63,931 nt of DNA, filler included, from Octopus bimaculoides (GCF_001194135.2; 7 parts of 7 records of this genome joined end to end with filler, not necessarily neighbours in it); one strand, 5' to 3'. Shown: positions 1 through 63,931, counted from the whole stretch's first letter. The notes: a model not told the origin generated them from the sequence alone. Made by a program: numbers and translations.

Positions 1-2749
1 TTGCGAATGCCAAGCAGTACAGTATGCTGTTTCAAAATATCTGTTAGAGTGAATTGCGTCATGGTGCTGTTTTCTCACAGGCGGTGCCCAACTGACCCTA
101 CTATACTGTCTTGTTGACAAAATGAATGAGTCGACAAACAATGCAGATGCGCGAAATTAAAAATATAAAATGGTGACAATTTACCCATCATGCACTGTGT
201 GTGTGGGTGGGTGGGTGTGTGTGTGTATGTGTGTATGTGTGTGTATGTGTGCGTGCGTGTGCGCGTGCGTGCGTATGTGTGTATGCATACGGTTGCGCGA
301 ATTGTTTCCAAAATTGGGATGCATAAATAATTTGACCTCGGTTACATAATAGGGTCTTCATTTTATTTTTTTATTAAAAATATATATAATATTGCTTTAT
401 ATATTAATATGCGAAATTTTGTACTTGTGTCAGCGTGTCCGTTAATATCAGTGTATGTACATGTAGCACTGCACACATGTTTGATAATAGAAGATTAAAT
501 GAACGGTTTATGTTGCTTTGGTGGTATTTTTTTCACCAAATAATTGAACTACCGAGAAATTTTATGAGTAGCCCGGCAATCTATATTTCCGATTAACCTA
601 CGAACGGAAAATCAAATTGAAGGCTGGTTATTGTGGAGATTGTTGCACTTAAACGATCATAGAACATATAAGTTTTCAAGCGATGCAATATAGAGCTACT
701 AAATTGTTTGGGAGTAGATTACGGATAATGACTACAAAACATAATTGTCTTTTAAGCATATTTTCTTCACCCCTATTTTCATATATAAAATATAAACATG
801 TACATCTTTTGGAACATTGTCATTTTATAAGATTTTGCTGGCAAATTTTTTTAATTAGCATTTATTTACATGAAAGAAAATTACCAGAGATATAACACGT
901 GTTCGAAAGGTAATGAATACGCACGCCATCCGTTTTCGGCGTAACACTAACCATAATCCTAACCCTAAACCCTAAACCCTAAACACCAGGTGTGCATATT
1001 CTTTACCGTCGTCCACGTATTATGCTAAAAATAACAGCTAAATTAGATATTTTGGATGAATTTTTTAACTTAACATAAACATTTACTTAGATGAAAGAAA
1101 ATTACCGAGACATAACACGTGTTGGGCGGNNNNNNNNNNNNNNNNNNNNNNNNNNNNNNNNNNNNNNNNNNNNNNNNNNNNNNNNNNNNNNNNNNNNNNN
1201 NNNNNNNNNNNNNNNNNNNNNNNNNNNNNNNNNNNNNNNNNNNNNNNNNNNNNNNNNNNNNNNNNNNNNNNNNNNNNNNNNNNNNNNNNNNNNNNNNNNN
1301 NNNNNNNNNNNNNNNNNNNNNNNNNNNNNNNNNNNNNNNNNNNNNNNNNNNNNNNNNNNNNNNNNNNNNNNNNNNNNNNNNNNNNNNNNNNNNNNNNNNN
1401 NNNNNNNNNNNNNNNNNNNNNNNNNNNNNNNNNNNNNNNNNNNNNNNNNNNNNNNNNNNNNNNNNNNNNNNNNNNNNNNNNNNNNNNNNNNNNNNNNNNN
1501 NNNNNNNNNNNNNNNNNNNNNNNNNNNNNNNNNNNNNNNNNNNNNNNNNNNNNNNNNNNNNNNNNNNNNNNNNNNNNNNNNNNNNNNNNNNNNNNNNNNN
1601 NNNNNNNNNNNNNNNNNNNNNNNNNNNNNNNNNNNNNNNNGGGAGAAAATGAAAATTTTGAAAACGTGATTCCTGGACAAAATCGTATTAAGCCCCTTTA
1701 TACGATGAAACAATACATAGTTTGTAATCCTTTTTTAAGAACAGACAGCACTTTCATGCAAACCCATACAAACTGTACCCTTCCCCTTCACTTTTAAACA
1801 AATAATAACTTCCATTATGCCATTAATCATATATCCGCTGTGCCGATTCTGCCCATGAGAAAGGAGGAAATAATACAATGTATTTGTAGGTCATAAGAAT
1901 CGGGCAACGCCAGGATGCATTGCTAGTATGTGTATGTGTATATATATAAGTGTATGTATGTATGTATGTATGTATGTATGTATGTATGTATGCATGTATG
2001 TATGTATGTATGTATGTTATCAATCAGTTTCATTTCTGTATTTCTTGTCCATAGAGAAAGAGCCGGACTCTAACATAGATTCAAGGCTCCTTCATTGGAA
2101 CTTTTATCAACATCATCTAGGTATTTGTGCATATGTGTGTGTGTGCAGTATTTGGTGTTAGTGTATGCGCAGATTTGTATGTTTGTTTTATGGATGCGTT
2201 TTTATGTCTAGATGCATGCATATGTATTTATGTGCTAAATTTTTGAAANNNNNNNNNNNNNNNNNNNNNNNNNNNNNNNNNNNNNNNNNNNNNNNNNNNN
2301 NNNNNNNNNNNNNNNNNNNNNNNNNNNNNNNNNNNNNNNNNNNNNNNNNNNNNNNNNNNNNNNNNNNNNNNNNNNNNNNNNNNNNNNNNNNNNNNNNNNN
2401 NNNNNNNNNNNNNNNNNNNNNNNNNNNNNNNNNNNNNNNNNNNNNNNNNNNNNNNNNNNNNNNNNNNNNNNNNNNNNNNNNNNNNNNNNNNNNNNNNNNN
2501 NNNNNNNNNNNNNNNNNNNNNNNNNNNNNNNNNNNNNNNNNNNNNNNNNNNNNNNNNNNNNNNNNNNNNNNNNNNNNNNNNNNNNNNNNNNNNNNNNNNN
2601 NNNNNNNNNNNNNNNNNNNNNNNNNNNNNNNNNNNNNNNNNNNNNNNNNNNNNNNNNNNNNNNNNNNNNNNNNNNNNNNNNNNNNNNNNNNNNNNNNNNN
2701 NNNNNNNNNNNNNNNNNNNNNNNNNNNNNNNNNNNNNNNNNNNNNNNNC

Positions 2750-2885
2750 AAAGTGAGAGTTGGTGACCCGATTGTTTGTCCACGATAGACTGCTCTGGTT
2801 GTCAATGTTGTTATCACCCTGGAGCTTTCTGTTAACGTATCCATGCATGGTCTTCTGCTGGAATGCATTCATCCTCTCCTCTGAT
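2750..2885 (-). mobile_element. Probable R4/Dong-like (RLE-clade) non-LTR retrotransposon fragment
   Basis: Minus frame reads KTMHGYVNRKLQGDNNIDNQSSLSWTNNRVTNSHF, resembling the post-RT 'K.LHG.Y....ID...S..W' segment of R4/Dong ORFs. It runs into a gap. Confidence 0.45.
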
Positions 2886-4630
2886 GTTATGTTACGGTAG
2901 AGTCTGCTTGTATGTATGTATGTACGTATGTATGTATGTATGTATGTATGTATGTATGTATGTATGTATGTGTGTATGTATGTATGAAAGAGGCAGCAAC
3001 TGCATTCATGAGAGGCAGTTGAAATTCAGTTAGAAAACTAATGATGCTGAAATTGTACCTCTACTACAGTTAATTTTCCCACGTGTTCAAACTTGGATAA
3101 CGCTGCTATTTTTCATGTGTTAGTGAGAAATAGAACTTCCATAGCTTTGTTAAATCCTCTTAGTTTGTGGATAATCGGAAGGAATGATTTTTTCCATTCA
3201 AGTAGCAGGCGGAACGACTGCTACGTTAAACTTTACAATTCGCTTTTTCGGAAGAGAAGATTTCAGTTTAATAATTGTAGCGGAAACAAATTGTAAAAAG
3301 TATTTGTAATTCTCTCTAGATTTAATCTTCAATATATGTGTATGTGTCTAAGTATATAAGTAGTGTTACACATTTGCAGATATTCTAGCGATATTGCAAT
3401 GCACAACAAAACTTTTGTTTATAAATATTTGACAATTGTTCACAGCTGAAGTATATTTCATCATTGAATAGTAAATCAAGCATTATGCGAAAATCTCAAA
3501 TCTCAGGCTTATTCATTATATTTAGAACAAGAGATTTATATTACGTTTATATATATANNNNNNNNNNNNNNNNNNNNNNNNNNNNNNNNNNNNNNNNNNN
3601 NNNNNNNNNNNNNNNNNNNNNNNNNNNNNNNNNNNNNNNNNNNNNNNNNNNNNNNNNNNNNNNNNNNNNNNNNNNATATATATTTATATATATTTTGAAT
3701 CCGTAAATTTGTAGCACCTACAGACCAGAAAGTGAAGTCGAGCAAAGGAGATCTGTGCAATTTATGTTTTCGTGATTTGTTTCTTTTTCTGTATTCCTGT
3801 AATGGCTGATTTATTACAATAAAACTATGGTCGTAGTAACTACAAAGTTTACCGTCTGTAGGTTGGAGTGATCTTCGTGGGAGACTACTTGCATGAAATT
3901 AATAATCCATCTGAAAGATTTCTTGTCTATAGATTTGTCAGCTAACAGAAATATATCTCACACTATATAATGCGAAAATCTTTCACGGTACCGAAATCAA
4001 AACTACTTGACAATTTTGTTTTTTTGCTTGTTTGTTTGTTTTGTTTTATTTTTTTCTCGCCAAAATTACGGAAAAATATAAAGTAAAGTCATTAAAATCC
4101 CAATGTAACATGAAATCATATAGAAAGATTACTGAAAGGGCATCCCAGAACACAGAAAGTAGCAAAAGGAATTAGACGAAATTCATGGTCATCAGTGGAT
4201 ATGTGAATGAATGTTTGTTCATATATCCCTTTTTAATTAAATCATTTAAAAGTCATGCATTTACATGATAATGATGCTCGGTAGTGGCACTGTTTTACTA
4301 CAGTTACATCGAAGTATTAAATGGGTTAGCAAATCTTAAGAAGTAATTGGAACCTATCCTAAAGGGTTATTTATATACTTCTGCTCTTCACACACTATGG
4401 AACATAGGCCATCCACAGCTTTTCTCCAAAATCCTTAACTCTGGGCTTTCATCTCACGGGTCTTGTTGGTTTTAAAATGCAGTCAATATTTCTCTTTGTC
4501 GTTGTTAATTTATGCGAACACTATGTGTTTGTGTTTGTGTGTATGTGTTTGTGTGTGTGTGTTTGTGTACCTTTTGATTCACTATACATTATAAATCTTA
4601 ATATAAACCCATTTCAATCACCACAGTTTA

Positions 4631-4861
4631 AGGCGGCGAGCTGGCAGAAACGTTAGCACGCCGGGCGAAATGCTCGGCGGTATTTCGTCTGCCGCTAAGT
4701 TCTGAGTTCAAATTCCGCCGAGGTCGACTTTGCCTTTCATCCTTTCGGGGTCGATTAAATAAGTACCAGTTACGCACTGGTGTCGATATAATCGACTTAA
4801 TGCGTTTGTCTGTCTTTGTTTGTCCCCTATGTGTGTAGCCTCTTGTGGGTAGTAAAGAAAT
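4631..4861 (+). mobile_element. tRNA-derived SINE, near full length (family A)
   Basis: tRNA-like head (GGCGGCGAGCTGGCAGAAACGTTAGC; B-box-like GAGTTCAAATTCC) and central GCCTTTCATCCTTTCGGGGTCGATTAAATAAGTACCAG. An inverted homolog lies at ~17255-17465 and a remnant at ~19180-19290. Confidence 0.8.
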
Positions 4862-4874
4862 GACACTATACAAA

Positions 4875-5040
4875 CTCATTTTTACTTCTGGGAACAGGAG
4901 ACCGTATTAGTCTGGCCACTATCTTCTGACTTGCCTAACATGGAAGACCCTACCAGAAGCCTGCACACCACTTATATAGCTCTGAAAAACATTACGGCAT
5001 ACAAGCCATCACGCCACAACATAGACTGAGTCATGAGGTG
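4875..5040 (-). mobile_element. Possible degenerate RTE 5' UTR remnant
   Basis: Minus strand GGCTTGTATGCC...GAGCTAT...CTGGTAGGGTCTTCCATG...GTCAGAAG...CCAGACTAA resembles RTE 5' UTR motifs as recalled from memory. Confidence 0.35.
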
Positions 5041-5372
5041 CATGTTACTGGGGGCAGACGAATTAAAAACTATATTGTTACCATTTGCATCTGGATCCAA
5101 AATGCAGAAGAATAGTAGTAAATATTAAAGGCATTTTACGTGATGTTCTCTTTTTTCGGCCAATCTGCTCTTTTAAGGGAGAAGAAATATTATACAAGGT
5201 GATTCCGAAGGTCTTTTAAAATTGACATAATTATTGCAATTTTGCCTTTTACGTATTCAATATTATAATTGGTATTTGGCTGTAAACATCTTTCGGCATA
5301 TAAAGTTCTTTATATATTTTAGGGAAATATAATAAGCAAAATACCAACAAATTCTCGCGTTCTTGAAATTGG

Positions 5373-5457
<85 letters not shown>

Positions 5458-6480
5458 CATGCAAACACATACATACACGTTGGCATACATACACACATAC
5501 TCATACGCACATACTCACACAGACACAAGTGTACCCATGAGCACACGGTATGTGTGTGTGTGTGTGTGTTTGTGTGTTTGTGTACCTTTTGATTCACTAT
5601 ACATTATAAATCTTAATATAAACCAATTTCAATCACCACAGTTTTATGTTTGAATTGATTTAGTGTCCATAAATTTATATCGGATTTTGATGCAACGTCA
5701 GTGATATTTCTGCTCACTGTCAACAAACTTTTAGTTGTATTTTCAAACCGAGGAAGGAAATGTATTTACAATGTCAACATTGTACATGGTTTAGCATATT
5801 TGTAAGAGAAACCATGCCCCTTGAAACACACTGAGATTCCATAGATTACTTGCAACATTTACCTCCTCATTGAAATCTCAGGACGCACGTAAGGGGTCGA
5901 TACTGCCCAAGTTAACAAACAATAGTCATGCAAGGAAGATAACGTAGTCTTTGAAACTTACTTAACTTATGATAACCAACAACTTAGTTACTTCCTCATT
6001 AACACAAACATTATGAAACTACTAAACGACTTACCTTAGAGTGACTTTTCAAATACTAATATTAATACCAACTAATTCGTGTTATTACTCGTTTATATAA
6101 ATTCTATGTTGGATATTTCCGCAGCTGAAATATTTCACAGTGATATCGCTATTCTATTTATAATGATTGTCTGAAGTTTATCTAAAATTTCGGATATGGA
6201 CACCAATTTATTATCTTGCTTCACATGACAACAAACCGATATGTGACTTAGCAGCTCTAATCTTTACCTCAATTTCATTATCGATGAAATTCAAGGAGAA
6301 TAAATATTTATAGCAGCAATTTCAGCTTACTGCGAATACCATAGGCTTTGATGGTTTATTTGAAAGGTAGCTTAGTACCTCTGTCAAACTGAAAGCAGCT
6401 CAAAGACTTTTACCATCATTGAAGCGTTTAGAGATAGCAGTTAAAGTTTCCTCAAATCACATCCTATTATCATAAATATG

Positions 6481-7125
6481 TAAATATGGATGCGTGTGTG
6501 TTTATGTGTGTCTGTATGTGTGTGTCCATGTGCGTGTGTGGGCGCGTATGCGTATATTTTTTGTGCGTGCGTGTCTGTGTATATTGTGTATGTTTTCGTG
6601 CGTGCGTATGTGTTGTGTATGTGAGTGAGTATTGTGTATGTGAGAGGTGTGTGTGCGTGTGTGCATCTGTGTGTATGTGTATGTGTGTACGTGTATGTGT
6701 GTGGATGTGTGTGTTTGTGTATGCGAGAGGTGTGTGTGCGTGTGTGTATGTGTATGTGTGTATTTATGTGTGTGTGCGTGCGTATGTGTGTGAGAGCGTA
6801 AGGATGTGTGCCAGGTATGTACGTTATTTTGTGTGTGCACTCCTGTGTGTGTGTGTGTGCATGTGTATGCGGCTGTTTATGTACGTGCATGTAGGCTTGC
6901 GCGTATATGTGTGTGTGTGTGTCTGTGTGTGTATAGGGCTGTGTAAGGTGTGTGTCTCTACCACTGTGCGTGTGTGTGTGTGTGTGTATATATGTGCGTT
7001 CGTCTATATGTGCGTGTGAGGGCGCGCATGTATGTTTGTCATGTGTGTGGGCGGTATATATGTAAGGTGTGTGGGAGGTGTGTGTGTTAGGTGTATGGGA
7101 GGTATGTGAGGTATGTGTGAATGGG
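6481..7125. repeat. Long degenerate (GT/AT)n low-complexity tract
   Basis: About 650 bp of GT-rich dinucleotide sequence. It produces spurious VC/HT ORFs. Confidence 0.9.
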
Positions 7126-8094
7126 NNNNNNNNNNNNNNNNNNNNNNNNNNNNNNNNNNNNNNNNNNNNNNNNNNNNNNNNNNNNNNNNNNNNNNNNNNN
7201 NNNNNNNNNNNNNNNNNNNNNNNNNNNNNNNNNNNNNNNNNNNNNNNNNNNNNNNNNNNNNNNNNNNNNNNNNNNNNNNNNNNNNNNNNNNNNNNNNNNN
7301 NNNNNNNNNNNNNNNNNNNNNNNNNNNNNNNNNNNNNNNNNNNNNNNNNNNNNNNNNNNNNNNNNNNNNNNNNNNNNNNNNNNNNNNNNNNNNNNNNNNN
7401 NNNNNNNNNNNNNNNNNNNNNNNNNNNNNNNNNNNNNNNNNNNNNNNNNNNNNNNNNNNNNNNNNNNNNNNNNNNNNNNNNNNNNNNNNNNNNNNNNNNN
7501 NNNNNNNNNNNNNNNNNNNNNNNNNNNNNNNNNNNNNNNNNNNNNNNNNNNNNNNNNNNNNNNNNNNNNNNNNNNNNNNNNNNNNNNNNNNNNNNNNNNN
7601 NNNNNNNNNNNNNNNNNNNNNNNNNNNNNNNNNNNNNNNNNNNNNNNNNNNNNNNNNNNNNNNNNNNNNNNNNNNNNNNNNNNNNNNNNNNNNNNNNNNN
7701 NNNNNNNNNNNNNNNNNNNNNNNNNNNNNNNNNNNNNNNNNNNNNNNNNNNNNNNNNNNNNNNNNNNNNNNNNNNNNNNNNNNNNNNNNNNNNNNNNNNN
7801 NNNNNNNNNNNNNNNNNNNNNNNNNNNNNNNNNNNNNNNNNNNNNNNNNNNNNNNNNNNNNNNNNNNNNNNNNNNNNNNNNNNNNNNNNNNNNNNNNNNN
7901 NNNNNNNNNNNNNNNNNNNNNNNNNNNNNNNNNNNNNNNNNNNNNNNNNNNNNNNNNNNNNNNNNNNNNNNNNNNNNNNNNNNNNNNNNNNNNNNNNNNN
8001 TAGGGAAAATGGGGTGGGTGGTGGGATCGAGCTGGAGGCGACGGAAGGCCCGTAGGATCCTCCGACGAAGGGGTAGGGTGGCAGGGTGGAAACG

Positions 8095-8891
8095 GGCAAC
8101 TAAGTTCCCGCCGTTTTTATTAATTTTAATTTTTAAAAAGGTTTAATAAAAAATAACAACTAATTAATCAATGATGTATTCATCCTTATTGTTTACAACT
8201 TTTCCCAATATTCAACAATACCTCGTTGGTAGAAATCACCCGATTTCGACTCGAAAAATTGGTCCAACCAAGTTTTCAATTCTGCATCAGTATTGAACGA
8301 AACTCCACGCATAGCATTTGAAACAGATCGAAAGACGTGGAAATCCGTTGGTGCCAAATCAGGAGAGTACGGTGGGTGTGGCAGCCCTTCCCAGCCATGC
8401 GTTTGCATGGCTTCCTTGGTCATATTGGTGATATGAGGGCGGGGTTGTCGTGCAGCAGAAGAACTCCATACTGACGATTAGGCCTTTTCTCTTGAATAGC
8501 CGTGTTCAGTCGTTCCATCTGTTGTGCATAGAGTTCCGCGTTGACCGTTTGGTTCCGTTCAAGCAATCCGTAATGGATAATCCCTTCCCAGTCCCACCAT
8601 ACGCACAACATCGTTTTACGCGGATGAAGATCGTTTCACGCGCGGCGTCGCTTATTTACCGGGGCTAAGTCATTCCTTACGCTGCTTCATATTGATGTAC
8701 AGGCACCATTTTTTGTCGCCGGTAACGATTCGATAAAAAAATCTTTGCTTGTGTCCATGAGTAGAGTGGTGATGAGCAAGCAAACTAGCGGAGGTTGAGG
8801 CTCGTTGACTTTTGTTGTTATCACTTAAAACATGCGGAACCCATGCTCCATACTTCTGAACTTTTCCCATCGAGTGTATATACAGTGTCGG
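8095..8891 (-). pseudogene. Mariner (DD34D) transposase remnant, C-terminal part
   Basis: Consecutive minus ORFs carry WVPHVL, IVTGDKKW, MLCVWWDWEGIIHY, LLHDN and HPPYSPDLAPTDFHVF. There is an in-frame stop at 8670 and a frameshift near 8420. The 5' part is lost in a gap. Confidence 0.95.
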
Positions 8892-9810
8892 NNNNNNNNN
8901 NNNNNNNNNNNNNNNNNNNNNNNNNNNNNNNNNNNNNNNNNNNNNNNNNNNNNNNNNNNNNNNNNNNNNNNNNNNNNNNNNNNNNNNNNNNNNNNNNNNN
9001 NNNNNNNNNNNNNNNNNNNNNNNNNNNNNNNNNNNNNNNNNNNNNNNNNNNNNNNNNNNNNNNNNNNNNNNNNNNNNNNNNNNNNNNNNNNNNNNNNNNN
9101 NNNNNNNNNNNNNNNNNNNNNNNNNNNNNNNNNNNNNNNNNNNNNNNNNNNNNNNNNNNNNNNNNNNNNNNNNNNNNNNNNNNNNNNNNNNNNNNNNNNN
9201 NNNNNNNNNNNNNNNNNNNNNNNNNNNNNNNNNNNNNNNNNNNNNNNNNNNNNNNNNNNNNNNNNNNNNNNNNNNNNNNNNNNNNNNNNNNNNNNNNNNN
9301 NNNNNNNNNNNNNNNNNNNNNNNNNNNNNNNNNNNNNNNNNNNNNNNNNNNNNNNNNNNNNNNNNNNNNNNNNNNNNNNNNNNNNNNNNNNNNNNNNNNN
9401 NNNNNNNNNNNNNNNNNNNNNNNNNNNNNNNNNNNNNNNNNNNNNNNNNNNNNNNNNNNNNNNNNNNNNNNNNNNNNNNNNNNNNNNNNNNNNNNNNNNN
9501 NNNNNNNNNNNNNNNNNNNNNNNNNNNNNNNNNNNNNNNNNNNNNNNNNNNNNNNNNNNNNNNNNNNNNNNNNNNNNNNNNNNNNNNNNNNNNNNNNNNN
9601 NNNNNNNNNNNNNNNNNNNNNNNNNNNNNNNNNNNNNNNNNNNNNNNNNNNNNNNNNNNNNNNNNNNNNNNNNNNNNNNNNNNNNNNNNNNNNNNNNNNN
9701 NNNNNNNNNNNNNNNNNNNNNNNNNNNNNNNNNNNNNNNNNNNNNNNNNNNNNNNNNNNNNNNNNNNNNNNNNNNNNNNNNNNNNNNNNNNNNNNNNNNN
9801 NNNNNNNNNN

Positions 9811-9844
<34 letters not shown>

Positions 9845-9962
9845 CATACAAACATAAGAGGAATGACCAGCAAAAGTGGACTCATATATGCTAGAAATAG
9901 ATGCCGAATCATCCAACCACGAAAAATATGTTCCCAATAAAAATTTAGCGACACAACAGACT

Positions 9963-10115
9963 GTAAGGAATGGCTTAGCCCCGGTAAATAAGCGACACCG
10001 CGCGTGAAACGATCTTCATCCGCGTAAAACGATGTTGTGCGTATGGTGGAACTGGGAAGCGATTATCCATTACGAATTGCTTGAAAGGAACCAAACGGTC
10101 AATGCGGAACTTTAT
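9963..10115 (+). mobile_element. Mariner internal fragment, inverted relative to the 8095-8891 copy
   Basis: Encodes MLCVWWNWEAIIHYELLERNQTVNAELY. It has 8 mismatches over ~152 bp against the minus strand of ~8526-8680. Confidence 0.9.
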
Positions 10116-10330
10116 TTGTCTTACCCTTTTACAGTCTGTTGTGTCTCTAATTTTTTATTGGGAACATATTTTTCGTGGTTAGATGATTCGGCATCTATTT
10201 CTAACACACACCACTTTTGCTGGTCATTCCTCTTAGTTTTGTATGTAATATAATTTTAATCTTCGGATTTTTTTAATATGCTAGACCACTGGTTTTAATT
10301 GATTAAAATCAATTTCTACCCTTATTAGTA

Positions 10331-10386
<56 letters not shown>

Positions 10387-10533
10387 ATTAAGGGATCAGC
10401 AACAGTTGCTTCACCACATACCGAAGTTCAGAAATAGCAGCTAAAATGCTGAGACTCCAACAGATAGCATTACTTGTAACTCACAAAGGCAAAACAAGAA
10501 GAAAAAACAACGAAAACTAACCAGTCGAAGTTA

Positions 10534-10592
10534 ATCATAGGCGTGTTTCTGGCTTAGGAGCGATAAACTCTCCATTTCCTCATCAGTATGAT
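10534..10592 (-). ncRNA. Type I hammerhead ribozyme motif, probably inactivated
   Basis: Minus strand reads ATCATA-CTGATGA-[GG..GGAG/CTCC..CC]-A-GAAAC-AC-GCC-TATGAT. Stem I is a perfect 6 bp and the core is intact, but GCC replaces the GUC cleavage triplet. Confidence 0.6.
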
Positions 10593-10796
10593 ATTCCAGT
10601 TGCAAATTCGACGATGCTAGCAATTGTGCATGCATGACCGAGTTAACATCATGCATCGGCACAACTTGAAAGCACCTCCGAACCTACATAGGCTGGCCTG
10701 AAATTATTCTTCAGATCGAAAGGTTTGGGTCCCAAAAATTTCACCTCGAACTATACGACGTGTCGGTTTATATGCTGCCATATATATATATATATA

Positions 10797-11000
10797 TCTT
10801 CCATCTTTTACTTGTTTCAGAAGGGTTTAATCGAGCAAATGGATCCCAATAGATATTTCTAAGCCTGGTCTATCTGTCACTTTTGCCGAACTGCTAATTC
10901 ACGAGAGCATAAGGAAACCAGCACAGGTTGTCAAGCATTGGTGTGAGCAAGCACAAAGACAAAGAAACACACACATGCATACAAACAAATATATATACGT

Positions 11001-11073
<73 letters not shown>

Positions 11074-11232
11074 CGATCGGGTTCTTTCAGATTCCGTCGA
11101 CCAAATCCACTCACAAGGCTTGGCTCCGCTCGCGGTTATAGTAGAAGATACTCATCCAAGGTGCTACGCAATAGGAATGGACCCCTAGTCACATTGTTGA
11201 CAAGCAGACTTCTTACCACATAATCACGCCAT
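10797..11232 (-). mobile_element. Diverged tRNA/CORE-type SINE (family B)
   Basis: Reverse-complement homolog of 58155-58670 with an internal (CA)n/(TA)n tract. Confidence 0.75.
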
Positions 11233-12664
11233 GAAAAGAACATTACAATCTTCACCATATGGAAATTCATCAAAAAAAAACCTTGTGAAAATGTTTTTTA
11301 AATAGATCCTGTGAAAAATTCAGATCTCATTAAATTGTAATTAGTATATGGGTTCTGTTCGTCGAAGAGATGAATAGACTCCACAAGATGTTTCGTAAAA
11401 AAAAAGATCGGATATAAACGACAAATCCCACACCAGGCATTTTAACTTGAATTTGCTTCACCTCAGACTTTGCATTTTGAGCTTTCCCAACTTTCTTCTT
11501 ACCATTCACTTTACTTTTATATTTACTTTTCATTTTCTACAAACCATTTTCCTTTTTCACACCATTATCAATGCTATTCCCATTGGCAAGAGTTAATTTT
11601 GCTTCGTTACGTTTAAAGTTTTGGAACCAATTATATCAATTATATCAGCGGTGGATTTCTTATCGAAGCAGGATTTTTCACTTAGTTATAAACGATTAAA
11701 TATTCATTAGAACATGCGGGTATACTACTCTATCAACCGTGGAAGATACGGTTGGACTTTATGGTATTTAAATTCAGAATTAGAATGCTAAACTCAAATA
11801 GCAGGAAGCATTTTGTTCGATAATTTCTCCTTATAGGAATAATACTATAAAGTTAACATTGAGCATCGACACTTCATTTATATAACGCCTTAAAGTTGAC
11901 TTTACATACTCAGCATAACGACTGAAAATGGGTTAAGTTATGGATGCTTAAGAATACTTTATATACATAAATGTACGAATTTGTCATAAAGCCAGAGCGT
12001 GATTGTTACATTTCTCAGTTTTCATAGAGAGAGAGTCATAAGCAGAAAATTGGATATTTTCTTATTAAATTCTTGCGATAGATATCTTCTTACAGTATTG
12101 TTTCCTTTACGGAAATGTTGTTCCGGATACATTTACTATTAGAAGACGCCAGAATAAAAGAAATTAATCTGCATTGATAGATTCACTGAAAATTGAGAGC
12201 ATATTGGGTCGTGCTAGTCATTTCCTTTATGATTACCAAACAGTTGTGGAGTCTAAATTACTTGTCATGTATAGCCTGAATAATTTCGTCTCGAGCATTT
12301 CGGCAATTGTATTTCCGTCTGAATGTAGCTTCAGAACTAAAACGAAATGCTTTTATTTTTTTGGAATTTTACGTTGCTGGATATCGTTATTCGATCAGTG
12401 ATAAGAGAAACGTGCGTTAAGGAGAAAACTTCCAGTAAATGATATATGAAATAATCTGTGCAGACATAAACCGGATTGTGATGTTATTATTTGAAAATTG
12501 CCGAACGTTGACAATAGGATTCACTGATATAAACACCGCTGATATGTTCGGTGAAGTGAATCATGCGAAGTTAATAAGATGAAAAAATTTGATGCTACCA
12601 TAATCACTTTAAGAGTTTTCCATCCTCTGATTTGACACGTACAAACAGTTGCGTATATGTGTGT

Positions 12665-12735
<71 letters not shown>

Positions 12736-12910
12736 TTCTGCACATTTTCCGTTTAACAGATTTACCAGATTTGGTGCGCATGGTACACTGCAGAGACACC
12801 AAAATATGAAATCAGTGATTTGAGGGAACATATCAACCCCACAAGCATAACAGCATACACATACACACATATATATTTACTCATTCCATCAATAATGTAG
12901 TTTATTAATA

Positions 12911-13472
12911 TCAGGTCATCCCATAAGTTCTGTCCAAATTTTAAATAAAGTGATCAAATGTTATATTTAATTGAAATTTAATCATCAATGTACTTTCCTT
13001 GATTATCTATGACTTCCTTACATCTATTTATAAGCTTTTTAATTGCATCAATGTAAAACTCTTTTGGTTTCAAAGCGAAGAACTCTGAAATGTCAGTTTC
13101 GACATCCTCCTGGCTTGCAAAAGTTATGTCCCCCAAATGATTCTGTGGACTACAAAACAAATGGTAGTCTGAAGGAGCAAGGTCGGGAGAATAAGGTTGG
13201 ATGAGGACTTTTTTCCCAACCAAGCACTTCGGTCTTCTGTGATGTGATCTTTGCAGTGTGAGGTCTAACATTGTTCTGATGAAACATCACTCCTTTTCGA
13301 TTCACTAAAGCGGATCATATTTTTCTTCAAAGCTTGGTTCAAACGCTCTAATTGCTGACAGTAGGCTTGAGCATTGATTGTTGCATTATATGGTAACAAT
13401 TCAAAGTGAATTACTCCTTTAGAATCCCACCAGATAGAGAGAACAAGCTTTTTTCCATGAAGTTCCCTTCTC
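12911..13472 (-). pseudogene. Second mariner transposase remnant with 3' TIR
   Basis: PYSPDLAPSDYHLF...FYIDAIKKLINRCKEVIDNQGKYIDD, plus a TIR-like TA|TCAGGTCATCCCATAAGTTCTGTCC at 12909-12935. Confidence 0.9.
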
Positions 13473-13572
13473 NNNNNNNNNNNNNNNNNNNNNNNNNNNN
13501 NNNNNNNNNNNNNNNNTTAATTAATTAANNNNNNNNNNNNNNNNNNNNNNNNNNNNNNNNNNNNNNNNNNNN
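13473..13572. other. Synthetic 100-bp assembly spacer; identical spacers at 27638-27737, 36171-36270, 45847-45946, 59878-59977 and 62485-62584
   Basis: Exactly 44 N + TTAATTAATTAA (stops in all six frames) + 44 N, six times. Confidence 0.95.
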
Positions 13573-14121
13573 ATAAATTCAAAAAGGGATAAAAATCTTG
13601 TATGTATGTATGTATGTATGTATGTATATACGTGTGTGTGTGTGTGTGTGTGTGTGTGGGCAGATTTTGCTTGAAGGAAATTTGGCTTCTATTTCTAGTA
13701 GGACCATCTAGAGGCTCCCTCCTTTTTTTCAACTCCTGAATTATCAATTTCACTTCCATTTTCCTTGGAATGTGACATTTTTTGCCTTTTCAATTCATCG
13801 TTAGTTGAGACTAAAATTTACTCATAATGATTTCTAAACACTGGCACAAGGCCACAAATGGAGTGGCAGGGAGGAAGACAAAATGTAATGAAATCCACAA
13901 GGATAAATGGCAAAATCAATTCTGGTGGAATTTAGGAATCTGAACATAAAATGGTGTAACCAAATATTGCAAGAAAGTTTATCAGAGGTTCAACCAATTT
14001 TGACGTTCCCCACCATCTGAAATTTGTAATGATGAAAATGGTGATGATGATAATAATGTTTTCTTTATATTCTAAGTTCAAATCCCTCTAAGTTCAATTT
14101 GCCTTCCAGCCTTTTGAGGTT

Positions 14122-14495
14122 CATCATCATCATCATCATCGTTTAATGTCCGTTGTCCATGCTGGCATGGGTTGGACAGTTTGACTGGACTGGCACACTG
14201 GAAGGCTGCAATAAACTCCTTTCTGATTTGGCATGGTTTTCTGTGGCTGAATGCCCTTCCTAATGCCAACCACTCTGAGAGTGTAATGGATGTTTTTACA
14301 TGCCACTGGCATGGGTACCATTTGTATGACATCGGGGTGCATTTATGAACCACCAGCATGGGTGCCAATTTGCATGACATCTGTATCTGCCACGACTGCG
14401 ATTTTGCTTGGCTTGATGGGCCTTCTTCTTGAGCACAACATGTCATTGCCTCCGTGAGGCCCAACACTCAAAAGGAACTCAGCCACTTTGCCTCT
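14122..14495 (-). mobile_element. RTE LINE 3' end (family R1)
   Basis: (CAT)n tail followed by CGTTTAATGTCC...CCATGCTGGCATGGGTTGGAC, the same 3' UTR as the ORF-bearing copies. Other tails lie at ~19575-19915(+), ~20725-20860(-), ~25690-25865(+), ~27110-27450(-) and ~36271-36603(+). Confidence 0.8.
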
Positions 14496-14769
14496 GTGAG
14501 GTTGATAAAATAGAGTATACATAAGATAGTGGGTCAATATAATCAACTTGCCCTTCCCCCCTACAATTATTAACCTTGTACCAAAATTAGAAAGAATTAT
14601 TATCCTTATTACTATTGCTGTTGTTTCAACTAACTGCTATTAGCAACTCGATAACAAGATTCAGAGTTTCCATTGGAAAAACATGCTATGTCACCTCAAT
14701 GGGTGTTTAAGCTCAAATATTGACCCATCTTGCTGAGGCTGAAGCATTTTAACCCTATACAGTGTACCT

Positions 14770-15830
14770 CAGGGACACGATCTGATAATAATGGGTGATT
14801 TTAATACCTGCTTTAGACAAGAAGCAGAGAGATGGCCTGGTGTTAATGACAAATATTAATGATGCAATTCAAATGAGGAACTTCTGACTTTGAACTCTGG
14901 GCACTGTTTCGTCATTACAAATACTATTTTCAAACAGAAGGACAAAGTGACTTTGATGTAATTACAGTTGAATCGCTGGCATCTCTTACACTATATAATA
15001 ATTCAGTAGAAAGAGAGAAGTGATATACGTTAGGCAGGTAACGAGAAGGACAAATTGTAGCAGAGAACATCTAATGTTTCAATTGAAGATAGCTTTCACA
15101 GTTGTCTTCAAACGGAACCAGACCTCTTCCAATCCCTTTAAAATGGTGACAGATCAGTTGACAAATAGGAATATAAGGGTCATTCTGGAAAGAGTCAATA
15201 TGGTTGAAGCTTTGGAAGAGCAGGAAACACAACAAAGCAAGCAATGTGAATGTAACATAATTCTGGTGTTTGTATTACATTGTTTGACACAGACTAAACC
15301 TGTGCTTTGTAAACTGAAAGTGTTGGTTGTAAGAAGGTCACCGTCAGATAAAAGGGCACCAGAATTGAATAGGGGGAGCTAGCAGTGGTATAAAAGAAAA
15401 AATGGAAACAGCCATATTTATTAGATATCTCCATCAGTTGATACTGAAATCATGGAAGGTTGATGAAACCAGAAAAAGAACGGATAAGATGCTAGCATCA
15501 ATCCCAGTATTCAAAAAGAAGAATAATTATGGGACTTATTGAGAGATTTCTCTTCATAGTATAATCAGTGAACCCCTTGCAAGATTATTGCAACCGATTA
15601 AATGAGAAAACCATAGTAGCCCTAACTGCAGTAACCCAATGTAGGGTCACAAGGATAAGCATGATGGATATGGTGCTCTACCTCCGACAAATCCAGGAAA
15701 TGAGTGGAACAAAACAAGGCATTGTATACAGTTTTTTTTTTTTTTGACACCATTGAAGGCATTGAATAAAATAAACCAACTGGTCTTGTGACAAATACTT
15801 CAAAAATTTGAGGTCTCAGAATGTGCACAC
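14770..15830 (+). mobile_element. Highly decayed RTE/BovB-like LINE (APE and RT N-terminal fragments)
   Basis: Fragments MGDFN...ITNTIFKQK (APE), IPVFKKK...Y*EISLHSIISEPLARLL and QCRVTRISMMDMVLYLRQIQE...KQGIVY (RT domains 1-3), with many stops and frameshifts. Confidence 0.7.
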
Positions 15831-17254
15831 TGTTTAATATATGACTTCATTAGCTTCTTTTTCATTCATTGAGAAAACAAAAGAGTCCCACATTGGAATT
15901 GATCTTAATTACAGCCCCAATTGGGTTCTGCCAACTCAAAACAGAAACCAACTTCGTTTTTGTATTTGTTTTGTAAGGTTCTTGATGTGAAATGAGTTGA
16001 GATAGAAATTATTGTATCACACTGCTGGTGGTTTTATTGGCAATACGTATAACCATCCCCGAAAAAACATCAGTTTCTTAAGTTTGTTTTGTGGCAGAGA
16101 GGGTGAGGTGGAGCGAGAACCAAGTGCATTAGTGACATAAATGAACAGCTGAGGAGGAGAGCTAAAGCTGGGAATCAAAACTGGATTGTGAAATCAGCTT
16201 GTTGGGATCTTAAATTTAATTCTCCATCAATCGTGTGTTGATTGAATAAGTGGTAAGTAAATATGAATGAAGTAATTAGCAAATATTTAAAAAATTGCTT
16301 GTGTGAAACAAAAAAGGGGACTAAAATCAATGCAACATGTATTTCTGAGCTGAAATAATGCTCTGCATCAAAGTGACTGTCAAAGTTGTTTTGCCAATGT
16401 CGTCAAACGTGTATTTACTGATGTATGAGCTTACATGGGAACAAATATGTGCAGAATATAAGAAAGAAAAGAACATCACACGGCTGCGTGTTGACACCTT
16501 TTAAAAAAACATAATGAAGTTATCGACATTTCTACAATCAATAACATTGTTTTTTATTATTATGGTTGATTGAATGGAATTTGTTATGACAGCAATATCT
16601 GATCTGATTTCACTCATAAACATTCTGTGATCGATGAGTGAATATAGACGTGCATATACACATGTATACATTCATACCTGCGTACATAAATGTGCACATG
16701 TATGCATACATATATATTGGCATACAAGCAATGCATATGCACATGCATGGGTACATTCATATATGCAAACGTATATGCATACATATATACATTTATACAA
16801 ACATATATATATTTATACAAACATACATACATACATCTATATAAACGTATGGAGCTGCATACATATTTATATGCATACATGCATGTTTACATACATGCAT
16901 GCATACATACATACATACAAACATACATACATGCATGCATGCATACACACACACACACACACACACATCAGGCATTGCAGCTTGTTGAATTTGTAATACC
17001 CTGACACAATTGCTATTTTATTTCCATTCAAAAACTACTAAATACTGGCACAGGCCACATAACTACACAAAGGTACCAATAGGTAGGAAGAAGAATAACT
17101 TTTTACTATTATACCAGTCTCTCTTTAAAAGTCAAACTTATGGTTTTCCAAAGGCTGTCCATCACCTTAACAAATCTGACCCTCAAAACTGTAAGAAATC
17201 ACTTGCACTTTAGGTAAATCATCATCTCCAAAGAGATATGGCTGTAGTAGTAAC

Positions 17255-17465
17255 TATTCTTTTCTACTCTAGGCACAAGGCCCGAAATTATGGGGGAGGG
17301 GGCCAGTTAATTAAATTGACCCCAGTACACAACTGGTATTTAATTTATCGACCCCAAAAGGATGAAAGGCAAAGTCAACCTTGGCGGAATTTGAACTCAG
17401 AACATAAAGACAGATGAAATACCGCTAAGTATTTTGCCTGGTGTGCTAAGGTTTCTACCTGTTTG
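17255..17465 (-). mobile_element. tRNA-derived SINE (family A)
   Basis: Reverse complement of the 4631-4861 element (ATCGACCCCAAAAGGATGAAAGGCAAAGTCAACC...GAATTTGAACTCAG). Confidence 0.8.
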
Positions 17466-17559
17466 CTGTGTTCGTAATTGTAAATATTATCAGGAAAGAA
17501 ACTCACTGCTCCATGTCTTATTTTCCATGTAGAATTGAGGACTGTTCATTTCATTAAAG

Positions 17560-18900
17560 TTCCACACCAGGCTCCAATCTGATCTGGCTTTCTACAGCTG
17601 GATGCTCTTCCTAGTGCCAACCACTCTGAGAGTGCAGTGGGTGCTTTTTATGTGCCACCAGCACGAGTGCCAGTCAGGTGGTACTGGTATCAGCTAAGCT
17701 CAGATGGTGCTTTATATGTGCCACTGGCACAGGAGCCACTCAGGTGGCTCTGGTAACCACCATGTCTGAATGGTGATATTTATGTGCCGCCATCATGGGA
17801 CCAGTTAAGAAGCACTGGCACCGACCACATTCATATGGTGCATTTTACGTGCCACTGGCATGGGAGCCAGTGCGGTGGGACTGGCATTGACCATGCTCAA
17901 AGGGTGTTTTTTATGTGCCACTAGCACAGGTGCCAGTCAGGCAGTACTGGCATTGGCCATGACAATGATTTCACTTGACTCAATAGCTCTTCTCAAGAAC
18001 AGTTTATTGCCCAATGATTGAAGGGTGCTCTTAAATGGGCCGGTTATGCAACACTTGCATAGGCCATGGTTACGGTCTCACTTGTCATTGCCTCCATGAG
18101 GCCCAACGTTCGAAAGTTGTGTTTCACCACCTCATCCCAGGTCTTCCTAGATCTACCTCTTCCACAGGTTCTGTCCACTGTTAGGGTGCAACACTTCTTC
18201 ACACAGCTGTCCTCATCCACATGCAACACATGACTGCACCAGCACAGTTGTCTTTCTTGCACACCACATCTGAGGCTTCTTATGTCCAAATTTTCTCTCA
18301 GAGCGCTTACGCTTTGTTGAGTTTGCACACTGACATTACACATCCAGCGGAGCATACTGGCTTCATTTCTTTCAAGCCTACACATGTCCTCAGCAGTCAT
18401 GGCCCATGTTTCACTGCCATGTAGTATGGCTGTTTGCACACATGCATCAAACAGTCTACTTTTTACTCTGAGTGAGAGGCCCTTTGTTACCAGCAGAGGT
18501 AAGAGTTCTCTGAACTTTGCCCAGGCTATTCTTATTCTAGCAGCTACTCTCTCAGAGTATCCATTCCACCTGACTTGGTTACCGAGGTAACAGAAGCTAT
18601 CAACTACTTCTAGTTTTTCCCCCTGGCATGTGACAGAGGCTGTTTTCTGCACATTTTCAGTATTTATTGCCCCTATGCATTTGCCACACACAAAAACTAT
18701 CTTCCCAGTTAGCCTTCCTTTGATACTGCTGCACCTCTTATGTGTCCACAGCTTAAACCGGGTACATTGTACGGAGCTTCTACCACACCTTTTCTATAGA
18801 TCGATTAGGGCCATCTACCTGAAGAGATCTGTGATTTGTTTGCCTTCCTACTTACTAAGACTTTGGTTTTTGCTAGGTTGAGGCCCTTCTAGTCTAGAAG
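17560..18900 (-). mobile_element. 5'-truncated RTE LINE (family R1)
   Basis: ORF 18044-18691 has VVDSFCYLG, KFRELLPLL, AILHGSETW and GRGRSRKTWDEVVKH. The 3' UTR has five ~66-bp tandem units at 17641-17965. Confidence 0.95.
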
Positions 18901-21599
18901 TGAAAATGTGCAATATTATTGACGTTTATTCTCTGTTGGTCAGTATTGACCATGTACCTACACATGTATGTACCAGCTTAGACAAGATGTTATTGTTTTG
19001 TTAGCAAGACTACCAGCTGCCTTGCATGCAAGCATGCATACACCCTCCATGCTACAAGGGAGGGACTGCTGACTTGAGCTGATACAGATTGTTACCAATG
19101 TCATCACAAGCAAAAAAACCTCAACAGATACCACCAGACATCATAGTTCCAACAATCCTTAGCTCTGAATCACTACTTTTATTTATGGACTCTAAAAGGA
19201 TGAATGACCTTGGTGAGATTTGAACTCAGAGCACAGAAGTTTGGAACATATACTGCAAGGCATTTTATCCCATTCTTTAACAATTTTGCCAATTTGATGC
19301 CTTCGATAGCATTTATAATATGAACAATTTCATTGTAATCTTTTCATGCTGTGAATATGCTTTAGTGGATATGGTTTCATTTGCCTATAAACTTGGGAGA
19401 CTGAAAAGAGTGGGGCAGCCCCATGGTTTTGTGTTTATGGTTCACTAATTGGCAGAAAGATTGTTATTTTCAGTCATAAATACAAACTATATGGCTGGCC
19501 ACTTTTGCATCTTAAAAAGGTTGAGTCAAGTGAAATTATGCCTCCTAAAGTGTACTCGCAGGTTCAAAGGGTTAAGCAATGGCACCCATACTGGTGCCAT
19601 GCAAAAAGGCACTCGTGTCAGTATCACATAAGAAGCACCCGTACCAGTGCTCTGTAAAAGGCACATGTGCCAGTGTCACATACAAAGTACCCATGTTAGT
19701 GTCATGTAAAAAACCCTCATACCAGTGCAATGTAGACAGGAACCTGGTACACTCGGTAAAATAGTGTTAGGAAGGGCATCTAGCCATAAAGACCATGCCA
19801 TAACAGACAACTGGAACCAAGTACAGCCACTGACCTTGCCAGCACCTGTCCAACCATCCGACCCATGCCAGCACGGAAGACAGATGTTGAATGAGGATGA
19901 TGATGATGATGACTACATACACTGAGGGCCTAAACAGCAAATCCATTATACCCACTAATGTTGGTTTCTTGGATAAAGAGTCACACATATATTAGTGAAG
20001 GGTGAAATAAGTGTGACATTTCTGTCTCTGTGAGGCTGTTAGCAATGTAAATGAGATATGCAACAATTGAGATGTCGCAAGCAGATAATTTCTGGATCTA
20101 CTGAAATGAAAGATAGTCCATACTTATTACAGAATTGTTATGTAATTACACAACTGTGACAAGTTGGAGAAGGACCCAAAAGTTTGATTTGTGGGAGACA
20201 TTTTGTTTACATTGGAAATATCACACCCAGTCCTTGAAGTAGTCTGCCACAGTGTGGAAGGAAGAATGTGAAGGGTGCAAGGTGCATGCAAATGAAATTT
20301 GTTAGTGCACATGAGTGCATGCATGTGTAAGAGAGAGAGGGGGGAAGAGGGGAGAGAGAGGGAAGAGAGAGAGGGAGAGGGAGAGAGAGAGAAGTAAGTT
20401 TCAACAAAATTACTTTGTAGTTGTTGGCAGAAGGAAATTCCTGAAAGTCATAGAAAACATTTTATTTACAGGTTTGGGGAATATATACTTGTGTTAAAGA
20501 CAAATTAGGTCACTGAAAGTAGAATTGGATGGGCATTTCTGGATTCACCTCTATCTAACCTAAGATGATGGCCAATTTGACAGGTGAAACAATTTGATTC
20601 TAAGTGCACAATCTAAAGAGAAAGGAAATTAATGTGAGGACTAAAAACAAGTGAAATAGCAATAGCGAAGAAACTAAAACCAGTTTGCAATTTGATGGTA
20701 TTTGCTCCAAATTGGTCAATATAGATCATCATCATCATCGTCAACATTTTTTAATGTCCTTCTTCATGCCAGCATAAATTGGACACTTTGACAGGAACTG
20801 GCATGTCAGAGGACTGCACCAAGCTCTACTGTCTGCTTTGGCATGGTTTCTATATAATGGTCAGGTGATGGGGTGGACATGTGTTGTGGCAGTGTGTTGC
20901 TGCATTTGCCATTTGTTGGTATATTCCCAAGTCCTCCCAGTCAACCCATGGTCATGGCAGATGAGGAGGTGTCTTGCAGAAATGAGGACTACTCAACAGG
21001 TTTTTATATAACCACAAGTAAATAATTAAATGTCTGTATTTTGGGGGCTTTTGAATTCTAACATAATAGTGAAGTGGTTTCATATTTGACAAGCAGTCAG
21101 AAAAATCTGACTCTAAAATGATAAAAAAAAAACTAATTAATATATATTCAATAGTTCAACGGAAGTTGTAGATTGGTTCAGAGCAGACAGAGAGAGAGGT
21201 TTTAAGTGGAAATTATGCATGCTTCAGTGGATAGGTAGTGTCCCACCAGAATGACTTTAAGAAGGAAGGGAATGAAGATCACCCAAACACACACAGAACA
21301 TAAATTTAATTAAATGCTTTGTAGTTGTAGTATTGCTTGGCTGCTGATACCCAGTTTTGTTCAGTTTAATAGGTGTGTTTGGGGTATTGTTGTTAGCCAT
21401 TCATTGCTTGGGTACACAGGGTATATTTTCCACAAGTAATCTGATATTTTTAGACGCATTAGCATGAGTATGTGTGTGTGAGTGTATGCACGCACGCATA
21501 TGTGTTGTTCTTGAGCAAACAGTGAAGAAGACCACACTTCATTAAAGGCCTATATAACATTACAAACTTAGCATGTATATTCCTTTAGATTATAAATAC

Positions 21600-21692
<93 letters not shown>

Positions 21693-22044
21693 TTTAGGTC
21701 AGTTCCAAAATGCATTTCTTGCTCTTTGGCAATCATCAGCATTATGTATTGCAATTGAGATAACCCTGAAATAACTTCAGAAACATTTGTTTCTTTAAAG
21801 TGAATCATCATCATCAAGACATGAGCTGGTCATGTTTTGATGTTTTGTCCTGGCGAAATAAAAGATTGTAGTTGACTGATTGTCAAGGAGCAAGAAAAAC
21901 ATTCTCATTCTGCCAAGAGAAGATGACTTGAAATGACTTGTGTCTTTCAACACCTTTTGGCTAAAGCCAGAAATGTTCTCCACAGCAAATTTACCAATGA
22001 ATATGGTCTTTCTACCTATTTCAACACTATTTTCATACATCCTA

Positions 22045-22217
22045 GGTGCAGGAGTGGCCATGTGGTAAGTAGCTTTCTTACCAACCACATGGTTTTGGGT
22101 TCAGTCCCACTGCGTGGCATCTTGGGCAAGTGTCTTCTATTATAGCCTGGGGCTGACCAAAGCCTTGTGGGTGGATTTGGGAGATGGAAACTGAAAGAAG
22201 CTTGTCATGTATATATA
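22045..22217 (+). mobile_element. SINE family B, 5' half
   Basis: GGTGCAGGAGTGGCCATGTGGTAAGTAGC...GGGTTCAGTCCCACTGCGTGGCATCTTGGGCAAGTG, ending in (TA)n and a gap. Confidence 0.85.
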
Positions 22218-23274
22218 NNNNNNNNNNNNNNNNNNNNNNNNNNNNNNNNNNNNNNNNNNNNNNNNNNNNNNNNNNNNNNNNNNNNNNNNNNNNNNNNNNN
22301 NNNNNNNNNNNNNNNNNNNNNNNNNNNNNNNNNNNNNNNNNNNNNNNNNNNNNNNNNNNNNNNNNNNNNNNNNNNNNNNNNNNNNNNNNNNNNNNNNNNN
22401 NNNNNNNNNNNNNNNNNNNNNNNNNNNNNNNNNNNNNNNNNNNNNNNNNNNNNNNNNNNNNNNNNNNNNNNNNNNNNNNNNNNNNNNNNNNNNNNNNNNN
22501 NNNNNNNNNNNNNNNNNNNNNNNNNNNNNNNNNNNNNNNNNNNNNNNNNNNNNNNNNNNNNNNNNNNNNNNNNNNNNNNNNNNNNNNNNNNNNNNNNNNN
22601 NNNNNNNNNNNNNNNNNNNNNNNNNNNNNNNNNNNNNNNNNNNNNNNNNNNNNNNNNNNNNNNNNNNNNNNNNNNNNNNNNNNNNNNNNNNNNNNNNNNN
22701 NNNNNNNNNNNNNNNNNNNNNNNNNNNNNNNNNNNNNNNNNNNNNNNNNNNNNNNNNNNNNNNNNNNNNNNNNNNNNNNNNNNNNNNNNNNNNNNNNNNN
22801 NNNNNNNNNNNNNNNNNNNNNNNNNNNNNNNNNNNNNNNNNNNNNNNNNNNNNNNNNNNNNNNNNNNNNNNNNNNNNNNNNNNNNNNNNNNNNNNNNNNN
22901 NNNNNNNNNNNNNNNNNNNNNNNNNNNNNNNNNNNNNNNNNNNNNNNNNNNNNNNNNNNNNNNNNNNNNNNNNNNNNNNNNNNNNNNNNNNNNNNNNNNN
23001 NNNNNNNNNNNNNNNNNNNNNNNNNNNNNNNNNNNTGATCACTGAAAGTTTTTTTGCTTTCTTTCTCTCTTCCCCTCTTTTTTCCTTCTCCTCTTTTTTC
23101 CTCTTTCTTTCTTTTTCTCCTCTTTGAGTTATATTTAGAATACAAAATGGACTGTCTCCCTTTTTCTTTCAAACATTCAATTTTGGAGAGAATTTTTTGA
23201 TGAAATGTAGTTCTGCATGAAAAAACATTAGTATAATATTTAAAAATTAAAAATTAAAAAAAACATAAATAAAT

Positions 23275-23690
23275 AAGTCCACAAGATTTCTATTGGGTTT
23301 AAGTCAGGGGAACAAGCAGGCCACTTCAACTTCCAAGGTCCACAGAAGCCTAATCGTTGTAGTTACACTGCAGTTTTCTTCACTGAGCGTGAGGACGCAT
23401 TATCTTGCATGGCGATCCTTTGCTTTTTTTTATCAATGTTCAATGTGCTCTCTCAGAAAGGCTATGTAAGCATCTACAGTCATTTTAACATCGTCAGTCA
23501 CTTTCCAAAGACCAACCACAATCCCTCCAATAACACCTGATCAGATCATGATGCCACTTGTCAGCATCTCAAGCATTGATGGCGATCAATCCCTTGCTCC
23601 AACCATCAGATCCATGAAAACTTTTGAAAAGTCAACCATCATGTTATCTCCTGCCTCTTTCAGACAATTTTGTATGTTTATTTTGTTTGA
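23275..23690 (-). pseudogene. Tc1-like DD37E (TRT-type) transposase remnant
   Basis: Minus frames read GIMI*SGVIGGIVVGLWKVTDDVKMTVDAYIAFLREH and MQDNASSRSVKKTAV*LQRLGFCGPWKLKWPACSPDLNPIEIL. There are exactly 37 residues between the D of QDN and the E of PIE. Confidence 0.85.
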
Positions 23691-23694
23691 AGGA

Positions 23695-24480
23695 GGCCTT
23701 TTACCACAAACCAAATGAGAAGCTGACATACATATCAACACAGCCTCCTGCCATCCACCCATTGTGTTCAAAAACCTGATGAAGGGTGTTAGCAAGAGGA
23801 TCACAAACCTTTCCTCTAGCCAAGAAATTCTTGATGCAGCAGTCCCCTACTATAATGAAGCACTAGCTGCTAGCGGATTTAGGGACTGCATCTTCTATAT
23901 GCTGGGCCCTAACACCCACAGAAGGAAGTGCCACAGAAATACCATTTGGTTGGCACCCAGCTTCTCCCTCAATGTAAAAATGTGTGTATGTAGGATATTC
24001 TTTAGGCTTGTAGAGAACCACTTCACACATTCGAGATACTGGTAAGATGTACTGCATCATTAGCCAGCAATGTATGGTGGCTGAAGGAGAAAGGAATTCC
24101 GTAATATCATGGAGAATCTTAGAAAATCCACACCTCTACATAAATGGGACCAAGTACTGTAAACTATGCACAGCCGAAAGACTCCCTTGAACTAGGGAAC
24201 ATCCTTAACTCCAGAATGGAAGTCTTTGGATCCTGTTCACGCTTCAGGAAATTCCTGCTGGTATCCTGGGACCCACATGATAACAGTTGATTACGAATAA
24301 CAGCCAAAGGAAGACAATCCCCTGTTGTTGACATAGAGTAATGAAGTCTTTTCCTCCTCCATTTTTTAGTGAAACCACTTGCTACAGAAGCTATGACCCA
24401 ACAGGTTTTGGGGTCTGATGATACTCTGTAAAGCTAAGCACTTTATGGACGTGAAACCCAGGGTAATCTCATAGACCGGC
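23695..24480 (+). mobile_element. Penelope-like retroelement 3' fragment (RT thumb, endonuclease C-terminus, 3' terminal region)
   Basis: YHKPNEKLTY..CHPPIVFKNLMKGVSKRITNLSSSQEILDAAVPYYNEALAASGF; RNTIWLAPSFSLNVK; WWLKEKGI; ISWRILE..YINGTKYCKLCTAER; ILNSRMEVFGSCSRFRKFLL. These motifs are typical of PLE ORFs (Naiad/Neptune-like). Confidence 0.85.
24410..24470 (+). ncRNA. Type I hammerhead ribozyme motif in the PLE 3' region
   Basis: GGGGT-CTGATGA(24415-21)-T-[ACTCTGTAAAG/CTTTATGGACGT]-GAAA-CCC-A-GGG-TA(cleavage after 24465)-ATCTC. Confidence 0.65.
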
Positions 24481-26231
24481 CTTATCTATCTTTGTGTGTG
24501 TGTGTGTGTGTGTGCGGTGTGTGGTTCAGGGTTTGTAAAACTGTGTATACATAAATAATGTCAATCAAATTCCAATGTAGTTCTGTAGTGTAGGCTTTGA
24601 AATTCCTCTCTCCCATTTATTATATATATGTGTATTTGAACGTAGCACGTAACAGCTAGCCTTTGGCTGCTATTTGGATCCTGTTGTGTCCACTACTCTG
24701 ATTGGTTGGTATAGGTGCAATTTGTCTCTTACTTGATTGCACCAACTGCCATATGTATAACTAGTCGGGAGCCCTAAATAGGATCACATGGGACAGTCTG
24801 TTTACCACCCTGTTTTGAGCCTACAGTTCCTTATAAAACTCAGCTTTTCCTTGCTCTGGCGTCTTTTGTTCCAGACCTTTTAAGGTCTAGCCACTGACCA
24901 CAAAGACACAACCAGTTCCAGCAACACTGCCAGACAACACCACCACAGCAGATATGTTGATACCTACCAACTTCGTCCAACAGCATTATGGCAACCTCCT
25001 ACTTTGTCACTGCCATCGTGTTCTTACTGTCGTCAACATCATCTCTCTACGTACATAGCTGAGCTAGCAATTCACCCAGGTTCCAATACTTCACTGTTCA
25101 TGAATTATCTCACCACGGATCAACAGCGAATATACAACCTGTATGAACTCCTGTATCAAGTGACCCAGGCAGCAGCATCAGCATCAGCATCACAACCACG
25201 ACTTCACATCCCTGTAATCAGCTCAGCATCATGGCCACAACTTCTTGATACAGTATTTCAATTACTGTGTACTATTGACTACGAACTGCTATCATCTTTC
25301 TTGTGTCTATGAACTTACTTCTCACTTCGATGATTATAGATTCTTTCACTGTCTCCTTCTTCATTGCAATCCTTAAATGTTCTTAACACACGCATACATC
25401 TATACTTACACACACACACATTTTGTTTTCATGACGGCCTGGCTGAGATTCTCTATACCTGATGCACATGTTAACATATCAATAAATCTTTTCTTAATCA
25501 TTTTACGCGCTTGTGTCTCTTTTTACATCTGGCAAGTAAATGGTTCCTTCAATTTTCTCTTTATTCTTAGGGCTGTGTGATGTGGTACTAAAGAGCCATT
25601 CTTGCACCTCATATCACACGATCCTTACAGTGTGATTTTTACTTTTAATTTTTGTATTTTTACTGTTTTACAACATTACAATATCTTAGCAACAGAACTT
25701 GCTAAAACCAAGGTGCCACGTCAAAAAGCATCCAGTACACTCTGTCAGGTGGTGGATGTTAGGATATGGACCCAGCTATAGAAACCATGCCAAAGCAGAC
25801 ACTGGAGCATGGTACAGGTCCTGGCCTTCTTGGCTCTTGTCAAACTGTCCAACCCATGCCAGTATGTGTGTGTGTAAGTATGTATGAGTGTATGAGACAG
25901 GCAGACAAGCCATACAGGCAGAGACGAGGTTAAAACATATAAAAGAATAGAGATAGATAGATAAGGATATCAATAACCCTTTTTTTTTTCCAAACACCAG
26001 CCACTGGTACATTGCTCAACCAACGTATCAGCTTTCTTTAGCTTTCTTTATTTTGTTTGCTCTATCTTGTCCACACCATCATGTTAAATACAATCTTTGT
26101 CCTTAGGTATACATTCCTTAGGAACTCTAACTTCCACTTACACACATCTTCTTAGTAAACGTTGACATGTGACAATTCAAAACCAAACATTAACTCTGCT
26201 AACATCTTCCCCTAATACTCTTACTTCTCAG

Positions 26232-26342
26232 AAGAGCCCCATGGTGCCATTAGTCCTGCCCTTCAACCTCGAATTAACAAATAAAAGATCATTTATTGAC
26301 TACGTGATTAGCCAGCGTCGTCGGTATAGACTTACCAACTGA
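26232..26342 (+). CDS. Candidate terminal coding exon of an unidentified gene (KSPMVPLVLPFNLELTNKRSFIDYVISQRRRYRLTN*)
   Basis: CTAAT branch-like motif and a pyrimidine-rich acceptor (CTCTTACTTCTCAG). 36 open codons. CpGs are retained in an otherwise CpG-poor segment. AATAAA lies near 26530. No protein family recognised. Confidence 0.3.
   Translation, partial: KSPMVPLVLPFNLELTNKRSFIDYVISQRRRYRLTN

Positions 26343-41066: not shown

Positions 41067-41070
<4 letters not shown>
40912..41070 (+). mobile_element. SINE family B, 5' half
   Basis: GGCATGGCTGTGTGATAAGAAGTTTACTTCC...GGTTCAGTCCTACTG...GTGGATTTGGTAGACAGAAA. Confidence 0.75.
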
Positions 41071-41137
<67 letters not shown>

Positions 41138-41544
41138 NNNNNNNNNNNNNNNNNNNNNNNNNNNNNNNNNNNNNNNNNNNNNNNNNNNNNNNNNNNNNNN
41201 NNNNNNNNNNNNNNNNNNNNNNNNNNNNNNNNNNNNNNNNNNNNNNNNNNNNNNNNNNNNNNNNNNNNNNNNNNNNNNNNNNNNNNNNNNNNNNNNNNNN
41301 NNNNNNNNNNNNNNNNNNNNNNNNNNNNNNNNNNNNNNNNNNNNNNNNNNNNNNNNNNNNNNNNNNNNNNNNNNNNNNNNNNNNNNNNNNNNNNNNNNNN
41401 NNNNNNNNNNNNNNNNNNNNNNNNNNNNNNNNNNNNNNNNNNNNNNNNNNNNNNNNNNNNNNNNNNNNNNNNNNNNNNNNNNNNNNNNNNNNNNNNNNNN
41501 NNNNNNNNNNNNNNNNNNNNNNATATATATATATATATATATAT

Positions 41545-43127
41545 ATCATCATGATCATCGTTTAACATCCGCTTTCCATGCTGGCAAGGGTTGACTGAGG
41601 ACAGGCGGACCAGATGGCTGCACCAGGCTCCAATCTGATCTGGCAGAGTTTCTACAGATGGATGCCCTCCCTAATGCCAACCACTCTGAGAGTGTAGTGG
41701 GTGCTTTTATGTGCCACCGGCACAAGGGCCAGTCAGGTGGTACTGGCAATGGCCACGCTCAAATGGTGTTTTTACGTGCCACCTGCACAGGAGCCAGTCC
41801 AGTGGAACTGGCAACGACCTCACTTGAATATTTTTTGAAGTGCCAACAAGGCGACACTGGTAACGATCACGCCCAAGTGGTGCTTTTTACATGCCACTGG
41901 CACAGAAGCCAGTCAGCTGCTCTGGCAATGATCATGCTCGGATGGTGCTCTTAGCGCTCCACTAGCACAGATGCCAGTCATCAAAATTGAATTTGATTTC
42001 ACTTGCTTCAACAGGTCTTCACAAGCAGAGTTTAGTGTCTAACGAAGGAAAGGTATGCATAAGTGGACTGGTTACACCCCTGGCATAGGCCATGGGTTAT
42101 GGTCTCACTTGGCTTGCCAGGTCTTCTCAAGCACAGCATATTTCCAAAGGTCTTGGTCAGTAGTCATTGCCACGGTGAGGCCCAATGTTCGAAGGTCATG
42201 CTTCACCACCTCATCCCAGGTCTTCCTGGGTCTACCTCTTCCACAGGTTCCCTCAACTGCTAGGGTGTGGCACTTTTTCACACAGCTGTCCTCATCTATT
42301 CTTGCCACATGACCATACCAGTGCAGTTGTCTTTCTTGCACACCACATCTGATGCTTCTTAGGTCCAACTTTTCTCTCAAGGTACTTTTCTCTTGAGTAT
42401 GCACACTGACATTACACATCCAGCGGAGCATACTGGCTTCATTCCTTGCAAGCTTACACATGTCTTCAGCAGTCACGGCCCATGTTTCACTGCTATGTAG
42501 CATGGCAGTTCGTACACATGCATCATACAGTCTTCCTTTTACTCTGAGCGAGAAGCCCTTTGTCACCAGCAGAGGTAAGAGCTCTTTGAACTTTACCCAG
42601 GCTAACGGAAGCTATCAACTACGTCTAGTTTTTCTCCCTGGAATGTGGAAGAAGGTGTTTACTGCAAATTTTCAGTGTTTATTTCTCCTGAACATCTGCT
42701 ACATACAAAAACTAACTTCTTAGTTAGCCTTCCTTTAATATTGCTGCACCTCTTATGTGTCCATAGCTTACACTAGGTACATCTTATAGAGTTTCTACCT
42801 ACGCCTTTTCTACAGATCGAGCAGGGCCATCTACCTGAAGGGATTTGTGGTTTATCTGCCTTCATACTTATTAAGACTTTGGTTTAAGCTAGGTTGACTC
42901 TAAGGCCCTTCAATTCTAATCCTTGCTTCCACACCTGAAACTTTTCCTCTAGTTCCGATAGTGACTCAGCAATTAGAGCAAGGTCATCAGCATAGAGGAG
43001 CTCTCAGAGGCATCCTGTATTGAATTCCTCTGTTATTGTCTGGAGGACTATGATAAATAGGAGAGGGCTGAGGACTGAACCTTGGTGGACCCCTACCTCT
43101 ACCCGAAATTCTTCACTGTGCTTGTTG
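41545..43127 (-). mobile_element. RTE LINE (family R1) including the RT core
   Basis: GVHQGSVLSPLLFIIVL...ELLYADDLALIAES; a Cys/His module; MLHSSETW...WYGHV...GRGRPRKTW; 3' UTR and (CAT)n tail. There is a short internal deletion after VVDSF. Confidence 0.95.
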
Positions 43128-43134
43128 NNNNNNN

Positions 43135-43585
43135 NNNTCGCTTGACATCCAAATGTGGTGTGTTTACATTCCTGTAACTTAGCGGCTCGGCAAAAGAGAT
43201 GGATAGAATAAGTACTAGGCTTACAAAGAATAAGTCCTGGGGTTGATCTGTTCGACTAAAGGTAGTGCTTCAGCATGGCTGCAGTCAAGTGACTGAAACA
43301 AGTAAAAGAATATATGTGAGTATATATATGTATGTATGTGTGTGTGTGTGTGTATGTGTGTGTGTGTGTGTGTGTGACCCACTATCACTTGACATCTGTG
43401 ACATCTGGTGTTTATTTGTTTATGTCCCTGTAACTTGATGGTTCGACAAAAAGAGACCAATAGAATAAGTTGGAAGCTTAAAAAGAAAAGTACTGGGATC
43501 AATTTGTTTAACTAAACCCTTCAAGGCAGTGCCCCAGCATGGCCACGGTCTAATAACTGAAACAAATAAAATATGAAAGATGAAA
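43135..43585 (+). mobile_element. Two 3' halves of SINE family B
   Basis: GGTGTGTTTACATTCC...AGAATAAGTACTAGGCTTACAAAG...CAGCATGGC...GACTGAAACAAGTAAAAGA occurs twice (43135-43310 and 43375-43585). Confidence 0.75.
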
Positions 43586-44689
43586 ATAAAAGAAGCAAAA
43601 AGCATTGAGATTAGGTGAAAACAGCACGTAGATTAACAAGGTGTCTGGCTGAGAAAGAGAACAACTCTAGGGATGAGATAATTTTGTCTTTTATAACAAG
43701 AAGGAAACTCAAAATGCTTCATACGTGCCAAATTGCAATCAATTGCTTTTGCGTCATAGAGTAATTGATTATTTTGGAGTTAAAAAGAGTTAAAAAAAAA
43801 AAGGAAAGAAATATTCATGTGATGTGCAGAAGAGAGCAAAAGGGTAAGAGAAAATTTTGGGTTGTGATTTTAATTACAGAATGAAAACGATCATAAGTCA
43901 CAGGAGGGCGTGGTCTGTTTCAAGTCATTTTGAGGGATAACAGAACAAGCACTGAAATGATATGAACCAACAATACACAACCTGTGGCCCACAAAGGTAT
44001 TTTGTGCAGCCCACGAAACCATTTTGCAAAGACTTTATTATTTGAATAAATAACTGAAAATTAACATAGCAAACTGCTTGTACCACAATCACATTCTGAA
44101 AACACACATAGCGGTATTTATTTATTAACTTTTATTATTATATTTCTTTATATTAGCTTCCTTCATGTCTTCATTGCATAATTTGCTATATCCATCAAAA
44201 CACACTCCTTTTTTGTGGCATACAAGATGTGAATTTGTTAGTACATGTTTTAAACAATTTTAGTATACGTGTTGCTTAAAATTTAGTTTTCAGTAGCTTA
44301 CTGCCTGGCATACAAGAAATTCGTGCCTGTGTTGCGTCACTGTGTCTCTTCATATCCAAGGCATGTTATTATATTTGAGCTATATTCAGAATAGATGTAT
44401 GTATAAATTTATTTTTCCTTATGTAACACTCATTTTCTACACGCATATTTTGGTGCACGATTACATATATATCAGAACTGAAACATTTTAATATTTTTTA
44501 CAGCATTATTTGACCCCTTCCAGTGGCAGAAGGGGTCAAAGATATGATATACTTTATGGCTCACCTTGAGTGAGTGAATTCATGATTTGGCCCTTTGGAA
44601 AAAAAAGGCCATGCATCACTGATATAAACTGGAAGATGTAGAGTCTGGTTCTGAGGAAGGAATAGCAACCATGGACTGATGAATGGATG

Positions 44690-45150
44690 AATTGTTGGTG
44701 AGATGAGTGGATCAAAACTGTATGAATATATGTATGATTGAGTGAATAGGTGTATGACTGATTGACAGACGTATGACTGATGGAATAGATCTATGACTGA
44801 CTGAATTGATGTACAACTGACTGATGTATGGCAGATGAATAGATGTATGACTGACAGAATAGTAGTATGACTAAGTGTATAGATGTATGATTCACAGAAT
44901 TGATGCATGACTGATTGAATAGATGGATAAGTGAATGATTGGATGGATGGAAAGAAAGCTGGATAGAAGGAAGGATGGAGGAAAGGAAGGATGGAAGGAA
45001 GACTTGATGGAAGGATGGATGGATGCAAAAAAGGATGGACAGATGCAAAAAAAAGGATGGATGGAAGAAAGAATAGATAGAAGGAAAAATGGATAGTAGG
45101 AAGGAGGGAGGAAAGGAAAAATGGATGGATGGAAGGAAGGATGGATAGAT
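44690..45150. repeat. Degenerate tetranucleotide low-complexity tract (ATGG/ACTG/GGAA)
   Basis: Visible directly. It yields spurious PS/IH-rich ORFs. Confidence 0.85.
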
Positions 45151-45797
45151 TTGTGGACACAGTGTTAATAGGCCAGCTTTATTAGCAGAGTCAGCCAATG
45201 GTAAAATTACATTCTCAATGACACAGATCATAATTACCAAACGCTTTACTGGTTGTGTGAACAGAACTTAACTATTTCCTGCCGTAGTCTTTCTACAGAT
45301 GGGCTGGTGCCAAATATGGTGAAGATAGCTCGTCTAATCAATACTACATGCAAACATAAGAACACACAAGCAGACGCAGGCATAAAAAATAACAGGTATT
45401 AAAGGAGCGATTAGAATGACAAAGATGATTTATTCACAATGCAATGTCACTTTCATATGAAGTTCACCATAAAATATACGACGTATCTTTTATCTTTCAC
45501 TTGTTTCAGTCATTAGACTGTGGCTATGCTGGGGCACCACCTTAAAGAAATTTTAGTTGATTGAATTGAAATCTGTACTATTTTGTTTTAAAGCCTGGTA
45601 CTTATTCTATCGTTCTCTTTTGCCGAACTGCTAAGTTATGGGGATGTAAACACACCAACACTGCTTGTCAAGTGGCGGTGAGTGACAGACAGACACAGAC
45701 ACACACACATATGACAAATCCATGCATAAGGCTTGAGTCACTCTGTTAATTCTGCTAAATATTAACAAATATATATATATATACACACACACACATT

Positions 45798-45846
<49 letters not shown>

Positions 45847-46289
45847 NNNNNNNNNNNNNNNNNNNNNNNNNNNNNNNNNNNNNNNNNNNNTTAATTAATT
45901 AANNNNNNNNNNNNNNNNNNNNNNNNNNNNNNNNNNNNNNNNNNNNTGTGTGTGTGTGTGTGTGTATTTGTGTGTGTGTATGTGTAAGCTTTTATTTGTT
46001 TGAGCTAGGAGCTGTGGCCATGCTGATATGTCATTTAAGATATAATTACCAAGAAAGAGGAAATTTATAAAAAAAGTAAAACAGAAAATTCTAAAGAAAG
46101 ACAAATTATAGATATTAATTGGAAAACTGCCATCATTGTCCCCATCATTTCTTTCTTCTTTATTTTGAAGGATTGTCAAAAGCTGGAAAATATTTTCACA
46201 CAAGCATGTTTTATCATTAATAAATCAAGGTCCATAAATAGCATTCATTCAAAGAATTTGAAGAAGACAAACATTGTCTTAGAACACTG

Positions 46290-46800
46290 ATGGTCAAACT
46301 CGTTGTTTTGGGCATCCTTTCTGTTGTTATGGTCAAACTCAATGTCATCATCATTGTCAGATTGGTCAAAATCAGTGTAGCCAAACTCATTGTTGTCATG
46401 GCCAAACACTTTGTTGCCATGGCCAAACTCAAATCAGTATGGTCAAATCTTTGTTGTTGTGTTCAAACTTTGTTGTGATGGTCAAACTTTATGTCATGTT
46501 GGTCAAACTCTTTGTTGTGATGGTCAAACTTTATGTCATGTTGGTCAAACTCTTTGTTGTGATGGTCAAACTTTGTCATGTTGGTCAAACTCTTTGTTGT
46601 GATGGTCAAACGTTATGTCATGTTGGTCAAACTCTTTGTTGTGATGGTCAATCTCTTTGTCATGATCGTCAAAGTATTTGTTGTTATGTTCAAACTCTTC
46701 ATCAATGCAGCTGAATTCTTCATCAACATGATCAAACTCGTTAGACTGATCATGCAATTTGTAATTGTGGTCAAACTTATTGTTGTCATGGCCAAATCTC
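46290..46800. repeat. Minisatellite with a 21-bp subunit and a 42-bp higher-order unit
   Basis: ATGGTCAAACTTTATGTCATG+TTGGTCAAACTCTTTGTTGTG, homogeneous at ~46475-46650 and degenerate at the edges. Confidence 0.9.
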
Positions 46801-46807
46801 TGTTGTC

Positions 46808-47010
46808 ATACAGTTCTATATTTAAGAGATGAGGAATTATGAACATTAATTACAATTGATGGATATTTGTCTTCATCTTGTTTGTTGTTAGCACAAGGTT
46901 TCGGTTGATATACCCTCCAGCCTTCATCAGGTGTCTTGGGGAAATTTAGAACCTGGGTTCTCATTCCTAAGGTATTTTTCGATGTTATTATTATTATTGT
47001 TGTTGTTGCT
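46808..47010 (-). mobile_element. 5'-truncated copy of the hammerhead-bearing SINE-like element (family C); HHR motif at 46890-46935
   Basis: Near-identical to the arms of the 50542-51046 palindrome. Minus strand reads GACAC-CTGATGA-A-GGCTG..CAACC-GAAAC-CTT-GTGCT. Confidence 0.85.
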
Positions 47011-47179
47011 TTTTTTCTTCTTCCTTCAAATTTTCTTCCATTTCTTGCTGAGTGTTTTCCATACATCTAGGACAGAGAAGCTCATTGGATGCATTCCCAT
47101 TTTACACACGCAAATTCACAGGTAAAATATGTATTTAAAAAAATTAATAAATAAATAAATTCATGAATGGATGTTGTTT

Positions 47180-47425
47180 TCACAGCGATAATGCTCTTCT
47201 CAGTACATGAGTTGTTCCAGTTAACACAATTTTTTGCACTTCCTGTAGGGATAGTAAACCTGGTATCATTTTCAAATAGGTTTCAGTACCTTTTTTTTTA
47301 TCATTTCTAGAGATCCTACAATCACTGGTACGGTAGTCACCTTGAGGTGCCACATTTTTTCAATTTCTATTAGCAAGCCTTTATATTTACTGATCTTGTC
47401 AAATTCTTTCGCCACTATATTGTGA
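47180..47425 (-). mobile_element. R4/Dong-like LINE C-terminus (RLE endonuclease end)
   Basis: KISKYKGLLIEIEKMWHLKVTTVPVIVGSLEMIKK, a frameshift, then GTETYLKMIPGLLSLQEVQKIVLTGTTHVLRRALSL*. Confidence 0.85.
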
Positions 47426-50399
47426 TCGCAATATGATGATGATGATGATGATGATGATGATGGCAATGATGACGACAATAACGATGAAGATGACAATGAT
47501 GATGACAATGCCAATGATGATGGAGATGGTGATGATGACGATGATGATGACAACGACACTTGCATGGTTTTTCTATCAAATGCAAGAATATATTTATAGC
47601 TCCAAGAAAGTCTTCTAAAACCTCTTTTACCCCCTATGATATTTTCTCTAGGTAATCTTCCCAATTTGTTGTGCTACAGGAACTAAATCAACACAAAACT
47701 ATATCAAATAACTAGCAATTCAAATTTATAAGTAAAGAAACAAACAGTTATATATATTTGTCCAGTGTCATTGGATATTTTTGTTACTGTGTAAGATAAA
47801 GGCATCTGAAGCAGTAAATGCTTGATAAGGAAATATCTAATCAAACTATGAAAATATTATGGTTTTCTTTTTTCCTTTCAGAAAATCTTCAAAATGGTTG
47901 TTCTCTTCACTGCTTCCAAAGTGGTATAAAGAAGTAGTACATCTAACATTGCAGTTTGTTTGCTTCTATGGACCCTTCTCACTTCTTGAAATAACTCATG
48001 AAATAAAATAAATAAAGTAAAATAGGAAAAAAAATAAATGTATCCCATAGCCATCCATGTGTAAAAAAATAACAAAAACAAAAACAAAAAAATGCTTGCA
48101 CTTTATTTAACAGTCCATGCGTATTGATTTTAAATGTGTTAAAGAAAATAAAGTCTTCATACACTTGGAAGCATTTTATTTTTATAACTTTAAAACATTC
48201 TAATAAATTCCAGTTTTGTTGTTTAGGAAAAGACAAAGAATATAAAAATTAAAAAATAACTAAAATACTGGGAATTCTGAAAAGAAACTAAACTAAATTT
48301 CTAAAATTTTATGGAAACTTTTAAAGATATTTCGTGTTGTGTTCAATGAAATTTACAGATAAATTTATCTTAGATACATAGCACAACTGAATTTCACTTG
48401 TTTAAATTGCTAGTTAGCTACTTGGAAAAACATAGAAACTGATGTCATTGCTGTATATGTCTCTGCAGAAAGACCCCAGAGCAAGAATAAGCTGTTACTA
48501 ATATAAACCAAACTGACTCCATCACTGTTGAATTCTCTAGTAATAAGTACTAACTATCCCCATCACCACATCACAGTTTCTCTGTAATCTTTTTTTTTTT
48601 TAGATATTCTCTGTTTTTAATGTATCCAACAAATTGAAGGAAGTTACAATGATCTCCAGGAAATAGTTCAATTCCTGTATACAATTTATTATTTCAATTT
48701 GTGAAGAATAACTGCAAAGTCAAGGAATTATTACGACTCAATTTCAAGTTCTTATTTTGAAATGGTTAAAAGATGTCAGCAAACATATGTGCTGACATGT
48801 ATAAGTGAAATGGTATCAACCCAAAAATGTCAACTAAAACACTTCAAGGTGGTGCTCCAGCATGGCCACAGTTAAATGACTGTAACAAATAAAAGAATAA
48901 GAGAATAAAAGAATGTGTAGATAGGGAATTCCAGAAAGCTGAGATTCTAAGGAAAAAAGGACCAAGAACACAATAAGGTACAACCAGAGGCTAAAATACA
49001 TAATAGGACAAATGAAAGAGAGAGGAGTAAGTCAAGAAGATAAGGAAAGTTCTATTAGACTGTCTTACCAAAGTCACCTTTATGACTCACCTTGCAAATG
49101 AAGTTACTAGTGAGTATAATGTATGACTGAAAGGAAACAAGAAGAAGAAAAAAGTTATTAGTGTCATGAATACAATGAGATTTGGGAGGGAATAATTGGA
49201 TCAAATTTGATGATGTTAAAACTGAACAGGTGAAAAGATGTAAGAATTTAAGTTATGGCTGATGAGGAGTGGATGTGTATATCTCACCATGCCAGTATAG
49301 AAATATATAAAGAAAAAAAAAAGTCGTTAAAGCTGGTGATTAGTATGATGAGGAAGATGACAATGATGATGATGAGGAGGAGGAGGAGGAGGAAGAGGAG
49401 AAAGAGAAAGAGGGTGGTGGTTGTGAAGGAGTAGGAGGAAGGGAGATAGTGGTTGTGGTTATAGTGATGATGATGATGATGGTGGTGATGGTGGTGGGGT
49501 GGGGATTTCTGATGGTGATGATAATGATGTCAAGGATAAGGAGGAGGAGGTGATAATGATAGTGATGATAATGATTGGGAGATTAATAGTGGTGGTGATG
49601 ATGATGATGATGTGGAGGGAGAAGAGGAGGGAGAGATGATGATGATGATGAGGGAATCCATGCTGGTGATGATGATGATGATGACAATGAGAAGGAAGAA
49701 GGGGTGGAGGAGGAGATAATACTGCTGCTGCTGCTGCTGCTGATGGTGGTGGTGGTGGTGGTGGCAAAAATGGTAATAAAAATGAGAAAATTTAGCTGTA
49801 AGAATATGAAAGACAATTATAATAATGATGACAATGATGATGACAATGACGGTGGCGATGATGATGATGATACACATGTTGATGATACACATGTTGATGA
49901 TATAATGATGATGATGATGTAAAAAAATAAAGTCGCTACACCATCATCATCATCATCATCGTTTAATGTGCACTTTTGTTGAAGCAGATCATCTACAGCT
50001 GAATGCCCTTCCTGTCACCAACTTTCACCTTTTTCCAAGCAAGGTAATTTTTCCCTATGGTCAAACATGCTTTTTCATGGCAGTCTTGAAATTAGCAGCC
50101 TTGTTTGTATGGCTTTGAGGCTTAATTTACAACAACCCCATGATGTCTAGACAAGGGTGCACACAAACACATGTTCATACATATACATGTGTGTGTTCAC
50201 GAGACAAGTTTCTTCCAGTTTCCATTTACCAAATCTATTCACAAGGCTTTGGTTGGCCCAGTAGAAGAAACTTGTCCAAGGTGCTGCATTGCAGGACTGA
50301 ACCCAATACCAGTAAGGAGCATACACCTCAACCACACTACTATGTCTGTTGCCTTTTATAAATGAAAAGAAATGAAAAACACATTTGCTAATTTTGTAT

Positions 50400-50720
50400 G
50401 AGCAGTCAGAAGATTTGATACCATCAACCCAGAATTTGATATCAACAATTATAAAACTTGATATTAAAAAGTCACAGTGTTGTACCAATATCCTTAACCT
50501 CCTTAGAATTTAGTACCTCCAACCACAGAACTGAAATTTTCTACAGTTCTATATTTAAGAGATGAGGAATTATGTACATTATTTACATTTGACGGATATT
50601 TGTCCTTATCTTGTTTGTTGTTAACATGTTTCGGCTGATATACCCTCCAGCCTTCATCAGGTGTCTTGGGGGAAATTTCGAACCTGGGTTCTCATTCCTA
50701 AGGTATTTTTCAATGTTATT

Positions 50721-50752
<32 letters not shown>

Positions 50753-50860
50753 CCATGTCACTGCCTGGAATCAAACTTGGAATCTTGAGGTTAGTAGTGC
50801 GGGCTTCTAACCTCAAGATTCCGAGTTTGATTCCAGGCAGTGACCTGAATAATAATGATG

Positions 50861-50899
<39 letters not shown>

Positions 50900-51800
50900 T
50901 CGAAAAATACCTTAGGAATGAGAACCCAGGTTCGAAATTTCCCCAAGACACTTGATGAAGGCTGGAGGGTATATCAGCTGAAACGTTGTGTTAACAACAA
51001 ACAAGATGAAGATAACTATCCGTCAAATGTAAATAATGTATATAATGAAATTTTTTAGTTTAGCTAGAACTGAAATTTTCTAATTTAGCTATAAGAATAA
51101 GAAAGATGATTATAATAATGATGATGATGATGATGACAATGATGATGATGGTGCTAATATCCACAGAATTTGAAACCAAAAGCTATAGACTTTAGTATCA
51201 ATGCCTACTGAACTTAGTATAAGCAGTGACAGAACCTACTACAAACTTGGTACCAACAATCACACATCATGGTACCAACAACTTGGTACCACTATCTTCA
51301 GAACTAAGTGCCAACAGTCCCAAAAAATTGTACTAAAAACCACAAAATTTGGTACCAACAATTACAAAATTTGATGTCAAGATCCCCCAAATTTTATACT
51401 AACAACTTAGTAATGACAGACACAGAACTTGGTACCAACATCCATAGAAATGTGGTGCCAAACGTCACAGAACTTAGTACTAGAATCCACAGACGTTGGT
51501 GCCAATAGACTATATTCATGGTACCAAGACACCAGAATTTGCAACAATAGTTTTGCACCAACAGTTACAGTTCTTGGTGACAATAGCCACAGAGTTTGCT
51601 GCCAACAAATTCATACCAACAGTCACAGAACTGGATACCAACCTCTACAGATATTAGGACTAACGACCACAGAACTTGGTACCAGTATTCACAAAATTTG
51701 GTGAATACTACAGTCAAAGAATTTGTATTGAGTGTCACATAACTTGGCAACAACAGTTGTAGAATTTGGTAGCAACTGCTACAAAACTGAGAGTTTCCAA
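50400..51800. repeat. Degenerate ~22-bp tandem array (consensus CACAGAACTTGGTACCAACAGT), interrupted by the 50542-51082 insertion
   Basis: The motif recurs about every 21-23 bp over 51165-51800, with a few units at 50410-50540. Confidence 0.7.
50542..51046. mobile_element. Head-to-head palindromic dimer of tRNA-headed, HHR-bearing family C
   Basis: The arms are reverse complements around a centre at ~50798-50803. Each arm has a B-box-like GAGTTTGATTCC, a (TAA)n tract and an HHR motif (50623-50665 minus; 50947-50992 plus). Confidence 0.9.
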
Positions 51801-51879
51801 TAACCATGCTAAAATTGATTTAGCTATTGATTCTATAAGGCAACTAGGTTAATTACAGTTTGCTGATTACATTAACTAC

Positions 51880-52190
51880 AGGCAGGTAGAGTGGTAGGCT
51901 CACAATCATGAGGTAGTGAGTTCAATTCCTTTGTGTTTTTGAGCAAGACACTTTATTTCACATTGCTCCAGTTCACTCAGCTGTAGAAATGAGTTGTGAC
52001 ATCAATGGTGCCAAGTTTTATCGGCCTTTGCCTCTCTCTTGGATAACATCAGTGGTGTGAAGAGGAGAGGCTGGTATACATGGGTGACTGCTGGTTTTCC
52101 ATAAATAACCTTGCCCAGCCTCGTGGGTGGCTCATAAGTTTCTAGATGCAATCCCATAGTCATTCACGACTGAAGGGAGTCTTTACCCTT
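51880..52190 (+). mobile_element. tRNA-derived CORE-type SINE (family D)
   Basis: GGTAGTGAGTTCAATTCC B-box, then TTGAGCAAGACACTTTATTTCACATTGCTCCAGTTCACTCAGCTGTAGAAATGAG (CORE-like). Confidence 0.65.
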
Positions 52191-52613
52191 TTTTTATATA
52201 TGTAAGTAGAAAATTGGATGCCCATTCATGGATGGAATGCTTTTGATGAAATGCTTTTGTTCAATCAGAACTGACCTGGGAATAAAAACAACAACACTAA
52301 CCACAAGCAAAGACCTTTAAAATAACACCTTTTCTTTAGGGGTTTTTTTTTTCTGGGATGATTTTTGGTAGTAATTTTTTTTTTCATTATCAAACCTTTT
52401 TGTAGGTTCATGAATGACTGTAAAAACAAAAAAGAAAGAATGGGAAGGAAGAAAGAAAAAACTATTGAAACAATCAATGCTAAACTGTTGGTTGTTAATG
52501 AAAATAAATCAGCTGCAGGTGAGGCATGCAAGAAGGCAGAGGCGGTGGGGATAATTAGGTAATTCATCTAATGTCGAGGTAGAGAATAGTAAAGGTGAGA
52601 AAGAAAAGATTGA

Positions 52614-52649
<36 letters not shown>

Positions 52650-53335
52650 GTTAGGATCAGATGAAACCTTGAATAAAACAGGTGAACAAGCGGAAATAAG
52701 CCTTGTCCACAGTGCCAATATCACAACATAACCATAATACTTCCTGGCTGAAATAAAACAGATATTTTTTTTTTTCTTTTTTTTTTCGGTTATTGGATTT
52801 TTAAAGCAGGAAGAGGACGGTGCCAGGTGTTGCTAATGAATAGCACTTAATAACTTTCAGTGTTGCTAATGAATTGCACTGAGTGACCTCAGAGACTGGC
52901 AAACGGTGGGAGGGAGTGGAAGAAGGCTGTCAATTGTGTATGTCTGTGTGTGTGTGTGTGTGTGTGCACGATTGTGTGTTTGCAAGTGTGTGTGTGGGTG
53001 TGTGCCTGGGTGTGTATGTATGGGGAAGGGGTGGTAGGAGATTCAATGACACTCTAGATGTGTGCACACATGTACGTCCATATACATCCACATGCAGACA
53101 CATAATAACATGTATAAAATAAACATATTTATGTCTACCTTTGTTTATATACTCCTGTATTTCATAACAGTGTATGTGTTCATGAGTATATACTTATATA
53201 TATTATTATCATAAATATACATATATATGTATATATCCACATACATGCATAAACATGTATATATACACATATATATATGTGTGTGTGAGTATATATACAT
53301 ATATGTATATATGTATATATATATANNNNNNNNNN

Positions 53336-53385
<50 letters not shown>

Positions 53386-53826
53386 TATATATATATACAT
53401 ATATATGTATGTGTGTATGTATATAGAAATACATATATATGAATGTTTATTTTCAATATTTGTTAATTATTTCTAGTGCGATATTTGAATTATATACTCT
53501 CTACTATGTATGAATGTTGAAATGCATCTAACTATATGTGGTTATGTGTGTGCTTGTGTGTGCTTGTGCATGTGTGTGTATGTGTGTGTGTGTGTATGTG
53601 TGCTAGAGGAAACAGAATATAGAATTAACTATTTGTATTAATGTTTATATACTCAACAGAGTTCCTTTATATTTCCTGCCTGTCACTCTCCGCCCAGCCT
53701 CTCCTCTCTCACTTTCTTACACACATATGTACATACATACATACATACATACATACATACATACACATCATACATACATATATACATACATACATAGACA
53801 CACCTTACATTAAATGATATATATCT

Positions 53827-53858
<32 letters not shown>

Positions 53859-55116
53859 NNNNNNNNNNNNNNNNNNNNNNNNNNNNNNNNNNNNNNNNNN
53901 NNNNNNNNNNNNNNNNNNNNNNNNNNNNNNNNNNNNNNNNNNNNNNNNNNNNNNNNNNNNNNNNNNNNNNNNNNNNNNNNNNNNNNNNNNNNNNNNNNNN
54001 NNNNNNNNNNNNNNNNNNNNNNNNNNNNNNNNNNNNNNNNNNNNNNNNNNNNNNNNNNNNNNNNNNNNNNNNNNNNNNNNNNNNNNNNNNNNNNNNNNNN
54101 NNNNNNNNNNNNNNNNNNNNNNNNNNNNNNNNNNNNNNNNNNNNNNNNNNNNNNNNNNNNNNNNNNNNNNNNNNNNNNNNNNNNNNNNNNNNNNNNNNNN
54201 NNNNNNNNNNNNNNNNNNNNNNNNNNNNNNNNNNNNNNNNNNNNNNNNNNNNTCAATATAGTTTTTGTATTCTGTTCTTCAAGAATATGAATGGGTGTAA
54301 CTTGCGTGTCTATATATACAATTATGTTGTGTGTGTGTGTATTTGTGTATATATTTGTATGTCTAACAAATCCTGCTCCTGTATGTAAGAATATATGTAT
54401 ATAAAAGTGTATATGTGTATGTGTGGTCAGTATTACTAGAATGGAGGAAATCAAAATCTTTGAACTTTCCATATTTATTTTTCTTTAGATTTGATGGAGG
54501 AAATTCTGTTTTAATGCTGTACATTTTCTTCAGACATACACACAGAAAGACACAGATATATGTATATACATAAAAATACACGTTACACACATAAAAACAC
54601 ACGTAAAACTCACATAACATATACAAAGAAAACCACACACACACACACACACTATGACATACTCACACACACATGAATAAAACGCACCACGCACATATAT
54701 AGATCCTATCATATAAGCAGATACATGTAGAAAGCACACAGACATCAGCAGCTAACCCCATTAAATGTATTGACTGTCAAGGTTAAGTCAATAGTCAGGT
54801 ACACTTTGACTGTTTATTGGTTATAAGCTTAGATAAATCAACATATGTACACAAAGAACAAATTATGATAAATTACTGATATTGCTGATGAATTGTCAAC
54901 CCTGACTTTATGGAGCAAGCTGCCATTTGTTGAATCTTTCTTTCTCACACTCGTCTATTATTTTGTATTATATTAGATCAATTGCTCTTCATGTGCAGTC
55001 AAGTGTTTATTTAATAAAAAGACATTTATATTCTTTGTTCCTTCACTTTCCCTCTCTTTTTAAGAAAAATCAGTCAATTGTCTGGTTATTGTTTTTGAAT
55101 CTATATATATATATAT

Positions 55117-55573
55117 ATAGCTAGCTAGAGGCGATGGCTTCTTGGAGCTAATTCACGGCAGCTTTCGTCCTAATTTTGGGACTGCCATGTTGGCTTGGCG
55201 ATAACTATTAATTTCCAGTACCGCTGCCGTAGTCTCCTTTAGAGAGACTTAGAAATATTAATAACTCTATTTCTGAAAACCAGTGGATAGATTCCACTGA
55301 AATTAGATAAATAACCTTCGAACAGATAGTCAGCAGCGCCTCCTGGCCGGAGCTTGGCTGCTCTGCATTGACAAGGGGCAACACCCTGAAACTAGTCTGC
55401 AGATGCCAAACCAGCAGGGGGACACTGCTGACCTCCCCTGTTCGAAGGTTATAAAGGACACAGGTTTCGTGTGTCACATAGCTAGCTAGAGGCGATGGCT
55501 TCTTGGAGCTAATTCACGGCAGCTTTCGTCCTAATTTTGGGACTGCCATGTTGGCTTGGCGATAACTATTAAT
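55117..55573 (+). mobile_element. Retrozyme-like element: 361-nt unit plus a perfect 96-bp terminal direct repeat, inserted in (TA)n
   Basis: 55117-55212 is identical to 55478-55573. (TA)n lies on both flanks. The element is GC-richer than its flanks, rich in hairpins and has an internal HHR. Confidence 0.8.
55362..55403 (+). ncRNA. Minimal type I hammerhead ribozyme with U3:A8 covariation
   Basis: Stem I TCTGCA/TGCAGA; core TTGACAA (55368-74); stem II GGGG-CAACA-CCCT; GAAA; palindromic stem III ACTAGT; GUC cleavage after 55397. Confidence 0.8.
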
Positions 55574-56090
55574 ATATATATATATATATATATAAGATTT
55601 ATTTATGTTTAAGGATCATATGGGTTTATTTTTACACATGAAGTATCTGTCCGAAAGTATTTTCAGTATTTGTCATTGAATTTCTTTATTAGTCATTGAA
55701 TTGTATCTGCTGGACTATTTTACTTTATATAGTTTATTACCTGAGAGATAACACAGTTTAAATTTGCAAACAGAAAGTTCTATACAACAGTGGTGGACCC
55801 AAGGTGGAGCCTGAGAGGTACGTGCCCACCTCAAGAAAAGAAGTGTACCCTTCTAAATAATGTTATTATGTCCATTTCTCCTGGAATTGTATGCACTTCT
55901 GACCTTGTGCCCACCCTCCAAAAAACCCCTGGGACTGTGCCTATACCCTCTACTATATTATGATTAGTGGAAATTTAGGTAATGATGGAAAAAGACTTTG
56001 GAAATAAAGGAAGGTAATCAGAGAAAAGTTTTAATTTTGTACAATATTTGACAGCAAATAAGGTGCATTTAATAAGGTGAATGAGCTTAA

Positions 56091-56312
56091 CCCATTAGCA
56101 TTTAAACCAGCCATATCCAGCCTAAATATGCCATTTGTTTTATGTTTGAAAATGGCTAGATTCAACTTCTCACACCAATCCTGCAATGTCGTTCTAAAAA
56201 TAAACAAACACATCTTCAAAATCTCGAAAACACAAAATAAGGCATAAATAATTTTACAAAATATTATTAAATAAGCAAGACGTTTGACAGAATGATCTGA
56301 AATGCTAAAGGG
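56091..56312. mobile_element. piggyBac-type MITE
   Basis: TTAA TSD at 56087-90 and 56313-16; TIRs CCCATTAGCATTT / AAATGCTAAAGGG. Confidence 0.85.
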
Positions 56313-56359
56313 TTAAAGATGTGCCCCAGTTTTAGCAAGCCTTTCTGTTTCTTTTATCT

Positions 56360-57620
56360 TCCATCTTTTACTTGTTTCAGTCATTTTACTGCAGTCATGC
56401 TGGGATGCCAACTTCAATGGTTAAGTCAAACAAATTGATTCCAGTACTTAGTTTTAAGTCTAATTGGTCATTTTACCAAACTGATAAGTTATGGGGATGT
56501 AAACAAACTAACATTAGTTGTAAAGGTGCATGGAGGGAAGACACGCATACACACACACACACACACACACACACAACAGGCTTCCACACAGTTTCCATTT
56601 ACCAAATATACTCAGAAGGAATTGGTTTTTACGGTGCTACATTAAAAGACGTTTACCCAAAATGCTGTAGAGTAGGATTGAACCCAAAACGATGTGGCTG
56701 CAAAGTGAGCTTCTTAACCATGTGGCCAAGGCTGCATCTTATAAACAATTCTCTTTAAATCTGTTTTCACTTTAGTTCATTGCCCTTCACACTATCAGGT
56801 GTATTCAGACCCTTATGAATCCCAATATTTCTCATTAAAAACCTTTACTCTATATCTATCACATATCTGAAAAAAGAACCCTTTCCAACTCCCATGTGTT
56901 CAGTTAAATTCTAAGAAACTAGTTAATCTAGTCTGGTTATATAAAGCAAGTATAACATGTTCATTTAGGAAGCTTGCTGCCCAACCACATGGTTCTGGGT
57001 TCAGTCCCATTGCATAGCACCTTGGGTGAGTGTCTTCTACTATAGCCTCAGGCCACCAAAGCCTTGTAAGTGGATTTGGTAGACAGAAACTGAAAGAAGC
57101 TTGTTGCATATATATATATATATATGTGTGTGTATGTGTATGTGTGTGTGTGTACATATGTATGTATGTATATATTTATGTGTGTGTGTCTGCATTTGTT
57201 CCAACCAATGCTGGTGTGTTTATGTCTTAGCACTTCGGGAAAAGAGACCGATAGAATAAGTACTAGGCTAACAAAGAATAAGTCCTAGGGTCAATTTCTT
57301 CGACTAAAACCTTTTAGAGCAGTGCTCCAGCATGGCTGCAGTCAAATGACTGAAACATGTAAAAGAATAAAAGAATATTTAGTTTCATACACAAAAAAAA
57401 AAATCTTAAATTCATTACTCTTTACTCTTTTACTCTTTTACTTGTTTCAGTCATTTTACTGTGGCCATGCTGGAGCACCGCCTTTAGTTGAGCAAATCAA
57501 CCCCAGGACTTATTCTTTGTAAGCCTAGTACTTATTCTATCAGTTTCTTTTGCTGAAGTGCTAAGGTACAGGGACATAAACACACCAGCATCGGTTGTCA
57601 AACGATGTTGCGGGGACACG
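56360..57620. mobile_element. Cluster of three SINE family B copies (56360-56735 minus, 56966-57372 plus, 57415-57620 minus)
   Basis: Each matches 58155-58670 or its reverse complement. Confidence 0.8.
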
Positions 57621-57627
57621 GATGGAC

Positions 57628-58140
57628 AGGATGAAGAATGAGGAGGTGCAAAGGTGAGTAGGAATGAGAGCAAAAATAACAACCAAAATGGATAGATGAA
57701 TGTTGAGGTGGTTTGGTCACATGGAGAGGTTGAATGAGGAGCAGATGGTAAGTGAGGCGATGAAGGCAGAAGTGGTAGGCAGCTGAACTAGATGCAGACC
57801 TCAGTTTGTGTGGATGGATGGAGTAAGGAAAGCTTTGGTGGTTAGCGGTATTGGAGTGAGAGAGGCAAGGAAGTTTATAAATGATAGGAAAGCTTGGAGA
57901 GTGTTTGTAGATGGATGAGTGAACTTGATGTTGCTCAGAGGAGAATGGAACCTGCATGATGTGGTGGGGGTAAACCAGCATATGCTGTTGGGCTCCACTG
58001 CTGATATTGAGGGTTGCGTTCTATGCCTTGACCTGAGCATAAGATGGAGATCACCTCTTTGAGCTGGGAAATGAATGGAATGCCTGAGTGTGTCCTGTTG
58101 TGGCTTCTCCTTCCTAATGAAAATGGGGAATAGGCTTGGG
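57628..58140 (+). mobile_element. 3' end of a second RTE lineage (family R2)
   Basis: MKNEEVQR*VGMRAKITTKMDR*MLRWFGHMERLNEEQMV...RPQFVWMDGVRKAL...DRKAWRVFV, with a different 3' UTR from R1. Confidence 0.75.
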
Positions 58141-58154
58141 TATATATATATATA

Positions 58155-58333
58155 GGCGCAGGAGTGGCTGTGTGGTAAGTAGCTTGCTTACCAACTACAT
58201 GGTTCTGGGTTTAGTCCCACTGCGTGGCACCTTGGGCAAGTGTCTTCTACTATAGCCTCATGCCAACCAAAGCCTTGTGAGTGGATTTGGTAGACAGAAA
58301 CTGAAAGAAGCCCATCGTATATATATATGTATG

Positions 58334-58384
<51 letters not shown>

Positions 58385-58420
58385 NNNNNNNNNNNNNNNN
58401 NNNNNNNNNNNNNNNNNNNN

Positions 58421-58462
<42 letters not shown>

Positions 58463-58670
58463 AGTGTATATGTTTGTGTGTCTGTGTTTGTCCCCCCAAC
58501 ACCGCTTGACAACCGATGCTGGTGTGTTTATGTCCCCGTAACTTAGTAGTTTGGCAAAAGACACCGATAGAATAAGTACTAGGCTTGCAAAGAATAAGTC
58601 CTAGGGTCAATTTGCTAAAGGCGGTGCTCCAGCATGGCCACAGTCAAATGACTGAAACAAGTAAAAGAGT
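58155..58670 (+). mobile_element. Best full-length SINE family B copy (tRNA head, CORE-like CACCTTGGGCAAGTG, internal microsatellite, 3' body)
   Basis: GGCGCAGGAGTGGCTGTGTGGTAAGTAGC...GGGTTTAGTCCCAC head; ends GACTGAAACAAGTAAAAGAGTA. It resembles the octopus OR-type SINEs (name tentative). Another head lies at 59708-59870. Confidence 0.9.
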
Positions 58671-59082
58671 ATATATATATATATATATTAAATAAAATGA
58701 AATTTTTTTTAATCAAGCAAAATTACAAATTATTAATTGTCACTATTTATTTGTTCAATTGCATTGTCTTGAAAAAAGTGGATTACAATGAAAAATGCAG
58801 ACGCATGGAGGTTAATATTCTTAAGTTATTAAAACTGGAAAAGTACAAGACAAGTTATTACACCTGCAAAAGTACAGGACAAGCATATTTAAAATATTGC
58901 AGCTACAGTTAAAATTTAATAATATATTTAGATTTAAAAATTAAAAAAAATAGCTTTTATTAATTACTCTATAATTAAAAAATTAACTCAAATAATAAAT
59001 TAAAGGCTAACAGTTAGCTAAAAATAAAAAAAATTTCAATAACCCCATTAAAAATGTTTTTTCAGTTACAAGTTTTTAAATA

Positions 59083-59318
59083 CAGTACTCCCTCGCCATA
59101 TCGTGGTTTACCTATTGTGGTTCACCTATCGCGGTTTATTATTTAAGCTTATGTCGATTCCTCTGTGGTGTTGTTTTGCATTTTCAAAATAATAAATATA
59201 TACAAATTACAAAAATAATAAAAAAAATATACAGTACAGTACTGTTTCTGCTTTGCAGATTTTCACCTATCATGTGGGTTTTTGGAATGTAACACCCACG
59301 ATAGTCGAGGGATTACTG
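59083..59318. mobile_element. pogo/Tigger-like MITE
   Basis: TA|CAGTACTCCCTCG ... CGAGGGATTACTG|TA. Confidence 0.8.
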
Positions 59319-59977
59319 TACTCCCATATCTATATGGATGGGTATATTGAGGGATTTATCTCCCCCAACATTTCATACCATATGAGCTATGTAGCCCCAT
59401 GCCAAGAAGAATTTTTTATATGGTATACTACTCACCGCCAAGCAAAAATTTTAATTAGGAAAAGTACCCAGCTCTCCAGAAAATATCACTGTACCCTCCC
59501 CTAAGCTTCAACGCCATCATAAAGGTAGCAATTAAACTTCCCTTTTTTGAAATTTCCAGAATATCAACCTTGTGGTGTCTTTATCAATGAATTATAGTGT
59601 GCCAATTTTTATCAGAAAGATGAACAAAAATGGAATTTCAGTTGAATAATACTTAAGAACTTTTAGTAGTTCTTAAAATCTTGTAATTGAAAAGACATTT
59701 TTAATGGGTGCAGGCATGGCTGTGTAGTAAGAAGCTTGCTTCCCAGCCACATGGTTCTGCATTCAGTCCCACTACATGGAACTTTAGGCAAGTATCTTCT
59801 ACTATATCCTCAGGCCAACCAAACCCTTGTAAGTGGATTTAGCAGACGGAAACTGAAAGAAGCACATCATATATATANNNNNNNNNNNNNNNNNNNNNNN
59901 NNNNNNNNNNNNNNNNNNNNNTTAATTAATTAANNNNNNNNNNNNNNNNNNNNNNNNNNNNNNNNNNNNNNNNNNNN

Positions 59978-60072
59978 GAAGAAGAAGAAGAAGAAGAAGA
60001 AGAAGAAGAAGAAGAAGAAGAAGAAGAAGAAGAAGAAGAAGAAGAAGAAGAAGAAGAAGAAGAAGAAGAAGA
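59978..60072. repeat. (GAA)n microsatellite
   Basis: About 31 perfect units. Confidence 0.95.
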
Positions 60073-60299
60073 AATGTATATAAAAGGGGTTGATTAGATG
60101 GGGTGTAACATGATTGATAAGCAGTCATTGAACCGCGCATCACTTGTATAATATTGATAATTGGAGACGACACACAGATGTCATAAAGAGCGTTAAGTGA
60201 ACCGAGAACTTACTGATATCTCAACCAACAATGCATTACACACACACACACATACACACACACACATATATATATATGTATATATATNNNNNNNNNNAC

Positions 60300-60334
<35 letters not shown>

Positions 60335-60435
60335 TATATACACAGAGTTGAAATTTACAGAAAAACAAAAGACGAAGACAGGTGCATGAACAACAAGTAG
60401 GTTTATTAGTTTGACGCTCGGGGAGGTGAGAAAGT

Positions 60436-60471
60436 CTTTTACGTTTCGAGCCTATGCTCTTCAATAGAAAG
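60436..60471 (-). ncRNA. Degenerate hammerhead motif in a probable PLE-related repeat
   Basis: Minus strand reads CTTT-CTATTGA-A-GAGC-ATAG-GCTC-GAAAC-GTA-AAAG. All three stems are present but the core is mutated. Confidence 0.45.
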
Positions 60472-60637
60472 GAATAAGAGAAAATAAACGGAGAGAACAC
60501 ATACATACCTACACACATACACACAAGCAATAAGGAAACAAAGAAATTCTTTAAAACACATTTAATGGCCGCAGTCAAATGGGTAATACAAGAAAATAAA
60601 AGATATGCATACACACATACACGCACGCGCATATATA

Positions 60638-60850
60638 GAGGGTGGCCCAAAAGTAGGTTTACAGTTATTACGTAGGCACTTTAAATTCCTTTTAAAACGT
60701 TTTATTACGTTTAAATTTCTACCTTACAATTAAACTAAATTAGCTTAGAATAATGGTTTCATATTGTTTTATAATTAAGATCAAAACTGTTAACATATGA
60801 ATGCGAAATCGATAGTTGAATAACTGTAAAACTACTTTTGAGCCACCCTG
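60638..60850. mobile_element. Tc1/mariner MITE, 213 bp
   Basis: TA|GAGGGTGGCCCAAAAGTAGGTTTACAGTT ... AACTGTAAAACTACTTTTGAGCCACCCTG|TA. Confidence 0.9.
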
Positions 60851-61106
60851 TATGTACGTATATACGTATACAAGCTGAAGATTACATCACTCAACGATCA
60901 GCAGACTGGCCGCGTCATTGCTGTCAAATACAGTCCGATATCACGCTAAAATTCTTCTATGTTTAAATTCTCTAAGGCTCAGAGCAAAGCAAACAATATG
61001 AATAATAATTAGTTGTAACAGAAGCCGTTGCTATTTCCAAACGTAAATTATATATAAAACATTTATCAGTGTAGTCCAAGACTCATAACGAAACACTTTA
61101 ATACTA

Positions 61107-61151
<45 letters not shown>

Positions 61152-62431
61152 TTTGTTTTTGTTTTAATGTATTCTGTTATGAAGTATAACATGGTTCACC
61201 TCCCCGCTTTCTGTCCACTCGAACACACAGTTCAACTGTGTCTCTTGAAAGTCAACTGAGGTATTTTATGAGATTTGTTTAAAGCGGTTTTCGTTTCACT
61301 TCTCTTCTTTTTCCCTTCTTTTCTCTTGTTTATTTTGTTAGTTAACTCTAAACTTCAGCAATTCTGTTGAAAATAATTCTTTTACTTGGTTTTTTGGGTT
61401 TTTTTGTATTTGATTCGCAAGATTCTTGATGTGAATTTGTGTATTGAAACAAATCTTGTTGTATCTTGGGACGGTCATTACACCAATAATACCTTCACTT
61501 CTTAATTGTTAGTCAATTGACCAGTTGACTAACAATAAAAAAGTGATATTCTACCAAGCCACAATAAGATAATTCTTTTATATCATTTATCTTTTTCCTT
61601 TTGTCTGAAATCTGTTTATGTGGGTTTGCTGGATTGTTGCTGCTTGACCATATGATATAAGGCGTTTAAGTCCCTTTCAGATCCCGTTTTCCGTTTTCTC
61701 TCCTCGTGTATTTTATATTTAATTATTTATGTATTTATTATTATTCCTTCTTTTACTCCATAAACAATACAATTTGCTTTTGTAATTCTTCCATCGCAGT
61801 GTTGGCGGATAGCTTCGTCATTACACCAATAAAATGAACTTTTAGATATGTTAACGCAAATGCACAGGCTAAAAACAAAATAATAACGCAGTGTGCAGTA
61901 TGAGGTGCCGAGAGAGAGGGAGAGGGGGGAGAGAAGGTAGAGATGGGGCATGTGAAAATGTTGTTGAAACATACACGGATGAAAGGTTTAACTGTTCTTT
62001 GGAACAAGTCTATCGGAAGAGAAGACCACAACCATATTTCACCAACGATTTATTGAACCAACGATCTGTTGATGGTTGAATCAAGGGAGATCTACATATT
62101 TATATGATAGAATACTGGAATACGTTACTAAACATATTAATTATGGCGCTGATGTGTTACTAAACCACTTTTCATACGAAAATATAAACACAGAGGAATT
62201 GCGATAACAGCAGTGCACCAGGATTGAGAAGTGAATACATTCCCAGACTCTCGTATCAGTTATGCATGCATACACGCACACACACACACATACATACATA
62301 CATACATACATACATACACACACATACATACATACATACATACATATACACATATACACATATATAAACACGCACACGCACACACACACACACACATCAG
62401 TTATATACATATATGTTTGTATGTGAGCGAT

Positions 62432-62484
<53 letters not shown>

Positions 62485-62584
62485 NNNNNNNNNNNNNNNN
62501 NNNNNNNNNNNNNNNNNNNNNNNNNNNNTTAATTAATTAANNNNNNNNNNNNNNNNNNNNNNNNNNNNNNNNNNNNNNNNNNNN

Positions 62585-63931
62585 TATTATTATTATTATT
62601 GTTGTTATTATTATTATCTTGACTCAAGGTTGTTCATATTCCTTATGGAATTTATCTGGGTTACTAATGATTTCAATAATCCATCAAGTGCTTTAAAACC
62701 CTTCTGATAGACTTTCCTGTTCCTAAGAAGCAAACTTGTAGAAACTCTGTAGGACACTCAGTTCAGTTCTCCTTAATCCATTTGTCTACTTCATCATTCA
62801 CAGTCTCCATGGGAACAATCTTCACAAATTTCATGCTCCAAATCATAGCAATCTCAAATTTTAATGGGTTGTGTTTTTACAACTTTCATCTGCTTTCTGC
62901 ACAGTCATAGCTTTAAATGGAGATTATGGCTAAATCAGTTAGCAAATTTAGTTTTCTTTATCTACTACTGTATATATCTGGCTTGCTATGTTCCATCTTC
63001 ATATCCATTTAAATGGGAAAATTTCACAATATTTGCATGTTTCTACCTCAAGTACTCTTTCTACCCAATGATTGTACCATGTACTTATTGCTTCAAACCC
63101 ACCATTTTTGAATCAGCCTCCAGTGTAAGAATTTTACAATCTGGTTATGTCTCCATTTGTTATATTCTCCCTGATATAACTTGAGGCGTTCTAAGTTGTT
63201 TGCAGTGCATGATCTTGAGCAGCTAGAATAAGGCTGTCCATTTCTTTTTTCATTCGTCCTTTTTTTCAACCAAGCCCAAGATTTTGTCCCACATACCTCT
63301 TCGATGGCTTTTCAAAACTGGTCGCGTAAAGGTTTCTCTTCAATCCATTTAATGCATTTTCTTTGAATTTCGTTTTTGTCCTTTTCTCCTTTCTCAGTCT
63401 TGATCACCTGTTCTTTATTCACTGCCTTTAGTAACTTTTTTGAGATGTTCTGCAAATAATTATATAAGCTGTTTCATTCCCCTTGCACATATTCCACCAC
63501 ACCAATTAAACCTCTTCCACTCTGGTGACTCTTCAAGTACAACCAGCTGATATCAGCTTTCAGGTAGTAGACTTCTTCATACAAAATCAGCAGCTTCCTA
63601 GTTTCTCTGTTAAATTTCCACATTTTGCATTTTGTCCAGTTCACATTTTCAGCTCCATGTCTGATAACTGGCACTGCTCTTGAATTAATTGCTTCAATAA
63701 CATTTCTTGAACTCAACCTTGATCGTAATATTTCCCTCACTCTCCTTGTATACTCCCTCCTTGCAGTTTACTTCATCTTTTTATGTTTTATTCCATTTGC
63801 CTAGAAGTATTCCCAAATACTTTATACCACAGCCTTTTCTCAACTGATTTCATTGTTTGCTCATTTGGCATTTCCATTCACTAGCTTAGTTCAAATCTTA
63901 CCCATTTTATTACCAAATCCTCATCATCATC
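62585..63931 (-). mobile_element. R4/Dong-like non-LTR retrotransposon, 3' portion with (TAA)n tail
   Basis: REILRSRLSSRNVIEAINSRAVPVIRHGA..WTK..RETRKLL..YLKSHQSGRGLIGV, then IWSMKFVKIVP and CFLGTGKSIRRVLK. (TAT)n tail at 62585-62615. Confidence 0.85.

What the first reader, a model, noticed from the sequence alone, without database searches (positions are those of the whole stretch)
55117..55573. Retrozyme-like element: a 361-nt ribozyme-bearing unit integrated as ~1.27 copies in (TA)n
Seen: a perfect 96-bp direct repeat (55117-55212 = 55478-55573), offset 361 nt, with (TA)n on both sides and no TIRs, TG..CA ends or recognisable ORF. The interior is densely self-complementary: 14-bp IR 55312-25/55438-51, GTCAGCAG/CTGCTGAC, CCTCCTGG/CCAGCAGG, TTGGC/GCCAA, plus hairpins CAGTGGA/TCCACTG, AGTCTC/GAGACT and GACAC/GTGTC. 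A hammerhead sits at the tip of this nested stem. Known: animal non-LTR retrozymes are ~150-400-nt units with type I HHRs that give circular RNAs and are thought to be mobilised by PLE machinery. Inference: this is a young insertion (the repeats are identical) made by more than one round of reverse transcription around a 361-nt circle, or a solo PLE pseudo-LTR. I do not know whether this family has been described in cephalopods.
Basis: partly seen in the sequence, partly recalled or inferred. Interest (0 to 1): 0.85.

Follow-up and report, generated by a model that had tools for sequence, protein, structure and literature searches.

The report
Hammerhead-ribozyme mini-retroelement inserted in a TA repeat
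A 361-base non-coding mobile element carrying a self-cleaving hammerhead ribozyme sits as about 1.27 copies inside a (TA)n microsatellite; it is a fresh example of the known animal "retrozyme" / Penelope-associated kind, not a new kind of element.

Summary
55117-55212 and 55478-55573 are identical (96 bp, offset 361) and lie between (TA)9 and (TA)11. There are no terminal inverted repeats and no ORF with homologues. The unit folds far better than shuffled sequence.

A type I hammerhead sits at 55362-55403 (+), at the tip of a long stem, with predicted cleavage at 55397/55398. It has a 6-bp helix I, a 4-bp helix II and a palindromic AC-UA-GU helix III. The core is non-consensus: U3-A8 replaces C3-G8, a covariation known to be natural and active, and 10.1-11.1 is a G·U pair.

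Rfam's models miss the motif. A covariance model I built only from four experimentally validated retrozyme hammerheads finds it as the single strong hit in the piece (25.5 bits, E about 1e-5). A relaxed descriptor hits only here.

My best reading is a non-autonomous hammerhead retroelement of the non-LTR retrozyme / Penelope-dependent type. The cDNA would have been copied for more than one unit length from a circular or multimeric RNA and joined into (TA)n.

Three points are unproven. The locus has only one ribozyme. No other copy could be retrieved. In this gap-containing draft assembly, the perfect repeat could equally be a collapsed longer tandem array. I rate it a new member of a known kind, of moderate interest.

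The parts
55102..55119 (.). Left half of the split target microsatellite, (TA)9. Its last 3 nt (ATA, 55117-55119) overlap the start of the 96-bp repeat, giving junction microhomology.
55117..55212 (+). Copy 1 of the 96-bp terminal redundancy (segment A), the extra 0.27 unit at the 5' side
   Evidence: 100% identical to 55478-55573, spacing 361
55213..55477 (+). Unique 265-bp segment B of the unit. It contains three small hairpins and the long ribozyme-tipped stem.
55311..55452 (+). Long nested stem: 15-bp perfect outer stem 55311-25/55438-52, then GTCAGCAG/CTGCTGAC, then an imperfect CCTCCTGG/CCAGCAGG. It carries the hammerhead at its tip.
   Evidence: (I15, I12)
55354..55409 (+). Extended type I hammerhead. 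It comprises outer helix I (TTGGC/GCCAA), an asymmetric internal loop (TGC / T), inner helix I, the core, helix II and helix III.
55362..55403 (+). Hammerhead catalytic domain. Helix I is TCTGCA/TGCAGA (6 bp). The core U3-A9 is TTGACAA (55368-74). Helix II is GGGG/CCCT with loop CAACA (55375-87). G12-A14 is GAA (55388-90). Helix III is the palindrome ACTAGT (55391-96). C17 is at 55397, so predicted cleavage is between 55397 and 55398.
   Evidence: The covariance model R1, built from 4 validated retrozyme hammerheads, gives 25.5 bits, E about 1e-5, a full-length match and all 12 pairs standard. It is the only descriptor hit. It is not reported by Rfam.
55478..55573 (+). Copy 2 of the 96-bp segment A, forming the 3' end of the full unit B-A
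55573..55594 (.). Right half of the split target microsatellite, (TA)11. The element's own last bases ...CTATTAAT run into it, giving microhomology.
55208..55477 (-). 89-codon ORF on the antisense strand, most likely spurious
   Evidence: No homologue among 5.8 billion proteins, none with a six-frame query either, and no Pfam hit

Best explanation
This is a copy of a small (361-nt) non-coding, non-autonomous retroelement that carries a type I hammerhead ribozyme. In other words, it is a metazoan non-LTR 'retrozyme' or Penelope-dependent element, inserted into a (TA)n microsatellite.

The proposed mechanism rests on published work on this class and is inferred, not shown here. Master copies arranged in tandem are transcribed into multimers. 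Hammerheads of neighbouring units pair through the palindromic helix III (ACUAGU) and cut after GUC (the equivalent of 55397/55398). The unit-length RNA is circularised by a host RNA ligase. A Penelope-like RT/GIY-YIG endonuclease then nicks a (TA)n target, primes on an A/U-rich spot of the RNA (…CUAUUAAU), and copies about 1.27 unit lengths around the circle or along an uncleaved multimer. This gives the A-B-A structure, with an intact internal cleavage site and microhomology at both junctions.

This particular locus has only one ribozyme. At most it can be cut once, and probably only by pairing in trans. It is a dead-end 'monomer-type' offspring, unless the assembly has collapsed a longer array.
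For: Shown by the sequence:
- The A-B-A layout has a 361-bp period between two TA runs.
- The unit has 47% GC against 35% for the surroundings.
- There are no TIRs, no tRNA-like part and no ORF with homologues.
- The unit self-pairs very strongly: z = -7.9 as a linear RNA, and -143 kcal/mol as a circle opened at the cleavage site. Helices I and II of the ribozyme are kept in the minimum-energy fold.

Ribozyme:
- It is the only hit of a relaxed hammerhead descriptor in 13.9 kb on both strands, with 0.003 expected per shuffle and 0 of 5000 unit shuffles.
- The covariance model was built solely from coral, mussel and two axolotl retrozyme hammerheads that were shown to self-cleave (sequences from Suppl. 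Table 2 of PMC7229834). It scores the site at 25.5 bits, E about 1e-5, against 11.4 bits for the next hit.
- The architecture equals the validated ones: helix I 6 bp, helix II 4 bp, loop 2 of 5 nt, and a palindromic helix III like axolotl Ax330. The helix I sequence CUGCA/UGCAG is identical to the coral ribozyme.
- It matches the published description of canonical metazoan type I hammerheads (PMC4209133).
- U3-A8 is a documented natural covariation that is active in vitro (PMC3088659; PMC4209133).

Literature on the class:
- Units are 150-450 bp, below 50% GC, lack LTR/PBS/PPT, and are highly self-paired (PMC7229834).
- The published model has circRNA copied into oligomeric cDNA.
- Monomeric derivatives are common (preprint 10.64898/2026.07.22.740005).
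- PLEs form partial tandems and prefer (TA)n (PMC8557442).
Against: - Rfam 15 hammerhead models give no hit, even at E<=10 on 76 nt.
- The core departs from consensus at three normally invariant positions: U3, A8 and U11.1. Self-cleavage is therefore unproven and may be weak.
- Helix III cannot close in a monomer because its loop is only 2 nt, and the locus has only one ribozyme.
- No second copy exists in the piece, and none could be found in any accessible collection. Multicopy status, tandem masters and covariation within the family are all untested.
- There is no PLE coding sequence in the piece.
- There is no sequence similarity to mussel or coral retrozymes outside the motif.
- The perfect identity of the two 96-bp copies is also what a collapsed tandem array would look like in a draft assembly with N gaps.
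Confidence: 0.68

Rival explanations
1. It is the same kind of element, but the locus is really a longer tandem array (N.27 copies of near-identical 361-bp units) that a short-read assembler traversed only once. The '1.27 copies' and the perfect 96-bp identity would then be products of assembly, and the real locus would hold two or more hammerheads and could release unit-length or circular RNA.
For: The piece is a scaffolded draft with N runs of 10, 394 and 36 nt. The 96-bp repeat is the only perfectly identical repeat in a piece whose other repeats are 73-93% identical. Retrozymes typically occur as tandem arrays.
Against: No gap or N lies next to the element. Both outer junctions are clean and microhomologous to the TA runs. 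Monomeric and short forms are common in described families, and 75% of families have at most 7 units. Nothing in the sequence itself demands more copies.
Confidence: 0.22
2. It is an internally deleted or extremely 5'-truncated Penelope-like element in the usual partial-tandem (pseudo-LTR) arrangement, not a member of an independent retrozyme family. The 361 bp would be PLE terminal sequence.
For: PLE insertions typically form partial tandems, carry hammerheads in their terminal repeats and prefer (TA)n in some clades. Retrozyme consensus sequences in Xenopus are sister to PLE pLTRs. U3-A8 cores were first seen in PLE hammerheads of S. mansoni.
Against: There is no RT/GIY-YIG remnant and no long ORF in the piece. 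The ribozyme has the canonical helix I/II/III architecture reported for retrozymes, not the minimal PLE type with no helix III and a long, bulged helix II. The hammerhead lies outside the duplicated 96 bp, whereas PLE hammerheads lie inside the pLTR.
Confidence: 0.12
3. It is not a ribozyme element at all. A local duplication arose by slippage or unequal exchange near a TA microsatellite, in a structured, GC-richer sequence that happens to contain a degenerate hammerhead-like motif.
For: Rfam finds no hammerhead. Three core positions are non-consensus. Only one copy is available for study.
Against: The chance of such a motif in a 361-nt unit is below 1 in 5000 shuffles. The independent covariance model gives E about 1e-5. 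The two core changes at positions 3 and 8 are mutually compensatory, as in known active variants. The palindromic helix III, the 6/4-bp helices and the asymmetric helix I loop match validated ribozymes. A slippage duplication would not place both ends of a foreign, GC-richer block exactly inside one TA run.
Confidence: 0.06

Closest known systems
Metazoan non-LTR retrozymes (Cervera & de la Pena 2020, PMC7229834), e.g. Mytilus galloprovincialis 350-390-bp repeats, Acropora 220-240-bp repeats, axolotl Rtz330/350
   Same: The unit size fits: 361 bp, against 350-390 bp in the mussel, another mollusc. GC is below 50%. There is no LTR, PBS, PPT or coding capacity. The predicted RNA is highly self-paired with the ribozyme left free to fold. 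The type I hammerhead has a 6-bp helix I, a 4-bp helix II and a short palindromic helix III. More-than-unit-length head-to-tail organisation is present.
   Different: Only 1.27 units and one ribozyme are present at this locus. The core carries U3-A8 and G10.1-U11.1 instead of the consensus. There is no primary-sequence similarity outside the motif. Expression, circularity and copy number are unknown.
Penelope-like elements and their pseudo-LTR hammerheads (Cervera & de la Pena 2014, PMC4209133; Craig et al. 2021, PMC8557442)
   Same: It shares the partial-tandem (pLTR-like) A-B-A layout. It is inserted into (TA)n, the preferred target reported for Naiad and hypothesised for Neptune endonucleases. 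It carries a type I hammerhead. The U3-A8 core covariation was first described in Cercyon PLE hammerheads.
   Different: There is no RT/GIY-YIG ORF. The ribozyme is of the canonical type, not the minimal type. The ribozyme lies outside the duplicated segment.
Classical hammerhead satellites / SINE-like repeats: newt satellite 2, Schistosoma Sm-alpha, Dolichopoda pDo500 (named; now grouped with retrozymes)
   Same: These are units of about 300-500 bp with one type I hammerhead whose weak helix III requires a double-hammerhead (dimer) conformation.
   Different: Those occur as long arrays or very many dispersed copies with consensus CUGANGA cores. Here a single short copy with a variant core is all that can be seen.
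Plant LTR retrozymes (PMC4918200, PMC5680766)
   Same: They are non-autonomous, produce ribozyme-delimited circular RNA, and are mobilised by another element's RT.
   Different: The plant elements have type III hammerheads inside 300-400-bp LTRs, a PBS, a PPT, 4-bp TSDs and a total size of 1-1.5 kb. None of these features is present here.

Membership tests
Hammerhead ribozyme, type I | Conserved core CUGANGA ... GAAA ... UH with a C3-G8 pair | tested here: met
   The site reads UUGACAA ... GAAA ... GUC. Positions 3 and 8 are changed together to U-A, a natural covariation shown to be active in vitro (PMC3088659; PMC4209133). The remaining deviation is a G10.1-U11.1 wobble.
Hammerhead ribozyme, type I | Three helices around the core, with helix I open | tested here: met
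   Helix I is 6 bp, plus 5 bp after a 3/1-nt internal loop. Helix II is 4 bp. Helix III is 2 bp with a 2-nt loop and forms a 6-nt palindrome. All 12 modelled pairs are standard.
Hammerhead ribozyme, type I | Recognition by the curated Rfam covariance models at gathering score | tested here: not met
   No hammerhead family is listed, even at E<=10 on 511 nt or 76 nt. My own model built from 4 validated retrozyme hammerheads does recognise it: 25.5 bits, E about 1e-5.
Hammerhead ribozyme, type I | Site-specific self-cleavage | not testable with these tools
   This needs in-vitro transcription of monomeric and dimeric constructs.
Metazoan non-LTR retrozyme | Short (about 150-450 bp) non-coding unit, GC below 50%, without LTR/PBS/PPT | tested here: met
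   The unit is 361 bp with 47% GC. Its only ORF has no homologues, and there are no TIRs or tRNA-like parts.
Metazoan non-LTR retrozyme | Head-to-tail tandem copies, each with a hammerhead (at least 2 ribozymes, so that a unit can be excised) | tested here: inconclusive
   Head-to-tail redundancy is present but covers only 1.27 units with a single hammerhead. Monomeric derivatives are part of described families, and the draft assembly could have collapsed an array.
Metazoan non-LTR retrozyme | Highly self-paired predicted (circular) RNA | tested here: met
   z = -7.9 for the plus strand. The circular fold gives -143.1 kcal/mol with helices I and II of the ribozyme preserved.
Metazoan non-LTR retrozyme | Multicopy family, expressed as linear and circular RNA, co-existing with PLEs in the genome | not testable with these tools
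   No eukaryotic genome or transcriptome collection was available. No other copy was found in the piece or in the collections searched.
Penelope-like element (terminal repeat of an autonomous copy) | Adjacent ORF with RT and GIY-YIG endonuclease | tested here: not met
   The longest stop-to-stop frames in 13.9 kb are at most 143 codons and mostly low-complexity. The 10 best gave no RT or GIY-YIG Pfam hit.
Penelope-like element (terminal repeat of an autonomous copy) | Minimal hammerhead (no or vestigial helix III, long bulged helix II) located inside the pLTR | tested here: not met
   The architecture is canonical with a 4-bp helix II. The ribozyme lies in the unique segment, outside the 96-bp repeat.
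Penelope-like element (terminal repeat of an autonomous copy) | Partial-tandem insertion structure and a microsatellite ((TA)n) target | tested here: met
   The A-B-A layout lies between (TA)9 and (TA)11. This behaviour is described in PMC8557442.
Plant LTR retrozyme | Type III hammerheads in 300-400-bp LTRs, PBS, PPT, 4-bp TSD | tested here: not met
   The ribozyme is type I, with helix I open. The 96-bp repeat lacks the ribozyme, and the flanks are TA runs.
DNA transposon / MITE or Helitron | Terminal inverted repeats with a TA TSD, or 5'-TC ... CTRR-3' ends with a 3' hairpin | tested here: not met
   No TIR exists other than the TA runs themselves. The ends read GCTAGCTAG... and ...CTATTAAT on the plus strand, and neither strand gives TC...CTRR termini.

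The most novel reading that the evidence does not exclude
The locus is a true, recent 1.27-unit insertion of an active retrozyme family that uses a U3-A8 hammerhead core in an otherwise canonical type I scaffold, a combination the curated Rfam models do not recognise. On this reading its permuted ends, uninterrupted cleavage/ligation site and TA-microhomology junctions are a direct genomic footprint. They would record target-primed reverse transcription running more than once around a circular RNA by a (TA)n-specific Penelope-like endonuclease/RT. That step of the retrozyme life cycle has so far only been proposed. If the source is indeed a cephalopod, it would also be the first retrozyme family described there.
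Probability: 0.25. Interest if true: 0.55.

Novelty: new member of a known kind. Interest (0 to 1): 0.38.

Why it matters
Animal retrozymes are abundant sources of small circular RNAs, and their mobilisation mechanism is still only a model. A clean insertion that is longer than one unit would be concrete support for copying from a circular or multimeric RNA by PLE machinery. That holds if three conditions are met: the ends are permuted relative to the ribozyme cleavage site, the insertion sits in the microsatellite type preferred by some Penelope-like endonucleases, and the structure is confirmed with long reads and with other copies.

There is also a practical point. This ribozyme is invisible to Rfam's hammerhead models yet scores well with a model built from validated retrozyme ribozymes. 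Genome annotations based on Rfam, such as the 235 'hammerhead 1' loci reported for the giant squid, therefore probably undercount U3-A8 families.

Otherwise the element fits an already described class. The finding is useful but not surprising.

Tried and rejected
1. Rfam scans of the whole piece, of 511 nt and of 76 nt found no hammerhead or other ribozyme on either strand. The hits were microsatellite or hairpin 'miRNA' noise.
2. I looked for other copies in several ways, all negative:
   - blastn of the unit against the piece found only itself.
   - The antisense 89-aa ORF was used as a handle in the 5.8-billion-protein collection, with no hit.
   - A six-frame, stop-masked 935-aa query found nothing.
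   - Exact and gapped hammerhead patterns were searched in metagenome contigs and viral contigs, with 0 hits.
3. I tried to identify the organism through a LINE-like tail fragment. It gave 25 unnamed ENA/JGI ORFs on eukaryote-like contigs, with no taxon information and no retrozyme copy in the two loci fetched. The cephalopod origin stays unverified.
4. A Pfam scan of the ten most protein-like open frames found no RT or endonuclease.
5. I tested similarity to mussel and coral retrozymes outside the ribozyme and found none above shuffles.
6. A MAFFT alignment of the five hammerheads misaligned the 3' half, so I tabulated the pairs by hand.
7. The energy of the monomeric catalytic fold is undefined because helix III would need a 2-nt hairpin loop. 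I take this as support for a dimer-type ribozyme.
8. The MITE, Helitron, tRNA-SINE and plant-LTR-retrozyme readings were rejected on end structure and motif content.
9. The paper by Przybilski & Hammann 2007 on C3-G8 exchanges is not held in the library. I relied on its citation in PMC3088659.

Full report
**What is in the sequence**

Positions 55117-55212 and 55478-55573 are identical over 96 bp, with a start-to-start distance of 361 bp. The layout is A(96)-B(265)-A(96), or 1.27 units.

The block is bounded by pure (TA)9 (55102-55119) and (TA)11 (55573-55594). Runs of (TA)>=6 make up only 1.6% of the 13.9-kb piece. A foreign block with 47% GC, in 35% GC surroundings, that has both ends inside TA runs therefore looks like an insertion that split one microsatellite.

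The first three bases of the repeat (ATA) and the last bases (…TAAT) can be read either as element or as microsatellite. Both junctions are thus microhomologous, and the true redundancy is 91-96 bp.

There are no terminal inverted repeats other than the TA runs, no TG..CA ends and no tRNA-like part. The only ORF is an antisense frame of 89 codons. It has no relatives and no Pfam match.

The outer stem is 15 bp, and CCTCCTGG/CCAGCAGG has a mismatch. The unit is far more structured than shuffled sequence on both strands, with z = -7.9 and -9.5.

**The ribozyme**

At the tip of the long stem 55311-55452 the plus strand reads as follows:

| Element | Sequence |
|---|---|
| Outer helix I, 5' strand | TTGGC |
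| Internal loop, 5' side | TGC |
| Helix I, 5' strand | TCTGCA |
| Core, positions 3-9 | TTGACAA |
| Helix II with loop CAACA | GGGG-CAACA-CCCT |
| G12-A14 | GAA |
| Helix III | AC-TA-GT |
| Position 17 | C |
| Cleavage site | between 55397 and 55398 |
| Helix I, 3' strand | TGCAGA |
| Internal loop, 3' side | T |
| Outer helix I, 3' strand | GCCAA |

This is the type I hammerhead topology with the canonical metazoan dimensions: helix I of 6 bp, helix II of 4 bp, and helix III of 1-2 bp capped by a short palindromic loop (PMC4209133).

The core deviates from CUGANGA at positions 3 and 8. The two changes are mutually compensatory, U3-A8 for C3-G8. That covariation occurs in natural hammerheads, and such variants are active in vitro (PMC3088659). 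It was also found in about 1,300 Schistosoma PLE-type motifs. A third deviation is a G·U wobble instead of G-C at 10.1-11.1. One validated axolotl retrozyme hammerhead also has U at 11.1.

**Is the motif more than chance?**

Rfam 15 does not report any hammerhead here, even at E<=10 on a 76-nt slice. That is a real negative, so I ran two independent tests.

- A relaxed descriptor allowed either core pair, helix I of at least 5 bp, helix II of at least 3 bp and helix III of at least 2 bp. It hits only this site in the piece. It is expected 0.003 times per dinucleotide-shuffled piece and appeared in 0 of 5000 shuffled units.
- I took the four retrozyme hammerheads whose self-cleavage was shown experimentally: coral Amil224, mussel Mg353, and axolotl Ax353 and Ax330 (Suppl. 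Table 2 of PMC7229834). I aligned them without the window sequence, imposed the hammerhead structure, built a covariance model and searched the piece on both strands with filters off.

The top hit of that model is 55362-55403 (+). It matches the full model at 25.5 bits with E about 1e-5 (rough calibration), and all 12 pairs are standard. The runner-up scores 11.4 bits.

Side by side, the window motif has the same helix lengths and loop-2 size as the validated four. Its helix I sequence is the same as the coral ribozyme's (CUGCA/UGCAG), and its 2-bp/2-nt palindromic helix III matches Ax330.

I therefore accept the hammerhead as real in the sense of homology and architecture. Its catalytic competence is not shown.

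**Consequences of the anatomy**

- Helix III cannot close in a monomer, because a 2-nt loop has no defined energy. ACUAGU is self-complementary, with a duplex energy of -6.2 kcal/mol. This is the classical dimer-dependent design of newt, axolotl and many other metazoan hammerheads.
- The 96-bp repeat does not include the ribozyme, so the locus contains one hammerhead. It cannot excise a unit-length RNA on its own. In the vocabulary of the 2026 preprint it is a 'monomer' type derivative.
- The predicted cleavage/ligation site is internal and uninterrupted, and the insertion ends are permuted relative to it. The template therefore cannot have been a linear, self-cleaved monomer. It must have been a circle or an uncleaved multimer. 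This is inference.

**Most likely mechanism**

The published model for non-LTR retrozymes has four steps: transcription of tandem masters, hammerhead self-cleavage, ligation to a circular RNA by a host ligase, and reverse transcription into oligomeric cDNA by an autonomous element's machinery, with PLEs as the prime candidate.

PLEs themselves insert as partial tandems (pseudo-LTRs). Some clades strongly prefer (TA)n, which hides target-site duplications.

The A-B-A structure, the TA target and the microhomologous junctions fit this model point by point. None of the steps is demonstrated by the present data.

**Rival readings**

- The most serious caveat concerns structure, not identity. The piece is a scaffolded draft with three N gaps, and the 96-bp repeat is the only perfect repeat in it. 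A longer array of near-identical units would be assembled into exactly this one-turn-plus-overlap form. 'Identical repeats, hence young single insertion' is therefore not established.
- The element could be an internally deleted PLE. I think this less likely, because there is no RT/GIY-YIG remnant in 13.9 kb. In addition, the ribozyme is of the canonical type and not the minimal PLE type, and it lies outside the duplicated segment. If retrozymes are simply non-autonomous PLE derivatives, as the 2026 preprint argues, the distinction is semantic.
- A chance motif in a slippage duplication is unlikely, given the statistics above.

**What could not be done**

No eukaryotic genome or transcriptome collection was available. 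All attempts to retrieve further copies failed. As a result, copy number, tandem masters, family-level covariation, PLE partners, expression and circularity remain open.

In the literature searched, no paper connects retrozymes with cephalopods. The giant-squid genome paper lists 235 Rfam 'hammerhead 1' loci without further analysis.

**Verdict**

The specific history, a young event templated on a circle with 1.27 turns, is plausible but untested.

This is a new member of a known kind. Two features are mildly notable: a U3-A8 core in a canonical retrozyme-type hammerhead that Rfam misses, and a junction structure that would illustrate the proposed rolling-circle reverse transcription into (TA)n if long reads validate it.

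Noticed in passing
window 56966-57300, 58152-58613, 59704-59877 (+) and 50160-50253 (inverted): An interspersed SINE-like repeat family has at least four copies at 82-85% identity. Each copy runs into TG/TA microsatellites, and translated frames share '...GLNPEPCGW...' strings. ARAGORN found no tRNA head.
   Followed up: partly
window 48830-48907, 57300-57377, 58602-58679 (+); 56364-56403, 57434-57473 (inverted): A second short repeat (…GGTGCTCCAGCATGGCCACAGTCAAATGACTGAAACAAGTAAAAGA…) occurs in both orientations. The inverted pairs (e.g. 57431-57487 / 58615-58671, 98% complementary) produce the spurious Rfam 'MIR841' hit at 57293-57499 (58 bits against a gathering score of 200).
   Followed up: partly
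window 47183-47450 (-): This is the 3'-terminal fragment of a non-LTR retrotransposon ORF with one frameshift (…IEIEKMWHLKVTTVPVIVGSL… / …LQEVQKIVLTGTTHVLRRAL…), preceded by a Ser-rich low-complexity stretch. Its relatives are unnamed 86-aa ORFs on ENA/JGI contigs, up to 77% identical. In the fetched 89-kb ENA contig, other ORFs carry RVT_1.
   Followed up: partly
window 46809-47019, 50542-50753 (direct, 86-93%) and 50860-51046 (inverted, 89-98%): Another repeat is present three times. Two copies form a near-perfect palindrome around 50800 (arms 50669-50753 / 50860-50944, 98% complementary) with (ATT)n/(AAT)n in the middle.
   Followed up: no
window 46369-46699: A minisatellite with a 21/42-nt period has about 15 copies at 71-92% matches.
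   Followed up: no
window 53326-53335, 53859-54252, 58385-58420: N runs of 10, 394 and 36 nt sit inside or next to TA/TG microsatellites. The piece is therefore a scaffolded draft, which matters for trusting repeat copy numbers.
   Followed up: yes
window 57947-58017 (+): A weak SECIS_1 match (25.4 bits against a gathering score of 35, E 0.29) lies in non-coding repeat-rich sequence and is probably chance.
   Followed up: no
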